A stretch of 64,000 bases of DNA from an uncultured Eubacteriales bacterium (lineage in GTDB: Bacteria > Bacillota > Clostridia > Christensenellales > CAG-138). Of this stretch, positions 1 to 64,000 are shown in pieces (the stretch's first letter is position 1; each line of letters opens with the position of its first letter). The notes beneath the pieces were generated by a model that was given only the letters and a program-made list of their open reading frames with translations, had not been told where the DNA came from and made no database searches. The stretch lies in assembly GCA_902801845.1 (NCBI GenBank), contig CADCJW010000001.1:16376-80375 (forward strand), in the 5' to 3' direction. The position numbers and the translations under genes were made by a program.

Positions 1-811
1 GATCATAGTTCAGCTTCCCCATCGCATAGGGCACCAGCTCGTCCGCTGTGCCGTGGATGAAGAGGAAGGGGAGATGGGTCCTGTCAAAAGCATCCTGACA
101 GTTGGTGGCGGTGATGGAGTATCCGGCCAGAAGCCTGGCCCACAGATCCATGGCGGGCAGCATGGGGAAGACCGGGACCTTGTAGGATTGGGTGAGGGCC
201 GTGGCAATCACGTCCCTGGGGGAATAGTAAGCGGAATCGGCGATGATGCCCTTTGTGTTTGCGGGCAGATCGAGGCCGGAGGCCATGATGACCGTGGCCC
301 CGCCCATGCTTTGCCCATAGAGGAAGAGGGGCAGATCGGGGTGTTTCTCCGCCAAAAGCTGGGCCCAGGCCCCGATATCGCACCGCTCCTTGACGCCAAA
401 GGTGATATACTTGCCCTCGCTCTTTCGATGGGCGCGCATGTAGGGATAGAGGACGGTGTAGCCGCTTTCATAGAGGTGCTTGGCCACCAAAGCGAACTCT
501 CGGGCGGGCCAGGACCTAAACCCATGGACAGCCACGATAAGGCCGATAGGGTTTTCCGCTTCGATCAGCTCCGCCGCCAAAGAAAGGCCGTCCTTGCTTT
601 TGATATGGAGTTCCGTCTTCGGCTTGCTCTCGAACCAGTCCACGCCCAGCTGCATCCGATCTCGAAAGCGATATCGACCGGAGGGGACCACGGTGCTGGC
701 CCGAAAGAGCTCGGTACGGTCCCGGCGGGTGCCGCCCCGCAAAAAGGCATACAAGCTGGCGGACATGACAAAAAGGAGCAGCAGTAACACTGCGATCAGA
801 GCATAAATCAT
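1..811 (-). CDS. alpha/beta-fold hydrolase (esterase/lipase-like), 3' end cut by the window edge
   Basis: Absent from the ORF track because it runs off the left edge. My translation from the ATG at 811-809 gives MIYALIAVLLLLLFVMSASLYAF (TM) ... VAVHGFRSW ... LFLYGQSMGGATVIMASG (GxSxG nucleophile elbow) ... LFIHGTADELVP. It replaces the + strand ORF 53..787. Confidence 0.75.
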   Translation of the reverse strand, partial: MIYALIAVLLLLLFVMSASLYAFLRGGTRRDRTELFRASTVVPSGRYRFRDRMQLGVDWFESKPKTELHIKSKDGLSLAAELIEAENPIGLIVAVHGFRSWPAREFALVAKHLYESGYTVLYPYMRAHRKSEGKYITFGVKERCDIGAWAQLLAEKHPDLPLFLYGQSMGGATVIMASGLDLPANTKGIIADSAYYSPRDVIATALTQSYKVPVFPMLPAMDLWARLLAGYSITATNCQDAFDRTHLPFLFIHGTADELVPYAMGKLNYD

Positions 812-937
812 AGAAACCTCAAATACACACGATGCTTTACTATACCACAGTTTTTACCATTTTCAAAGAGAAATCTTTTGATTCTTGACGATAGGTGGTT
901 TCTTGGGTACAATCAAAAGAAAAAACGGAGGCGCAGC

Positions 938-2062
938 ATGGCTTTTCTCCCTGAAAACACAAAAAAACTGGGCTTCGGCCTCATGCGGCTGCCCGTGCTG
1001 GACGGCAAGGACGATCGCATCGATCTTGACCAGGTCGCCCGGATGGCCGATCATTTCTTGGAACAGGGGTTCACCTATTTTGATACGGCCTATCCCTATC
1101 ATAACGGCTTCTCCGAACGAGCGGTCAAGAGCGTGTTGGTGGACCGCCATCCCCGGGACAGCTTCCTGCTGGCCGACAAGATGCCCATCTTCCGCATCAC
1201 GGAGGAGAAGGACGCGCCCATCCTCTTTGAGGAGCAGCTGGAGCGGACCGGCGCCGGGTACTTCGATTTTTATCTGCTCCACGCCATGGGGGCGGATCGC
1301 ATGAAGACCGTACGGGACTGCAAGGTGTGGCAATACCTGCTTCAGGAGAAGGCGCGGGGCCGTATCCGCCGATTGGGGTTTTCCTTCCATGATTCGCCTG
1401 AGGTGCTGGATAGCATGCTGACGGAGCTTCCCGAAGCCGAGTTCGTTCAGCTGCAGATCAACTATGCTGACTGGGAGGATGGGGAGGTGCAATCTCGCCG
1501 CTGCTATGAGGTCGCCCAAAAATATGGGAAACCGGTGATCGTCATGGAGCCTGTTCGCGGCGGGAGCCTGGCCTCTGAAAAAGCGGTCTGCGCGCCGCTT
1601 TTGAAGGAGGCAGATCCTGAAACATCTCTGGCTTCCTGGGCGCTTCGATTCGTAGCCAGCCTTCCGGGGGTGGCCATGATCCTTTCCGGCATGTCCAATC
1701 TGGAGCAGGTGCAGCAGAATACGGCTCTGTTTGACGATATGAAGCCGTTGTCCGAAAAGGAGGAGGCTATCCTGGTGAAAGCGGCCGAAATGCTTCGCTC
1801 GGCCGGCACCATCCCCTGCACCGGCTGCAGGTACTGCGTGGAGGGGTGCCCGGTAAAGATTGACATCCCGGATATCCTGGACCTGCTGAACGAATACGCT
1901 CGCTTTGGGTCGCTGCAGAGCGCCAAACGGAGCTATGGCTTCAGGACAAGGGGGAAGGGGGTTGCCTCCGCTTGTGTCGAATGCGGGCAATGTTTGGACG
2001 TGTGTCCACAGCATATCGAGTCGGCGGTGCATATGGCAAAAGCGGCGGAGCTGTTTGAATAA
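938..2062 (+). CDS. aldo/keto reductase with C-terminal 2x[4Fe-4S] ferredoxin-type domain
   Basis: LGFGLMRLP and FDTAYPYHNG are AKR motifs. The C-terminus carries CTGCRYCVEGCP and CVECGQCLDVCP. Start moved to the ATG at 938 (MAFLPEN), which follows AAACGGAGG. Confidence 0.85.
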   Translation: MAFLPENTKKLGFGLMRLPVLDGKDDRIDLDQVARMADHFLEQGFTYFDTAYPYHNGFSERAVKSVLVDRHPRDSFLLADKMPIFRITEEKDAPILFEEQLERTGAGYFDFYLLHAMGADRMKTVRDCKVWQYLLQEKARGRIRRLGFSFHDSPEVLDSMLTELPEAEFVQLQINYADWEDGEVQSRRCYEVAQKYGKPVIVMEPVRGGSLASEKAVCAPLLKEADPETSLASWALRFVASLPGVAMILSGMSNLEQVQQNTALFDDMKPLSEKEEAILVKAAEMLRSAGTIPCTGCRYCVEGCPVKIDIPDILDLLNEYARFGSLQSAKRSYGFRTRGKGVASACVECGQCLDVCPQHIESAVHMAKAAELFE

Positions 2063-2063
2063 T

Positions 2064-2164
2064 TGGGGATGTAGGGACTCGAATTCGCGCCTGCGGGCTT
2101 GGTCGGGATGCGGCTCTGGAGCGCTACCGGCGCTCCATTCACTACCGCATCCGTTCGAGTCCCT
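2064..2164 (-). repeat. tRNA-Val-derived palindromic module: 20-nt sense copy of the tRNA 3' segment plus inverted arm and nested hairpins
   Basis: 2064..2083 is identical to 2219..2238 (tRNA-Val T-loop to discriminator). An 11-bp stem pairs 2073-2083 with 2154-2164. Inner helices are GGATGCGG/CCGCATCC and GGAGCGC/GCGCTCC. It does not fold as a cloverleaf. Confidence 0.6.
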
Positions 2165-2180
2165 TTATTACTCTCATACC

Positions 2181-2207
2181 AAAGAAAAAGCCACCCAAAT
2201 GGGTGGC
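2181..2207 (-). terminator. intrinsic terminator of the tRNA-Val unit
   Basis: Minus-strand GCCACCC-ATTT-GGGTGGC followed by TTTTTCTTT, starting 9 nt after the tRNA 3' end. Confidence 0.8.
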
Positions 2208-2215
2208 TATTTCTT

Positions 2216-2292
2216 TGGTGGGGATGTAGGGACTCGAACCCTAGACCTCTGCGATGTGAACACAGCGCTCTAACCAGCTGAGCTACATCCCC
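2216..2292 (-). tRNA. tRNA-Val (anticodon CAC), CCA encoded
   Basis: Reverse complement GGGGATGTAGCTCAGCTGGTTAGAGCGCTGTGTTCACATCGCAGAGGTCTAGGGTTCGAGTCCCTACATCCCCACCA folds as a cloverleaf. The anticodon loop is TTCACAT. Confidence 0.93.
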
Positions 2293-2305
2293 AAGCGCAA
2301 GTAGG

Positions 2306-2334
2306 ATTATACAGCATCACTTCAAAATTTGCAA
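2306..2334 (-). promoter_or_regulatory. sigma-A-type promoter for tRNA-Val
   Basis: Minus-strand TTGCAA, 17 nt, TATAAT. The -10 ends 13 nt upstream of the tRNA 5' end. Confidence 0.7.
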
Positions 2335-2415
2335 GTCCTTTTTTTGAAATTGATTCGCTCTTGTTTCAAGCGGATACCTATGGTATGATTTTTCCACAGA
2401 AAAAGGAGGGCGTTC

Positions 2416-3654
2416 ATGATGAAAATAAAGGATATCAAACAGATTTTGAAAGACACGGCCTATCCGCATACGGCGGCGAGCCCCGAGGAAATGAAGTGCC
2501 TCACCTATCTAAAGCAAAGGTGCGAATCGATCGGCCTTTCCACCTGCGTGGAGAGCTTTTCCATCGAGCGAGCGAAGATCCATTCGGCCTCTTTGACGGT
2601 GGATGGGAAGGCGTATCCCTGCAAGGCCTATATCGGCTGCGGCAGCGGAACGGTGGAAGGACCGCTCTATTATCTCAGGAATACGGACGATCTTTCCTTT
2701 TCCCAGTGTAAGGATCATATCGTGCTCACGGACCAGCCCTTGAACATGTGGAACTATCAAGACATGCTGAAAAACGGGGCTTTGGGCTTCATCACCTTCA
2801 CCGGCCGGTACAGCTGCCCCGATCGGGATATCGACCAAAAGACGCTGCGTCCTGCCACCAGCCAGGGAAAGATCGTTCTGGGTGTCAATATCAATGTGAA
2901 GGACGCCATGCAGATCGTGGCGAAAAACGGTCAGCATGCCTGTATTGAGATCCAGCAGGAATCCTACCAGGCGGACGCCCACAACCTTATTGCGGAACTC
3001 CCCGGCGAAATCGACGAGTGGGTCGTGCTCACCGCCCATTACGATTCCACGCCCCTGTCCTGCGGCAGCTATGACAACATGACCGGCTCCATCGGTATAC
3101 TGGGCGTGGCGGAGCGGTTTGTGAAAGCTCCACACCGTCGTGGCCTGCGGTTCATCTGGTGCGGCGGGGAGGAGCTGGGCCTTTTGGGCTCCAAGGCCTA
3201 CTGTGCCGACCATGAGGGGGAATTGGAAAAAGTGGTGCTGAACATCAACCTGGACATGATCGGCAGTATCATGGGCAAGTTCATCGCCTGCTGCTCCGCA
3301 GAGGAGCGGCTTGTATCTTTCCTCGAATACACTGCGGATGAGCTTGGATTTCCCATCGCCGCTCGCAGCGGGGTCTATTCCAGCGATTCTACCCCCTTCG
3401 CGGACAAAGGGGTGCCCAGCCTCTCCTTTGCTCGGATCGCGCCGCCTACGGCCGGCTCCATCCACGAGCGGTACGATACGCCGGCCATCGTCTCTGCGGA
3501 GCAGGTCCTGATCGACACGGAGTTTATCGCCGGATTCACCGGCCGCATGGCCAACGCCGTCCGCTGCCCGGTGAAGCGGGAGATCCCCGAGAAGATCAAG
3601 GACAAGCTGGACGTCTATCTGAATCGCAAACGGGCGCCGAAACAACAGGATTGA
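2416..3654 (+). CDS. M28 family metallo-aminopeptidase
   Basis: TAHYDS, DNMTGS, GGEELGLLGSKAY and NLDMIGS zinc-ligand motifs. AAGGAGG RBS upstream. Confidence 0.85.
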   Translation: MMKIKDIKQILKDTAYPHTAASPEEMKCLTYLKQRCESIGLSTCVESFSIERAKIHSASLTVDGKAYPCKAYIGCGSGTVEGPLYYLRNTDDLSFSQCKDHIVLTDQPLNMWNYQDMLKNGALGFITFTGRYSCPDRDIDQKTLRPATSQGKIVLGVNINVKDAMQIVAKNGQHACIEIQQESYQADAHNLIAELPGEIDEWVVLTAHYDSTPLSCGSYDNMTGSIGILGVAERFVKAPHRRGLRFIWCGGEELGLLGSKAYCADHEGELEKVVLNINLDMIGSIMGKFIACCSAEERLVSFLEYTADELGFPIAARSGVYSSDSTPFADKGVPSLSFARIAPPTAGSIHERYDTPAIVSAEQVLIDTEFIAGFTGRMANAVRCPVKREIPEKIKDKLDVYLNRKRAPKQQD

Positions 3655-3675
3655 ACCCGAGCGAGAAGACACATA

Positions 3676-3703
3676 AAAACGGACGGGATCACCGTCCGTT
3701 TTA
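3676..3703. terminator. bidirectional intrinsic terminator
   Basis: AACGGACGG-GATCA-CCGTCCGTT flanked by an A-tract and a T-tract, between convergent genes. Confidence 0.7.
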
Positions 3704-3716
3704 CTATGCAAAAGCT

Positions 3717-4025
3717 TTATTCCTCCGGATAATCCTCCTCATACTGAGGACGGGCCTTGTGCTTCTTCTTTTTGCCTTTTTTGCCGTAGAACAGCTTCCA
3801 GGTGCAGATGAGGAAAAAGATTCCCAAGAGCAGCGCGAGGGCGGCGACGATCACGTCCAGATATCGGGTGACGAAGACCTGATCGCCCAAAAAGTGGAGC
3901 ATGGGATTGAATCCGTCCAAAATATAAAAGAGGATGTATACAACCGAGAGCACGATGGTCGCGTTGGCGACGATGGTGGAAATAAGTGTAAACCAACGGG
4001 GCAGAGCTTTTTTCTTTTTCTTCAT
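3717..4025 (-). CDS. small membrane protein with Lys-rich termini, function unknown
   Basis: 102-aa ORF with two clear hydrophobic spans. It starts 3 nt after the stop of the upstream gene, so it is probably co-transcribed. Confidence 0.55.
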   Translation of the reverse strand: MKKKKKALPRWFTLISTIVANATIVLSVVYILFYILDGFNPMLHFLGDQVFVTRYLDVIVAALALLLGIFFLICTWKLFYGKKGKKKKHKARPQYEEDYPEE

Positions 4026-4027
4026 GG

Positions 4028-5242
4028 TCAGTTTTCCTTTCCGCTTTCGACAATATAAACGATATCGCTTGTCTCACGTCCGTTGAGACCGTAGGAGTTT
4101 CCGTTGAAATACATGGCCGAGGAAGCGCCGCCGTCCATGTTATAAGCGGCCGCCATGCCCATATCGGCGCAGAGGATGGAAAGCTCGGACAGGGAAAGGC
4201 CCCTGTTTTTGCCGCGGCCATCCACGGTGATGAAGCAATAATGCCCGGGTTCATAGTAGCCGATCAGCGTCCGGGGGTTGGCGTCAAAGACGCTCTTGCT
4301 CATGGTGAACTTCTCCTTGGCCTCCCCGTTCGGCCCCAATAGAGCGGGCCCGAAATACCACATCTGCAGCGGCTCACGGGCGACGATGCTGTCGTGGTCC
4401 ACGGCTTGAGAGGAGATGTCCACGGTCTCCATCACACCGTCCGCATACAGGATGCACAGATCGCTGGTCAGCTTGTCATAGCGCTTGATCTCGATGCCGT
4501 TGCGATAGAACCAGCCGTGGCTGTTGGCGTAGGCGTTGAGGAAGTAGTCGGTGTTCACCCCCAGGATGCCGTTGTTGGCCAGGCACATCTCCTTGACCTT
4601 CCCGGTCTCGGAGGCCTTGGTGGCATAGGCGGTCCTCAAACTGCTGATGTCCTGGATATAGATGTCGGCCACCGTATAGGTCACCTTGTCGCGCATGCCG
4701 TCCCGAAGCTCTGCGCCGCAATTCGGGCAGGTGCCCGGCGCGTCGGAGAATTGCTTGCACTTGCTGCAGAAATACTTGGTGCAAGCGGACAACTCGATAG
4801 CCACGTCCGGGGCACGATACTCCGTGGCGGTGGAGACGAGGGTGTCGCTGAACTTCTCCGCAAACTTGCCTTTCAACAGGCCCTTAGGCTCGGGGGTCGG
4901 TTCGGGCGTAGGCTCAGGCGTGGGCTCCGGCGTTTCCGTGGGCGCAGGCGTCTCCATCGGTGCATCCGTCGCTTCTTCAGTCTCGGTAGACGCGTCGGGT
5001 TCCGTCGTGGCGGGGGCGTCTGTGGGCGCGGGCGTAGCCGTAGGCGCGTCGGTAGGCGCCGGTGTGTCCGTAGCCTTCGCTTCGATGACGGGGGCTTCGG
5101 GAAGATCCGGGAGTTCGATCTCCACCGGTTTCCAGGGGAAGAAGTGGAACACCTGGGCGCAGATCAGATAGGACAGCACACAAAAGCCCAGCAGGTCAAA
5201 GATGACCATGCGCAGGATCCTTTTTTTACCGGTCTTTTTCAT
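4028..5242 (-). CDS. phosphodiester glycosidase family protein (DUF2233/NAGPA-like), membrane-anchored
   Basis: N-terminal TM segment, a Pro/Thr/Glu-rich linker, and a CxxC...CxxC ribbon (CSKCKQF...CPNCGAEL). The C-terminal domain has NTDYF, NPRTLIGY..FITVDGR and AYNMDGGASS. Confidence 0.75.
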   Translation of the reverse strand: MKKTGKKRILRMVIFDLLGFCVLSYLICAQVFHFFPWKPVEIELPDLPEAPVIEAKATDTPAPTDAPTATPAPTDAPATTEPDASTETEEATDAPMETPAPTETPEPTPEPTPEPTPEPKGLLKGKFAEKFSDTLVSTATEYRAPDVAIELSACTKYFCSKCKQFSDAPGTCPNCGAELRDGMRDKVTYTVADIYIQDISSLRTAYATKASETGKVKEMCLANNGILGVNTDYFLNAYANSHGWFYRNGIEIKRYDKLTSDLCILYADGVMETVDISSQAVDHDSIVAREPLQMWYFGPALLGPNGEAKEKFTMSKSVFDANPRTLIGYYEPGHYCFITVDGRGKNRGLSLSELSILCADMGMAAAYNMDGGASSAMYFNGNSYGLNGRETSDIVYIVESGKEN

Positions 5243-6288
5243 TGGACAGTTTTATCCTTCACAAACACGAATTTACGCTGGAGCACGAAGCTCATGGGGT
5301 AGACGATCAGCTGCACGATGATGTAGGCCAGCCACTTGGGCACGCCGCAAAGCATCGTGAACAGGTACAACAGCCCGTAGTGGATGCCGAAGATGAACAC
5401 CGCCAGCACCACATACCGCAGGAAGCTGGTTTTGTTGTCCGTCTCGAACACCATCCGCTTGTTGAGCCAATAGTTCAAAACGGAACTGAGGATCCTGGAA
5501 ACGGCAGTGGAGAATATGAGCGACACGGCCCAGCTTTTGGTGAGCCAGGAGAGGAACAGGAAGAGGACGTATTCGAACAGGAAGCTAAGCAGGGAGGAGC
5601 TGACGAACATCAGGATCATCTTATAGATGCGCCAGCCGTCCCTAAGGGCCCGAAAATGGGAGGAAGCATTGTCCTCGATGTACACGGTCTCGATGGGTAC
5701 CTCAACGATGGGGATCATCTCCCGGCAGCAGTAGAGGAGCTGACTGATCTCATATTCGTATCGATCTCCTTTCAGGGAAAGCATCCGGGGGATGTTGTCC
5801 CGGGAGAAGGCCCGAAGGCCCGTCTGGGTATCGTAGACCTTTACGCCGGTGGAGATAGCGAACACGAACCGGGTGATGGCGTTGCCGGCCCGGCTCTTGA
5901 AGGGCACGTTGCCCGTGAACCGGCGGGAGCCGGTGACCAGGGCGTCCCGATGGGAGCGGAAGGCTTCCGCCACCCGGAGCACGTCGTCCGGCAGATGCTG
6001 GCCGTCCGCGTCTACGGTGATCACACCCTCGGCGTCGGGGCAGTGGTCATAGATGTATTGAAAGGCTGTCTTCATGGCAGCGCCCTTGCCCCGATTCACC
6101 TCGTGGTGCAGCACGGTGACAAGGGGAAGGTCGCTCAGAGCAGCAAAAATAGGCTGACAGTCCGCACGGCTGCCGTCGTCCACGATCACAATGGGAAAGT
6201 TCGTTTTGGAAATCAGCGTATTTACGACACCAGTCAGCTTCTCATCCGGCTGGTATGCGGGTATCACGATCATCATAATTTTGGTCAT
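5239..6288 (-). CDS. family 2 glycosyltransferase fused to a GtrA-like membrane domain
   Basis: VIPAYQPDEKL, VDDGS and VDADGQH (DxD) motifs, with a C-terminal 4-TM GtrA-like region. Start placed at MTKIMMIV because the upstream in-frame Met lies inside the promoter -10. A start at 6276 is also possible. Confidence 0.8.
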   Translation of the reverse strand: MTKIMMIVIPAYQPDEKLTGVVNTLISKTNFPIVIVDDGSRADCQPIFAALSDLPLVTVLHHEVNRGKGAAMKTAFQYIYDHCPDAEGVITVDADGQHLPDDVLRVAEAFRSHRDALVTGSRRFTGNVPFKSRAGNAITRFVFAISTGVKVYDTQTGLRAFSRDNIPRMLSLKGDRYEYEISQLLYCCREMIPIVEVPIETVYIEDNASSHFRALRDGWRIYKMILMFVSSSLLSFLFEYVLFLFLSWLTKSWAVSLIFSTAVSRILSSVLNYWLNKRMVFETDNKTSFLRYVVLAVFIFGIHYGLLYLFTMLCGVPKWLAYIIVQLIVYPMSFVLQRKFVFVKDKTVQ

Positions 6289-6307
6289 TCTCCTAAAAAC
6301 TTGTCCC

Positions 6308-6316
6308 ATTATACCA
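6308..6316 (-). promoter_or_regulatory. extended -10 promoter element (TGGTATAAT) for the GT2 gene
   Basis: Minus-strand TGGTATAAT lies about 20 nt upstream of the AGGAG RBS. Confidence 0.55.
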
Positions 6317-6452
6317 CAGCGAGCGAAAAAAGGAAGAGCAAAAAGCCTGAACTTGTCACGGATTTGTAAACTGTTTGTAATATCGAGGGGATTCGTCTGG
6401 AAAGTGGGGAAGGTAGAGTATATGATGAATGCAACACTAGAGGAGTATATAC

Positions 6453-8114
6453 ATGGCCAGAAACAGAAAAAAATCAAAAAGGATTCAGCTTTATGCCTCC
6501 TTGGCAGCGGTGGCCGTTTTGGCCATCGCTCTCGGCGTTCTGCTGGGAGGGAAGATATCCGGCATCCTGTTTTCAGGGCAGGATCTGTTCGTGGACCAAA
6601 ACCGGCTGCCAGAGGCGACTCCCACCCAGATCCCGGTGACTTTGCCCCCGGTTGAGCAGCAGCTCACCATAGCGCCCCAGCCGGAGACCGCCGTCCCCAG
6701 CACCCCGGCGCCAACGGCGACGCCGGGGCCAACGCCCACATTGGACCCCTATTCCGAATTGGAGCAGGTGGCCGACACTGGCATGATGAACGGCATCGTC
6801 AACATCATGTTTATCGGCGTGGATTATGAGGCGGCGCGGATCGATAAAAACTGGGCAGGGAAGGACGGGAACTCCTTCCATTCCGATGTGATGATCGTCT
6901 GCGCGGTCAACTTCAACGAAAACCGGGTGGATCTTATCTCCCTGCCCCGGGACACCTATGCCGCCATCCCCGGTGTAGACGGGGTATATAAGCTGAACGC
7001 CGCCTTGAACTGCGGGACGGACGGCACGAACTACGGGCTGTTCTGTGAGAACGGGGAGGGATTCGAAAAGGTGTGCGAGGCTGCCGAATGGATGCTGGGC
7101 GGCATCGACGTGGATTACTATTACGCCGTGACCATGGAATCGGTCAAGCAGATCGTGGACATCGTGGGGGGCGTCTGGTATAACCTGGAGGGCAACTTCG
7201 ATAACGGCGGCCGGTATTATAAGGCCGGTTTCCAGTACATGGACGGGCAGGCCTGCCTCGACTATATGCGGGTCCGCAAGGGCGGCCATGGACAGCTGCC
7301 CACGGGCGATAGCAACCGGGTGAATCGTCAAAAGAACATGATGGTCACCATCTTCCGCAAGATGAAGGAGGAGAACATGGTCCTAAAGGTGCCTGAGATC
7401 CTGGCCGCCTTCGATGGGGCCCTGTTCACCAACTGCACGCCGGCGCAGACGGCGGCTTTGGCGCTCTTTGGGTATAAGCTGGACCCAGACAATATCGGCG
7501 CCCACTCCATGGCTGCGGACTCGGCCACGCTGTTCCACTGGAACTTCGTGTTCACCCGCCAGTCCGATCGGGTCAAGCTCATTAAAGAAATTTACGGCGT
7601 GGATGTAAAGACCCATCCCAAGTACTCCCTGGCATACGGGCGGTATACCTGGTGCAAGATGCTCGAAAAACAGTATATGAACATCTGCGACCCGCTCAAA
7701 TCCTATGTGCAAAAGAAGCTGGACGAGGACGAGCAGCTGTCCTCGTCGTCCGAGGGGGAGGGCGATGAATCATCCGAAAGCTATTCAAGGTATTCCTCCT
7801 CAGATCGGGAGCTGTTCTCGGAATACAAGTCAGCTCTGAGGGAGCTGAAGGATCTGTACAGCTCCGCGGACAAGGAGGCGAAGAAGGCGGCCAATCGTAA
7901 GAGCAATTCCTTGAACAGCGTCTCCAATTCCCTGCTGGATCAGATGATCCAGGTGCAGGATCTGGCTATCTCGGTGGCGCAGACCTTCGACTACACCAAG
8001 GTCAAGAACATCAGCAAAACCTGCTACCCCAACCAGACCCATACCAACTCGCCCTGGGCACTGGATTACTGGAACAAAAAGAAGTATAACGCTGTGAAAG
8101 TGAACTTCAACTAA
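6453..8114 (+). CDS. LytR-CpsA-Psr (LCP) family cell-wall glycopolymer transferase with long C-terminal extension
   Basis: N-terminal TM segment, then NIMFIGVD, SDVMIVCAVN and ISLPRDTY. GAGGAG RBS upstream. Confidence 0.85.
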   Translation: MARNRKKSKRIQLYASLAAVAVLAIALGVLLGGKISGILFSGQDLFVDQNRLPEATPTQIPVTLPPVEQQLTIAPQPETAVPSTPAPTATPGPTPTLDPYSELEQVADTGMMNGIVNIMFIGVDYEAARIDKNWAGKDGNSFHSDVMIVCAVNFNENRVDLISLPRDTYAAIPGVDGVYKLNAALNCGTDGTNYGLFCENGEGFEKVCEAAEWMLGGIDVDYYYAVTMESVKQIVDIVGGVWYNLEGNFDNGGRYYKAGFQYMDGQACLDYMRVRKGGHGQLPTGDSNRVNRQKNMMVTIFRKMKEENMVLKVPEILAAFDGALFTNCTPAQTAALALFGYKLDPDNIGAHSMAADSATLFHWNFVFTRQSDRVKLIKEIYGVDVKTHPKYSLAYGRYTWCKMLEKQYMNICDPLKSYVQKKLDEDEQLSSSSEGEGDESSESYSRYSSSDRELFSEYKSALRELKDLYSSADKEAKKAANRKSNSLNSVSNSLLDQMIQVQDLAISVAQTFDYTKVKNISKTCYPNQTHTNSPWALDYWNKKKYNAVKVNFN

Positions 8115-8130
8115 AACTCGATCCAACTGA

Positions 8131-8160
8131 AAAAGCCATCCCTTCTCGGATGGCTTTTTT
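8131..8160. terminator. bidirectional intrinsic terminator
   Basis: AAAA-GCCATCC-CTTCTC-GGATGGC-TTTTTT between the convergent LCP gene and murF. Confidence 0.85.
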
Positions 8161-8178
8161 CATAACCATATGTTCATT

Positions 8179-9504
8179 TCACAGAGCGCGGATGCAGGCG
8201 ACGGCGTTTTCCAGGTGCATGCCCCTGGACCCCTTGACCAAAATGGTGTCGCCGTCCCGCAGCAGGCGGGGGAGCGCTTCCAAAAGGGCGTCCTGGGTGA
8301 GAAACCCCTGGCCGCTCGCTTTTTGCACGGCCTGCTCGAAGAGTGGGCCCACGCCCAGGATGAGATCGATCCCCAGCCTGGACGCTTCCTTGGCGATGCG
8401 CTCGTGGAAGACGATCCCCTGATCGCCCAGTTCCAGCATATCTCCCAGGATGCAGACCTTGCGTCCCTGTGCCCTGGATAAAACCTGGAGCGAAGCCTCC
8501 ATGGAGGTGGGATTGGCGTTGTATACGTCGTTGAGCAGGGTGAATCGAGGTAACTTTTCCACGGCCATGCGGCCGGAAATAGGGGTAAATGAAGAGAGCC
8601 CCGCCTGGATCTTTTCCGGCGGTACCTTCATTGCCAGGCCCACGGCTATGGCGGAGAGAGCGTTCAGAATCATGTGATGGCCCGGGACCTGGAGTTGGAC
8701 GGGAAGCCGACCGCCATCCCAGCAGGCCGTGAAACTGGCTCCGAAGAGGTCATCCTCCCGGGCGTCCTCCGCACGAAGGTCACAGTCCTTGCTAAACCCA
8801 TAGGTGAAAGCGCCGGGGATAGTCCGCAGATATTCGTCGTCCCCGTTAGCGATGATCCTTCCGCCGGGACGCATATGGGCGAGCATCTCCGTTTTGCCCC
8901 GGAAGATGCCCTCCCGGGAGCCGAAAAATTCTATATGGGCTTCACCAATGTTGGTGAACAGGCAGATGGTGGGCTCGCTCATGGCGGACAAGGCGTCGAT
9001 CTCGCCGAAATGGTTGGTGCCCATCTCCACCACAGCGCACTCGTGCTCTGGCATAAGCCCAAAGAGGACCTGGGGCACACCGGTTTGATTGTTGAGGTTC
9101 CCGGTGGTGCTGTGGGTATTGTACGCGGTGGAGAGCACCGCGCTCACCATGCCGCGGGTGGTGGTCTTCCCGGCGCTGCCCGTGATGCCCACCAGGGGGA
9201 TTTGGAATTGGCAGCGATAGGCATGGGCCAAGGTCTGGAACGCCCGGACGCAATCCTTCACACGAATGTGGGGATAGGGGACGTCCACCTCAGAAAGGGT
9301 CAGCTTCGCGCCCTTTTCAAAGGCCTGGGGGATGAAACGGTGCCCGTCGAACACGTCGCCCCGCACCGGCACGTACAGGGCGCCGGTCGCCATGGTGCGG
9401 GTGTCGATGGACACACTTTCAAAACTTTCGCGAAGGAGAGTTTCCGGTCCAACGTATCGGCCGCCGCTAAGCTCGACAGCCCTTTGGATGGGGAAAGGGA
9501 TCAT
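8179..9504 (-). CDS. murF: UDP-N-acetylmuramoyl-tripeptide--D-alanyl-D-alanine ligase
   Basis: GITGSAGKTTT P-loop and Mur ligase domain order. It overlaps ddl by 4 nt. Confidence 0.9.
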   Translation of the reverse strand: MIPFPIQRAVELSGGRYVGPETLLRESFESVSIDTRTMATGALYVPVRGDVFDGHRFIPQAFEKGAKLTLSEVDVPYPHIRVKDCVRAFQTLAHAYRCQFQIPLVGITGSAGKTTTRGMVSAVLSTAYNTHSTTGNLNNQTGVPQVLFGLMPEHECAVVEMGTNHFGEIDALSAMSEPTICLFTNIGEAHIEFFGSREGIFRGKTEMLAHMRPGGRIIANGDDEYLRTIPGAFTYGFSKDCDLRAEDAREDDLFGASFTACWDGGRLPVQLQVPGHHMILNALSAIAVGLAMKVPPEKIQAGLSSFTPISGRMAVEKLPRFTLLNDVYNANPTSMEASLQVLSRAQGRKVCILGDMLELGDQGIVFHERIAKEASRLGIDLILGVGPLFEQAVQKASGQGFLTQDALLEALPRLLRDGDTILVKGSRGMHLENAVACIRAL

Positions 9505-10538
9505 CTGTATTTCTCCAGGGAGAGGGAGACGATCTTCTCACAAAGGGTGATATAGTCGAGTCCGATCACCGCCGCTTCCTGAGGGAGCAGGGAAGTGGGC
9601 GTCATGCCGGGAAGGGTGTTGGCTTCCAGGCAGTAAGCCTTTTCATCCTCAGTCAACAAGAAGTCCATCCGGGCGTAAACAGAAAGCTTCAGCGCACGGA
9701 AGACCCGCTCCGCCAGTCGTTGCACCTTTTCTGTGGCGCTGGGGCTGATGGGCGCGGGGGTAACCTCCAAAGCGGCGCCGGCCTGATATTTGTTTTTATA
9801 GTCGTAGAAGCCTTCCTTGGGGATGATCTCGATGACGGGGAGGGCTTTGCCGTCCACCACGCCGCAGGAGAGCTCCCTTCCTTGGATGAACTCCTCCACC
9901 AGGATGGTGTCCTCCTGCTCAAAGGCGATCTCAATAGCCCGTTTCAGTTCTTCCATTGTCCGGGCGATGGAGATGCCGATGGAAGAGCCGCCGCTGTTGG
10001 GCTTTGCCACGGCGGGCAGGGGCAGATCGTCCAAGGAGAATATCTCGCCCCGCTTCAACAGCCGGAACCTGGGGGTCAAAATGCCCTCCTGCACGAAGAT
10101 TTCCTTGGCAGAATGCTTATCCATGCTGAGACGGCAGCCCTCAGGGCCGCTACCGGTGTAGCGGATGTTGTGCTCATCGAAGACCTTTTGGACCGAACCG
10201 TTTTCTCCGTCTGCGCCGTGGAGAGCCATGTAGACGATGTCCGCTGCCTGGCAGATCTCGATGACGTTGAGGCCGATGCGATCGGACCAGCCCATGGGCC
10301 GGGAGGCGGCGATGGCAGCGAGATCCGGCTCCGTCTCCGAGATGGGAGCAGGGGGGAGAGGCTTTGCGTTTTCGAACAGCTCATCGATGCTTCCCTTGAG
10401 CCCCGGCATACCGAAGAACAGGTCCAGCAAAATGGCCTGGTGGCCGGCCTTCAAAAAGGCGTTGGTGGCCATGGTCCCGCTGGACAAAGACACGGTCCGC
10501 TCCGGAGACAGACCTCCGGCCAAAACGACGATTTTCAT
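9501..10538 (-). CDS. ddl: D-alanine--D-alanine ligase
   Basis: MKIVVLAGGLSPERTVSLSSG, ATP-grasp core, EANTLPGMTPTSLLP. Confidence 0.9.
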   Translation of the reverse strand: MKIVVLAGGLSPERTVSLSSGTMATNAFLKAGHQAILLDLFFGMPGLKGSIDELFENAKPLPPAPISETEPDLAAIAASRPMGWSDRIGLNVIEICQAADIVYMALHGADGENGSVQKVFDEHNIRYTGSGPEGCRLSMDKHSAKEIFVQEGILTPRFRLLKRGEIFSLDDLPLPAVAKPNSGGSSIGISIARTMEELKRAIEIAFEQEDTILVEEFIQGRELSCGVVDGKALPVIEIIPKEGFYDYKNKYQAGAALEVTPAPISPSATEKVQRLAERVFRALKLSVYARMDFLLTEDEKAYCLEANTLPGMTPTSLLPQEAAVIGLDYITLCEKIVSLSLEKYR

Positions 10539-10648
10539 ATGGTTGCTCCCTGAAATTTTTTCTTTGGTATATCATATTTCCGATAAAAAGACAAATGAAC
10601 TTTTTTTATCCAAACAGAAACGGCTGTCCAAACGCATATACATGCCGT

Positions 10649-12334
10649 ATGAAGCGTTGTATCTGCCTGGTCCTATCCCTTTTGCTGCTTTTTTCCGGCT
10701 GCCTCCCTGGGCGGGAGGTGGCCCACGTGTATCTGCGGGATCGCGGGAGCACCGTTTACCACGGACATACGCCATTTTCCAGCATGGTCCTTGTTTATCC
10801 CGATCCCCAGGATCTTCTTGACCGTTCCCAAAAGCTCCTGGAAAAGGCGGCTTCCTCCGAGGACCCCCCTGAGTTGGAAAAAGAGTTTGCTGATTTGGCA
10901 CGAAAGTATGGAGAGTTGGTCAGCGCTGCGTCATTGGCCTATGTGCGTCACTGTCAGGACGTGACGGACCGGGACCGGGCCATGGAATATGGGACGTTGA
11001 ACGGTTCGCTGTATCCCATTCAAACGGCGTTGCTGAAGACGGAGAAGCTTTTGATGGACCGATTCGGCTTTCACCGGGATCGAGGGGCGGCCTACGCCGA
11101 GATGCTGGACAGAGTCGCCGGGCAGGATGCGCCTCTCCTTCAGTCGTTACGCCGGCAGGAGGATGATTTGTGTCGCCAATACGAGCAGCTGGATGCCACC
11201 TATCGACTGGACTTTCAGGGCCGGACCTGGTCCATGGAGGAGCTGATGGCGGATGAGACCCTCTCCATGTCTTCTTTTCTCGAGGCTCTGGAAGCCTTCG
11301 CCCGGGGCCGCAATCAGGCGGCGGGGAGCCTGTTCCTTCAGCTCATGGCCATACGCAACCAGATGGCGAAGGCCATGGGCTATGCCTCCTATGCCGACAG
11401 CCAGTATGCTTCCTACGGGCGGGACCGTGCGCCGGCCGATTCTTTGGCAGCCGCCCAAATCATAAAACAGGTCTTCGTGCCCCTGTATGCCCGATTGCGA
11501 GAACGGTGCGAGAACGAAATGAAATATCTCGGCGGAGCCAGCTTCTCTGAGGACAGCTTTCTCGCCGCCATGGAAGCGGCGGCGGAGAAGGTCGTCCATG
11601 GCGGCAAAGAAACGTGGCGGTATATGCTTGCCTATGGCCTATACGACAGCGCCCCCTCGAAAAAGAAGCTGCGCGGCAGCTTCACCACCTACTTTTCCGC
11701 CTATGGATGTCCCTTCATCCTGACCCAATGGCAGGGGGATGCTTCCTCCGTTTTCACCGTGATCCATGAGTTCGGCCATTTTCTCAGCTATTATCTCAAT
11801 CCTGAGGGCACCTATTATGGGGTTACGGATTTGGACCTTGCTGAGCTGGACGCCCAGGGATTCGAGCTCTTTATGACGGAGGAATATGACGCCATCTTCG
11901 GCCGATATGCTACCGCCGCCCGCCTTTGTTTTTTCATGAACGCCCTGTACGCCATCCTCTCCGGGTTCATGGAGGACGAGTTTCAGCAGAGCGCGTACGC
12001 CATGGAAACGCCTACGGTGGAAAAACTGAATCAACTGTACGGCAGATTATCCAAGGAATATGGATTCGACAAGCTGTTTGGGTACGAGGGCATGGAATGG
12101 ACCGACATCTCGCACACCTTCCGGTTTCCATTTTATTACGTGAGCTACGGGATCAGCATGTTGGGGGCCATGTCCATGGCGCGGCAGGGGAGGCGGATCT
12201 ATCGACGACTGCTGCGCCGATCGGGAACGGAACCCTTTGCTAAGATCATAGGGGTGGATGTGCTGTCGGAGGAGTCCATCCGAAACTTGGCCATCTGGGT
12301 GGAGAACAAGGTCGATACATGGCTGCAGGCGTGA
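10649..12334 (+). CDS. M3-like oligoendopeptidase, predicted lipoprotein
   Basis: HEFGH zinc motif. Start moved to MKRCICLVLSLLLLFSGC (lipobox LFSGC). No clear RBS, so the start is uncertain; the alternative is 10595. Confidence 0.7.
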   Translation: MKRCICLVLSLLLLFSGCLPGREVAHVYLRDRGSTVYHGHTPFSSMVLVYPDPQDLLDRSQKLLEKAASSEDPPELEKEFADLARKYGELVSAASLAYVRHCQDVTDRDRAMEYGTLNGSLYPIQTALLKTEKLLMDRFGFHRDRGAAYAEMLDRVAGQDAPLLQSLRRQEDDLCRQYEQLDATYRLDFQGRTWSMEELMADETLSMSSFLEALEAFARGRNQAAGSLFLQLMAIRNQMAKAMGYASYADSQYASYGRDRAPADSLAAAQIIKQVFVPLYARLRERCENEMKYLGGASFSEDSFLAAMEAAAEKVVHGGKETWRYMLAYGLYDSAPSKKKLRGSFTTYFSAYGCPFILTQWQGDASSVFTVIHEFGHFLSYYLNPEGTYYGVTDLDLAELDAQGFELFMTEEYDAIFGRYATAARLCFFMNALYAILSGFMEDEFQQSAYAMETPTVEKLNQLYGRLSKEYGFDKLFGYEGMEWTDISHTFRFPFYYVSYGISMLGAMSMARQGRRIYRRLLRRSGTEPFAKIIGVDVLSEESIRNLAIWVENKVDTWLQA

Positions 12335-12353
12335 GCCGGAAAGGGAGGGAAGG

Positions 12354-13637
12354 ATGATGGTCCTACAGTATGGAAACGAATCGTATCAGGTCCGGCTGCT
12401 GCAGTACGGCCTCAAGCGCGCCGGGATAGAGCCGGGGAATATCGACGGCATATTCGGGCGGCGGACCTTGCGGGCGGTGCAGCAGTTTCAACGGGCGATG
12501 GGATTAGCCGCGGATGGGATCGCGGGGAAGCTCACCTGGGGCGCCTTGTATCCCTATATCGTAGGCTATACCCTGCATCGGATCGCGGCGGGCGATACCT
12601 TCTATGCTCTTGCCCAAAGGTTCGATACCAGCATCGAAGCCATTCGCATCGCGAACCCGACCCTGACGGCGGAAGCGCTGCCCATTGGCGCCGTCGTGAC
12701 CGTGCCCCTTAAAATGCCTGTAATCACCTGGGAATTGCCAGCATCCTCCCTGTTGGTCGGGATGCTGGTGAAGGGTTTGGCCATGCGATATCCCTTCCTG
12801 CAATCCTATGAGATCGGGCGTAGCGGCATGGGCCGCCGCATCCAGGCTGTTTCGTTGGGCAACGGGGAAAAACGGATCGGATACAACGCCTCTCACCATG
12901 CCAACGAATGGATCACGACCCTGGTTTTGCTGCGGTTCCTTGAGGAGTATGCGTCTGCCGTGGCGAGAGGGGGGACCGTTTGGGGCGTGTCGGCGAAGGA
13001 GCTTTTCTCCGGGACCACGCTCCATATGGTGCCCCTGGTGAACCCGGACGGAGTGGACCTGGTCACGGGCGCCCTCGATCCGGACGACAGCTATTACGCC
13101 CAGGCCAAGGCACTTTCAAGCTTCTATCCCGAGATACCCTTTCCCGACGGCTGGAAAAGCAATATCGCCGGGGTCGATCTGAACCTGCAGTATCCGGCCG
13201 AGTGGCAGACCGCCCGTGGGATCAAGTTCAGCCAGGGGTTCACCCGTCCCGGCCCTCGGGATTATGTGGGGGATGCCCCCTTGATTGCGCCGGAAAGCCG
13301 GGCCATGGCCAAATGGACGCGGGAGCGGGATTTCTCTTTGACCATATCCTATCATACCCAGGGGAAGATCATCTATTGGCAGTATGGGGATATCGTCGTT
13401 CCCGGCGCGCAACAGATCGGGACTGCGTTCAGCAAAGGCAGCGGCTATCTGATGGAGGACGTTCCCTATGCAAGCAGCTTCGCGGGATATAAGGACTGGT
13501 TCATCCAGACCTGGCGCCGTCCCGGCTTCACCATCGAAGCGGGGATCGGGAAAAACCCGCTGCCCCTATCCCAGTTCGACGAGATATACCGGCATAATCT
13601 GCCCATCCTGGTCCAGGGGCTCACATTATCCCCATAA
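12354..13637 (+). CDS. M14 family gamma-D-glutamyl-meso-diaminopimelate peptidase-like enzyme with PG-binding and LysM domains
   Basis: PG_binding_1-like LLQYGLKRAG..GIFG, LysM HRIAAGDTFYALAQRFDTSIEAIRIANP, and the M14 motif SHHANEW. GGGAGGGAAGG RBS before the ATG at 12354. Confidence 0.8.
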   Translation: MMVLQYGNESYQVRLLQYGLKRAGIEPGNIDGIFGRRTLRAVQQFQRAMGLAADGIAGKLTWGALYPYIVGYTLHRIAAGDTFYALAQRFDTSIEAIRIANPTLTAEALPIGAVVTVPLKMPVITWELPASSLLVGMLVKGLAMRYPFLQSYEIGRSGMGRRIQAVSLGNGEKRIGYNASHHANEWITTLVLLRFLEEYASAVARGGTVWGVSAKELFSGTTLHMVPLVNPDGVDLVTGALDPDDSYYAQAKALSSFYPEIPFPDGWKSNIAGVDLNLQYPAEWQTARGIKFSQGFTRPGPRDYVGDAPLIAPESRAMAKWTRERDFSLTISYHTQGKIIYWQYGDIVVPGAQQIGTAFSKGSGYLMEDVPYASSFAGYKDWFIQTWRRPGFTIEAGIGKNPLPLSQFDEIYRHNLPILVQGLTLSP

Positions 13638-13679
13638 AGCCGTTGCAAAGTACTATGTCCGCGTGATATATTACTGTCC

Positions 13680-15278
13680 ATGGAAAGGTCTAAAAAAACA
13701 ACCTTCGTGGCCGGGGCGGCCATTCTGGCCTTTGCGGGGGTGCTCTGCAAGATCATCGGGGTGCTCATCCGCATCTGGGCCTATAACATCATCGGGGAAG
13801 CGGGCATGGTCTATTATGAGGTCGTGTTCCCGTTCTATTCCTGGCTGCTGATCATCTCCTCCTCCGGCATCCCTACGGCCATCTCCCGCATGGTCTCGGA
13901 ACGGTTCAGCATGGGCGATCACGCCGGCGCGAGACGGGTTTTCCGCCGTGCCTTGCTGCTGCTGGCTATCGTCGGCGCCCTGACCACCGCCGTGCTCTAT
14001 TTCGGCGCAGGGTTCTTCACCGATACCGTCTTAGGAAAGGACGAAACCTATATCCTTTCCTTCACCACGCTGGCGCCGGCGCTGTTCTTCGTCTCCTGCA
14101 TGTGCGCCTATCGGGGGTATTTGCAGGGGGCTCAGCACATGACCGGGACCGGCCTCTCCCAGCTGACGGAGCAGGTAGTAAAATGCATTGTGGGCCTGAC
14201 CCTGGCCGCAAAATGGATCTCCCGTGGCCCGGAATATGGGGCGGCGGGACTGCTGTTGGGCATCACCATTTCGGAGCTGGTGGCCCTTCTGGTGGTCATG
14301 GGCTTTCGCTGGAAAAATCGACGATTGTACATGCCCCCGGGCGTCAGCCTCACTCCGGCCAGCGATCGGCCGGTGGTGCCGGAGCTTCTGCGCATCGCTA
14401 TCCCCATCACCCTGGGCGCTTCCATCATCCCCATCACCAGCATGCTGGATGTGAAGATGATCTTCTCCTGCATGGGCCGATATATGTCTGAAGCTGCCGT
14501 AAACCAGCGGTATGTGGCCTTGTCCACCAACGTGCGCTCCCTGATCAATCTGCCGGCATCCCTGACCACGGCCCTTGCCATGTCCATCGTGCCCGCCATA
14601 TCCGGCGCCAGGGCCAGGCGGGACGTTGCCGGCATGCACCATTTCGCCGGCTTGGGACTCAAGCTCTCCATGGCCATCGGCATGCCCTGTGCGGCGGGCC
14701 TCTTCGTCTTGGGCGGGCCCATCATCCGGATGCTGTTTCGCACCATTCAGCCGGATTCCTTGGCTATCGCCACGGCCATCATGCGAGTCGCTTCTTTGAC
14801 CGTTATCTTCATTTCCCTGGTCCAGACCATGACCGGGGCCCTGCAGGGCATGGGTCGCCAGAGCTGGCCGGTATGGAGCCTTCTGGCAGGCGGCGCGCTG
14901 AAGGTGGCTTCCAACTACGTCTTTCTCTCCATGCCTGCCGTCAACATTCTGGGCGCTTCCATCTCCAACGTGGTCTGCTACGGGGTGGCCGGCATCATCG
15001 ATACCATCCTTGTCTTGAAGGTGACCGGGCTGAGGGTCCGCATCTGGGATATGTTTTTGAAACCGCTGGTCTGTTCATTGACCATGGGCGCGGCGGTGTA
15101 TCTCGCTTACCGGGGGCTCAGCGCTCTCCATCCGGGGTCCTTGGCTACCATTGCTTCCGTCCTTGTGGGGGTGGGAGCGTATCTGCTCATGGCCATAAAG
15201 ACCCGGTTATTCACCTCGGAGGAGCTGGACAGCATCCCCGGCGGCGGAAAACTCAAACGCTTTTTGAAAAAGGACTGA
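13680..15278 (+). CDS. MOP-superfamily flippase (MurJ/SpoVB/YabM-like)
   Basis: About 14 TM segments and the N-terminal motif KIIGVLIRIWAYNIIGEAG..SSGIPTAISRMVSE. Synteny with yabN/mazG. Confidence 0.8.
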   Translation: MERSKKTTFVAGAAILAFAGVLCKIIGVLIRIWAYNIIGEAGMVYYEVVFPFYSWLLIISSSGIPTAISRMVSERFSMGDHAGARRVFRRALLLLAIVGALTTAVLYFGAGFFTDTVLGKDETYILSFTTLAPALFFVSCMCAYRGYLQGAQHMTGTGLSQLTEQVVKCIVGLTLAAKWISRGPEYGAAGLLLGITISELVALLVVMGFRWKNRRLYMPPGVSLTPASDRPVVPELLRIAIPITLGASIIPITSMLDVKMIFSCMGRYMSEAAVNQRYVALSTNVRSLINLPASLTTALAMSIVPAISGARARRDVAGMHHFAGLGLKLSMAIGMPCAAGLFVLGGPIIRMLFRTIQPDSLAIATAIMRVASLTVIFISLVQTMTGALQGMGRQSWPVWSLLAGGALKVASNYVFLSMPAVNILGASISNVVCYGVAGIIDTILVLKVTGLRVRIWDMFLKPLVCSLTMGAAVYLAYRGLSALHPGSLATIASVLVGVGAYLLMAIKTRLFTSEELDSIPGGGKLKRFLKKD

Positions 15279-15282
15279 ATCT

Positions 15283-16704
15283 ATGAAAAAAACTTTGACC
15301 ATCGCGCCCCTCAGTACGCCGGACACGTTGACCATGTCCGTGTGGAAGGCTTTGGAAAAAGCGCCTGTTTTGTATCTGCAAACGCGGGAACACCCCTCCG
15401 CACGGCCGGTGCTGGAGGCGGGGCTTCCCTTCACGTCCATGGACGATCTCTATGCCCTGTCCGCGGACTATGAGGAATTGAACCGCGGCATCGCCGATCG
15501 GCTCACCTCGGGCGGGTCCGCCGTATATGCTGTCATGGGCGGCGGCTGCTTCTCTCAGCTGCCCTGTATCCGCGCGGCTTGCGAAGAGAAGGGGTTCGAG
15601 CTGGTCGTTCTGCCCGGCCTGCCCTATTATAAGGCGGCTTTTCCCGAGGCGGGCGTGGGGCAGGTGTACACCGCCAACGAGTTGCCTGCCGTTTTCGACA
15701 CGGCAAGCCCGGTGTATATCACCGAACTGGACAACCCGCTTTTGGCGGGAGAGGTGAAGCTGAAGCTCCAGCGGTTCTATCCCGACGACTATCCCGTGGA
15801 GCTGGCTGTCCAGCAGCCCGCCGGCGACTATACGCGGCGAACGGTCCCTCTCTATGACCTGGATCGGGAAAAGGGGTTCTTCGCCTCCACGGTGCTCTTC
15901 GTGCCGGCGCTGCCCTTTGAAAAGAAGCAGACCTATGGATATGAGGATCTGCTGACGGTGCTTCGCCGCCTTAGGGCCCCCGACGGCTGCCCCTGGGATC
16001 GGGAGCAGACCCACGCGAGCCTGAAGAAGGATATGCGGGAGGAATGCTACGAGCTCATGGATGCCATCGACGAGGACGACGACGAGCACATGGTGGAGGA
16101 ATGCGGTGACCTTTTGATGAACGTGCTCTTTCATCCCATCATCGGGGAGGAGCAGGGTCGGTACGACGATCGGGACGTGACCACCGAGATCGTGAAGAAG
16201 CTGATCTATCGCCATCCCCATGTCTTCGGCAATGTCCATGTCAACTCCAGCGCCGAAGTGTTGAAAAACTGGGACGCCTTGAAACAGAAGGAGAAGGGGC
16301 AGCAGACCGTGACCGCCACCCTGCGCAGCGTGCCCAGAAGCTTCCCGGCCATGCTTCGCTGCGAAAAGGTACAGAAGAAGGCGCGGAAGGTGGGGTTCGA
16401 CTTTCATGCGGCATCGGACGCCTTCTATAAGATCGAGGAGGAGACCGGCGAGCTCAAAACGGCCATGGAAACCGGCGTCGACATCGAAAAGGAGATGGGA
16501 GATCTCTTCTTCGCGGCTATGAACGTATGCCGTTTGCTGGGTCTTGATGGGGAGGAGACGCTGCATAAGGCTACGGACAAGTTTATCCGCCGATTCGAGC
16601 AGATGGAAAAAAACATAGACGCGGCGGGAAAAAAACTGGATGGAATGACCCTGGCGGAGATGGACGAGTATTGGGAAAAGGCAAAAGTAACGGAATTCCT
16701 ATAA
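15283..16704 (+). CDS. mazG: YabN-type fusion: tetrapyrrole-methylase-like domain plus MazG nucleoside triphosphate pyrophosphohydrolase
   Basis: C-terminal CPWDREQTH and EECYELMDAI, followed by a second MazG repeat. The N-terminal domain of about 220 aa is TP-methylase-like. Confidence 0.85.
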   Translation: MKKTLTIAPLSTPDTLTMSVWKALEKAPVLYLQTREHPSARPVLEAGLPFTSMDDLYALSADYEELNRGIADRLTSGGSAVYAVMGGGCFSQLPCIRAACEEKGFELVVLPGLPYYKAAFPEAGVGQVYTANELPAVFDTASPVYITELDNPLLAGEVKLKLQRFYPDDYPVELAVQQPAGDYTRRTVPLYDLDREKGFFASTVLFVPALPFEKKQTYGYEDLLTVLRRLRAPDGCPWDREQTHASLKKDMREECYELMDAIDEDDDEHMVEECGDLLMNVLFHPIIGEEQGRYDDRDVTTEIVKKLIYRHPHVFGNVHVNSSAEVLKNWDALKQKEKGQQTVTATLRSVPRSFPAMLRCEKVQKKARKVGFDFHAASDAFYKIEEETGELKTAMETGVDIEKEMGDLFFAAMNVCRLLGLDGEETLHKATDKFIRRFEQMEKNIDAAGKKLDGMTLAEMDEYWEKAKVTEFL

Positions 16705-16722
16705 TTTTTATCAAATTAGGGC

Positions 16723-16751
16723 TTGATTTTACCTGCCATCGCTGTTAAAAT
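16723..16751 (+). promoter_or_regulatory. sigma-A-type promoter for hup
   Basis: TTGATT, 17 nt, TAAAAT. Confidence 0.55.
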
Positions 16752-16787
16752 AGGACCCGTTCGAAAAAATGAATGGGAGGAAATTTC

Positions 16788-17060
16788 ATGAACAAGGCTG
16801 AACTTATCGCTGTCGTAGCAGAAAAAACCGCCGTTTCCCGCAAGGACGTGGACAAGGTCGTCAACGGTGTTCTCGATACCATTATGGAAACTTTGAAGAA
16901 TGGTGAGAAGGTCTCTTTGGTCGGCTTCGGCGCCTTCGAGGCGAAGGATCGTCCCGCGCGCAAGGGCCATAACCCCATGACCGGTGAAGTGATCAGCATC
17001 AATGCTTCCAAGGCCCCCTCTTTCAAGGCCGGCAAGTCCCTCAAGGAGATCCTGAACTAA
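16788..17060 (+). CDS. hup: DNA-binding protein HU
   Basis: MNKAELIAVVAEKT...GFGAFE...RKGHNPMTGE. GGGAGG RBS. Start moved to 16788. Confidence 0.92.
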   Translation: MNKAELIAVVAEKTAVSRKDVDKVVNGVLDTIMETLKNGEKVSLVGFGAFEAKDRPARKGHNPMTGEVISINASKAPSFKAGKSLKEILN

Positions 17061-17081
17061 AGCGGATACAGCTGCATCTTT

Positions 17082-17119
17082 GACCCCGTTGCCATGAAGG
17101 CGATGGGGTCTTGTTTGTT
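17082..17119 (+). terminator. intrinsic terminator after hup
   Basis: GACCCCGTTGCC-ATGAA-GGCGATGGGGTC (two G-U pairs) followed by TTGTTTGTT. Confidence 0.7.
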
Positions 17120-17214
17120 CGAAAAGAATTTGGGGAGGGTGTCTGTTTCACCCTTTTCTTATTCCCCGGGATATGGTATACTTGCTCCGAAAACGATCCA
17201 ATGGGGAAAGAGCA

Positions 17215-17874
17215 ATGAGCATCAGCATTTTCGACATCATCGGCCCGCGCATGATCGGCCCTTCCAGCTCCCATACGGCGGGCGCGGTCCGCATCGGCCA
17301 GGTGGCCAACCGTTTGGTCAACGGGCGGGTCCAGGCCGCCCGGGTGACCCTGTACGGCTCCTTCGCGGAGACGGGGCGGGGCCATGGCACGGATACCGCC
17401 ATCGTGGCGGGCATATTGGGGGTGAATCCCGATCAGGGCACCATCCGATATGCCAAGCTCCTTGCCAAGGAGGCGGACGTGGATATCCCGGTCCTGTTCA
17501 GCGACGAGGAGCCGGAGCATCCAAACACCGCCCGGGTCTACGTGCGGGGGGAGGATGGGAAGGAGTATACCTACATCGGCACCTCCATCGGAGGCGGCCG
17601 GATCCGCGTGACCTCCATCAACGGCATGGAGGTGAGTTTTTCAGGGGAATATCCCACCCTCATCGCCTTTCATCAGGACGCGCCGGGCATCATCTCCAAG
17701 GTGACGTCCATCCTGGCCCTGGAAAAGATCAACGTGGCCTTCATGAAGGTCTTCCGCTCCGAACGGAGGCAGGGGGCCTGCATGGTCATCGAGACGGACA
17801 CGCCTGTGGATGAGGCCACCCGCAGACGGATCGTGAACAATGTGGACGGGATCACGGAGGCTTGCACCTTATGA
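17215..17874 (+). CDS. sdaAB: L-serine dehydratase, iron-sulfur-dependent, beta subunit
   Basis: SIFDIIGPRMIGPSSSHTAGA and a C-terminal ACT-like domain. Start moved to MSISIF. Confidence 0.88.
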   Translation: MSISIFDIIGPRMIGPSSSHTAGAVRIGQVANRLVNGRVQAARVTLYGSFAETGRGHGTDTAIVAGILGVNPDQGTIRYAKLLAKEADVDIPVLFSDEEPEHPNTARVYVRGEDGKEYTYIGTSIGGGRIRVTSINGMEVSFSGEYPTLIAFHQDAPGIISKVTSILALEKINVAFMKVFRSERRQGACMVIETDTPVDEATRRRIVNNVDGITEACTL

Positions 17875-18752
17875 CGGGATATACTTTTTCAAATGGGGCT
17901 GAGCTATTGGCCATCTGTCGCGAGGAGATGATCCCCATCAGTGAGGTGGCCGTCCGGGCGGAGTTAGAGCGGGAGGAGATGGACCGCGAGGGGATCCTGC
18001 ACGAGATGCAGGTGAATCTGGAGGTCATGCGGGAAAGCATCCGCGAGGGGCTGGAGGAGCAGCAGGTATCCATCACCGGCCTCATGGGCGAGGACGCCGA
18101 CAAGCTTATGGCCTTTTCCGATAACACGGTCATGGGCCGGGAGATGGCCAGCATCGTGGCTTCCGCCATGGCGGTGACGGAGGTGAACGCCTCCATGGGT
18201 CGGATCGTGGCCGCCCCCACCGCTGGGGCCAGCGGCATCTTGCCTGCCGTCCTCATCCGGTATGGGGATGCCCACGATTTGAGTGAAGAAGATCTCATCG
18301 CTGGTTTGTGCAACGCCGGCGCCATCGGCATGATCATCGCCCGGAACGCCAGCATCGCCGGGGCCTCCGGCGGCTGTCAGGCGGAGACGGGCTCCGCGGC
18401 GGCCATGGCGGCCAGCGCCCTTACCGAGCTAAGGGGCGGCACCCCCGAAATGTGCCTTCACGCGGCGGCTATCGCGCTGAAAAACGTGATGGGGCTCGTG
18501 TGCGACCCGGTGGCTGGGCTGGTGGAATGTCCCTGCATCAAGCGCAACGCCATCGGCGCGGCCAACGCCGTGCTCTGCAGTGACATGGCCATGGCGGGGA
18601 TCGAGAGCATCATCCCCTTCGACGAGGTGGTGATCGCCATGCGCAACGTGGGCCGGATGATGCATCCCGACCTTCGGGAGACCGCTCGAGGCGGCATCGC
18701 CGCCACGCCTACCGCCCAGAGGATCGCGGAAAAGATCCGTCACTTTGAATGA
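17871..18752 (+). CDS. sdaAA: L-serine dehydratase, iron-sulfur-dependent, alpha subunit
   Basis: TAGASGILPA, GGCQAETGSAAAMAA, CDPVAGLVECPCIKRN. ATGA start/stop overlap with sdaAB. Confidence 0.88.
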   Translation: MTGYTFSNGAELLAICREEMIPISEVAVRAELEREEMDREGILHEMQVNLEVMRESIREGLEEQQVSITGLMGEDADKLMAFSDNTVMGREMASIVASAMAVTEVNASMGRIVAAPTAGASGILPAVLIRYGDAHDLSEEDLIAGLCNAGAIGMIIARNASIAGASGGCQAETGSAAAMAASALTELRGGTPEMCLHAAAIALKNVMGLVCDPVAGLVECPCIKRNAIGAANAVLCSDMAMAGIESIIPFDEVVIAMRNVGRMMHPDLRETARGGIAATPTAQRIAEKIRHFE

Positions 18753-18781
18753 TACTGAAGCGAACGCAAGGAGGATAACCC

Positions 18782-19624
18782 ATGTATCGCATCGTCAAAA
18801 AGGAACCTTTGAACCCCTCGGTGACCCGCATGAGCATCGAAGCACCCCTGGTGGCCCAAAAGGTCCAGCCGGGCCAGTTCATCATCCTGCGGGTGGAGGA
18901 AAACGGGGAGCGCATCCCGCTGACCGTGGCCGGCTATGATCGAAAAGCGGGCACCGTGGATATCATCTTCCAGATCGTCGGCGCCACCACGGAGAAGCTG
19001 AACCATAAGCGGCAGGGGGAGTCCATCCCCGATTTCGTCGGTCCCCTGGGCAAGCCCACCGAAACGGAAGGGCTCAAACGCGTGGCGGTCATCGGCGGCG
19101 GCGTGGGCTGCGCCATCGCCTTCCCGGTGGCGAAAAAGCTCTTCGAGCAGGGCTGCGAGGTGGACGCGATCACGGGATTCCGCTGCAGGGATCTGGTCAT
19201 CTTGGAGGATGAGTTCAGGGCCAACAGCACCAACTTCGTCCCCGTCAGCGACGATGGCTCCTGGGGCGAGAAGGGGCTGGTCACCGACGCCCTGAAAAAG
19301 CTGATCGACAGCGGGCGGACCTACGATCAGGTCATCGCCATCGGGCCCCTCATCATGATGAAATTCGTTTGTCGTCTCACCAAGGCCTACGGTATCAAGA
19401 CCGTGGTCTCCATGAACCCCATCATGATCGACGGCACGGGCATGTGCGGCTGCTGCCGGTTGACCGTGGGCGGAAAGATGAAATTCGCCTGCGTGGACGG
19501 GCCGGATTTTGATGGCCACCAGGTAGACTTCGACGAGGCCATGGCCCGTTGCGCTGCCTACAAGCCCTTTGAGCAGAAGGCCCGTGAAGCGGCCTGTAAT
19601 CTGTTTTCCATGGAGGTGAAGTAA
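18782..19624 (+). CDS. nfnA: NfnA-type FAD/NAD(P)-binding ferredoxin reductase subunit (sulfide/dihydroorotate dehydrogenase-like)
   Basis: FNR-like fold of about 280 aa with a C-terminal Cys cluster (CGCCRL..C). Paired with the 463-aa GltA-like subunit. Confidence 0.75.
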   Translation: MYRIVKKEPLNPSVTRMSIEAPLVAQKVQPGQFIILRVEENGERIPLTVAGYDRKAGTVDIIFQIVGATTEKLNHKRQGESIPDFVGPLGKPTETEGLKRVAVIGGGVGCAIAFPVAKKLFEQGCEVDAITGFRCRDLVILEDEFRANSTNFVPVSDDGSWGEKGLVTDALKKLIDSGRTYDQVIAIGPLIMMKFVCRLTKAYGIKTVVSMNPIMIDGTGMCGCCRLTVGGKMKFACVDGPDFDGHQVDFDEAMARCAAYKPFEQKAREAACNLFSMEVK

Positions 19625-19625
19625 G

Positions 19626-21017
19626 ATGCCCAATATGAGGAATACAAAGAATCCTATGCCCAGTCAGGAGCCTCTGGTGCGGGCGCACAACTTCACCGAA
19701 GTGGCCCTGGGGTATTCGGAGGCTATGGCCCTGGACGAGGCCCAGCGGTGTCTCAACTGCAAGAATTCCCCCTGTGTGCAGGGATGTCCGGTGAACATCC
19801 ACATCCCCAATTTTATCACCAGGATCCGTGAGGGCGACTTTGAGGGTGCCTACCAGATCATCTCCGCGGACAGCGCTCTGCCCGCCGTCTGCGGCCGCGT
19901 CTGTCCCCAGGAAAGCCAGTGCGAGAAATACTGCGTCCGGGGCATCAAGGGGGAACCGGTGGGCATCGGGCGGCTGGAGCGGTTTGTAGCGGACTATCAT
20001 ATCGCCCAAGGGACGGGCGAAGCCTTTTTGCCGGAGAAGAACGGGCACAAGGTGGCCGTCGTGGGCTCCGGCCCGGCGGGCCTGACCTGTGCGGGGGATC
20101 TGGCCCGCAAGGGCTATGACGTCACCGTGTTCGAGGCATTGCATGTGGCCGGCGGGGTGCTGAGCTACGGCATCCCCGAGTTCCGTCTGCCCAAGGCCAT
20201 CGTGAAGGGGGAGATCCAGGGCCTTGAGAGGATGGGCGTGAAATTCCTCACCAACATGGTCATCGGTCGGGTGCTCTCCATCCAGGAGCTGATGGAAGAG
20301 GAGGGCTTCGAGGCGGTGTTCATCGGCTCCGGGGCAGGGCTGCCCAAGTTCATGAACATCCCCGGCGAAAACCTGAAGGGCGTCTATTCTGCCAACGAGT
20401 TTTTGACCCGAGTCAATCTCATGAAGGCCTATGAGCCAAACGCCAACACCCCCATCCAGCATGCCCAGCACGTGACCGTGGTGGGCGGTGGCAACGTGGC
20501 CATGGACGCGGCCCGGTGCGCTCTGCGATTGGGGGCGGCATCCGTCACCATCGTCTATCGCCGCTCCCTGGAGGAGCTTCCCGCCCGGAAGGAGGAGGTG
20601 GAGCACGCCATGGAGGAGGGCATCGTCTTCAAGCTCCTGAACAACCCCGTAGAGCTGATCGGCGACGACGATCGCAACGTGGTGAAGATGCGCTGCATCC
20701 GGATGGAGCTGGGAGAGCCGGACGCCTCCGGTCGCCGTCGGCCCATCGAAGTGCCCGGCAGCGAATTCGAGCTGGAGACGGATTGCGTCATCATGGCCCT
20801 GGGCACCAGCCCCAATCCCCTCATCAAGTCCACCACCGAGGGGCTGGGCACCCATAAGTGGGGCGGCATCATCACCGACGAGGATGGCCTCACCACCTGT
20901 CAGGGCGTATACGCCGGCGGCGACGCGGTCACCGGTGCCGCCACGGTCATCTTGGCCATGGGGGCGGGGAAGAAGGCTGCCGCCGCCATGGACCGCTATA
21001 TCCAAAGCAAATCATGA
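19626..21017 (+). CDS. nfnB: NfnB / homotetrameric-type NADPH-dependent glutamate synthase-like subunit
   Basis: CLNCKNSPCVQGCPV and CGRVCPQESQCE Fe-S motifs. Two dinucleotide folds: VAVVGSGPAGL and VTVVGGGNVAMD. Confidence 0.8.
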   Translation: MPNMRNTKNPMPSQEPLVRAHNFTEVALGYSEAMALDEAQRCLNCKNSPCVQGCPVNIHIPNFITRIREGDFEGAYQIISADSALPAVCGRVCPQESQCEKYCVRGIKGEPVGIGRLERFVADYHIAQGTGEAFLPEKNGHKVAVVGSGPAGLTCAGDLARKGYDVTVFEALHVAGGVLSYGIPEFRLPKAIVKGEIQGLERMGVKFLTNMVIGRVLSIQELMEEEGFEAVFIGSGAGLPKFMNIPGENLKGVYSANEFLTRVNLMKAYEPNANTPIQHAQHVTVVGGGNVAMDAARCALRLGAASVTIVYRRSLEELPARKEEVEHAMEEGIVFKLLNNPVELIGDDDRNVVKMRCIRMELGEPDASGRRRPIEVPGSEFELETDCVIMALGTSPNPLIKSTTEGLGTHKWGGIITDEDGLTTCQGVYAGGDAVTGAATVILAMGAGKKAAAAMDRYIQSKS

Positions 21018-21039
21018 TGGCCCAAAAGATATATTTTTC

Positions 21040-21068
21040 TTGACAATGACCCTGGTTTGGAGTATTGT
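21040..21068 (+). promoter_or_regulatory. candidate sigma-A promoter
   Basis: TTGACA, 17 nt, TATTGT, upstream of the CofE-like gene. Confidence 0.5.
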
Positions 21069-21106
21069 ATATTCTGTTTTTTGCCAATAGAAAAGGAGAA
21101 AAAGCT

Positions 21107-22288
21107 ATGGCCGGTACGATTTCACGGGGCATTCGCGCCCCCATCATTCGCCAGGGAGACGACATCGTCTCCGTCGTTGTGGACTCTGTGCTCGAAGCGG
21201 CGCAAAAAGAACAATTCGTCATCCGTGATCGGGATGTGGTGGCGGTGACCGAGGCCGTCGTGGCCCGGGCCGACGGCAACTATTGCACCACGGATCACAT
21301 TGCTCGCGACGTGCAGCGGAAGCTGGGCGACACCTTGGGCGTGGTCTTTCCCATCCTGAGCCGCAATCGGTTCGCCATCTGCCTGAGGGGCATCGCCCGC
21401 GGCGCCAAGAAGGTGGTCGTGCTGCTCTCCTACCCGGCGGACGAGGAGGGGAACCATCTGGTGGACGAGGACGCTTTGCTGGATTCCGGTTTGAATCCCT
21501 ATTCGGATGTTCTGTCCGAGGCGGAATTCATCCGTCTCTTCGGAGAGCCCAAGCACACCTTCACCGGGGTCAACTACGTGGACTACTATCGCAGCCTCAT
21601 CGAGGAGGAGGGGGCGGAGGCCCAGATCCTCTTCGCCAACGATCCCACGGCCGTCCTCGCTTATACGGACACGGTCCTGTGCGCCAACATCCACGAGCGG
21701 GAGCGGACGAAGAAGCGGCTTTTGAAGGCCGGCGCGAAGAAGGCTTTGGCCCTGTGCGACATCATGAACGAGTCCATCGACGGCAGCGGCTATCAGCCGG
21801 AGTTTGGGCTCCTGGGCTCCAACAAGGCCACGGAGAACACCATCAAGCTCTTCCCGAAGAACGCCCAGGAGGTGGCCGAGGCCATCCAGGCGGAGTTCAT
21901 CGCCCGGACCGGCGTCCATGTGGAAGCCATGGTCTATGGCGACGGTGCCTTCAAGGATCCGGTGGGCAAGATTTGGGAGCTGGCCGACCCGGTGGTTTCG
22001 CCCGGCTTCACGGCGGGGCTCAACGGCCTGCCCAACGAGCTCAAGCTCAAGTATCTGGCGGACAACGATTTCAAGGATCTGAGCGGCGCGGACCTTCGCC
22101 AGGCGATCCAGCAGCGGATCCGGGAGAAGAACGCCAGCTTGAAGGGACAGATGGTCTCCCAGGGCACCACGCCCCGGCGGCTCACGGACCTGATCGGCTC
22201 CCTGTGCGACCTTACCAGCGGCAGCGGCGACAAGGGAACGCCCATCGTCTTGGTACAGAACTATTTCAACAACTACGCTGACGCGTAA
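21107..22288 (+). CDS. CofE/FbiB-like (F420-0:gamma-glutamyl ligase family) protein
   Basis: N-terminus MAGTISRGIRAPIIRQGDDI..VAVTEAVVARA is typical of the COG1478 family. AAGGAG RBS. Family assignment is from memory only. Confidence 0.6.
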   Translation: MAGTISRGIRAPIIRQGDDIVSVVVDSVLEAAQKEQFVIRDRDVVAVTEAVVARADGNYCTTDHIARDVQRKLGDTLGVVFPILSRNRFAICLRGIARGAKKVVVLLSYPADEEGNHLVDEDALLDSGLNPYSDVLSEAEFIRLFGEPKHTFTGVNYVDYYRSLIEEEGAEAQILFANDPTAVLAYTDTVLCANIHERERTKKRLLKAGAKKALALCDIMNESIDGSGYQPEFGLLGSNKATENTIKLFPKNAQEVAEAIQAEFIARTGVHVEAMVYGDGAFKDPVGKIWELADPVVSPGFTAGLNGLPNELKLKYLADNDFKDLSGADLRQAIQQRIREKNASLKGQMVSQGTTPRRLTDLIGSLCDLTSGSGDKGTPIVLVQNYFNNYADA

Positions 22289-22303
22289 GCTATCCAAATA
22301 ATT

Positions 22304-22327
22304 GCCCGCTTTCGAGCGGGCTTTTTT
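22304..22327 (+). terminator. intrinsic terminator
   Basis: GCCCGC-TTTCGA-GCGGGC followed by TTTTTT. Confidence 0.85.
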
Positions 22328-22399
22328 ATATGCGCACCATATTGAAATTCAGAGTCTGATCGGCTATTATTATGATAAATACTGTCGGAGATGAGAGCT

Positions 22400-23548
22400 A
22401 TGAACGAAAAAGAAAAGCTGGCGTATATTCTGAAACAATTTCGCATCGAAGGCGATATACTGGTCTATCGCTGGATCCCGTCGGGGCATATCAACACGGC
22501 GTATTACGTCGCCGTGTATAACGGAAAAGAGATGTATCAGTTCCTCGTCCAGCGGGTGAATACCTATGTTTTTCGGGATCCGGTGGGCATGATGCGCAAC
22601 ATAGAGCTGTTGACGGAGCATGTGCGGAAGGCAGAACCGAAGATGGAGAAGCGGCGCCGGCTTCATTTTCGGCACACCCAGGATCGCCGCAACTATATTG
22701 TGCTCCAGGACGGGGTGGCCATGGGGCCGGATGAACCCTTCGATCCCCTGGACGAGCGGTATGAGTTTTGGCGGGTGTACAACTTTATCGAGTACAGCAA
22801 GAACTTCGAGACTTCGGAGGGGAATCCGGAGGTTCTGCGCATGAGCGGGAAGGCCTTCGGGAAGTTCCTTCGTCAGCTTTCCGATTTCGACGCGTCCCAG
22901 CTCATCGAGAGCATCCCCCATTTCCATGATACGGCATACCGTCTGCAGGCATTCTTTGACGCGGTGGCCGCCGATCCCTGCGGCCGGGCTTCCGCCTGCC
23001 AAAAGGAGATACAGACCATACGGGACAATGCGGACTTCGGCTGTACCCTTTGCCGCCAGATCGAAAGGGGAGAGCTACCCATCCGCGTGACGCACAACGA
23101 CACGAAGACCAATAACATCCTGTTCGATGTGGATACCCTTGATCCGCTGGTGATCATTGATTTGGACACCTGCATGCCGGGGCTCGCCTGCTACGATTTT
23201 GGGGATACGATCCGTTTTGCGGCCTGCACGGCGGAGGAGGATCAGCCCGAGGGTATGGGCCTCGACCTTGAACTGATGAAAGCGTACACGGAAGGGTATC
23301 TGAGCGAAGCGGGAAGCATACTGACGGAAAATGAGTTGGAAAGTCTTCCCACCGGCGCGGCCGTGATCACGCTGGAGCTCGCAAGCCGCTTCCTGCTGGA
23401 TTACCTGGTGGGGGATAAGTATTTTCGGATCGATCATGAGGATCAAAATCTGAAAAGAGCCCAGGCGCAGCTGAAGCTGTTTCAGGATATGATGCTTCAT
23501 ATGGACGATATGAAGCAGATAATTCGATCGATCGCATCGAAGCATTAA
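22400..23548 (+). CDS. APH-fold sugar/small-molecule kinase, N-acetylhexosamine-1-kinase (NahK)-like
   Basis: THNDTKTNNILFD (HxDxxxxN catalytic loop) and IIDLDTCMPG..YDFGD. Start moved to MNEKEK, which has better GGAG spacing. Confidence 0.7.
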   Translation: MNEKEKLAYILKQFRIEGDILVYRWIPSGHINTAYYVAVYNGKEMYQFLVQRVNTYVFRDPVGMMRNIELLTEHVRKAEPKMEKRRRLHFRHTQDRRNYIVLQDGVAMGPDEPFDPLDERYEFWRVYNFIEYSKNFETSEGNPEVLRMSGKAFGKFLRQLSDFDASQLIESIPHFHDTAYRLQAFFDAVAADPCGRASACQKEIQTIRDNADFGCTLCRQIERGELPIRVTHNDTKTNNILFDVDTLDPLVIIDLDTCMPGLACYDFGDTIRFAACTAEEDQPEGMGLDLELMKAYTEGYLSEAGSILTENELESLPTGAAVITLELASRFLLDYLVGDKYFRIDHEDQNLKRAQAQLKLFQDMMLHMDDMKQIIRSIASKH

Positions 23549-23573
23549 CCATTCCTACGAAAAGGCGGTCAAC

Positions 23574-25658
23574 ATGAATTACGAAGAAACCATAGCTTAT
23601 ATCCACAATGCATATTGGAAGGGCACCAAGGACGGGCTCTCCCGGACGCGGGAGCTGCTCTCCTTGTTAGGCGACCCGCAGGATGAATTGAAGTTCATCC
23701 ACGTGGCGGGAACCAACGGCAAGGGCTCCACCTGCGCTATGCTGGCCGCCATTCTGCAGGCAGCAGGGTACAAAACGGGGTTGTACACCTCGCCCTTTGT
23801 GAACCGATTTAACGAACGCATCGCTCTGAACGGAACGCCCATTTCGGATGACGATCTGGTGGACGTTTTCGAGCGTATCCGCCCCATTGTGGATGCCATG
23901 GAGAATCCGCCATCCGAGTTTGAGCTGATCACTTGCGCAGCCATGCTCTATTATAAGGAGCAAAAATGCGATGTGGTGGTGCTGGAGGTGGGCATGGGCG
24001 GAGAATTCGACTCCACCAACGTGATCAAAACTCCGCTGCTCACCGTGATCACCGCCATGGGCTTCGACCATATGAAGTACCTGGGCAACACCATGACCGA
24101 GATCGCTTCCGCCAAGGCGGGCATCATCAAGCCGAACGGCACCACGCTGATCTACGGACAGAACCCCGAGGCGGACAAGGTGTTTGCCGATACCTGTCGG
24201 GCCAGGCATTCAAAGCTGATCGTGACCGACCACAGCCGGATCACGGACCACGCCCACACCCTCAAGGGCCATGATCTATCCTTCGGTCCCTATGAGCATA
24301 TCCATCTGCCGCTGATCGGCAGCCACCAGGTCAAGAACGCCGCCGTTGTGCTGACGGCGGTGGAGGAGCTGAAGAAAGCGGGCCTGTCCATCCCCGACGG
24401 AGCGGTCTATGAGGGCATGGCTTCGGTCCGCTGGCCGGCCCGCATGGAGCTGCTGTCGGAAAAACCGGTGTTCCTGCTGGACGGCGGGCACAACCCTCAC
24501 GGCTTTCGTGCCGCCGCCGAGACGCTGCGGGAGCTGTTTCCTGAGCGGAAGGTGACCGTGATGATGGGAGTCATGGCGGATAAGGATCACGGGGATATGA
24601 TCCGGCAGCTGCTGCCCCTGACCAAGCGCTTTTTCACCGTTCAGCCCGATTCGCCCCGGGCCATGACCGCCGTAGATTTGGCGGAGGAGATCCGCGCCCT
24701 GGGTGGTGAGGCCATACCGGCGGGATCGGTGAAGGATGGGATCGATCGCATGCTGCATGACGCCGGGCCGGAGGACGTGCTCCTGGCCATTGGGTCTCTG
24801 TATATGGCCGGGGACGTTCGCACCGCCATGGGGAAAGGCGCGCAAAAGATGGACATTCGGCTGGTAGCCCTGGACATCGACGACACGCTGGTGGATCGTT
24901 CCTCCATCGTGCCGGAGCGTTCCTTACAGGTCCTGCGCCGAGCCCAGGCCCAGGGCGTGGAGATCGTTTTAGCTACCGGCCGGGGATATTTGGGCACGGA
25001 ATCCATCCGCAAACAGCTGGGAGATGGGTTCCATTACATCATCTGCTTCGGCGGCGCCCTGGTGGCGGATTACGATACGGGCGCGCCCCGCATCCATCGG
25101 TTTTTGTCGGAGGAGGACGTGGCGATCTGCGTCCGCATCGCCAACGAGTTGGGACTCCATGTACAGATCTATCAGGGGGACGAGGTGATCTTCCAACGCA
25201 TGACCCCCTTCGCCGAGGAATACTGCGCCTATCAAAAGCTGCCTTGGCGTGTGGATGTGGACATGCTCCAGCATGACTTGAGCAACGTGCCCAAGGTGCT
25301 GATCTATGCGCCCCCGGAAGAGGAGGAGCTATACAAAAAGAAGGTGGCGGACCGCCTGCCCAAGCATCTCCATGCCCTGGGATCCAAGCCCGGGTTCATC
25401 GAGATCGGCGATATTTCCGTGACGAAAGGCTCGGCTTTGAAGGCGCTGTCGGAGGCGCTGGGTTTGAAGCGGGAGCAAACCGCGGCCATCGGAGACAACA
25501 CCCTGGACCAGGACATGATCGAATGGGCGGGCGTGGGCTGCTGCGTACAAAACGGAAAGCCCTCCGTCCAGGCCGTGGCTGACAGGATCATCCCTGCGCA
25601 GGCAGAGGAGGGCGTGGCCTGGTTTCTGGAGAACCAGGTGTTGAAGGATCAGGATTGA
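23574..25658 (+). CDS. folC: fusion protein: folylpolyglutamate/dihydrofolate synthase (FolC) plus Cof-type HAD-IIB phosphatase
   Basis: N-terminal part of about 425 aa has VAGTNGKGST and Mur-ligase-like domains. The C-terminal part of about 265 aa has LDIDDTL (DxDxT), ATGR and GDNTLDQDM. One uninterrupted frame. Confidence 0.8.
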   Translation: MNYEETIAYIHNAYWKGTKDGLSRTRELLSLLGDPQDELKFIHVAGTNGKGSTCAMLAAILQAAGYKTGLYTSPFVNRFNERIALNGTPISDDDLVDVFERIRPIVDAMENPPSEFELITCAAMLYYKEQKCDVVVLEVGMGGEFDSTNVIKTPLLTVITAMGFDHMKYLGNTMTEIASAKAGIIKPNGTTLIYGQNPEADKVFADTCRARHSKLIVTDHSRITDHAHTLKGHDLSFGPYEHIHLPLIGSHQVKNAAVVLTAVEELKKAGLSIPDGAVYEGMASVRWPARMELLSEKPVFLLDGGHNPHGFRAAAETLRELFPERKVTVMMGVMADKDHGDMIRQLLPLTKRFFTVQPDSPRAMTAVDLAEEIRALGGEAIPAGSVKDGIDRMLHDAGPEDVLLAIGSLYMAGDVRTAMGKGAQKMDIRLVALDIDDTLVDRSSIVPERSLQVLRRAQAQGVEIVLATGRGYLGTESIRKQLGDGFHYIICFGGALVADYDTGAPRIHRFLSEEDVAICVRIANELGLHVQIYQGDEVIFQRMTPFAEEYCAYQKLPWRVDVDMLQHDLSNVPKVLIYAPPEEEELYKKKVADRLPKHLHALGSKPGFIEIGDISVTKGSALKALSEALGLKREQTAAIGDNTLDQDMIEWAGVGCCVQNGKPSVQAVADRIIPAQAEEGVAWFLENQVLKDQD

Positions 25659-26533
25659 ACGGTGACTTCGTCGGAGAATTCCGGCGTATAGGCGAATGTG
25701 GCGGACTGGGCCTCCTGGATGAAGACCCGGGTGAAGCCAAGATCCAGACAGGTCCGGATCGCGTTTTCATATTCCCGCTTCGTCAGCCGCCGATCGAGGG
25801 GCGGCTGGGCGTCCGGCTGGGGCGTGAACTGATGCATCAGGGATATATAGGTCTCCGTTCCGAAATGGGCCGCGATGGCGGAGAGGATGTCTCGGGTATC
25901 GTACACACAGGCAGGCAGCACAAGGTGTCGAATCAGGACACCTTGTTTTGCTTTTCCTGTTTCATCCAAAAGGAGTTGTCCGCTATGCTCCAGCATGCGG
26001 CCGATAGCAGCGAGCGCGATCTCAAAGTATCGGGGCGCCTTGGAAAACCTGTCCGCCAGCCGCTGATCGTGATATTTGAAGTCTGGGAGCCAGATATCCA
26101 CATATTTTGACAACTTATCCACAGTATCCACAGACAAATATCCGTTGGTGTTGTAGACGATGGGCAGGGTCAGTCCCTTGCTTTTTGCTAAATCGATAGC
26201 CGTTATGATGCCCTCCACATGGGGTGTGGGGGTGACGAGATTGATGTTCTCCGCGCCGATCTTCTCCAGGTCGAGCATGGCCTGTGCCAACTCCTCCGGA
26301 GTAAAGACCTGGCCCAGGGACCCGGATTGCAGGACCTTGTTTTGACAAAAAACGCATCTTAGGTTGCAACCGGAAAAGAAAACGCCGCCGGAACCGCCCG
26401 TGCCGCAGATACAGGGCTCCTCGAAGCGATGGAGCCCGATGCGGGCGATGCGCATGCCGTCCGTGCAGCCGCAAAAGCCTTTTTGTCTATGCCGATCCAC
26501 GGCGCATTGCCTGGGGCACAGATCACAGCTCAT
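25649..26533 (-). CDS. radical SAM protein, PflX-like (COG1313)
   Basis: CNLRCVFCQN (CxxxCxxC) and an N-terminal CDLCPRQC..C cluster. Start set to MSCDLC, forming an ATGA overlap with the stop of the upstream P60 gene. Confidence 0.8.
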   Translation of the reverse strand: MSCDLCPRQCAVDRHRQKGFCGCTDGMRIARIGLHRFEEPCICGTGGSGGVFFSGCNLRCVFCQNKVLQSGSLGQVFTPEELAQAMLDLEKIGAENINLVTPTPHVEGIITAIDLAKSKGLTLPIVYNTNGYLSVDTVDKLSKYVDIWLPDFKYHDQRLADRFSKAPRYFEIALAAIGRMLEHSGQLLLDETGKAKQGVLIRHLVLPACVYDTRDILSAIAAHFGTETYISLMHQFTPQPDAQPPLDRRLTKREYENAIRTCLDLGFTRVFIQEAQSATFAYTPEFSDEVTVQS

Positions 26534-27840
26534 GATGGCCTCCGTCCGCAAACAAAGTTTCTTTCCCAGTATTCCTGATGCAGGTTGCTCTTGGCCACCT
26601 TACCCTTGGAAGAGGAGGCATGAATCATGGTACCGTTGCTGATGCAGATGCCGGTATGTTTCACGCTGTTGCTGGAATCGCTCTTGAAGAAGACCAGATC
26701 GCCGGCCTTCAGATCCTTCATGGAGGTGATCAGCTTCCAGCTTTTGGTTTGAGAGAATCCGCTGGCGTTGTGCCGGCTGACGTTGTGGCCGCTTTGCTTG
26801 AGACAGTAATATACGAGGCCGGAGCAATCGAAGGCGTCCGGGCCTTCCGCACTCCACTCATAGGGCTTGCCCAGCTGATCCTGGGCCGCGGCGACCAGGC
26901 TCGAATAGGTCTTTTTGCCGGAGGAGGCCTTCTTTTCTGTGGGCTTGGGCGTAGCCTTGGCGGTGGCTTTGCCTGTAGCCTTTGTTTCTGTTTTAGATGT
27001 GGCCTTAGATGTCGCCTTTGGAGTAGCCTTCCCTGGTTTTTTAGTGGTTGTCTTGGCCGTCTGGTTGGACGATGGCCGTCGCGTAGGCTTGGGGGAGGGC
27101 GTGTCCGTGGGCAAAGCGGGCAGGGGCTGTGCGTCATCCGAATAGAGGATGACCCAGGCGTCGTAGTCCAGCTCTCCGCTGACGGTGAGCCCGTTGACGG
27201 CCTGGAAGCGCATCACGGCTTGCTCCGTATTGGGACCGAAATAGCCGTTGATCCGGTCCGTATAGTATCCGAGTTCATAGAGCCTCTGCTGAAGTCGCAG
27301 CACGTCGGTGCCCGTGTCAGATCGTTTGATGCGATAGGTCTGGGCGTGGTCCGCGTATAGAGAGGTCTGGGTGGCGCTGTCGGCGATGCCGGTCTGGGGC
27401 ATCTCGCAGGCCCGCTGGAAGAGGACCACGGCGCTGGCGATGGAATCGTTGTATATGGAGCCGGGCATGTCAGAATCCAGGTACCCCAGATCCGTTAGCC
27501 GCTGCTGCAGGTTGATGACGGACGCGTTGTCATCGCCCAGTCGCAGCGTCGTATAGACCGAAAGGACCACCACGTCAGAGGGGGGCGTCGTGGGTCCGTT
27601 GGAAGGGGCGAGGGTGGGGGCAGGCGTAGGCGTAAAGGTGGGGGCCGGCGTGGGCGTAGGCGGTACGGCGGTGACTTCTCCTGAATAAAGCGGTCTGGAG
27701 ATATCGGCAACGGAACTGATGGTGAACACGTCTCGGGCGATCAAAGGAACGTAAATCAAGGCGATCAACGCGCCGATGACGATGATGCCGATCAGGATAC
27801 GAGGCAGGATATGTATATAAGGCAGTTTACGGTGTTTCAT
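26530..27840 (-). CDS. NlpC/P60 (C40) peptidoglycan endopeptidase with two PG-binding domains
   Basis: FDCSGLVYY (catalytic Cys) and HTGICI..IHAS. Two LQQRL..LGY PG_binding_1 repeats. N-terminal TM segment and a Lys/Thr/Ala-rich linker. Confidence 0.85.
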   Translation of the reverse strand: MKHRKLPYIHILPRILIGIIVIGALIALIYVPLIARDVFTISSVADISRPLYSGEVTAVPPTPTPAPTFTPTPAPTLAPSNGPTTPPSDVVVLSVYTTLRLGDDNASVINLQQRLTDLGYLDSDMPGSIYNDSIASAVVLFQRACEMPQTGIADSATQTSLYADHAQTYRIKRSDTGTDVLRLQQRLYELGYYTDRINGYFGPNTEQAVMRFQAVNGLTVSGELDYDAWVILYSDDAQPLPALPTDTPSPKPTRRPSSNQTAKTTTKKPGKATPKATSKATSKTETKATGKATAKATPKPTEKKASSGKKTYSSLVAAAQDQLGKPYEWSAEGPDAFDCSGLVYYCLKQSGHNVSRHNASGFSQTKSWKLITSMKDLKAGDLVFFKSDSSNSVKHTGICISNGTMIHASSSKGKVAKSNLHQEYWERNFVCGRRPS

Positions 27841-27959
27841 GCATCATTTCCTCAGCATCAGTATACAGGAGATGACCTTTTTCGTCATGTCCAAAGTTTG
27901 AATTTTTTGCAAAAGGTTCCCAATATCCATATTGTGTGCTATACTGCATTTGTAAAAGT

Positions 27960-29888
27960 ATGGCGATCGTGAATGTAGTACAGGTACGGAAGGAGTTCTC
28001 CGAACGGGTTCTTTTTTCCGACATATCCTTTGAGATCGGGCCGAGGGATCATATCGGCCTTATTGGCGTAAACGGATGCGGAAAGTCCACCCTTGTCCAC
28101 ATGATACAGGGGCTCGTTTCGCCGGACGCCGGATATATCTCTATCGACCCAAGGTGTACCGTGGCCTCCGTGGAGCAGCTGCCCCAGCTTTCTCAGGACG
28201 TGACGCTGTATGATTTCGTCTTGGAAGCCCATGCGGAGCTTCTTAGCTGGGAAAGGGAGCTGGAAACCATCGTCGCCCGCTTGGAAACGGTGGACGGTCA
28301 GGAACGGCAGCGGCTCATCGAGCGTCAGGATCGGTGCATGGAACGGTTCCAACGGGAGGGAGGGCTTACCTTCCGCAACATGACCCGGTCGGCTTTGCTG
28401 GGCCTGGGCTTCACCGAGGAGGAGCTCATAAAGCCCATCGTGCAGTTCAGCGGCGGACAGGTGGCGAAGGCTATGCTGGCCCGGGCCATCCTGCGTAAGG
28501 CGGATCTGCTGCTGCTGGACGAGCCCACCAACAACCTGGACGTGGCGGCGGTATGCTATCTGCAGGAGTTTTTGAGCGGCTATAAGGGAGCCTATGTGCT
28601 GGTCTCCCACGACCGCGCCTTTTTGGATGCTTCCGTGGATCGGGTGCTGGAGCTGGAAAACGGCCACCTGATCGCCACCCGGGGCAACTACACCCGCCAT
28701 GTGGAGCTGAAGATGGACGAGCGACAGATCGCCGCCCGTCGCTATCAGCAGACCATGAAGGAGATACGCCGCATCGAGGGCATCATCGCCCAGCAGCGCC
28801 GCTGGAACCAGGCCAGGAACTATGTGACCATCGCCTCCAAGGAGAAGCAGATCGAACGGCTCAAGGAGGGATTGGTTCCGCCGGAAAAGGACCCGTCGGC
28901 CATCCATTTTCATTTCAGGGGCGCGGAGCCTTCCGGCAACGAGATCATCGACGTGCGGGATCTGGGCGTGTCCTATGGGGATAAAAAGGTGTTTAAGCAC
29001 GGGAATCTGCTCATTTGGAAGGGGCAGACCGTCTGTCTCGTGGGGGCCAACGGCTGCGGCAAGTCCACCTTTTTGAAAGTGCTGACGGGGGAGCTTATGC
29101 CCTCGGAAGGCCATTTCCGCCTGGGAGCAGGGGTGCGGCTTGGGTACTTCCAGCAGGGCACCGACGATTTCGATCCCCAAAACACCATCCTGGGAGAGAT
29201 GCAGGATGCCTTCCCCCATGCCACGGAAGGGGAGCTGCGGAACTATCTGGGGGCGTTCCTGTTTAGAGGGGACGATATCTATAAAAAGATCTCCGCTCTT
29301 TCCGGAGGGGAGCGGGCCAGGATCAAGCTTTTGCAGCTTGTGTTGGGCGGGGTCAACGTGTTGTTGCTGGACGAGCCCACCAACCATTTCGACATCGCCA
29401 GCTGCGAGGTGCTGGAACGGGCCCTGGAATCCTTCGGCGGAACGGTGCTCATCGTGACCCACGACCGGTATCTGGTGGAGCGCATCGCGGATCGGGTGGT
29501 GCTGCTGGAGCCCACGGGCTTTGTGGAGCCGGAGGAGGACGGATCCGAGATATTCGAGCGGCTGCGGATGAACCGAGTCCAACGGCCGGAGAAGCAGCGC
29601 TCGGTGAATCAGGACAATTACTATCAGCGGCAAAAGGAGTTCAAAGCTGCCTTGGCCGCCGCCAAGCAGGATGTCCAGAAGGCGGAGCGGGCCATAGAGG
29701 AAAACGAAAGAGCTCAATCCTTGGCGGCAAGCGATATCGCTGACGCGGAGCATCGTGGCGCTTTTGAGGACATGCAGCGGCTGTGCGTGCGCCTCGGGGA
29801 GCTTCAGGACGAAGAAAGCCGCTTGTATGAGGCGCTGGAACGAGCCGAAAATGAGAGAGCGCGGTTGGAAAAGGAGGGAGAGGCATGA
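27960..29888 (+). CDS. ABC-F family ATPase (Uup/YfmR-like) with C-terminal coiled coil
   Basis: Two cassettes: GVNGCGKST/LSGGQ/LLLLDEPTN and GANGCGKST/LSGGE/VLLLDEPTN. No TM domain. Start moved to MAIVNVV. Confidence 0.85.
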   Translation: MAIVNVVQVRKEFSERVLFSDISFEIGPRDHIGLIGVNGCGKSTLVHMIQGLVSPDAGYISIDPRCTVASVEQLPQLSQDVTLYDFVLEAHAELLSWERELETIVARLETVDGQERQRLIERQDRCMERFQREGGLTFRNMTRSALLGLGFTEEELIKPIVQFSGGQVAKAMLARAILRKADLLLLDEPTNNLDVAAVCYLQEFLSGYKGAYVLVSHDRAFLDASVDRVLELENGHLIATRGNYTRHVELKMDERQIAARRYQQTMKEIRRIEGIIAQQRRWNQARNYVTIASKEKQIERLKEGLVPPEKDPSAIHFHFRGAEPSGNEIIDVRDLGVSYGDKKVFKHGNLLIWKGQTVCLVGANGCGKSTFLKVLTGELMPSEGHFRLGAGVRLGYFQQGTDDFDPQNTILGEMQDAFPHATEGELRNYLGAFLFRGDDIYKKISALSGGERARIKLLQLVLGGVNVLLLDEPTNHFDIASCEVLERALESFGGTVLIVTHDRYLVERIADRVVLLEPTGFVEPEEDGSEIFERLRMNRVQRPEKQRSVNQDNYYQRQKEFKAALAAAKQDVQKAERAIEENERAQSLAASDIADAEHRGAFEDMQRLCVRLGELQDEESRLYEALERAENERARLEKEGEA

Positions 29889-30895
29889 ATTGGGGCGGAT
29901 TCCCCATTGGATTCAGGTTCCCGGTGCAGGATTTTTCCTGGGAGACCAAGAAGCGGTGCTGGTCCTACGTGCTGCCTGCCCTGGTATATGCGGACCTGAC
30001 GGACTGCACGCTGCAGGAGGCGGAGTCGGCGGAGCTATTCGATCCAGACCGGCTCGTCTATATCGCCGTGATCAGCCCCAAAAAGATCCCCATTAACCGT
30101 AAGAACGGCCTTTTATGGCGTCAGGACGGGCGGCTCATGAGCGCCATCACCCTGTATGAGCCTGCAGTCCAGGAAAACTATTTGGAGCTGTACACGAAGC
30201 CCAAGGTTCTTGCGGATATCACAGCGGACAGGGCCGTCGTTCCCCGGGAAGGGGGCGAATGCCTATTCCCGAGCCGCATCGAAAGCAAGCCCAAAGCGCT
30301 CTTCCACCACAGGGCTCTGATCCTGCCTAAGGGGGAGCTGCCTTATCCGGAACGGGAGACCTTGTGCCGCAAAGCCATGGAACAGCTCTATGCAAACGAC
30401 GACGGGCTATACCTTAACATGTTGCCCCTTTCCCCAGGCGGCCAGGGTGCGGTCTATACGGCGGCCGCCTTCCAGCATGGGCGCATCTTTTCCGAAATGA
30501 TCCCGGACGCAACCGGGGAAAAGCATCTCTGCTTCTTCGGTGTGCTGCCGGGGCGGAGGCTCCTCATCGACGGATTCTCCGTGCCGGATATAAGCGCGCC
30601 TCTGTGCGAAGACTATGGCCTTGGCAAGGCCATACGCCTTTCAAAGGAACGGGGATTCACGGATATCCATCTTTGCGCCACAGGGCTGGACGTGCCTCCC
30701 TGCGGTGTGGACAAAACAGAGGACATCGAGGAGCTGTACGCTCTTTCTAAGTACCTGCCCCTGTATGACAGGGTGATCCTGACCGAATACGGTCCGGACG
30801 GACAGATCAAGACGGAGACCATAGACATCGACAGGAGGGATCCAGCATGCGTATCGTCGATATTATCGAAAAGAAGCGGGATGGCGAAGAGCTGA
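29885..30895 (+). CDS. hypothetical protein (336 aa), no recognisable motif
   Basis: Long ORF with host-like codon usage. ATGA overlap with the ABC-F stop and a 49-nt overlap with the pdp start. Confidence 0.5.
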   Translation: MNWGGFPIGFRFPVQDFSWETKKRCWSYVLPALVYADLTDCTLQEAESAELFDPDRLVYIAVISPKKIPINRKNGLLWRQDGRLMSAITLYEPAVQENYLELYTKPKVLADITADRAVVPREGGECLFPSRIESKPKALFHHRALILPKGELPYPERETLCRKAMEQLYANDDGLYLNMLPLSPGGQGAVYTAAAFQHGRIFSEMIPDATGEKHLCFFGVLPGRRLLIDGFSVPDISAPLCEDYGLGKAIRLSKERGFTDIHLCATGLDVPPCGVDKTEDIEELYALSKYLPLYDRVILTEYGPDGQIKTETIDIDRRDPACVSSILSKRSGMAKS

Positions 30896-32166
30896 ACCGG
30901 GAGCAGATCGAAGCGCTCATCCTGGGCTATGTGAAGGGCCAGGTGCCGGATTACCAGGTGGCCGCCTTTTTGATGGCCGTGGTGTTTCGGGGCATGACCG
31001 ATCGGGAGACTGCCATCCTCACCGACGTAATGATGCACAGCGGCGATACCGTGGATTTATCTTCATTGCCAGGGATAAAGGTGGATAAACACTCCACCGG
31101 CGGCGTGGGCGATACCACGACCCTGATCGTGGCACCGCTGGTGGCTGCCTGCGGCGGCACGGTTGCCAAGATGTCTGGCCGGGGCCTTGGTCATACCGGC
31201 GGGACGCTGGATAAGCTGGAATCCATCCCCGGGGTGAACATCGAGCAGCCCCTGGATCGATTCATGGACATCGTTCGCAGGATCAATCTTGCGGTCATCG
31301 GCCAATCGGGGAATCTGGTCCCTGCCGATAAGAAGCTTTATGCCATGCGGGATGTGACAGCCACCATCGGCAGCACGCCCCTCATCGCTTCCAGCATCAT
31401 GAGCAAGAAGCTGGCCGCCGGTGCGGATGCCATCGTGCTGGACGTAAAGGTGGGCTCCGGCGCCTTCATGCACACGGTGGAGGACGCAAAGAAGCTGGCT
31501 TCCCTGATGGTCCGCATCGGGGACCATTTGGGACGCCGGTGCGAGGCCATCATCACCGATATGAACCAGCCGCTTGGCCTCGCCGTGGGCAATGCCCTGG
31601 AGGTCCAGGAGGCGGTGAACGTGCTCTCCGGCCTGGTCCCGGAGGAGGAACCGTTGGTCCAGGTGAGCTTGCTTCTGGGCGCCCATATGCTCCTGCTCAG
31701 CAACCTTGCTTCCACCGAGGAGGAGGGGAAGGAAAAGCTTTTGCAGGCCCTTCGCAGCGGCGCAGGTTTGGAAAAGCTTCGCCAAATGATCGCTGCCCTG
31801 GGCGGCGACCCTGCCTATATCGACGCGGAACGGATCAAGGAGCTTTGTCGGGTAAATCGTCTGGTGGAGGTTTATCCCCTGCAGGATGGCTTCCTTGCCG
31901 GTTTAGAGGCGGAGAAGATCGGTATCGCCTCCCAGATGCTGGGGGCGGGCCGCGCCAAAAAGGAGGATACGATCGACCCCGCCGTGGGCCTCATCATGCA
32001 TAGGCGGGTGGGAGATCGGCTGTCCACCGGAGAGCCCTTCTGCACCTTGTATGTGAACGATGAGACCCATCTTGAAGAGGCCGTCGCCCTGCTCCACGAG
32101 AGCATGACCATCTCTTCGGAAAAGCCGGCGTCGGCGCCCCTCGTGTATGCCATCGTAAAGGAGTGA
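30847..32166 (+). CDS. pdp: pyrimidine-nucleoside (thymidine) phosphorylase
   Basis: MRIVDIIEKKRDGEEL, KHSTGGVGD and SGRGLGHTGGTLDKLE. Confidence 0.9.
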   Translation: MRIVDIIEKKRDGEELNREQIEALILGYVKGQVPDYQVAAFLMAVVFRGMTDRETAILTDVMMHSGDTVDLSSLPGIKVDKHSTGGVGDTTTLIVAPLVAACGGTVAKMSGRGLGHTGGTLDKLESIPGVNIEQPLDRFMDIVRRINLAVIGQSGNLVPADKKLYAMRDVTATIGSTPLIASSIMSKKLAAGADAIVLDVKVGSGAFMHTVEDAKKLASLMVRIGDHLGRRCEAIITDMNQPLGLAVGNALEVQEAVNVLSGLVPEEEPLVQVSLLLGAHMLLLSNLASTEEEGKEKLLQALRSGAGLEKLRQMIAALGGDPAYIDAERIKELCRVNRLVEVYPLQDGFLAGLEAEKIGIASQMLGAGRAKKEDTIDPAVGLIMHRRVGDRLSTGEPFCTLYVNDETHLEEAVALLHESMTISSEKPASAPLVYAIVKE

Positions 32167-32168
32167 GC

Positions 32169-34724
32169 ATGGAGCATCCCTTCATCGTCATCGACGGAAA
32201 CAGCTTGATGTATCGGGCCTTCTTCGCCCTGCAGACGCCTATGTCCAGCCGAGACGGCACGCCAACCGGCGCCCTCTACGGCTTTTTGGGCATGCTTCTC
32301 AAGCTGGTGGATCGGGAACCCAGCCATATGGCCGTGGCCTTCGATGTACACGGGCCCACCTTCCGCCATCTCAAATATGACGAATACAAGGCCGGCCGTC
32401 GGCCAACGCCGGACGATCTTCGGACCCAGATGCCCATTCTGAAGGACATTTTGCGGGAGATGGGGATCGCCGTGGTGGAGTGTCCCTCCTATGAGGCGGA
32501 CGACATCTTGGGAACCCTGTCCCGCCGGGCCGAGCGGGCTGGATTAAACGCGCTGCTGGTGACCGGGGATCGGGACGCCTTGCAGCTCACCACGGACCAT
32601 ACCCATGTGCTGCTCACGAAAAAGGGCATCACGGATACGGTGGAATATGACCCAGAAACCTTGAAGGAAGCCTATGGGCTCACACCGGACCATATGAAGG
32701 ACCTGAAGGCCCTCATGGGGGATTCCTCCGACAACATCCCGGGCGTGCCTGGCGTGGGGGAGAAGACGGCTCTGAAGCTGCTGGAAAGCTACGGCGATCT
32801 AAACGGGGTGTATGCCCATCAGGACGAGATCAAGGGGAAGCTGGGGGAGCGGGTGCGGGAAAACGAAGCCTCCGCCCGCCTAAGCTACTGGCTGGGCACC
32901 ATCGAGACCGCTGCCCCGGTGGAGATCTCTCTGCAGGATTGCCTGTTCTCCAAGGAAAAACTTTCCGGGGCTCGGGATACCCTGGAGCGGCTGGGGCTAA
33001 GGAGCATCCTGTCCCGCCTGCCGGAGAGCGAGGAGAAGAAGCCAGAGACGAAAGCTGCCCCCCGCGAGATCGTGGAGCTGACGACCCTAAAACAGGTCAA
33101 AGAGATTGCTCTTGCTCATGAACGGGCAAGCACCCTCGCTTTGATCATTTCCCCGGGCTTTTCCTTTGCCTACGACGAGGAGACCTCCTATTCGGTGCTC
33201 TTGGGGGAGACCCTGTTTGACGAGCCCGTCACCCGAAAGGAGCTGATGGAGGCGCTGTTCCATGGCGCGCGCCAAGATGTGCTGACCTTCGATAAGAAGG
33301 CGCTGCTCCATGCCTGGCAGGAGGATGGGATCGAGGCGCGGCCCATCCTGTTCGACGCCATGATCGCCGACTATCTGCTCAACAGCAACCACCCGGTGGA
33401 CAGCTTTGCCGCCCTCTGCTACGAGCGGTTAAACAGCAAAACCCCTACGGCGGGGCTCCTGTTCCCCCTTCGAGAGCGAATGGAGCGGGAGCTCAACGAC
33501 AATGGCATGCGGTTTCTCTACGACGAGGTGGAGATGCCTCTTTCGGACGTTCTCTTTCACATGGAGTCGGAGGGATTTGCCCTGGATAGAGCGGTGCTTT
33601 CCCAGCTCCACGAATCCTTCTCGAAGCGGCAAGCCGAGCTGACCGAACGGATATACGAGTTGGCAGGGGAGCGGTTCAACATCCTGTCCACCAAGCAGCT
33701 GGGTACCGTCCTCTTTGAAAAACTGGGCCTTCCGCCCCAAAAGAAGATCAAATCCGGCTACTCCACGGACAGCGATACCCTGGAGGCCCTGAAGGACAGG
33801 CATCCCATCGTGCCGCTCATCATGGACTATCGGTTCGTGGCCAAGGTGGACGCCACCTTCGTGGAGGGGCTGCTCAAGAGCATCGGGACGGACGGCCGGG
33901 TCCACACCAGCTTCAAGCAGTGCGTGACCGCCACGGGCCGCATCTCCAGCGCTGAGCCCAATCTGCAGAATATCCCGGTCCGCACCGCGGAGGGACGGGA
34001 GATCCGCAAGGCCTTCGTGGCCTCCCCGGGAAACGTGCTGGTGGGTGCGGACTATTCCCAGATCGAGCTTAGGCTCCTCGCCCACATCAGCGGCGACGAA
34101 AATCTGATCGACGCCTTCAACTCCGGGGCGGACATCCATCGGCGCACGGCGGCTGAGGTGTTCCACACCCCCTTCGAGGAAGTGACCAAGGAGCAGCGCA
34201 GCGCTGCGAAGGCCGTCAATTTCGGCATCGTGTACGGGATATCCGACTTTGGCCTCGCTCAAAATTTGGGCATCCCCGTCAAGACTGCCGGCAGCTACAT
34301 CCGTCGGTACTTCGAGCGGTATCCCGGTGTGCAGGCATACATGAAGAACACCGTGGCCGCGGCCAAGGAGCTGGGCTATGCCGAAACCATCTACGGCCGG
34401 CGTCGCCCCATGCCGGAGCTCAAAAGCGGCAACTACAACACCCGCAGCTTCGGAGAGCGGGTGGCCATGAACATGCCCATCCAGGGCAGCGCGGCCGACA
34501 TCATCAAGATCGCCATGGTCCGGGTGGAACGGGCTTTGCGGGAAGCCGGGCTCAAGGGCCGGCTGGTGCTCCAGATCCACGACGAGCTGATCGTGGACGC
34601 ACCGGCAGATGAGGCAAAAGCCGTCGCGGACCTGATGGAATCCTGCATGGAGAACGTTGCCCAACTGAAGGTAAAGCTTATCGCGGAGGCAGCTCGGGGC
34701 AACAGCTGGTTCGATACGAAATGA
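32169..34724 (+). CDS. polA: DNA polymerase I
   Basis: 5'-nuclease domain DGNSLMYRAFFAL. Polymerase motifs ADYSQIELR, RSAAKAVNFGIVYG and QIHDELIV. ATG at 32169, 5 nt after AGGAG. Confidence 0.92.
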   Translation: MEHPFIVIDGNSLMYRAFFALQTPMSSRDGTPTGALYGFLGMLLKLVDREPSHMAVAFDVHGPTFRHLKYDEYKAGRRPTPDDLRTQMPILKDILREMGIAVVECPSYEADDILGTLSRRAERAGLNALLVTGDRDALQLTTDHTHVLLTKKGITDTVEYDPETLKEAYGLTPDHMKDLKALMGDSSDNIPGVPGVGEKTALKLLESYGDLNGVYAHQDEIKGKLGERVRENEASARLSYWLGTIETAAPVEISLQDCLFSKEKLSGARDTLERLGLRSILSRLPESEEKKPETKAAPREIVELTTLKQVKEIALAHERASTLALIISPGFSFAYDEETSYSVLLGETLFDEPVTRKELMEALFHGARQDVLTFDKKALLHAWQEDGIEARPILFDAMIADYLLNSNHPVDSFAALCYERLNSKTPTAGLLFPLRERMERELNDNGMRFLYDEVEMPLSDVLFHMESEGFALDRAVLSQLHESFSKRQAELTERIYELAGERFNILSTKQLGTVLFEKLGLPPQKKIKSGYSTDSDTLEALKDRHPIVPLIMDYRFVAKVDATFVEGLLKSIGTDGRVHTSFKQCVTATGRISSAEPNLQNIPVRTAEGREIRKAFVASPGNVLVGADYSQIELRLLAHISGDENLIDAFNSGADIHRRTAAEVFHTPFEEVTKEQRSAAKAVNFGIVYGISDFGLAQNLGIPVKTAGSYIRRYFERYPGVQAYMKNTVAAAKELGYAETIYGRRRPMPELKSGNYNTRSFGERVAMNMPIQGSAADIIKIAMVRVERALREAGLKGRLVLQIHDELIVDAPADEAKAVADLMESCMENVAQLKVKLIAEAARGNSWFDTK

Positions 34725-35338
34725 GCGCCTATGCACCCATCGGCCTGACGGGAGGGATCGCCTCTGGGAAGTCCACCGTGGCAGAGCTGCTGCGGGGCTG
34801 GGGCTGCTTTTTAGCGGATGCGGATGAGATCTCCCGCCGTGCCCTGGATCCGGGCACCATCTGTTATGAGCAGACGGTGGACGCCTTTGGACAGGACATC
34901 CTGTGCCCGGACGGGACGGTGGATCGAAAGAAGGTGGCCGGGATCGTCTTCTCAAACGAGAAGGCCTTGGCGACCTTGAACGGCATCATTCACCCCTATG
35001 TGCGTCAACGGATGCGCGCTGCATCGGAGGCTGTCTTTGACCAGGACCCCGGGCGGCTCATCGTGTGGGACGTGCCGCTGCTGTTCGAATCCGGGTATGA
35101 CGCCGACGTAGCAAGGACTGTGGTGGTCACGGCCAGTCAAAAATTGCGGATCCAGCGGATCCGCATGCGGGACGGGGCCACTCGAGCGGAGGCGCTGCGT
35201 CGCATCCGATCCCAGATGCCGGATCGGGAAAAGGTCAGGCGGGCGGATTACGTGATTTCCAACAACGGAACCTTCGAGGAATTGGAAGCGAGGACGAGGA
35301 AAGTATTCGATGAACTCATGGAAACGATGGATCGATGA
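34721..35338 (+). CDS. coaE: dephospho-CoA kinase
   Basis: GLTGGIASGKST P-loop. ATGA overlap with polA. Confidence 0.9.
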   Translation: MSAYAPIGLTGGIASGKSTVAELLRGWGCFLADADEISRRALDPGTICYEQTVDAFGQDILCPDGTVDRKKVAGIVFSNEKALATLNGIIHPYVRQRMRAASEAVFDQDPGRLIVWDVPLLFESGYDADVARTVVVTASQKLRIQRIRMRDGATRAEALRRIRSQMPDREKVRRADYVISNNGTFEELEARTRKVFDELMETMDR

Positions 35339-35918
35339 GCATAAATTGATTTGTACCATCCTGGCGCTGGTGCTTCTTACAGCGCTGCTGGCCGGTTACT
35401 TTCTCTATGCCCGTCCGGCGCTGATCCGGTCGAAGTACAAGCTGGATTATCGGGAGCAAATATTGACCTCCTCCAAGGAGTTTGAGCTGGATCCCTATCT
35501 GGTTTGCGGCGTGATCTTCACGGAGAGCGGTTTTCGCCCTCAGGCCAAGAGCAACGTGGGCGCCCTCGGCTTGATGCAGCTTATGCCGACTACCGGCCTG
35601 GAGGAGGCGGAGCTGCTGGGTTTGGAGGGGATCACGGAGAGCATGCTGTCGGAGCCGGAGCTGAATATCCGTCTGGGCTGCTGCTATCTTCGAAAGCTTC
35701 TGGACGAATTCAAGAACGAAAGCGTAGCTTTGGCGGCCTACAACGCGGGCCCCGGCCGGACCCGGCAATGGCTGAAACAGTACGGCACCAAGGAGGACGG
35801 TTCCCTGATGTACATCCCGTATCCCGAAACCAACAAATACGTGGGCCGGGTCCAAAGCGCCAGGGGACTGTACGGAAAACTGTACCCGGATTTGGTGAAG
35901 CCGGGCGGAGAGGATTGA
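35310..35918 (+). CDS. lytic transglycosylase (SLT domain), membrane-anchored
   Basis: TESGFRP..SNVGALGLMQLMP and AAYNAGPG, with an N-terminal TM segment. Confidence 0.85.
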   Translation: MNSWKRWIDEHKLICTILALVLLTALLAGYFLYARPALIRSKYKLDYREQILTSSKEFELDPYLVCGVIFTESGFRPQAKSNVGALGLMQLMPTTGLEEAELLGLEGITESMLSEPELNIRLGCCYLRKLLDEFKNESVALAAYNAGPGRTRQWLKQYGTKEDGSLMYIPYPETNKYVGRVQSARGLYGKLYPDLVKPGGED

Positions 35919-35919
35919 C

Positions 35920-36426
35920 ATGGAAGTACTATTGGCGGCATTGATACTGATCCTGGATCAGGGGACGAAACTATGGGCGCACAGCGTCCTTCGCGCAAAG
36001 CCCCTGGTGCTGATCCCCGGCGCGCTGGAACTCACCTATTTGGAAAACCGCGGCGCGGTTTGGGGCCTTATGCAGGGATGGCGGATCGTCTTTTTGATCG
36101 CCACCTTCCTTTTCCTTGGCATCATGCTCTGGTTTTATATTCGAAAGAGGCGGGACATGTCCCTGTTGACGCGGATCATCTTGGTGTTGCTCTTTTCCGG
36201 CGCCGTGGGGAACCTGATCGATAGGTTGTTCCTCGGCTACGTGCGGGATATGATCTATTTCAGCCTCATCAACTTCCCCGTGTTCAACGTGGCGGACAGC
36301 GCCATTACCATCGCGGCCTGTCTCCTGATCCTGGAGACCTTCTTTGTGAAGTCTGGAAAGACCACATTCGATCTTTTGGGGACCTGCTTCTCCAAGAAGC
36401 CGGTTCAGGGTGCCGAGCATGAATAG
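35920..36426 (+). CDS. lspA: lipoprotein signal peptidase II
   Basis: LENRGAVWG, GNLIDR and FNVADSAI. Confidence 0.9.
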   Translation: MEVLLAALILILDQGTKLWAHSVLRAKPLVLIPGALELTYLENRGAVWGLMQGWRIVFLIATFLFLGIMLWFYIRKRRDMSLLTRIILVLLFSGAVGNLIDRLFLGYVRDMIYFSLINFPVFNVADSAITIAACLLILETFFVKSGKTTFDLLGTCFSKKPVQGAEHE

Positions 36427-37357
36427 CGAAGAGCTGTTCATCGCGGAAAAAGCGTATCGGCGGCTGGATCTGTGTCTTTCAGAGATGACGGAGCTGTCCC
36501 GTTCCCGAGCGCAAGCGCTGATAGAGGAGGGGCTCGTCACCCTCAATGACCGCCCCTGCCGCCAAAGCGACGGGGTAAAGCCCGGCGATGCGGTGCGGTA
36601 CGTTCTGCCGGAGGCGAAGCCCGTGGAACTTGTGCCCGAGGATATCCCTCTCGATATCCTATACGAGGATGAGGACCTGTGCGTGATCAACAAGCCGCGG
36701 GGCATGGTGGTCCATCCGGCGGTGGGCAATGAAAGCGGGACCCTGGTCAACGCTCTGCTCTATCATTTCGACGGCCTTTCCATCATCGGCGGGGAGGCCC
36801 GGCCCGGCATCGTCCATCGGATCGACAAGATGACCAGCGGCCTGCTGGTGGTGGCGAAGAACGACATGGCCCACGAGGGCCTTGCCCGCCAGTTTGCCGA
36901 CCATTCCGCCCATCGCAGCTATATCGCTCTCGTGGCCGGGAATATCAGGGAGGATACGGGCACGGTGGATGCGCCCATCGGCCGGCATCCCACGGAACGC
37001 AAGCGCATGGCCGTGGTGCCAAACGGACGCCGTGCCGTGACCCATTTTCGGGTGCTGTATCGGTTTTCATCGGTGACGCTGCTCTCCCTGGAGCTGGAGA
37101 CGGGCCGGACCCATCAGATCCGGGTCCATATGGCCCATATTCATCATCCTCTGGTGGGGGATAGCGTCTATTCCAGCGGTAAAAATGATCTGGGCATGGA
37201 GGGGCAGGCCCTCCACGGATGGCGGCTGCAGTTCACCCATCCCAAAACGGGGGAGCATATGGTCTTTCAGGCGCCTCTGCCGGAGGACATGCAGCGCGCT
37301 TTGAAGCGGCTGGGCTATCCGGGATCCCTTTCGTATCCCGGGGAGGAGGCGCTATGA
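36419..37357 (+). CDS. rluD: RluA-family 23S rRNA pseudouridine synthase (RluD-like)
   Basis: S4-like N-terminus, HRIDKMTSGLLVVAK and RTHQIRVH. lspA-rluD synteny. Confidence 0.88.
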   Translation: MNSEELFIAEKAYRRLDLCLSEMTELSRSRAQALIEEGLVTLNDRPCRQSDGVKPGDAVRYVLPEAKPVELVPEDIPLDILYEDEDLCVINKPRGMVVHPAVGNESGTLVNALLYHFDGLSIIGGEARPGIVHRIDKMTSGLLVVAKNDMAHEGLARQFADHSAHRSYIALVAGNIREDTGTVDAPIGRHPTERKRMAVVPNGRRAVTHFRVLYRFSSVTLLSLELETGRTHQIRVHMAHIHHPLVGDSVYSSGKNDLGMEGQALHGWRLQFTHPKTGEHMVFQAPLPEDMQRALKRLGYPGSLSYPGEEAL

Positions 37358-38763
37358 GACGTTTACTGTGCGGGTTGATGGCCTTGCTGCTTCTGTTAGG
37401 CTGCGGACGGGAAGTGATTGCTCCGACTGCGACGGTGGAAACGGCTTCGACCGCCGTGCCCTCCTCCACGCCTTCGCCTGTGGAGAACACGCCCACGACG
37501 GTGCCTACCCAGGCGCCCACGGAGCCGCCTCTGCCCACCTTCGCGCCAAGGACGGGGGAGGCTGCCTTTGGGGAGGAGCTGCTCTCTCATGACGGAGAGC
37601 CTTTGCTATCTTCGGTGAAAGCGCTTTTATCAAGCGGGAACCTGTCGAAAGCCGCTTTTTCCTCCGCGTTTTCCGATATCGTCGAACAGGCGAAGGCCTT
37701 GGACGATGCCTTTCTCCATCTTCAGGAGCAGGGGCGTACCCTGACCGCCGACAGGCGGGACAAGACTGCGGCCGCCCTAAATGAGCTCACGTCTCGCGAT
37801 ACGCTGGATGCCCTTTCCGCCGCCTATGCCCGCTGCGCCGGGGAGGGAGAGGCCCTGCCCATCTCCGCCTATACAACGGCGGTTGGTTCCCTGGTCAAGC
37901 ATATCAAATCTTCGGCGGAACGGACGGAGCCCTTCTTCTCCCTGGATGCAGATGGGGCGAACGATTACAAGGCGGCCCTTTCCCGATACATAGGGGAGCC
38001 CGTCGTACCGCGCAAGCTGCTGGAAGCGCTGGAATCCCTGGCGCAGACGGAAGCCTACGCTCTTGGCGCGGCGCTGCAGGCGGACCCGGAAGCGGCCAGA
38101 AAACAGGAGAAGCTTTCCTTTGGCAGCGCTGCCGAGGATATGCGGTTCCTCCATGCATTTACCGAAACCCTTTGTCCCTTGCCTGATGGCGCCAGGCTTC
38201 CCGATCTGCCCATAGAGCAGGCGGGGAAGGGGAAGGATCTATTTGAGCTCGCCTTCTACGGCTATCCGGGCATGGCGTTCCTCAAAGCCTATGGTGCTCA
38301 TGCGCCCGTGGAGCAGCATTCCAGATGGAATAGCGCGCCGGAGGGGTATCTTGCCGGCATAGCGATCCATGCCGCCTATGGGATCGTTCCCTATCTGGAC
38401 GACTTTGGTTTGGAGTACGTGCAGTACCGATGGTACGAGGAGATGCTGGACGTGACCTTGACCGGTATCTCCGCCCTTCTGATCCATTATTACGGGTACA
38501 CGCCGAAGAGCCTTGCCGCCTATTTAGAAAGCTGGGGCGCATCGTCCTTTACCGAGTATCTGTACGACAGGGCTATGTTCGATCCCTTCGAATGCCTCGT
38601 TTCCTCCTATGGGTACTGGTGTTACTTGGACATCTGTCAGGCGGCTCTGGATGCCGGATGCGGGTCTGAGGAGCAGTTTCTGCGGGACTATTTGGCCGCG
38701 GGACCGGCGCCATATGAAGCCTTGAAAGAATATATGGTCCATATGTACCAAAAACAAGGTTGA
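37354..38763 (+). CDS. predicted lipoprotein, function unknown
   Basis: Start at MRRLLCGLMALLLLLGC (lipobox LLGC), with ATGA overlap to the rluD stop. Thr/Pro-rich linker. I cannot assign the remainder. Confidence 0.6.
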   Translation: MRRLLCGLMALLLLLGCGREVIAPTATVETASTAVPSSTPSPVENTPTTVPTQAPTEPPLPTFAPRTGEAAFGEELLSHDGEPLLSSVKALLSSGNLSKAAFSSAFSDIVEQAKALDDAFLHLQEQGRTLTADRRDKTAAALNELTSRDTLDALSAAYARCAGEGEALPISAYTTAVGSLVKHIKSSAERTEPFFSLDADGANDYKAALSRYIGEPVVPRKLLEALESLAQTEAYALGAALQADPEAARKQEKLSFGSAAEDMRFLHAFTETLCPLPDGARLPDLPIEQAGKGKDLFELAFYGYPGMAFLKAYGAHAPVEQHSRWNSAPEGYLAGIAIHAAYGIVPYLDDFGLEYVQYRWYEEMLDVTLTGISALLIHYYGYTPKSLAAYLESWGASSFTEYLYDRAMFDPFECLVSSYGYWCYLDICQAALDAGCGSEEQFLRDYLAAGPAPYEALKEYMVHMYQKQG

Positions 38764-38788
38764 CAAAGCTAAGGACGGGGAGTAAAAT
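38760..38788 (+). promoter_or_regulatory. sigma-A promoter of the valS T-box leader
   Basis: TTGACA, 17 nt, TAAAAT. Confidence 0.75.
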
Positions 38789-38794
38789 TAACGC

Positions 38795-39043
38795 AAATAT
38801 GGGCTGTGAGAAAGAGGAGTACACTGGATTTCCTCTCAGAGAGGCGCTCGACGTGCTGCAAGGGCGCTGTGGAAGATCGGGTGGAAGGTCGCTTTTTAGC
38901 CCTGCGACGCGAGAGCCGGAAGGCGCGTAGTGTTGCACGCAGACGCTGCGTTATGGCTATGAGGGAAACGGGGGAGACCCTGTTTAACAAAGGTGGTACC
39001 GCGAGCGCCCGCTTCGTCCTTTGACGAAGGCGGGCGATTTGTT
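38795..39043 (+). promoter_or_regulatory. T-box riboswitch leader (tRNA-Val-sensing expected) with terminator/antiterminator
   Basis: Stem I elements GAGAAAGAGGAGTA and CAGAGAG. T-box sequence AACAAAGGTGGTACCGCG at 38986..39003. Terminator CGCCCGCTTCGTC-CTTTG-ACGAAGGCGGGCG plus ATTTGTT at 39006..39043. valS lies directly downstream. Confidence 0.88.
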
Positions 39044-39063
39044 ATATAGAGGAGAGTAAAGCA

Positions 39064-41691
39064 ATGAAAGACATGCCGAAGACCTACGATCATCAGATCG
39101 TGGAGAGCAAATGGTACGAAAAATGGGAGAAGAACGGGTACTTCCATGCTAAACCCAACCCCGACAAGGTGCCCTTCACCATCGTGATCCCACCCCCCAA
39201 CATAACGGGCAAACTTCACATGGGCCACGCCCTGGACAACACCCTCCAGGACGCCATCGCCCGCTACAAGCGCATGTCCGGCTACGAGATGCTGTGGCTC
39301 CCGGGCACGGACCACGCCTCCATCGCCACGGAGGTGAAGATCGTGGAAGCCCTGGCGGAGGAAGGCCTTACCAAGAAGGACATCGGCCGGGAAGGCTTTT
39401 TGAAGCGGGCCTGGCAGTGGCGGGCCGAGTACGGCTCCACCATCGTCAAGCAGCTTCGCAAAATGGGCTCCTCCTGCGACTGGGAGCGGGAACGGTTCAC
39501 AATGGACGAAGGCTGCAACAAGGCCGTGGTCAAGGTCTTCAAGTCCCTCTACGACAAGAAGCTCATCTATCGGGGCGATCGGATCATCAACTGGTGCCCT
39601 GACTGCAAAACCGCCCTTTCCGACGCCGAGGTGGAATATGAGACCCAGCAGAGCCATCTCTGGCATATCCGCTACGACGCCCCAGACAAGTCCTATTCCA
39701 TCACCGTGGCCACCACCCGGCCGGAGACCATGCTGGGCGATACAGCCATCGCCGTGAACCCGGAGGACGAGCGGTATAAGGGCATCATCGGCAAAACGGT
39801 GATCCTGCCTCTCGTGAATCGGGAGATCCCCATCGTGGGAGACGAGTACTGCGAGATGGAATTCGGCACCGGCGCCGTGAAGATCACGCCTGCCCACGAC
39901 CCCAACGACTTCGAGGTGGGGCAGCGGCATAATTTGCCCATCCTCAAGGTGTTCGACGAAAAGGGCTACATCAACGAGAACGGCGGCCAATACTGCGGCC
40001 AGGAGCGCTTCGAGTGCCGGAAGAACATCGTGGCGGACCTGGAAAAGAGCGGGAATCTGGTGAAGATCGAGGACTATACCCACAACGTGGGGACATGCTA
40101 TCGCTGCCACACCACCATCGAGACCATCGTGTCCAAGCAATGGTTCGTGGACATGAAGCCCCTGACGGAACCTGCTTTGGAGGCGGTGCGCTCCGGGCAG
40201 GTGAAGTTCATCCCCGAGCGGTTCTCCAAGCCCTATTTCAACTGGATGGAGAACATCCGGGACTGGTGCATCTCCCGCCAGCTCTGGTGGGGCCATCGGA
40301 TCCCCGTCTATTACTGCGACGACTGCGGCGGCGTGTTCTGCGAGGAGGAAGCCCCCGAGAAGTGCCCCAACTGCGGCGGCAAGCTTCGGCAGGACGAGGA
40401 CGTGCTGGACACCTGGTTCTCCTCGGGCCTGTGGCCTTTTTCCACTCTGGGCTGGCCGGAGAAGACGGAGGAACTCAGCTATTTCTATCCCACCACGACG
40501 CTGGTGACCGGTTACGACATCATCACCTTCTGGGTGAGCCGCATGATCACCTTCGGCATGGAGGTCATGAAAAAGCCCCCCTTTGAGAACGTGTACATCC
40601 ACGGCCTCGTGCGAGACAGCCTGGGCCGGAAGATGAGCAAATCTCTGGGCAACGGCATCGACCCCCTGGAGATCATCGAAAAGTACGGCGCCGACCCCCT
40701 GCGCTTCTCGCTGGTCACCGGCAATTCCGCCGGCAACGATATGCGCTTCTACTGGGAGAAGGTGGAATCCGCCCGGAACTTCTGCAACAAGGTGTATAAC
40801 GCCGCCCGCTTCGTGCTGATGAACATCCCCGAGGACGCTCAGCCCACCATCCGGGAGGAGCTTTTGGACACCGCGGACAAGTGGATCCTGTCCCGCCTTA
40901 ACGAGATCACTCGGGAGGTGACGGATAACCTGGACGCCTACGAGCTGAATCTGGCAGCGGAGAAGATCTACGATTTCATCTGGGCCGAGTTCTGCGACTG
41001 GTACATCGAAATGGCTAAGTCCGCCCTGTACGGTGACGATGCCGCCCGGAAGGAGAACGTGGCCGCCGTGCTCATACAGGTCTTGGGCACGTCCATGAAG
41101 CTGCTGCATCCCTTCATGCCCTTCATCACCGAGGAGCTCTACCAACAGCTGCCCGGCCACGAGGAGACCATCATGCTCTGCGCCTGGCCCAAGGCCCAGG
41201 AGGGGCAGCTTTACGCCCGGGAGTGCGACACCATGGAGACCATCATGGACCTGGTGCGGAACATCCGCAACATCCGGGCCGATCTCAAGGTGCCGCCCGC
41301 CCAGCGGATCGAGGCGCGGATCGTCTGCGCCGATCCCAAGGCCCTGGAGGGGGCGGAGGGGTACCTCCTGAAGCTGGCCGGGGTGGAGAAGACCTCCATC
41401 CAGTCTGAGCGTGGCCAGGTCCTCAAGAGCGACGTGCACATCGTTTCCGAGAAGGCGGAGGCGTTCATCCCCCTGGCTTCCCTGGTGGACCTCGACAAGG
41501 AACGGGAGCGCATCGACAAGGAGATCGAGCGTGTGAAGGGCGACATCGCCCGGGCCAAGGGCAAGCTCAGCAACGAGAAATTCGTCTCCAAGGCCCCTGA
41601 AGCCGTGGTTAACGAGGAGCGCCGCAAGCTCCAGGCGGGGGAGGACATGCTCCAAAAGCTTCAGGAACGTCGAGATGCACTGAACGACTGA
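39064..41691 (+). CDS. valS: valine--tRNA ligase
   Basis: PPPNITGKLHMGHAL (HIGH), KMSKSLGN (KMSKS) and a C-terminal coiled coil. GAGGAGAG RBS. Confidence 0.95.
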   Translation: MKDMPKTYDHQIVESKWYEKWEKNGYFHAKPNPDKVPFTIVIPPPNITGKLHMGHALDNTLQDAIARYKRMSGYEMLWLPGTDHASIATEVKIVEALAEEGLTKKDIGREGFLKRAWQWRAEYGSTIVKQLRKMGSSCDWERERFTMDEGCNKAVVKVFKSLYDKKLIYRGDRIINWCPDCKTALSDAEVEYETQQSHLWHIRYDAPDKSYSITVATTRPETMLGDTAIAVNPEDERYKGIIGKTVILPLVNREIPIVGDEYCEMEFGTGAVKITPAHDPNDFEVGQRHNLPILKVFDEKGYINENGGQYCGQERFECRKNIVADLEKSGNLVKIEDYTHNVGTCYRCHTTIETIVSKQWFVDMKPLTEPALEAVRSGQVKFIPERFSKPYFNWMENIRDWCISRQLWWGHRIPVYYCDDCGGVFCEEEAPEKCPNCGGKLRQDEDVLDTWFSSGLWPFSTLGWPEKTEELSYFYPTTTLVTGYDIITFWVSRMITFGMEVMKKPPFENVYIHGLVRDSLGRKMSKSLGNGIDPLEIIEKYGADPLRFSLVTGNSAGNDMRFYWEKVESARNFCNKVYNAARFVLMNIPEDAQPTIREELLDTADKWILSRLNEITREVTDNLDAYELNLAAEKIYDFIWAEFCDWYIEMAKSALYGDDAARKENVAAVLIQVLGTSMKLLHPFMPFITEELYQQLPGHEETIMLCAWPKAQEGQLYARECDTMETIMDLVRNIRNIRADLKVPPAQRIEARIVCADPKALEGAEGYLLKLAGVEKTSIQSERGQVLKSDVHIVSEKAEAFIPLASLVDLDKERERIDKEIERVKGDIARAKGKLSNEKFVSKAPEAVVNEERRKLQAGEDMLQKLQERRDALND

Positions 41692-41773
41692 CACAGGCAA
41701 ACGCCATATCTCCGCATCCCAAACCGATGCGGGGATATGGCCTATCGAAGGGGACATTATTTCAAAAAAGCTA

Positions 41774-41802
41774 TTGACAATTCCTGTTCGATGTTGTATA
41801 TT
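41774..41802 (+). promoter_or_regulatory. sigma-A promoter of the 7-tRNA operon
   Basis: TTGACA, 17 nt, TATATT, about 33 nt upstream of tRNA-Pro. Confidence 0.75.
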
Positions 41803-41834
41803 TGTCAAGTCGCGAAAAGCAGCGTGGCGCTTTA

Positions 41835-41911
41835 CGGGGTGTGGCGCAGTCCGGTAGCGCACGTGCTTTGGGAGCATGGGGCCGGAGGTTCAAATCCTCT
41901 CACCCCGACCA
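41835..41911 (+). tRNA. tRNA-Pro (TGG), CCA encoded
   Basis: CGGGGTG...CACCCCGACCA. Anticodon loop TTTGGGA. Confidence 0.9.
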
Positions 41912-41916
41912 GGTGT

Positions 41917-41991
41917 GGCCCCGTGGTCAAGCGGTTAAGACATCGCCCTTTCACGGCGGTAACAGGAGTTCGATTCTCCTCGGGGTCACCA
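41917..41991 (+). tRNA. tRNA-Glu (TTC), CCA encoded
   Basis: GGCCCCGTGGTCAAGCGGTTAAGACA... Anticodon loop CTTTCAC. Confidence 0.9.
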
Positions 41992-42013
41992 TTTCCTTCC
42001 GGGAATTGATTGA

Positions 42014-42090
42014 GGGCCTTTAGCTCAGTTGGTCAGAGCAGTCGGCTCATAACCGATCGGTCCGGGGTTCAAGTCCCTGAAGGCCCACCA
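42014..42090 (+). tRNA. tRNA with CAT anticodon, probably tRNA-Ile2 (lysidine type) rather than elongator Met
   Basis: GGGCCTTTAGCTCAGTTGGTCAGAGCAGTCGGCTCATAACCGATCGGTC... resembles ileX-type sequences as I remember them. The Met versus Ile2 call is not certain. Confidence 0.85.
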
Positions 42091-42093
42091 CGC

Positions 42094-42170
42094 GGCCCGG
42101 TAGTACAGTTGGTTAGTACGCCAGCCTGTCACGCTGGAGGTCAGGGGTTCGAGCCCCCTCCGGGTCGCCA
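42094..42170 (+). tRNA. tRNA-Asp (GTC), CCA encoded
   Basis: GGCCCGGTAGTACAGTTGGTTAGTAC... Anticodon loop CTGTCAC. Confidence 0.9.
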
Positions 42171-42199
42171 CTTTCTCCGAGAGAACGGCTCACCAGCTC

Positions 42200-42274
42200 G
42201 CTGGTGTAGCTCAATGGCAGAGCAACTGATTTGTAATCAGTAGGTTGAAGGTTCGACTCCTTTCACCAGCTCCA
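42200..42274 (+). tRNA. tRNA-Thr (TGT), CCA encoded
   Basis: GCTGGTGTAGCTCAATGGCAGAGCA... Anticodon loop TTTGTAA. Confidence 0.9.
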
Positions 42275-42295
42275 AACCTTGACAGCTTGATACAT

Positions 42296-42380
<85 letters not shown>

Positions 42381-42384
42381 ATAT

Positions 42385-42471
42385 GCGGGAATGGCGGAAT
42401 TGGCAGACGCGCACGGTTCAGGTCCGTGTGAAAGCGATTTCATGCAGGTTCAAGTCCTGTTTCCCGCACCA
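42385..42471 (+). tRNA. tRNA-Leu (CAG), long variable arm, CCA encoded
   Basis: GCGGGAATGGCGGAATTGGCAGACGC... Anticodon loop TTCAGGT. Confidence 0.9.
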
Positions 42472-42473
42472 AC

Positions 42474-42507
42474 AAAAAACAGAGTCCATCCGGACTCTGT
42501 TTTTTGT
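42474..42507 (+). terminator. intrinsic terminator of the tRNA operon
   Basis: ACAGAGTCC-ATCC-GGACTCTGT followed by TTTTTGTT. Confidence 0.85.
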
Positions 42508-42517
42508 TGCATGGAAT

Positions 42518-42567
42518 GGAACAGGACTTGAAGGGCGCAGGCGCGAATCAAGTCCTGTTTCCCGCAC
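42518..42567 (+). repeat. tRNA-Leu-derived palindromic module (minimal form): inverted arm, 16-nt loop, 20-nt sense copy of the tRNA 3' segment
   Basis: 42548..42567 is identical to 42450..42469 (T-loop to discriminator plus 1). A 12-bp stem pairs 42520-42531 with 42548-42559. The loop AGGGCGCAGGCGCGAA contains the motif shared with the Val module. Confidence 0.6.
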
Positions 42568-42595
42568 ATGTTAGCTCCAGAAAACTGACGGCAAA

Positions 42596-42940
42596 ATGAA
42601 CATAGGCATCGACTATTGGTGCAAAGTCGTTTATGAGGTCGGAACACCATTTGCAATCATCGCGTTTTGTTTGCATGAGGGCAATTTTCACATCATGGAG
42701 CTGCTTGTTAGACCCGAAATGCGTGGCAGAGGATATGGTACGTTGCTGCTTCGCGAGCTCCTTTCTAATGGAAAATTAATCATTGGTCATAAGATCGAAA
42801 AAGCCACTGCGATCGTTTTTTCGAACAATCGAGCGTCACGGAAGACTTTTGAAAAGGTTGGATTTACATCCGATGCTACGAACGGCCAGGATGACATAAA
42901 GTATCAGTATTTTTTGCAGCAAAAAGCAGAGTCGATGTGA
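42596..42940 (+). CDS. GNAT-family N-acetyltransferase, short and probably N-terminally truncated
   Basis: ELLVRPEMRGRGYGTLLLRELL (motif A, RxxGxG) and FEKVGF, but only about 35 aa precede motif A. No obvious RBS. The region is visibly AT-richer than its flanks. Confidence 0.6.
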   Translation: MNIGIDYWCKVVYEVGTPFAIIAFCLHEGNFHIMELLVRPEMRGRGYGTLLLRELLSNGKLIIGHKIEKATAIVFSNNRASRKTFEKVGFTSDATNGQDDIKYQYFLQQKAESM

Positions 42941-42953
42941 ACTCTGCTTTTAT
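42923..42953. terminator. bidirectional intrinsic terminator
   Basis: AAAGCAGAGT-CGATGTGA-ACTCTGCTTT followed by TAT, with an A-tract upstream, between convergent genes. Confidence 0.65.
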
Positions 42954-42982
42954 ATTCTAAGGATGGTTTCAGATTCAGACTC

Positions 42983-44491
42983 TTATAGCCAATTCCCGAA
43001 CAGCCCCCTGGCGATGGCCTTTCCAAGCTTGCGCCCGACCTTGTTCAGGATGGAGTTGGTGGCGGATTTCGCCACCTTCTTGGCCGCCTTTCCAACGGCA
43101 CTTTGCTGCTTCTTTTTTGAGGAGGCAGCTACTTTCTTTTGCTCCGCTACCTGCTTTTCAGCGGCCTTCTGCTCCGCTTCCGCCAGGGCCGCCTGCTCTC
43201 TTGCGTCTGCTTCCTCCTTCAGCTTCTCATAGGCGGAATACCGGTCCACCGCATCCAGATAGATGGGGTAGAGGGGGTCCTTTTCCAGTACCTGTTGCCG
43301 GGTCTGTTCCTGAGCCGGGGCCATCAAGCTTTGGGGCGGCAGGATGTTGGAGCGCTCCACCATGGCGGGGATGCCCTTTTCGTCAAGGAGGGAGACGAGG
43401 GCTTCGCCGGTGCCCAGGCTCAATATCTCCTTTTCCGTGTCCAGCTCGGGATTGGTCCTAAAGGAGTTGGCCGCCGCCTTTACTGCCTTCATTTCGGCGG
43501 GGGTATAGGCCCGCAGCCCGTGCTGGATCCGGTTGCTGAGCTGGGCAAGCACGTCGTTTGGGATGTCGGAGGGACTTTGGCTCACAAAGTAGATGCCCAC
43601 GCCTTTGGACCGGATCAGCTTCACCAGCTGCACGATCTTTTCGAGGAACGCCTTAGGCGCGTTCTGGAAGAGCAGGTGGGCTTCGTCGAAGAAGAACACC
43701 GCCTTGGGCTTCTCCGGGTCGCCCACCTCGGGTAAGCGCTCGAACAACTCCGACACCAGCCAGATGAGGAAGGTGCTGTAGACGAGGGGGCTCTGGATGA
43801 GCTTGGTGCTGTCCAGGATGTTCAGCATGCCGTGGCCGTCCTCATCCACCCGCAGCAAATCGGCGATGGAGATAGAGGGCTCGCCAAAGAAGATATTGCC
43901 GCCCTCGTCCTCCAATCGAAGCAGCGCCCGCTGAATGGCACCGATGCTCTGGGGCGTTACGTTCCCGTAGGTGGTGACCAGGCTACCCCTATTGTCAGAA
44001 ACGTAGGTGAGCATGGCCCGCAAGTCCTTCAGATCGATGAGTTCCAGGCCGTTGTCGTCCGCCACCCGGTAGACGATGTGCAGAACCCCCGTCTGGACCT
44101 CTGTAAGGCCCAGCAAACGGGAGAACATGAGGGGGCCCATGTCCGACACCTTGATGCGGACGGGGATGCCCTTCTCCCCGAAAATGTCCCAGAAGGCCAC
44201 GGGATATTCCCGATAGCTCCAAACCTTCTTGAGGTCGAAGCGATCGATCCGTTTCTGCATGTTTTCCGAATCCACTCCAGGCTCGGCAAGCCCCGACACG
44301 TCGCCCTTCACGTCCGCCAGGAACACGGGGACCCCCATGTCGGAAAAGCTCTCCGCCAGGACCTTCATGGTCACGGTCTTGCCCGTGCCGGTGGCGCCGG
44401 TGATGAGACCGTGGCGGTTGGCCATCTCAGGCAGCAGATATATCTTCTTCCCGTTTGCGCTGGCAATATAGGCTTTGTTCTCGAAAAACAT
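42983..44491 (-). CDS. DUF853/YjgR-type HerA-like P-loop ATPase
   Basis: GATGTGKT Walker A and VFFFDEAHLLF Walker B. Lys/Ala-rich C-terminal tail. Confidence 0.8.
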   Translation of the reverse strand: MFFENKAYIASANGKKIYLLPEMANRHGLITGATGTGKTVTMKVLAESFSDMGVPVFLADVKGDVSGLAEPGVDSENMQKRIDRFDLKKVWSYREYPVAFWDIFGEKGIPVRIKVSDMGPLMFSRLLGLTEVQTGVLHIVYRVADDNGLELIDLKDLRAMLTYVSDNRGSLVTTYGNVTPQSIGAIQRALLRLEDEGGNIFFGEPSISIADLLRVDEDGHGMLNILDSTKLIQSPLVYSTFLIWLVSELFERLPEVGDPEKPKAVFFFDEAHLLFQNAPKAFLEKIVQLVKLIRSKGVGIYFVSQSPSDIPNDVLAQLSNRIQHGLRAYTPAEMKAVKAAANSFRTNPELDTEKEILSLGTGEALVSLLDEKGIPAMVERSNILPPQSLMAPAQEQTRQQVLEKDPLYPIYLDAVDRYSAYEKLKEEADAREQAALAEAEQKAAEKQVAEQKKVAASSKKKQQSAVGKAAKKVAKSATNSILNKVGRKLGKAIARGLFGNWL

Positions 44492-44562
44492 GACAGATAC
44501 CTCCTTTATGTACCCATAGTATCATCGAACCGTCGGTTGTACAAGGGGAACAAAAAATAATG

Positions 44563-44591
44563 TTGTCGCCGGGGCGAAAGTACGCTATAAT
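44563..44591 (+). promoter_or_regulatory. sigma-A promoter for miaB
   Basis: TTGTCG, 17 nt, TATAAT. Confidence 0.6.
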
Positions 44592-44614
44592 ACAGTCGAT
44601 TAAATTGGAGAAGT

Positions 44615-46012
44615 ATGTGGATGCAGGCAAAACTGATCGAACCGAATCGAATAGAGCTGCAGCAAGGCATGGCCCAGGAGGTCCTTGACCGGGTCCGGGG
44701 TCAGAAAAAGACATATTATATCGAGACCTATGGCTGTCAGATGAACGTGCGCGACTCCGAGACCATCGCAGGACTTTTGCAGCGGATGGGGTATCTCCCC
44801 GCTGAAACGAAGGATACCGCCAACGTAATTCTGTTCAACACCTGCTGCGTTCGGGACCACGCCGAAAAGAGGCTTCTCGCCAACATCGGCGCCCTGAAGG
44901 AGCGCAAGGACGGGGAGGAGGAGCTCATCATCGGCATCTGCGGCTGTATGATGCAGCAGGCCGACGTGGCGAAAAAGGTCATGCGTCGGTTCCCCTTCGT
45001 GAATTTCGTCTTCGGCACCAACGTGCTGTGGCGGCTGCCGGAGCTGATGCTGAGCGCCCTAAACGGCGAGCGGCTCATCCTCACGGAGGAGGAGGGTTTC
45101 GCCATCTGTGAAGGGCTGCCTGCCCGGCGGTCCAATCCCTTCTCGGCCTTCGTGAACATCACCTTTGGCTGCGATAACTTCTGCTCCTACTGCATCGTGC
45201 CTTATGTGCGTGGCCGGGAGCGGTCCAGAGAGCTTTCCGAGGTAGTCGGCGAGGTCCGCGCCCTGGCGGAGCAGGGGATCACGGAGGTGACCCTGTTGGG
45301 ACAGAACGTGAACTCCTACGGCAAGGGCATGGACGTGGATTTTGCGGACCTGCTGAAGGCGGCGAACGGGGTGGACGGCATCCGACGCATCCGGTATATG
45401 TCCAGTCACCCCAAGGATCTGTCGCCTCGGCTCATGGCGGCCATCGCGGAAAACGACAAGGTCTGTCACCACATGCACCTGCCCGTCCAGTCCGGCAGCA
45501 CCGCCATCCTGGAGCGAATGAACCGGCGTTACACCCGGGAAGGGTATCTGAAGCTGGTGGAGGACTTGCGGCGCACGGTGCCGGATATCGAGCTCACCAC
45601 CGATGTGATCGTCGGTTTTCCCGGGGAAACCGACAGGGATTTTGAGGATACCCTGTCCCTTATGGACCAGGTGGGCTACGCCGCCGCCTTCACCTTCAAG
45701 TATTCCCCTCGCAAGGGCACCCGTGCGGCGGAGGCAGCGGACCAGATACCTGAGCCGGTCAAAAAGGAGCGGCTGAAGCGGCTCAACGACCTGCAGGCCA
45801 GAAAGACCGCCGAGAACAACCAAAAATACCTGGGACACAGGGGAGAGGTGCTGATCGAAGGCTTTGACCGACGGCAGCAGACCATCCTATTCGGCAAGCT
45901 GGACACCTTCAAAATGGTCTATTTCCCCGGCGACGAAAGGCTGCTGGGCACCTATCAAACCGTGACCGTCACGGAATGCGCGCGGAACTCCCTGTTGGGA
46001 AGAATGGAGTAA
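44615..46012 (+). CDS. miaB: tRNA-i6A37 methylthiotransferase
   Basis: YIETYGCQMN (UPF0004 domain), CDNFCSYCIVP radical-SAM motif and a TRAM C-terminus. A start at 44621 is also possible. Confidence 0.9.
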   Translation: MWMQAKLIEPNRIELQQGMAQEVLDRVRGQKKTYYIETYGCQMNVRDSETIAGLLQRMGYLPAETKDTANVILFNTCCVRDHAEKRLLANIGALKERKDGEEELIIGICGCMMQQADVAKKVMRRFPFVNFVFGTNVLWRLPELMLSALNGERLILTEEEGFAICEGLPARRSNPFSAFVNITFGCDNFCSYCIVPYVRGRERSRELSEVVGEVRALAEQGITEVTLLGQNVNSYGKGMDVDFADLLKAANGVDGIRRIRYMSSHPKDLSPRLMAAIAENDKVCHHMHLPVQSGSTAILERMNRRYTREGYLKLVEDLRRTVPDIELTTDVIVGFPGETDRDFEDTLSLMDQVGYAAAFTFKYSPRKGTRAAEAADQIPEPVKKERLKRLNDLQARKTAENNQKYLGHRGEVLIEGFDRRQQTILFGKLDTFKMVYFPGDERLLGTYQTVTVTECARNSLLGRME

Positions 46013-46016
46013 GAAT

Positions 46017-46403
46017 ATGGAAGAAAAGAAAAAAGGGATGCTGGACGTGCTGGCTGCCGATGAGATCCATCGCTATATGAAGGCACGGCGAGCCGTCAAC
46101 GACGATACGGAACTGTCGGAGATGGTGAAGGAATATGAGGAGGGCAACAAGCGCCTTGAAAAGCTCATCGAAACCGAGGGGTTCGATGCTGACGAGGCGA
46201 TTCAGCTCAGCAACGATATGGATTATATCGGCTTCCTGCTCAGCCAGAATCCTAAGATCCTGGAGCTGCAGGCCGCCAACAAAGCCATGAACGAGTACCT
46301 GGCTGCCGCCAAAGGCACCGTAACCTTCTCCTGCGGCGGAGATTGCAGAAGCTGCGTCGAGGCCTGCGCCGCTAAACCGGAACAGAAAGACGGGGAAGCA
46401 TGA
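46017..46403 (+). CDS. YlbF/YmcA-family protein
   Basis: Helical 128-aa protein with a C-terminal Cys cluster (CGGDCRSCVEAC). Its position between miaB and mutS matches B. subtilis ymcB-ymcA-(cotE)-mutS. Confidence 0.65.
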   Translation: MEEKKKGMLDVLAADEIHRYMKARRAVNDDTELSEMVKEYEEGNKRLEKLIETEGFDADEAIQLSNDMDYIGFLLSQNPKILELQAANKAMNEYLAAAKGTVTFSCGGDCRSCVEACAAKPEQKDGEA

Positions 46404-49036
46404 AGATCGTAGAGGGCATGTCGCCCATGATGCGTCACTATCTGCAGATGAAGGAGCAGTATCCCGACTGCTTCCTGTTCTATCGGCTGGGTGACTTTTA
46501 TGAAATGTTCTTTGAGGACGCCATAGAGGGCAGCAAGATCATGGAGCTGACGCTGACGGGCCGGGATTGCGGTCTGAAGGAGCGGGCGCCCATGTGCGGC
46601 GTGCCCTACCACAGCGTGGACACCTATGTGCAGCGGCTCATCAGCCGGGGATATAAGGTGGCCATCTGCGAGCAGATGGAGGACCCGGCTCTGGCCAAGG
46701 GGCTCGTGGACCGGGCCGTGATCCGAGTCATCACCCCCGGCACGGTCATCGAGGAGAAGCTGCTGGATGCGGGGAAGAACAACTATCTTTTGTCCGTCTA
46801 CGCAGCGAGGAACGGATACGGATACGCCTATGCGGACGTGTCCACCGGTGAATTCAAGGCGGGGGAGATCCGGGACCAGTCCAAGGAGAACGCCCTGATC
46901 GACGAGATCACCCGCATCGCGCCCACGGAATGCGTGGCCAACGGCCCCCTTTTCGAGCAGGAATACCTAAAAAAGCGGATACAGAACCTTTGCTATCTGG
47001 AGAAACTGCCGGACAGCGTGTTCCAGCTCAGCCGGGCTACGGAGGTGCTGAAAAAACAATTCGACGTATCCAGCCTGGACGGCTTCGGATGTGCCGATCT
47101 GCCGCTGGCCATCTGTGCCGCCGGCGGGCTCATGCAGTATTTGGAGGACACCCAGAAGAACGGGCTCGACCATATCCGCCGCATTGTGGTGGTCAGCCGT
47201 TCGGAATATATGCAGCTGGACATCAACACCCGGCGCAACCTGGAGCTCACGGAGGGGATCCGGACCGGTGTGGGTGGGAAGAACACCCTGCTGTACCTGC
47301 TGGACGTCACGAAGACCGCCATGGGCCGTCGGATGCTCCACAACTGGATCGATTGCCCTCTGCAATCCCTTTCTGCCATCGAGACACGGCAGGATGCGGT
47401 GGAGGAGTTGTACGAGAATACGGTCTTGCGCACGAAGCTCCGGGACCATTTGGACAAGGTCTACGATATCGAGCGTCTTTGTTCCAAGATCGCCTATGGG
47501 ACCGTCAATCCCCGGGATTGTCTGGCCTTGGCTCGCTCCCTGCGGCAGATCGGCCCCATGCAGGAGGTCCTTTCCGACTGCGTGGCGGGGGATATCGTCC
47601 ATATCCGGCAGGAGCTGGATCGGATGGAGGACACCGTGGACCTCATCGACCGGGCCATTGACGACGATCCTGCCGCCAACCTAAAGGAAGGCGGCGTGAT
47701 CCGTTCTGGGTACAACGAGGAGGTGGATGAGCTTCGGGACATCTCCGGCAATGCGAAAAAATGGTTGGACGACGTGCTGACCCGGGAACGGGAGAGCAGC
47801 GGCATCAAAAACCTGCGCATCGGCTACAACAAGGTCTTCGGGTACTTCCTGGAGGTGACCAAATCCTATGTGGACCAGGTGCCTTACTACTACCAGCGCA
47901 AGCAGACGCTGACCAACGCCGAGCGATATATCACGCCCGAACTGAAGGACATCGAAAATCGCATTCTTACCGCCAACGAGCGCCTTATCAAGCTGGAAGC
48001 GGAGCTGTACGATCAAGTCAAAACCACCCTGGTCCCACAGTTGGAGCGCCTTGAAAAAAACGCCCAGCTCATTTCCCGCCTGGACGTGTACGCCGCCTTC
48101 GCTCAGGTGGCGGTGACGAACCGCTACGTTCGCCCCGAGATGGGGGAGGACGGGGTCATTTCCATCCGCAACGGCCGTCATCCCATCGTGGAGCGCTCGT
48201 TGCAGGATGGGTTCATCCCCAACGACGTGCTGCTGGATCGGGCGGAGAATCGACTCCTCATCATCACCGGCCCCAACATGGCCGGAAAGAGCACCTATAT
48301 GCGCATGGTGGCTCTGATCACGCTCATGGCCCATATGGGGGCCTTCGTTCCGGCAGAGGCGGCCCACATCAGCCTGGTGGACCGGATATTCACCCGTATC
48401 GGCGCCAGCGACGATCTTTCCTCCGGGCAGAGCACCTTTATGGTGGAGATGAGCGAGGTGGCGAACATTCTGAACAACGCCACCAAGGACAGTCTCCTCA
48501 TCCTGGACGAGATCGGACGGGGGACCAGCACCTACGACGGCCTATCCATTGCCTGGGCGGTGCTGGAATACATTGCCAGCGAGGATACCTGCGGGGCAAA
48601 GGCCCTGTTCGCCACCCATTATCACGAGCTGTCGGAGCTGGAAGGACAGCTGTCCGGCGTTAAGAACTACCGTATCTCCGTCAAGGAGATAGGGGACAAT
48701 ATCCTGTTCTTGCGGAAGATCGTCCGTGGCAGCGCGGATAAGAGCTTCGGCGTGCAGGTGGCCAGGCTTGCCGGCATCCCGGAGGAAGTGATCTTGCGGG
48801 CCGGGCAGATACTGGAAGGATTGGAAAGCTCGGATATGGCGACTATGCATAAGAGCGGTCGTATAAAAACGGTGGATGATTCTGAAATATCCGTGGACAA
48901 GTCAGAGAAACAGGTGGATAACTCGGTGGACAAGGCTGTTTTAGCCGATTTAAAGGCGATAGATCTGGAAAACATGACGCCCATGATGGCGCTGCAAAAG
49001 CTCTATGCCTATCATGATGCTTGGAGGGAGGATTAA
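46400..49036 (+). CDS. mutS: DNA mismatch repair protein MutS
   Basis: SPMMRHYLQMK, GPNMAGKST and DEIGRGTSTYDG. Confidence 0.95.
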   Translation: MKIVEGMSPMMRHYLQMKEQYPDCFLFYRLGDFYEMFFEDAIEGSKIMELTLTGRDCGLKERAPMCGVPYHSVDTYVQRLISRGYKVAICEQMEDPALAKGLVDRAVIRVITPGTVIEEKLLDAGKNNYLLSVYAARNGYGYAYADVSTGEFKAGEIRDQSKENALIDEITRIAPTECVANGPLFEQEYLKKRIQNLCYLEKLPDSVFQLSRATEVLKKQFDVSSLDGFGCADLPLAICAAGGLMQYLEDTQKNGLDHIRRIVVVSRSEYMQLDINTRRNLELTEGIRTGVGGKNTLLYLLDVTKTAMGRRMLHNWIDCPLQSLSAIETRQDAVEELYENTVLRTKLRDHLDKVYDIERLCSKIAYGTVNPRDCLALARSLRQIGPMQEVLSDCVAGDIVHIRQELDRMEDTVDLIDRAIDDDPAANLKEGGVIRSGYNEEVDELRDISGNAKKWLDDVLTRERESSGIKNLRIGYNKVFGYFLEVTKSYVDQVPYYYQRKQTLTNAERYITPELKDIENRILTANERLIKLEAELYDQVKTTLVPQLERLEKNAQLISRLDVYAAFAQVAVTNRYVRPEMGEDGVISIRNGRHPIVERSLQDGFIPNDVLLDRAENRLLIITGPNMAGKSTYMRMVALITLMAHMGAFVPAEAAHISLVDRIFTRIGASDDLSSGQSTFMVEMSEVANILNNATKDSLLILDEIGRGTSTYDGLSIAWAVLEYIASEDTCGAKALFATHYHELSELEGQLSGVKNYRISVKEIGDNILFLRKIVRGSADKSFGVQVARLAGIPEEVILRAGQILEGLESSDMATMHKSGRIKTVDDSEISVDKSEKQVDNSVDKAVLADLKAIDLENMTPMMALQKLYAYHDAWRED

Positions 49037-49038
49037 GG

Positions 49039-50967
49039 ATGCTGATCAAGGTATTGCCTCCGGCACTTGCCAACCAGATCGCCGCCGGTGAGGTGGTGGA
49101 GCGGCCCGCTTCCGTGGTGAAGGAGCTGGTGGAGAACGCTCTGGACGCCGGTGCCACGGCCATCACCGTGGATATCACTGACGGGGGCTTGAGCTCCATC
49201 CGTGTCACGGACAACGGCTCCGGCATAGAGCCCGAGGATTGTCCTACGGCCTTTTTGCGCCATGCCACCAGCAAGATCAGCGTTCAGGAGGATTTGGATG
49301 CCATCGGCACTTTGGGGTTCCGGGGTGAGGCGTTGGCGTCCATCGGCGCTGTGTCTCTGGTCACCCTGACCACCCGGGTCCAGGGCGGCGAATGGGGCAC
49401 CAGGATCGTCTTCGACAACGGGCGTCTCGTCTCCAACGAGGCCTGCTCCTGCGTCTTCGGGACCACCGTTCAGGTGGACAACCTCTTTGCCAAGGTGCCG
49501 GCCCGCCTAAAATTCATGCGTTCTGCCCGGGCGGAAGCCGGTTATGTGGGCGACTTTATGGCGCGGGCCATCCTGGGCCGTCCGGACATCGCCTTTCGGT
49601 TTTTGAGCAACGGAAAGTGTGTCTATGAGACCTATGGGGATGGGAAGCTGAAAAACGCCATCTTCTGTGTCTACGGCGCCCAGATCACCGATCGGGTGCT
49701 GCCGGTCCTGCTGGACAACGGCTATGTGCGCGTCGAAGGGTACGTGGGGAACCAGGAGATCTCCCGGCCCAACCGGTCCATGGAAACCCTGTTCGTCAAC
49801 GGCCGCTATATCCGCTCTGTGGGCCTGTTCTCAGCCATCCAGAAGGCGTACGACACCCGCATGATGGCGGGGCGGTATCCCTTCGCCTTGCTCAACATCA
49901 CCATCGCCAAGGAAGAGGTGGACGTGAACGTCCATCCCGCCAAGACGGAGGTCCGGTTCGTGGATCAGCCCCGGGTGGAGTATGCCATCTCGGCGGCCTG
50001 TGCCCAGGCCCTGCGCCAGCCGGTAATCCCTCAGGTCCAACTTCCGGTCCATGCGGATCGTGTTTCTGAAACGACGGCTCCTTCTGAAGAGCTTGAGAAA
50101 CCGAAAAGCAGTTTCTCGCATACCCCATACAGTCAGATGGAGGAAAAGCCCAAGTCTCCTGCAAAACCGGTCACCAGCTTCACAGAGGCCTACAAGCGGG
50201 AAGTGGTCATCCCGCCTCGGTCCGTTTTGAAGGAAAGCAGCGCGGGATATACCTATAATTCCTTCCCGAAGAAGGAGCCCATGGAGACTTCTAATTCGTC
50301 AACGCCCAAGGTGGAGGTCTTTGCCGTAGCCGGGAATAAGCGGCCCGTGCTAGAACCGGCGTTGAAAAAGCCGGAACAAAACGCCTTGCCCCTGGACTTT
50401 GCCGTCAACATCATCGGCTGTGCTTTCAACACCTATTGGATCGTGCAGCATGAGGATGATCTGTATCTCATCGATCAACACGCCGCCCATGAGCGCCGCC
50501 TGTATGAGGAATTCAACGCCCGAGAGGTCTCGTCGGCCTCCCAGGAGCTGCTGATCCCCCAGCTGCTGACTTTGCAGCCTCGAGAGCTGGAGTTGGTGGA
50601 GGAATGGAAGAACGAGCTGGAGGAGCTGGGGTACCGGTTCGAGCGTACCGGCGCGTTGAGCTTGAATCTGATCGCCGTACCTGTGCTGAACGGGATCACC
50701 TTCGACGGGGAAGCACTGCATCAGGCCATCAATGCCGTCGGGGAGGCGGGGAAGGGCGCGAAAAAAGCCCTTGTCCGGGAAAAGCTGATCTATGCCTCCT
50801 GCAAACATGCCGTAAAGGGCGGCGAAGCCTTGCAAAAGGAGGAGATCGTGAGCCTGCTCAAGACCTATGTGGAGCAGGGCATCCCCCTCACTTGTCCTCA
50901 TGGACGGCCCGTGGTGGCACGGCTCTCCAAGCGGGACATGGAAAAGCTGTTCAAGCGCATCGTATGA
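49039..50967 (+). CDS. mutL: DNA mismatch repair protein MutL
   Basis: IAAGEVVERPASVVKELVENALDAG and DNGSGI. Start moved to MLIKVLP after the GGAGGGAGG RBS. Confidence 0.93.
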   Translation: MLIKVLPPALANQIAAGEVVERPASVVKELVENALDAGATAITVDITDGGLSSIRVTDNGSGIEPEDCPTAFLRHATSKISVQEDLDAIGTLGFRGEALASIGAVSLVTLTTRVQGGEWGTRIVFDNGRLVSNEACSCVFGTTVQVDNLFAKVPARLKFMRSARAEAGYVGDFMARAILGRPDIAFRFLSNGKCVYETYGDGKLKNAIFCVYGAQITDRVLPVLLDNGYVRVEGYVGNQEISRPNRSMETLFVNGRYIRSVGLFSAIQKAYDTRMMAGRYPFALLNITIAKEEVDVNVHPAKTEVRFVDQPRVEYAISAACAQALRQPVIPQVQLPVHADRVSETTAPSEELEKPKSSFSHTPYSQMEEKPKSPAKPVTSFTEAYKREVVIPPRSVLKESSAGYTYNSFPKKEPMETSNSSTPKVEVFAVAGNKRPVLEPALKKPEQNALPLDFAVNIIGCAFNTYWIVQHEDDLYLIDQHAAHERRLYEEFNAREVSSASQELLIPQLLTLQPRELELVEEWKNELEELGYRFERTGALSLNLIAVPVLNGITFDGEALHQAINAVGEAGKGAKKALVREKLIYASCKHAVKGGEALQKEEIVSLLKTYVEQGIPLTCPHGRPVVARLSKRDMEKLFKRIV

Positions 50968-51908
50968 GATCGCTGCTGCTCATCTGCGGCCCTACGGCCT
51001 GCCATAAAAGCGAAACGGCCCTGCGGATAGGGGGACGGTGGGGGGGAGAGATCCTTTCCATCGACTCCGTTGCCGTGTATCGAGGCATGGACATTGGCTC
51101 AGCAAAGCCCGATCCATCGGAACGGCGACGGGTGCCTCATCATCTCATCGACATCGTGGAACCGGACGATCGTTCCTTTTCCGTGGCGGCCTTTCAGAAG
51201 GCGGCGGACGAGGTGTTGGCGGACCTGGTCCGTCGAAACGTCCAGCCCATCCTGGTGGGGGGGAGCGGCCTCTATTGCGATGCGGTGCTGGAGGATATGG
51301 GTTACGCCCTGCCTTCCGATGCAGCGCTCCGAAAACAGCTGGAAGCGGAATATGACGCCGATCCACAGCTTTTTTTCGATCAAATGGCTAAGGATGACGT
51401 CCCATCGGGCGAAAAGCTCCATCTAAACGACAAGAAGCGGGTGGTGCGGGCCCGAGAGGTGTTTTTGCTCAGCGGAAAGCCCTTTTCCTCCTTCAACCAG
51501 GCGTATTCGGCGGCCCAAAGGAACAGTCGCTATCCGGCCATCCGCGTAGGGCTCACCATGCCTCGAGAAAAGCTGTACGCGGCCATCGACGCCCGGGTGG
51601 ATCGGATGATGGAGCAGGGGCTTCTAAACGAGGTAAAAGGGCTTAGGGATAAGGGATACGACAGGCGACTGCCCGCAATGCAAGCCATTGGCTATGCGCA
51701 GCTGCTCTCTTTTTTAGAAGGGGAGGTCACGTTGGACGCGGCGGTGGATGCCATCAAGCGTTCTACGCGGCAGTTCGCCAAAAGGCAGCTGACCTGGTTC
51801 AGGCGAGACGAACGGATACGCTGGTTCGATTGCGCGGACTATGGGGCGGCCTATGAACAGATTGAGGAGTATGTAAGGGAGACGGTATTTCATGACGGAT
51901 GTATATGA
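50964..51908 (+). CDS. miaA: tRNA dimethylallyltransferase
   Basis: DSVAVYRGMDIGSAKP, HHLID and RQLTWFR. ATGA overlap with mutL. P-loop reads GPTACHKS (see findings). Confidence 0.88.
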   Translation: MRSLLLICGPTACHKSETALRIGGRWGGEILSIDSVAVYRGMDIGSAKPDPSERRRVPHHLIDIVEPDDRSFSVAAFQKAADEVLADLVRRNVQPILVGGSGLYCDAVLEDMGYALPSDAALRKQLEAEYDADPQLFFDQMAKDDVPSGEKLHLNDKKRVVRAREVFLLSGKPFSSFNQAYSAAQRNSRYPAIRVGLTMPREKLYAAIDARVDRMMEQGLLNEVKGLRDKGYDRRLPAMQAIGYAQLLSFLEGEVTLDAAVDAIKRSTRQFAKRQLTWFRRDERIRWFDCADYGAAYEQIEEYVRETVFHDGCI

Positions 51909-53154
51909 GCTGGTCCAAGGGGCAGAGAAGCGGCTGCAGTCGGCTTTTGCGCGTCAGGAGAAGATAGCGTTTATCAACGAGCGCCGCGTGCTGGACGCCC
52001 TGCGGGCGGAACCGGTCTCTCCCCGGCATTTCGCGCCCACGGAGGGATATGGCTATGACGATCTGGGCCGGGATGCCCTGGACAGGGTGTTCGCCCGGGC
52101 CCTGCAGGCAGAGGATGCCTTGGTCCGTCCCCAGATCGCCAACGGGACCCACGCCATCTTCCTGGCCCTGAGCGGCCTTTTGGAACCGGGGGACGTGGCG
52201 TTTTCCGCCTCTGGCAGGCCCTATGATACGCTGGAAACGGCGGTGGGCCTGAGTGGGCGGGAGCCCAACGCCTTGAGCCGCTTCGGCATCGAGTTTCGCA
52301 TGGCTGACTTGAGGGAGACGGGGGAGGAGCCCTTCGATCTATGCGCCATTCTGCAAGGGATCGTGGACCATCCCGAGGTGAAGATGCTCTATGTGCAGCG
52401 GTCCCGAGGCTATGCCTGGCGGGAGTCCATTTCGGTGAACAGGATGGCGCCTCTGTTTCAAAAGGTGAAAGAGGTGCGCCCCGATATCATCATCGCCGTG
52501 GACAACTGCTATGGGGAGTTCACGGAGGAGCAGGAGCCCTCCGCCGTGGGGGCAGACGTGATGATGGGGTCCCTCATCAAAAACTGCGGTGGCGGCATCG
52601 CGCCAACCGGCGGCTATATCGCAGGGCGCAAGGATCTGATCGAGCGAATCAGTTACCGACTCACGGTGCCCGGCTCCGGTCGGGAGGTTGGATCCTACGC
52701 GGCCTCCTATCGGCCCTTTTTCCAGGGGCTGTTCCTGGCCCCCCATACGGTGCTGCAATGCTTGAAGACGGCCATGCTCTTCGGAGAGGTGTTCGATGCC
52801 ATGGACTATGACGTGATGCCCGTAGGGGATCGTCCCCGGGCGGACATCGTCGAGTCCATCCGCTTCAAGGAGCCGAAGGAGCTGATCGCTTTCTGTAAAG
52901 CGGTCCAGCATGCCTCTCCGGTGGACAGCGACGTGACCCCGGAGCCCTGGGACATGCCCGGTTATGCGGATCCGGTGATCATGGCGGCGGGGACGTTCGT
53001 CCAGGGCGCCACCACGGAGTTGAGCGCCGACGGGCCCATCCGCCCGCCTTATGCCGTATATATGCAGGGGGGACTCACCTATGAACATGGGAAACTGGCC
53101 CTCCTGGAGGTCGCTCAGGCGGTTATGGAGCAGAAGGAGGCGGGGGAGCGATGA
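51892..53154 (+). CDS. YnbB/'aluminium-resistance'-type methionine gamma-lyase family PLP enzyme
   Basis: N-terminus RRVLDALR..HF.PTEGYGYDDLGRD is typical of the family. About 420 aa. Lies downstream of miaA. Confidence 0.7.
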   Translation: MTDVYELVQGAEKRLQSAFARQEKIAFINERRVLDALRAEPVSPRHFAPTEGYGYDDLGRDALDRVFARALQAEDALVRPQIANGTHAIFLALSGLLEPGDVAFSASGRPYDTLETAVGLSGREPNALSRFGIEFRMADLRETGEEPFDLCAILQGIVDHPEVKMLYVQRSRGYAWRESISVNRMAPLFQKVKEVRPDIIIAVDNCYGEFTEEQEPSAVGADVMMGSLIKNCGGGIAPTGGYIAGRKDLIERISYRLTVPGSGREVGSYAASYRPFFQGLFLAPHTVLQCLKTAMLFGEVFDAMDYDVMPVGDRPRADIVESIRFKEPKELIAFCKAVQHASPVDSDVTPEPWDMPGYADPVIMAAGTFVQGATTELSADGPIRPPYAVYMQGGLTYEHGKLALLEVAQAVMEQKEAGER

Positions 53155-53438
53155 AGAAATGCATCCTGGGCCTGAAGGCCGTTTGCGACGATTGCGGCGC
53201 CTGTGAGGACGATCGCTGCGAGCTGGACCCCAACAAGCTGTGCGACAATTGCTATAAATGCTTGGAGATCACCGAATCCTATCGGGAGATCCCCATCGGC
53301 AGGGTGCTGATGGACGGGAGCGACAGCGGGGCATTATATGTGCTGGACCCCAACGAGCAGATGGAGCCGGAGATGGACCTTACGGAAGATCAGGGGGATT
53401 CGACTGGCTCTCCGGACGATCTGGAGTGGGAGGAATAG
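53151..53438 (+). CDS. small Cys-rich acidic protein, unknown function
   Basis: 95 aa with 8 Cys in the first 37 residues (CDDCGACEDDRC...CDNCYKC) and an acidic tail. ATGA overlap with the upstream gene. Confidence 0.5.
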   Translation: MKKCILGLKAVCDDCGACEDDRCELDPNKLCDNCYKCLEITESYREIPIGRVLMDGSDSGALYVLDPNEQMEPEMDLTEDQGDSTGSPDDLEWEE

Positions 53439-54483
53439 GATCCTCCCGCAATTTGATATATTTGGTCGCCTGACGCCGCCGTTCCTCCTGGATGGCGGCG
53501 TAGTGCTTCCGGGTGGTGTTCACGTCCTTATGGCCCAACACGTCGGCTACCAGGTAGATATCGCCGCTCTCCTGATAGAGCATGGTGCCGTAGGTGCTAC
53601 GCAGCTTGTGGGGCGTGATCTTCTTCAGCGGCGAGGCGATCTTGGCGTATTTCTTCACCAGGTTTTCCACAGCACGAGCGGTGATCCGCTTTCGCTGCAG
53701 GGAGAGGAAGAGGGCGTCCTCGCTGCCCGGCAGGGGGGCTATGAGCTCCCGCTGCTCCAAATAGGTCAACAGCGCGTTTCTCACCTCCGGCCCGAAGGAG
53801 AGCATCTCCTGATTGCCGCCCTTACGGGTCACGACGAAGGCGTCGGTGGAAAAGTCCACGTCGTCGATATCGATGCCCACCAGCTCGCTGATACGGATGC
53901 CGGTGCCCAAAAACAGGGTCAAAATGGCCGTATCCCGGATTTTGGTGGCCTGATGAAAGGCCTTTTGCTTTTCCGTCAGCCCTTTTCCGGCTTCGGCGAT
54001 GTCTAAAAGATCGGCCACTTCGTTGGCTTCCAGGCGGACTATGGCTTTTTCGTGGATTTTCGGCGTATCCACCAGGGAAGCAGGGTTGTTTTTGATGAGC
54101 TCCTGGCGGTGATAATATTTAAAAAATGCCCGAATTGCGGACAATTTTCGCGCTTTTGCCCGCTCGTTGTTCTCCCGTTCCCGCTCATCGTCGCCCACAT
54201 AAAGTGAGATATGCTCCAAAAACAGCTCGATATCCAGGGCTGTGATCCGATCCAGGTCCTCCAGCGTCAGAGAGGCAGGGGCCTTTCCCTGACAGGCTTC
54301 CACCTGTTCCGTACAGAACTTGAAAAAGTTTTTTAAATCGATGGCGTATCCGTACCGCGTCAAGATGCTGGTTTGCAATTCCATGGCGCGAAAATACAGA
54401 CCGGCAAACTTGGGAAGCTCCGAAAGCACCGATCGAAGCTTCAGCGTGTAATCTTTTTTCCGTTGGAGGGGGTAGTCGCTCAT
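53380..54483 (-). CDS. tyrosine-type site-specific recombinase (Xer/integrase family), 367 aa
   Basis: C-terminal catalytic region: GTGIRISELVGI (Arg box), TPHKLRSTYGT (HxxR), LGHKDVNTTRKHY (His...Tyr). Start set to MSDYPL; the upstream extension would need a TTG inside the palindrome. Confidence 0.85.
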   Translation of the reverse strand: MSDYPLQRKKDYTLKLRSVLSELPKFAGLYFRAMELQTSILTRYGYAIDLKNFFKFCTEQVEACQGKAPASLTLEDLDRITALDIELFLEHISLYVGDDERERENNERAKARKLSAIRAFFKYYHRQELIKNNPASLVDTPKIHEKAIVRLEANEVADLLDIAEAGKGLTEKQKAFHQATKIRDTAILTLFLGTGIRISELVGIDIDDVDFSTDAFVVTRKGGNQEMLSFGPEVRNALLTYLEQRELIAPLPGSEDALFLSLQRKRITARAVENLVKKYAKIASPLKKITPHKLRSTYGTMLYQESGDIYLVADVLGHKDVNTTRKHYAAIQEERRRQATKYIKLREDPIPPTPDRPESQSNPPDLP

Positions 54484-54496
54484 AGCCTGAATTTTA

Positions 54497-54538
54497 AAAC
54501 AACTATTCGTTAAAGACAAGTTTAACGAATAGTTGTTT
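54497..54538. repeat. perfect 18-6-18 bp palindrome (AAACAACTATTCGTTAAA-GACAAG-TTTAACGAATAGTTGTTT)
   Basis: Read directly from the sequence. It lies between the rnhA stop (54566) and the recombinase start (54483). Confidence 0.9.
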
Positions 54539-54565
54539 ACAGAAAAGTAACAGAAACGGCGTTTT

Positions 54566-55018
54566 TCAGGCTTTTTGCCCCGAAATGATCTGCTGGGCCG
54601 CTTCCCGGGCCAGCTTGTCGCAGCGGTTGTTGAACTCGTTGTCCGCGTGACCTTTCACTTTATGAAACTGTACGCGGTGCTTCTCCAACAACACGATCAA
54701 CGCTTTCCACAGGTCCTGATTCTCCACGTTGGATTTAGAGGCCGTTTTCCATCCGTTCTTCGACCAAGTCTCCAACCACTTTTTTTCCAACGCGTTGCAC
54801 AGATACGCGCTGTCCGTATACAGGTCCACCTGGCACGGCTCCTTCAACAGTTTCAACGCCTCCAACGCCGCCGTGATCTCCATGCGGTTGTTGGTCGTGC
54901 TCTCGGCGCCGCCGGAGCTCTCCTTTTTATGCTGATTATACATCAAAACGCAGCCCCAGCCCCCTGGGCCCGGATTACCGGAGCATGCGCCGTCCGTATA
55001 GATCGTGACTTGTTTCAT
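54566..55018 (-). CDS. rnhA: ribonuclease HI
   Basis: [38 protein letters not shown] and [18 protein letters not shown]. Confidence 0.92.
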
Positions 55019-55021
55019 ATA

Positions 55022-55927
55022 TTATTCTATATCCTTAATTAATATATTATATTTTAATATGGATTCGATTTGAAAGTGCTTTACGGCAGCTCCGCATTCG
55101 ACCGTATTCATTGTACCACTCTTCGCCAGGAATGTCGATATAGTATCCAATATCCAGGCGGCATATTCGTCCATTTTAGCCATGGGCGATGTTTTTTCCA
55201 CGGACGCAAAGCCTTGCCGGGCCGCGGAAAGTCGCACAGTCAGCTCGTTCATGAACTGAATCGCTTGGGCGGGCGTCAGGCTCTTTTCATCATATTTCAG
55301 GGCAAAATCGGTCAGCTCATACGGTGCTTTTTGCACGGTCTCCATGGCGCTTTTGATCCGTTCTGCATCCGCTCTTTGGCCGGATAAGGTCACCTCCACC
55401 CCGTCAGGATGGATGGAATAGGCCGTGTTTTCGTATCCGCTGCTGCGCACCTGCTGCTGGACCTGCAGCAAGCTTTCCTGATCCGCATAGGCTGCGGCAA
55501 AAACTCGGCTGAACCCCTGCTCGTCCTCATAGATGTACCCGCCGGCTCCCATGCTTTGGATGGCCAATGCCTGGGTGTGGGCTTCCTCTGGGTCCGCATA
55601 AGCTCCCATTTGCAGCAGATACCATGAGGTCTCCGGCAGCTCAAAGACGATCCGCTCGGGCTCAGAAGACTCCACGTTTGAGGGCAATACGGCCGGCGCC
55701 TGGGCCATGACCGCCTCGCTGGACGGTTCAGGCGTAATAAGCACTCTTCCCAACATTTTGGCAAAGAAGGCAGGCGTGATATATTTGTCCACCAGTCTGT
55801 CTCCCAAGTAGGACGTGCTCAACAGGAACACGGACAACGCGCAGCATATCAGGATCAATATCACCGAGCCTCCGGTGTAGCCCTTCCCTGTTTCCCGTCG
55901 GCGACCTTTGCCATACACCTGTGACAT
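55022..55927 (-). CDS. SPOR-domain membrane protein
   Basis: Start at MSQVYGKG after the GGAGGAGG RBS. One TM segment. SPOR-like WYLLQMGAYADPEEAHTQALAIQSMGAGGYIY...FRVFAAAY. Confidence 0.7.
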   Translation of the reverse strand: MSQVYGKGRRRETGKGYTGGSVILILICCALSVFLLSTSYLGDRLVDKYITPAFFAKMLGRVLITPEPSSEAVMAQAPAVLPSNVESSEPERIVFELPETSWYLLQMGAYADPEEAHTQALAIQSMGAGGYIYEDEQGFSRVFAAAYADQESLLQVQQQVRSSGYENTAYSIHPDGVEVTLSGQRADAERIKSAMETVQKAPYELTDFALKYDEKSLTPAQAIQFMNELTVRLSAARQGFASVEKTSPMAKMDEYAAWILDTISTFLAKSGTMNTVECGAAVKHFQIESILKYNILIKDIE

Positions 55928-56015
55928 ATGAAAACCTCCTCCGTATCCTTTTGTGAAAAGGATATGCAACGGAGGCATCGATGCAGTACAAACGATTTGA
56001 AGGGGTTTATTTCGA

Positions 56016-57944
56016 TTATTTCTTCTTTGTGCCTCTTGCCTTGAATCGAGGCTTTTCAGGCTTTTTATCCTGCTCCAGGACCTCGAAGGGGGCATCCATG
56101 GAGCCTTCCTTGCTCTTTTCCTCCTCCGTCGGCTCGTTGGAAAGCTCCGTATACATGATGGAGACGTCGTCCACCGGTCCCAGGGCGATGGCGTTGGATA
56201 CGTATTTTTTCACGGTGAAGGTGAAGCAGGTCCAATGTCCCACCTCGCTTTGGACCGTGATCTGTTCCCCCAGCTTGTCCATGATCTGCTTGGCGATGGA
56301 CAATCCGAGGCCTGTTCCGCCCTCCTTACGGGATTTATCCGTCTTATAGAAGCGCTCGAACACATGGACCATGTCCTCCGGAGCGATGCCGCAGCCTGAA
56401 TCCCAGACGGACACGTGAATATCGTTGGCGTCCTGATGGGCGCCGATGCGGACGGTGCCGCCCTCCCCGGCATAGCGCATGGCGTTGTCAAGCAGGATCA
56501 CAAGCACCTGCTCGATCCTGTCCGGATCGGAAATCACATCGGGCAGATCCTCGTCCATATCGAGATCCAATCGGATCCCCTTCTGCTGAGCGTTTTGACA
56601 ATAGCTCTGGTACACGTCGTCGATGAGCTCGCCGATGTTGAAGCTGGTCTTCTCCATGTATTCCGTGCCGGACTGGAGCCGGGAAAGCTGAAGCATGTCC
56701 GTGATCAGCCGGGAAAGACGCTCCACCTCGTGGAGCATGATGCCGTAGTACCGCATCTTGACGGCGTCGTCCTTGATCATCCCATCAGAAAGAGGCTCCA
56801 ACAGGCCTCGAATGGCGGTCAGCGGCGTCCTGAGCTCGTGGGAGATGTTGGCCACATAATCCCGGCGCATCTTTTCCAGATTCTCGATCTCCGTCACGTC
56901 CTTGAAGAGGCCCACCACGCCCGTGCAGGTGTCGTTCTCCCCCATCACCGGCACGATGGATATCCAAAGGAACTTATCCCCGGGCAAGGTGTACCGAAGG
57001 GTGTTGGGCTCCCGGGTTTCCAATACATGACGGAAGGCTTCCCAGATCTCCGTATCGGGGATGAGATCGTGGGGCGTTTTTACGTCCACGGCACCGAACA
57101 TCTTCATCAGTGCGGGGTTATAGTGGGTCAGATTTCCCGTGTTGTCCAGGGCCGCCACCCCATCGGTAAAGCTGGACAGGATATACCAAAGCTGCCGCTT
57201 TTCGCTGTCCAGCTGATAGATGGTTTGGGAGATGGTATCGCTCATACGGTTCATGGCCCGGGCAAAGATGCCAATCTCTCCATGGACGTTTTCGTTAGCA
57301 CGAACGCTGTAATTCCCGTTGGTCAGCTCGATGGCTACCTTGGTCATTTCGCTGATGGGCTTGTTGATCTCCCGAATGCTGGCCAGGGCGATGATAAGCA
57401 GCACCGGCACGATGCAGATGCCCAAAACACGAAGGGCGTAGTTCAGCTTCGAAAAGGCGGCGTCGATATGCTGTATCTCCCGCACGAAGATCAAGCCGCC
57501 CTCGATGGTCCCGTCGTTTTTGTAGAGCGGTTCCCCCACGGCGATGGCGTTGATATGGTTGGTCAGCTGCAGGTCCCGCTTTTTGACGTGCTGGCCCTCC
57601 AGGATATCGAACTGGACGTTTTGGATGTAAGCGTTGTTGTATTCGGCAATGTTGGTGACGGCTTCGATGCCGCCGGAGGCGTAGTAAAAATAATAGTATT
57701 TCACATCCGCCGTGCTACTCAAAAAGCCAAGGGACTTGGAAAAGGAGTTCCGGTTGGAAAACATGTCGTCCCGAACCTCGTAGATGCCCTTGGCTGAGTT
57801 CATGACGGAATCGAGAGAATCCAACTCCAGCCCGATATAGGTTTTTCTGCCGAAATAGGAATAGGCTCCCAAAATGGCGATGTCAGCGAGAAGCAGCACC
57901 AAAATGAACAGTGCCAGCGTCCTGCGAAACAGAAACCCTTTCAT
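56016..57944 (-). CDS. sensor histidine kinase (2 TM, HAMP, PAS, HisKA, HATPase_c) with charged C-terminal tail
   Basis: H-box SHELRTPLT, N-box LLDNAMRYA, G1 DSGCGI and G2 GGTGLGLSI. Confidence 0.9.
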   Translation of the reverse strand: MKGFLFRRTLALFILVLLLADIAILGAYSYFGRKTYIGLELDSLDSVMNSAKGIYEVRDDMFSNRNSFSKSLGFLSSTADVKYYYFYYASGGIEAVTNIAEYNNAYIQNVQFDILEGQHVKKRDLQLTNHINAIAVGEPLYKNDGTIEGGLIFVREIQHIDAAFSKLNYALRVLGICIVPVLLIIALASIREINKPISEMTKVAIELTNGNYSVRANENVHGEIGIFARAMNRMSDTISQTIYQLDSEKRQLWYILSSFTDGVAALDNTGNLTHYNPALMKMFGAVDVKTPHDLIPDTEIWEAFRHVLETREPNTLRYTLPGDKFLWISIVPVMGENDTCTGVVGLFKDVTEIENLEKMRRDYVANISHELRTPLTAIRGLLEPLSDGMIKDDAVKMRYYGIMLHEVERLSRLITDMLQLSRLQSGTEYMEKTSFNIGELIDDVYQSYCQNAQQKGIRLDLDMDEDLPDVISDPDRIEQVLVILLDNAMRYAGEGGTVRIGAHQDANDIHVSVWDSGCGIAPEDMVHVFERFYKTDKSRKEGGTGLGLSIAKQIMDKLGEQITVQSEVGHWTCFTFTVKKYVSNAIALGPVDDVSIMYTELSNEPTEEEKSKEGSMDAPFEVLEQDKKPEKPRFKARGTKKK

Positions 57945-57950
57945 TTTGGA

Positions 57951-58640
57951 TCATTCCAACTCGAATTTGTAGCCCACGCCATAGATGGTCTTGATGCTCC
58001 AGCCAAGACCCGTGGAGTCCAGCTTCGCCCGGAGGCGCTTGATATGGGTATCCACCGTCCGGGTCTCGCCGGCAAAATCGTATCCCCATACCTTGGAAAG
58101 CAGGGTGTCCCGGGTGAACACATGGCCAGGATTGGAGGCCAGCAGGAACAATATCTCAATCTCCTTGGGTGTGCAGATGACGGGTTCGCCACGCAGAAGC
58201 ACCGTGTAGCTGTTCAGGTCGATCATCAAACCGTTGTGCTGGATCACGTTCTTGCCGGAGTCCTCCCCCGCCGCATGGTTCTCCGTACGGCGCAGGATGG
58301 CCTTGATCCGAGCCACTACCTCCCGGGGACTGAAAGGCTTCACAATATAATCATCGGCACCCAGCTCCAGCCCCACGATCTTGTCGACCTCCTCCCCCTT
58401 GGCGGTGAGCATGACGATGGGGACCTGGCTGGTCTTGCGGATCTCCCGGCACACGTCGATGCCGGATTTGCCGGGCATCATGATGTCCAGCACGCACAGG
58501 GAAACGGTGCTGTCAGCCGAAGCCACGGCGGAGATGCCGTCATAGCAATCCACGGTCTTGAACCCTTCCGCTTCCAGATATATTTTTAACGACTCGTGTA
58601 CAATGGGATCATCGTCTGCGATCAAGATCTTCGTATCCAT
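57951..58640 (-). CDS. OmpR/PhoB-family response regulator
   Basis: ILIADDD, LDIMMPG and MLTAKG in the receiver domain. Winged-helix VWGYDF..RTVDTHIKRLR. Confidence 0.92.
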   Translation of the reverse strand: MDTKILIADDDPIVHESLKIYLEAEGFKTVDCYDGISAVASADSTVSLCVLDIMMPGKSGIDVCREIRKTSQVPIVMLTAKGEEVDKIVGLELGADDYIVKPFSPREVVARIKAILRRTENHAAGEDSGKNVIQHNGLMIDLNSYTVLLRGEPVICTPKEIEILFLLASNPGHVFTRDTLLSKVWGYDFAGETRTVDTHIKRLRAKLDSTGLGWSIKTIYGVGYKFELE

Positions 58641-58754
58641 AGGACTTGCCTCCTGCTAATTTATTCCGCATATATTATAACAAATCTGCAAAAAATGGAA
58701 AGACATAATTCTTTTTGACGCAAACCGTTTCCATCCGCGTCACATTTGGGGCCG

Positions 58755-61454
58755 TCAATAGCCGCGCATCCGGTCGTAGGCCTCCCGCAGCACGGCGGTG
58801 GCTTCCTCCACATCGGCCATAGAAGAAGCATCGGTCGCCCGGACGATCAGATCGGCAAGCTCGTCCCGCTCCTCCTCAGAGAGCTCTGAAGTGGAGGAAA
58901 GGAAAGCCGTAGCCTCGCTGATCAGGGCGTCTCGCTCCATCTTGGCGGAGGAAAGATTCTCGGCCAGGTTGCACACAGGCAGGCTGTTGATGAAGGCGTC
59001 CGGCGTCTTATCCGTGCGTACATAGGTATCCCCGAATATCTTTTCCAGCACGTCGTCCGAAAGGTCGAAGAACATGGAATCGGGACGGATGAGCACGTAG
59101 GTCACGTCCTCCACCGAATTTGGATCGCAGGACGCGCCAGCGCGGCAGTTGCTCTCCCGACAGATGCTCACCGTCACATGCATATCGCAGGCTTCCGTGG
59201 GCACGGAGTCATAGTCGAACCAGTCGGTGACCAGATTGAACTTCTTACCATTGCCCTGATACTGGATGCAGCCGGCGGAGGCCAGCTTGCCGGAAACGGG
59301 GCAAACGGTGCGCTGGACCATGCCCAGCATGGTGGTGTTTTCGTCGATGATGGGCTCGTCCACATGCCCCTGCATAATCTTTTCCATGAACGCCTTCCAG
59401 AGAGCCGCAGCGTAGTCGCCGCCGGTGGAGCCGGTCTTCAGCTTGTTGCTGGGCAGATCGTGGCCGATCCAGACCACGGCGGTGTAATCGCAGGTCATGC
59501 CCGCGAAGTACACGCTGGAATACTTGGAGTTGGTGCCCGTCTTCCCCGCCACCGTAAAGTCGTCCATCCGCGCCAGCTTGCCGGTGCCGCTCTTCACGGC
59601 GTCGGTCAGGATATCTACCAGCTGATAGGCGGTGCTGGTCTGTTCGTATACCCTGGTAGCACCTGAGCGGATCACGTCCGCGTCCAGGATCACTTTGCCG
59701 TTTTCATCCTCTACCCGGGTGAAGGAGATCGGCGCCCAATAATACCCGTTGTTGGCGATGGCGGCATAGGCGGCGCACATCTGGATGGGCGTGATGCCGG
59801 AGGTGCCCAGGGCAAGGCCGGGGCCGTCCAGATTCAGCTGGCTGGAGGGGATCCCCACCCGCTCCATATACTCTGCCGCCGTGACGACGCCCACGTCTTC
59901 CATCAACACTCGGGCAGCCACCACGTTCAGGGATTGGGCGAGGCCAGTACGAAGGGTGACAAAGCCGTAGGTACGGCTGGAGGAAAGGCCGCCGCCGGGA
60001 TAGCCCTTTTCCGTGCCCCATCCTGCAATGGTCCCCTCCGCATTGATGACGATGGAAGCGGGCGACATGCCCTTATCCAAGGCCGGACCATAGATGGCCA
60101 AAGGCTTGATGCAGGAGCCCACCTCCGTATAGCTTTGAGCGGCCCGATTCAGTCCCTTGCGGATCAGCGGTTCGTCCCGACCGCCCACGATGGCCCGCAA
60201 GAAGCCGCTGGATTGGTCGATGACCACCGCGGCGGCCTGAGGCTCCACGGTCTGGATGGTAACGGTCTCGGATATCTCCTCCGTCAGCATGGCGGCGTTG
60301 CCGTCCGCCAGCTCCGGATACCCGTCCCAGGTGGACAGGGTCTCCTGGACCGTATTCTGTACCTTTGGGTCCACGGTGGTATAGATCTTATACCCGCCTG
60401 TACGGAGCATGTTCTCATAATAGGTACGGTTGGCGGAGGTATCGGGAACGCCGTCCTGGGCCATCCAATGGGTGATCACGTCGGAGATGGCATACTCCAC
60501 GAAGTAGGCCATATCATACATCTTGGCGTTCTTGCTGACCGGCAGGATGGTCTCCACTTCATCGAGAGCGGAAAGATACTGGTCCCGCGTGATGTACCCG
60601 TTTTGATACATCCGTTCCAAAACCAGATTCGTCCGATTCGTCGTCCGATAATAGGGTGTTCCTTCCCGATAGTACATGTTCTGTCGGGGGTTATAGTAAT
60701 ATGGGCTTTGGGTGAGACCGGCCAGCAGCGCGCACTCCCGGATGGTCAGCTCCGAAAGCTCCTTGCCGAAATAGTCTTTGGCCGCCGCCTTCACACCGTA
60801 GTCGGAGCCGCCAAGATAGATATCGTTCAGGTACGCCTCCAGGATTTGGTCCTTATCCACCACCTTCTCCAGCTGGATCGCCAGATACGCCTCCTGGACC
60901 TTGCGCTTGTAGGTGCGCTGGGTCCCCAGGATCTTGTTTTTGATCAGCTGCTGGGTAATGGTACTGCCGCCGGAGGAGTTGCTGTTGCCCAGGATCTCCA
61001 GCACGGCAGAAAAGACGCGCTTGAAATCGACGCCCTGGTGTTTATAGAAGCGAACGTCCTCGATGGACACGAAAGCGTTCTTCAAAATGTCGGGAATGTC
61101 GTTGAGATCGGCCCAGTCCCGATATTCCATGGAGGTGAGGTTGGTGATCTCATGCCCGTTCATGTCATATAGATAGCTGGTCCTGTCGCTTCGGGTGAGC
61201 TGGGACACCTCCAGCATGGGCGTGGAATCCACATAGGCCTTCCCCACCCCGTACACGAGACCGAGCCCGCCGAAGCCCATGACGATCAGCGCAAACAAAA
61301 GGAGCTTGAGTGCGTTGAACAAAACCTCCAACAAAAACGGGCGCTTTCGTTCCGCTTCGGTGAGGGGGTCGCCAACCGTGTTTTTCGGCTTTCGTGTCAG
61401 AGCATGCTGGGTCAAGGCTCGACTTTTTTTGCTGTTCGTAATCTTATTTGCCAT
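58755..61454 (-). CDS. class A penicillin-binding protein (PBP1A-type transglycosylase/transpeptidase)
   Basis: GT51 motifs EDVRFYKHQGVD and GGSTITQQL. Transpeptidase motifs SCIKP (SxxK), SLN and KTGT. Cys-rich C-terminal extension. Start at MANKIT after GGAGG. Confidence 0.9.
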   Translation of the reverse strand: MANKITNSKKSRALTQHALTRKPKNTVGDPLTEAERKRPFLLEVLFNALKLLLFALIVMGFGGLGLVYGVGKAYVDSTPMLEVSQLTRSDRTSYLYDMNGHEITNLTSMEYRDWADLNDIPDILKNAFVSIEDVRFYKHQGVDFKRVFSAVLEILGNSNSSGGSTITQQLIKNKILGTQRTYKRKVQEAYLAIQLEKVVDKDQILEAYLNDIYLGGSDYGVKAAAKDYFGKELSELTIRECALLAGLTQSPYYYNPRQNMYYREGTPYYRTTNRTNLVLERMYQNGYITRDQYLSALDEVETILPVSKNAKMYDMAYFVEYAISDVITHWMAQDGVPDTSANRTYYENMLRTGGYKIYTTVDPKVQNTVQETLSTWDGYPELADGNAAMLTEEISETVTIQTVEPQAAAVVIDQSSGFLRAIVGGRDEPLIRKGLNRAAQSYTEVGSCIKPLAIYGPALDKGMSPASIVINAEGTIAGWGTEKGYPGGGLSSSRTYGFVTLRTGLAQSLNVVAARVLMEDVGVVTAAEYMERVGIPSSQLNLDGPGLALGTSGITPIQMCAAYAAIANNGYYWAPISFTRVEDENGKVILDADVIRSGATRVYEQTSTAYQLVDILTDAVKSGTGKLARMDDFTVAGKTGTNSKYSSVYFAGMTCDYTAVVWIGHDLPSNKLKTGSTGGDYAAALWKAFMEKIMQGHVDEPIIDENTTMLGMVQRTVCPVSGKLASAGCIQYQGNGKKFNLVTDWFDYDSVPTEACDMHVTVSICRESNCRAGASCDPNSVEDVTYVLIRPDSMFFDLSDDVLEKIFGDTYVRTDKTPDAFINSLPVCNLAENLSSAKMERDALISEATAFLSSTSELSEEERDELADLIVRATDASSMADVEEATAVLREAYDRMRGY

Positions 61455-61563
61455 CGAATCCTCCATGTTGATTATAGCATATCGTCGGCCATCTGCAAAG
61501 GATAACGAGGATTGTTCAAAATTCTATTACAATGAATTCCCATAAAAAAATTCAAAATACCCC

Positions 61564-61592
61564 TTTACAAATCGAAACACAGCGGTTATAAT
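61564..61592 (+). promoter_or_regulatory. sigma-A promoter for tRNA-Ala
   Basis: TTTACA, 17 nt, TATAAT. The -10 ends 14 nt before the tRNA. Confidence 0.75.
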
Positions 61593-61606
61593 ACACAACG
61601 TTGCGA

Positions 61607-61682
61607 GGGGCATTAGCGCAGTTGGTAGCGCGCCACAATGGCATTGTGGAGGCCAGGAGTTCGACTCTCCTATGCTCCACCA
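61607..61682 (+). tRNA. tRNA-Ala (GGC), CCA encoded
   Basis: GGGGCATTAGCGCAGTTGGTAGCGCGCCACAATGGCATTGTGG... with the G3:U70 pair. Anticodon loop ATGGCAT. Confidence 0.9.
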
Positions 61683-61683
61683 C

Positions 61684-61717
61684 AAACAAAACACCACCAT
61701 TCGGTGGTGTTTTGTTT
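61684..61717 (+). terminator. intrinsic terminator of tRNA-Ala
   Basis: AAACAAAACACCACC-ATTC-GGTGGTGTTTTGTTT. Confidence 0.85.
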
Positions 61718-61729
61718 ATATAAAAAGAT

Positions 61730-61810
61730 GGAGAGTCGAAGTGGATATGGTAGTAAATTGGTCTCATTTCGCGAGCCCGCGGGCGAGTGTTCGACTCTCC
61801 TATGCTTCCA
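61730..61810 (+). repeat. tRNA-Ala-derived palindromic module: inverted arm, 49-nt loop, sense copy of the tRNA 3' segment
   Basis: 61789..61806 is identical to 61659..61676 (T-loop into the acceptor 3' strand), followed by T+CCA. An 11-bp stem pairs 61730-61740 with 61790-61800. The loop carries GGATATGGTAGTAAATTGG and GCCCGCGGGCGAGTG, similar to the Val module. Confidence 0.6.
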
Positions 61811-61846
61811 TTTCTCGATCCGTTGCGATATAATGCATCAAAAAGC

Positions 61847-62536
61847 ATGGGAGATGAGCCCTTGGAAACCTACCGAAATCCATTCCACGCCAGCCACTTA
61901 TATCTTCGATTGACGGAGGAAGAGGCTGACGCCCTCTCCCCCGCCTGCTTCGCCAAGCTGTTTGAACAGTATGGTCTACCCTTGCAGGTCATGGCCTATT
62001 CCGATGCCATGCGGACCATCTCCTTGCTTCAGCGCTCCGGTTTCGAGCTGAAACGCAGGTGCTATGAGGTTCAAGTCAGCTCATCCGATCTACTTGTACA
62101 TGTATCCAAGGGCATCCCACCGCTATCACTTGCGAAAAAGGGCTCCTCCGCCTACTTTGCCTGCGCAGAGCTGCTGTATCACTACCATCGGGACACCCAT
62201 GCTGCTATTAACCCCTTGACCGTGTCCTTGCCAGAGTTCATGGAAGCTCTTCCGGCTGAAGTACTCTATGATGGCCCATCCGATCGACCGACCTCTGCCG
62301 CTTTTATCGAAGGGAACGAGATCGCCTATCTATGCTCCTTTGATCCAGCCGGATTCCCTGCCTTCGCCCGGTCTTTGCTCGCCGAGCTATTCGACCGCTA
62401 CGATCAAATCGAGTTTGAAGCGGACGACACCGATTGGGCGGCCACGGCGGTCAAGGACATGTTTTTGATAAAGATCGACCGTAGCTTCGACACCTATGTG
62501 TACTTGAACCAGCCAAGTAGGTATGATAAACTATAA
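61847..62536 (+). CDS. hypothetical protein, possibly a degenerate GNAT-like fold
   Basis: Long ORF with host-like composition. Start uncertain (ATG at 61847 or 61802; the track start 61787 is a GTG inside the tRNA copy). The pattern IEGNEIAYLCSF..ARSLLAELF..IEFEADDTDWAATAVKDMF looks GNAT-like but lacks the RxxGxG motif. Confidence 0.45.
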   Translation: MGDEPLETYRNPFHASHLYLRLTEEEADALSPACFAKLFEQYGLPLQVMAYSDAMRTISLLQRSGFELKRRCYEVQVSSSDLLVHVSKGIPPLSLAKKGSSAYFACAELLYHYHRDTHAAINPLTVSLPEFMEALPAEVLYDGPSDRPTSAAFIEGNEIAYLCSFDPAGFPAFARSLLAELFDRYDQIEFEADDTDWAATAVKDMFLIKIDRSFDTYVYLNQPSRYDKL

Positions 62537-62560
62537 AAAACAAATGGGGAGCGTAACGAT

Positions 62561-63046
62561 ATGAAAGCTGCCGTCGTCTTTTATTCTCAGTCGGGCAATA
62601 CAAGGTTCGTGGCCGAGAAAATGGCCCAGATCCTTGGGGCCGACCTTGTCCCCCTGACCCCGAAGAAAGAGTACCCCGATTCCGGGTTCAAGAAGTTCCT
62701 TTGGGGCGGCAAAAGCGCCATGATGGGCGAAAAGCCTGCCCTGGAGCCCTATGCCTTTCACGCGGAACAATATGATACGGTCGTTTTAGGCACCCCCGTC
62801 TGGGCTGGGACCATCGCGCCGCCCCTGCGCAGCTTTATCGCGGAGAACAAAAAGGCCCTGCAAGGCAAGGCTGTGGCCCTCTTCGCCTGCTGCAGCGGCG
62901 GCCCGGGCAAGGTGATGGAAAAGGCGAAGAAAGCTCTGGATCGGGACGCGCTCCTTGCGGAGCTCATCCTCATCGACCCCAAGGACAAGCCCACGCCTGA
63001 GAACGAAGCGCGCATCGCCGCATTCTGCGACAAATTGAAAGGCTAA
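62561..63046 (+). CDS. flavodoxin-family protein
   Basis: MKAAVVFYSQSGNTRFVAEKMA (FMN phosphate loop), about 160 aa. Confidence 0.85.
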   Translation: MKAAVVFYSQSGNTRFVAEKMAQILGADLVPLTPKKEYPDSGFKKFLWGGKSAMMGEKPALEPYAFHAEQYDTVVLGTPVWAGTIAPPLRSFIAENKKALQGKAVALFACCSGGPGKVMEKAKKALDRDALLAELILIDPKDKPTPENEARIAAFCDKLKG

Positions 63047-63057
63047 CAAACGAGTAA

Positions 63058-63090
63058 AAGAAAGCAGGGGATCCTCTCTCCTGCTTTTTC
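63058..63090. terminator. bidirectional intrinsic terminator
   Basis: GCAGGGGA-TCCTC-TCTCCTGC followed by TTTTT, A-rich upstream, between the convergent flavodoxin gene and mtnN. Confidence 0.75.
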
Positions 63091-63103
63091 GTATGTGTCA
63101 GAA

Positions 63104-63811
63104 TCAGGCGTCTTCCAGGAATTTAAGGAGCATGGTGGCGGAAAGATGAGCTGCATGGCGCTCGAAGGCGGCATAGGATTCCGAAGCGGAGCCGTCCGCC
63201 AGATCGGAGATGGCCCGGATCACCAGGAAGGGCACGTAGGCCGCCTGAGCCACCTGGGCGATGGCCCCGCCCTCCATCTCGCAGGCCAGGGCGCCATAGG
63301 TCTCGTAAAGGCGCTTCTTGGTCTCCTGATCGGCCACAAAGGTATCGCCGGTGCAGATGCGCCCCCGATGGATGGCGCTCTCCCCCGCTATGGCTCGGGC
63401 AACGGCTTCAAACCGGTCCAGAAGGTCCTGGTCGGCGGTGAACAGTGTGGGCTTGTCCTTAGGCCCGTCCAGGGTCAGGCAGCCGTCCACGCAGCCCAGG
63501 GCGGCCATGCGAAAGTCGTGCTGGACCAGGTCCGTGCTCAGCACCATATCCCCCAGCTTCAGCTCCGGCCCAACGCCTCCGGCCACGCCGGTATTGATGA
63601 GATAGTCCGGCTTGGAACGGTCGATGAGGATCTGCGCGCAGCGAGCAGCGTTCACCTTGCCGATGCCGCACTTGGCGAGGATCACGTCATGGCTGCCGAT
63701 CCGCCCCTGATAGAAGGTGAGCCCGTACAGCGGATTGGTCCGACAGTAGTCCATCTGTCCCCGGATCATCTGTATCTCCGAATCCATGGCGCCGATGATG
63801 CCGTATGTCAT
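63104..63811 (-). CDS. mtnN: 5'-methylthioadenosine/S-adenosylhomocysteine nucleosidase
   Basis: GIIGAMDSE, KCGIGKVNAA, INTGVAGG and CEMEGGAIAQV. Start at MTYGIIG after GAGGTG. Confidence 0.9.
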   Translation of the reverse strand: MTYGIIGAMDSEIQMIRGQMDYCRTNPLYGLTFYQGRIGSHDVILAKCGIGKVNAARCAQILIDRSKPDYLINTGVAGGVGPELKLGDMVLSTDLVQHDFRMAALGCVDGCLTLDGPKDKPTLFTADQDLLDRFEAVARAIAGESAIHRGRICTGDTFVADQETKKRLYETYGALACEMEGGAIAQVAQAAYVPFLVIRAISDLADGSASESYAAFERHAAHLSATMLLKFLEDA

Positions 63812-63870
63812 TGCCCGCACCTCACTTTTTTCTGATTTCTCCTATAGTATACCAGCCGCAGTCCATCTTT

Positions 63871-64000
63871 TCAATACCCGTTCCAAGGGTCGATGAGGGT
63901 GCCGTTCACAGCGTTTAGGATGAGCAGATCCTCCGGTCGGCGTCCTCCGTCGTAGTGCTCCGTGTGGATGTCCATGTCCAGATAGAAGCACCAGGCGGGC
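63871..64000 (-). CDS. 3' end of an unidentified CDS (5' part lies beyond the window)
   Basis: My translation gives ...PAWCFYLDMDIHTEHYDGGRRPEDLLILNAVNGTLIDPWNGY followed by a stop at 63873-63871. Only 43 codons are visible and there is no motif. Confidence 0.4.
   Translation of the reverse strand, partial: PAWCFYLDMDIHTEHYDGGRRPEDLLILNAVNGTLIDPWNGY

Follow-up and report, generated by a model that had tools for sequence, protein, structure and literature searches.

The 64,000-nt stretch of DNA analysed here (the window) carries on its plus strand a tRNA-Ala(GGC) gene at 61607..61682 (ARAGORN; Rfam tRNA, 64.7 bits), which is followed on the same strand by an intrinsic terminator, a short spacer and a module flanked by copies of tRNA-Ala sequence. 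The terminator (61684..61717), identified from the sequence and by a terminator scan of both strands, is a bidirectional hairpin formed by a 15-bp perfect palindrome that includes the A and T tracts, with the loop ATTC. After a 12-nt spacer, ATATAAAAAGAT (61718..61729), delimited by alignment with the unit behind the tRNA-Gln gene of the same genome, comes the 5' arm GGAGAGTCGAA (X', 61730..61740), the reverse complement of the tRNA-Ala T-loop and 4 nt of the T-stem 3' strand. The remnant of a conserved family core (61742..61787), placed by a covariance model and by alignment with an intact ortholog, then leads to the 3' arm, which is part of a direct copy (X2, 61789..61810) of tRNA-Ala positions 53/54-70. 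The source of this repeat is X1, the part of tRNA-Ala from the T-loop to CCA (61659/60-61682). All of these features lie on the plus strand, and the arms enclose an interior of 49 nt.

A preliminary description of this segment had proposed an outer stem built from a copy of the tRNA 3' part around inner motifs shared with a module behind tRNA-Val, an architecture that holds across relatives. GGAGAGTCGAA (61730-40) and TTCGACTCTCC (61790-800) are exact reverse complements and form the 11-bp stem that had been reported, and GTTCGACTCTCCTATGCT at 61789-806 is, as also stated, identical over 18 nt to tRNA-Ala 61659-76. The copied span takes in the final base of the T-stem 5' strand, the T-loop, the T-stem 3' strand and part of the acceptor 3' strand; beyond these 18 nt X2 is mutated, with the single T before CCA that had been noted as an insertion. 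Within the window the 17-mer TTCGACTCTCCTATGCT has exactly two occurrences (61660-76 and 61790-806), compared with a mean of 0.06 matches in dinucleotide shuffles, none of which (0/100) reached two. The module is no tRNA gene or pseudogene, given that ARAGORN and Rfam call solely 61607-61682; its tRNA content consists of the stretch from the T-loop to the acceptor 3' strand and the inverted T-loop with part of the T-stem 3' strand.

Modules of this kind stand at all three tRNA unit ends in the window, and a fourth, behind tRNA-Gln, lies just past the window end; alignment shows a near-identical spacer ahead of the Gln module, and the Ala and Gln units have the spacer TATAAAAAGAT in common. The module behind tRNA-Val(CAC), on the minus strand at 2064..2163, is intact (X' 2163-2154, core 2153-2086, X2 2083-2064). 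The module behind tRNA-Leu(CAG), the last gene of a 7-tRNA cluster, was located at 42521..42567 on the plus strand by sequence comparison and through its ortholog L015; it has X' ACAGGACTTGAA and X2 TCAAGTCCTGTTTCCCGCAC around a core reduced to GGGCGCAGGCGCGAA (the P3 region), and L015 holds the full core. Two of the four copies in this genome, Ala and Leu, are broken.

The inner motifs that the preliminary description had matched between the Ala and Val modules are GGATATGGTAGTAAAT (61743-58) with GGATGCGGTAGTGAAT (2137-52, minus strand) and GCCCGCGGGCG (61775-85) with GCCCGCAGGCG (2088-98, minus strand). Taken singly, each of these short motifs is no rarer within the window than chance would have it. 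Their combination is not a chance one, because a covariance model of 91 relatives ranks Val first (79.7 bits, E 8e-18) and Ala second (61742-61787; 15.9 bits, E about 0.04) over all window positions on both strands. Homology of the Ala core is secured by an intact ortholog at the same site: in a related species the PBP - tRNA-Ala locus (L119; PBP 85% identical) carries an intact unit followed in tandem by a second, degenerate one. The Ala segment is therefore the third member of the family, as had been claimed, but an internal deletion had been overlooked. Aligned with L119, the window copy has a deletion of ~22 nt that takes the 3' half of the main hairpin, so that the P2a hairpin, the 3' strand of a GA/K-turn-like loop and part of P2 are missing; in the covariance alignment, 3 nt stand for 23 model positions (P2a). 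The P2 5' strand, the 5' strand of the loop (both within GGATATGGTAGTAAAT, 61743-58) and the P3 hairpin GCC-CGCG-GGC (61775-84) are kept. Folded as RNA, the Ala segment is not significantly better than shuffles (z = -1.6, versus z = -5.8 for Val). Because about 22 nt have been lost and the score is 15.9 bits against 60-90 bits for intact members, the Ala copy is, as judged from its sequence, a dead, internally deleted relic; with its P2a hairpin gone and its 3' repeat mutated, it is most likely inert.

For family members in general, the arms were defined (model R1) as an inverted and a direct copy of the T-loop/T-stem of an adjacent same-strand tRNA, 40-90 nt behind it, and the core as P2, the GA loop GGUAGUGAAU/AGAGCC, P2a and the P3 hairpin GCC-CGCA-GGC. 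The Ala module has such arms, with its 11-bp stem and 18-nt direct copy beyond the terminator and X' 47 nt past the tRNA end.

The same-strand ORF behind the Ala module (224 aa) does have its longest frame from a GTG in the tRNA copy (61787), as the preliminary description had it, and gene callers on identical metagenome contigs start it at ATG 61862. The proposed tie between module and ORF did not hold up. The ORF has no match in a Pfam search and is missing at L119, where a flavodoxin gene directly follows the modules; on contig L002 the ORF has a longer, different 5' part that meets the window sequence at 61917. At the ortholog L015 no counterpart was found of the GNAT gene that follows the Leu module, and the gene adjoining the Val module is convergent. 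Since the ORF and the GNAT gene are not conserved and the Val neighbour is convergent, the ORFs are, on sequence comparison, accessory insertions typical of tRNA neighbourhoods and not module partners. All-against-all clustering of 905 flanking ORFs gave no recurrent family but generic ABC transporters and 3 integrase-like ORFs, and no transposase, integrase or reverse transcriptase recurred beside the modules; a linked protein gene was discarded as a candidate, given that no downstream family recurs over the ~120 scanned loci (L007-L134). The transcript start at TATATAAAAAG, put forward as a point to check, also found no support: this stretch falls short of the sigma-70 consensus, none of which was found between terminator and module, and the tRNA-Gln module has a similar spacer (TATAAAAAGAT). 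A promoter upstream of the modules was accordingly dropped. One reading, which takes up the co-transcription raised in the preliminary description, has the module serve the downstream same-strand ORF as a regulatory leader or as a tRNA-like or T-box-like sensor, and same-strand ORFs do follow the Ala and Leu modules; the absence of the one ORF at L119 and of the other at L015, the convergent Val neighbour, the want of any recurrent downstream gene family and the absence of an Rfam T-box or riboswitch match make such a role highly improbable.

Species-representative genomes were scanned with a gapped motif (GGTAGTRAAT...GCCCGCRGGCG) derived from the Val and Ala copies; the scan returned at least 119 loci, and the covariance model gave 124 matches. 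The hosts are nearly all Oscillospiraceae, Acutalibacteraceae and Christensenellales-type or unclassified Clostridia metagenome-assembled genomes from rumen and gut, and other phyla yielded a handful of chance motif matches. The preliminary description had allowed for absence from relatives and lack of enrichment; we find an intact module at L119 and a strongly enriched family. Nine viral contigs bear the motif, chiefly in a form nested in REP-like repeats, and a phage origin of the family was ruled out on these numbers.

The consensus, from an alignment of 91 distinct cores (core ~68 nt; module ~70 bases), comprises P2 (5-8 bp), an asymmetric internal loop GG-UAGUGAAU / AGAG-CC that is invariant in a set for which the scan pattern itself fixed GGTAGTRAAT, P2a (8-9 bp, short loop), a junction strand that is mostly UGACCGA, and P3 (GCC-CGCA-GGC), whose outer pairs are tandem G.A/A.G or else C-G/C-G. 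In the specified structure 89.9% of stem cells are paired. The covariation score is 0.289, compared with 0.076 in column shuffles (reached in 0/500) and with 0.02-0.04 after the partners had been shifted by 1-3 columns; P2a shows both-sided changes in 7 of its 8 pairs, and RNAalifold predicted P2, P2a and P3 independently. The U.G wobble that closes the internal loop is invariant, and G.U outnumbers A.C by 13:2 in the variable stems, which identifies the structured strand as the tRNA-sense strand. A selected single-strand fold forms in that strand.

A K-turn combines a stem of 3 bp with a 3-nt bulge and tandem G.A pairs, as in the U4 snRNA 5' stem-loop. We take the internal loop of the family to be a K-turn-like GA motif of this layout; we infer this from its sequence, which fits the K-turn pattern and is invariant in the family, but part of which (GGTAGTRAAT) the search pattern had fixed in advance. 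Like K-turn RNAs (U4 snRNA, box C/D, T-box, SAM-I), it has the layout GGU-AGU-GA...GA-GCC, with the invariant U.G closing the family's stem. It differs from them in an extra unpaired A after the GA pairs, and its sequence could also make sheared G.A pairs in single-stranded DNA. The wobble and G.A features suit RNA.

At the gathering score, no Rfam 15 family but tRNA was matched in the window and 16 loci, and a permissive scan near the intact Val module returned noise alone at E up to 10. Across the window and the same 16 loci, no module matched an Rfam ribozyme, T-box or riboswitch (including hammerhead, HDV-like, twister, pistol and hatchet). Several resemblances were considered and rejected. 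A hammerhead, suggested by CUGA(CC)GA / CTGATGAGG-like strings, has no Rfam match, the J2/3 strand differs among subtypes, and the CTGATGAGG strings are part of REP-like host repeats. HDV-like/theta, twister, pistol and hatchet ribozymes have no Rfam matches either and call for another helix order, and the likeness to the FMN riboswitch, 5S rRNA loop E or the hairpin-ribozyme substrate comes from common strings in variable stems, again with no Rfam match. No account of an element of this kind turned up in full-text literature searching; a catalogue that lists microbiome RNA motifs by the thousand may include the family but does not discuss it (PMC8040213). On these searches the family is uncatalogued, and it is widespread in gut and rumen Clostridia.

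At about 45 loci the core lies 40-90 nt past a same-strand tRNA or past tmRNA. A same-strand tRNA end is found at most 100 nt upstream of the core at 34 loci (usually 60-70 nt), representing 19 anticodon types, and at 3 further loci the module follows the tmRNA gene; some modules follow partial tRNA 3' fragments of the kind found at the far end of genomic islands. The arms follow the local tRNA: on average the 5' arm matches its reverse-complemented 3' part over 11.0 nt, versus 5.8 nt for tRNAs with a different T-arm, and the 3' flank copies it over 16.9 nt versus 5.2 nt. The direct copy starts within the T-loop (positions 54-59) and, in at least 8 loci having two unrelated terminators, ends exactly at CCA; repeat length ranges from 11 to 24 nt across loci, and at a few loci (L015 and L080) the inverted copy runs on through the acceptor strand to TGG. 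Within 230 nt, 44 of the 70 terminal tRNAs in all fetched loci have an inverted arm, and those lacking it have a plain terminator. The position and orientation of the module relative to the tRNA terminator are very uniform, and orientation tracks the tRNA and not replication, because GC skew is positive across the window and yet the Val module is on the minus strand (Ala and Leu are on the plus strand). The non-palindromic T-loops of Val, Ala and Leu show the 5' arm to be genuinely inverted, not copied a second time in direct orientation; a plain duplication of a palindromic T-loop as the target site was rejected on this ground.

Tandem arrays occur in many loci (L029, L038, L119, L045, L127 and L037) as repeats of a unit of ~144 nt that consists of X-CCA, terminator, spacer, X' and core, and L041 has at least 5 units without terminators. 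Orthologous tRNA-Val loci, found through the adjoining aldo/keto reductase (77-86% protein identity), have 1, 3 (subtypes a-b-a) and 2 modules, compared with 1 in the window, and their stems differ through compensatory changes. At tRNA-Leu(GAG) a filled and an empty site (L078 and L026), with flanks about 95% identical, differ by a single 145-nt block made up of 21 nt from C56 to CCA, a terminator, a spacer, X' and the core; the empty site's own terminator is found in the filled site behind the second X. Gain and loss of units involve ~145-nt blocks that have the 21-nt C56-to-CCA repeat at their boundaries.

The X' of the L078 block (ATCGGACTTGAA) fits a CCGAT T-stem, as in the tRNA at L070, and not the local CCCGT, which is why it pairs over just 9 bp; the tRNA 3' end at L078 is of the recipient type despite this foreign X'. 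The terminator in the block is 93% identical to the one behind the tRNA-Leu(CAG) module of a sister genome, and the two tRNA-Leu 3' ends have CAAGTCC and CGCACCA in common. From these sequences, recombination or template switching at shared motifs looks to have carried the block from one tRNA end to another. A hairpin-capped break or inverted triplication at the terminator was abandoned as a general origin, given that the terminators at L078 differ and its X' is foreign. Within a genome, one core subtype stands behind different tRNAs; in SIG637, for example, the tRNA-Leu and tRNA-Arg modules are of one core subtype and have different arms and terminators.

About one third of the family matches have no tRNA arms. 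Ahead of the core these copies have a GCGNAGC mini-hairpin (loop GAA in 44, GCA in 5, GGA in 3 and GTA in 2), and they sit within REP-like palindromic repeats in which core-bearing and core-less repeats are adjacent. DNA makes a far stabler GCGNAGC mini-hairpin than RNA does, with melting at ~82 C for the DNA form GCGAAAGCT and at 39 C for r(GCGAAAGC) (PMC13037366). At L032, two adjoining tRNA-Leu(CAA) 5' fragments differ by the clean insertion of an element of ~88 nt into the loop of a 4-bp hairpin, and target duplication is absent. The core also lies antisense in a pseudo-tRNA fragment far from tRNA ends. Left flanks vary (ACGT, GGGG or tRNA-derived).

We regard it as secure that the feature is real, that it belongs by homology to a large family whose single-strand fold has been selected, that this family is tied to the 3' ends of tRNA and tmRNA genes, that the units are dynamic and that the Ala copy has decayed. 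As to what the family is, we give roughly even odds (about 0.5) to a non-autonomous, essentially selfish, mobile or recombining structured repeat at tRNA/tmRNA 3' ends. An intact unit consists of a terminator, a short spacer, the X' arm and the ~68-nt core (P2, GA/K-turn-like loop, P2a and P3), set between two direct X copies (tRNA T-loop to CCA); on the tRNA-sense strand, pairing between X' and the downstream X closes a three-way junction. Movement of units among tRNA ends may rest on recombination or template switching at the T-loop and CCA-end motifs that the compared tRNAs share; X' would be re-fitted to the local tRNA after a move, which we suggest could happen by template switching inside the quasi-palindrome, and arrays would grow and shrink by unequal exchange between direct repeats. 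The conserved fold may be read by a putative trans-acting factor during propagation, and it would be kept since just intact copies would propagate. Several observations sit uneasily with a mobile repeat. No transposase, integrase or reverse transcriptase recurs beside the modules, so that we name no enzyme; a 21-nt repeat ending at CCA matches no characterised transposition chemistry; and spread by homology alone leaves the conserved fold unexplained. The retention of the tRNA-Val module across species whose reductases are 77-86% identical, with compensatory stems, could reflect host-level selection, and the uniform way in which modules are placed and oriented behind tRNA terminators is what a cis-acting RNA would show.

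A cis-acting RNA element of tRNA/tmRNA 3' trailers with a host function, in which X'-core-X in transcripts that run past the tRNA terminator would adopt a three-way junction containing a K-turn-like loop, is possible, if rather unlikely. Such an element could bind a protein, block exonucleases, direct processing or act as a backup terminator, and pairing of X' with the downstream X would spare the tRNA from annealing to X'. The orientation, always that of the tRNA and independent of replication (positive GC skew with Val on the minus strand), the fixed distance behind the terminator, the near-universal occurrence at this genome's tRNA unit ends and the persistence at orthologous tRNA-Val loci are all in its favour, as are the covariation, U.G wobble and tandem G.A pairs, which suit RNA. 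With an own promoter absent, transcripts would come from read-through, and units at many loci each close with a terminator of their own. A host function is harder to reconcile with the two broken copies among the four of this genome, with differences in presence and copy number among close relatives, with cores in REP-like repeats and antisense in a pseudo-tRNA fragment far from tRNA ends, and with class-2 copies that bear GCGNAGC mini-hairpins, much stabler as DNA than as RNA (PMC13037366).

Tyrosine-integrase elements that target the tRNA T-loop invite comparison as well, with the units as their remnants or miniatures, the X copies as attL/attR and the integrases encoded elsewhere. The terminator would then be borne by the element, and X'-core would be the arm next to attR, perhaps a folded attP-like site as in CTXphi attP or integron attC. 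The likeness to attL/attR extends to the direct repeat from T-loop to CCA, the tRNA and tmRNA targets, the tandem accretion, and inserted DNA that comes with a terminator and makes the tRNA 3' end whole again. For T-loop-class integrases, the identity block that Williams reportedly described in 2002 is this T-loop-to-CCA span. The loci often have islands and partial tRNA copies, and integrase-like ORFs lie near 3 of them. We nevertheless consider this origin improbable: direct repeats are present, but an integrase is neither inside the unit nor recurrent in the flanks (905-ORF clustering), nor was a linked one found nearby, and the unit, about 145 nt and geneless, has an inverted target copy (X') and a covarying single-strand fold. 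Covarying stems with constant loops are the opposite of what a double-stranded protein-binding arm would show. A single core subtype serves many different tRNAs, the tRNA 3' end at L078 is recipient-type although its X' is foreign, and cores also occur away from any att-like repeat. In the one mini-island analysed (L067), the repeat is 45 nt long, begins within the anticodon stem and does not enclose the module, being located upstream. Finally, core and X' could together form a small guide-bearing mobile element, inserted by a trans-acting enzyme at tRNA/tmRNA 3' ends, an idea we hold to be speculative and quite doubtful. The 10-12 nt arm complementary to T-loop and T-stem, placed beside a conserved scaffold, would pick the target by pairing as single-stranded DNA or RNA, and the enzyme would insert the unit, duplicating the T-loop-to-CCA segment. 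In the young L078 insertion the arm is foreign and pairs with the recipient over just 9 bp, and the site looks as it would if a carried-in guide had found a related target. If true, about 100 nt would make up an insertion system that is guided by nucleic acid and can be re-targeted.

Among interspersed repeats, REP/REPIN/BIME, ERIC, Correia and bcr1 (Bacillus cereus) are likewise short, non-coding, multi-copy hairpins at the 3' ends of transcription units, and REP/MITE-like repeats also show presence/absence polymorphism and some compensatory changes; the family core is itself found nested in REP-like palindromes. In contrast to such repeats, the family has a closing stem copied from the adjoining tRNA, no constant terminal repeat, a preference for tRNA/tmRNA ends and a 21-nt T-loop-to-CCA repeat. 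A non-autonomous DDE-type MITE, which would have constant terminal inverted repeats and a short target-site duplication of one length, was rejected, given that the arms vary by locus, the repeat is 11-24 nt of tRNA and the L032 insertion has no duplication. CTXphi attP(+), integron attC and the PATEs of IS200/IS605 share with the family a strand-specific hairpin, conserved unpaired bases and variable stems. The CTXphi attP hairpin, two inverted target-like sequences with a spacer between, can be likened to it, and insertion of IS200/IS605 derivatives involves neither terminal inverted repeats nor target duplication, like that of the element at L032. The family differs in having no linked phage, cassette or TnpA gene and in its long direct repeat at tRNA ends. 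For a PATE in particular, the hairpins, strand specificity and duplication-free L032 are compatible; the variable left flanks are incompatible with a PATE, which inserts 3' of a fixed tetra- or pentanucleotide, and TnpA is not linked. The family is a variant on known kinds, structured interspersed repeats and direct repeats at tRNA ends, and what is unusual is a closing stem rebuilt from the adjoining tRNA.

The Ala copy (61730-61810) is of value because it points to the family and shows that copies decay. In annotating such genomes, many tandem terminators and repeats called 'partial tRNA' are explained by these units. If our reading is true, a widespread group of gut and rumen Clostridia carries a structured element that databases do not list behind most tRNA and tmRNA genes. 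This raises the questions of how a geneless element of ~100 nt finds tRNA 3' ends and duplicates exactly the segment from T-loop to CCA, of whether its conserved GA/K-turn-like fold is read as RNA or as single-stranded DNA, and of what effect it may have on tRNA 3'-end formation, on termination or on tRNA genes as landing sites for genomic islands.

In the same genome, tRNA-Gln(CTG) is likewise followed by a module, the fourth, approximately 3.3 kb past the end of the window, on a contig that reaches beyond it (L002, 5515-5690, minus strand). With 62 bits in the covariance model built from 91 module cores, it is mostly intact, it carries GGTAGGGAAT and, in P3, a GUGA loop as variants, and it has the spacer TATAAAAAGAT in common with the Ala unit. 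Within the window, the covariance model also gave a weak match at 63427-63505 on the plus strand (11.9 bits, E 0.4), which falls in a nucleosidase gene region and is most likely noise. A T-box leader is present at 38797-39024 on the plus strand, scoring 95 bits (gathering score, 93), and is unrelated to the modules.

In the comparison loci, module cores are also found among other repeats. C-GNA-G mini-hairpins are abundant in REP-like palindromic repeats such as GGCTTCCCCTTGAGGGGAAGCTGTCAGCGAAGCTGACTGATGAGG (L085, 2600-4250; also L064 and L132), and at these three loci repeats with and without a module core adjoin one another, often as convergent pairs. Upstream of the real tRNA-Leu(CAA) gene, repeated 5' fragments of this tRNA, spanning acceptor through anticodon loop, occur at L032 (3150-3370), L020 and L072, and one copy is split by an antisense module core without a target duplication. 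At another locus, L067 (region from -1560 to +200, counted from the core in module orientation), the module lies directly downstream of a 1.4-kb mini-island whose sole content is one integrase-like ORF. The mini-island is bounded on one side by tRNA-Lys and on the other by a direct repeat of 45 nt beginning in the anticodon stem, and the sequence 3' of the module's tRNA copy is similar to the mini-island's own left arm.

The window tRNA terminators, at 61684-61717 (Ala), 2176-2212 (Val) and 42472-42507 (Leu), are perfect palindromes of 15-16 bp, with the A and T tracts as part of the symmetry, to which ACCA/TGGT is added at Val. Given this symmetry, all three are predicted to be bidirectional. 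Between the convergent reductase gene of the Val locus and the module there is no further terminator.

Directly 3' of the Leu module is a small GNAT acetyltransferase gene (42599-42940, plus strand; Pfam PF00583, E 9e-10), for which there is no counterpart at the orthologous tRNA-Leu(CAG) locus (L015). The Ala module is followed on the plus strand by a 224-aa ORF (61862-62536) that has no Pfam match and is missing at the orthologous tRNA-Ala locus of a related species (L119, 3900-4160 compared). In contig L002 (1-262), the 5' part is longer and different, and it meets the sequence of the window at 61917. In all likelihood the ORF is an accessory gene that has been truncated at its 5' end, with a rearrangement breakpoint adjoining the module.
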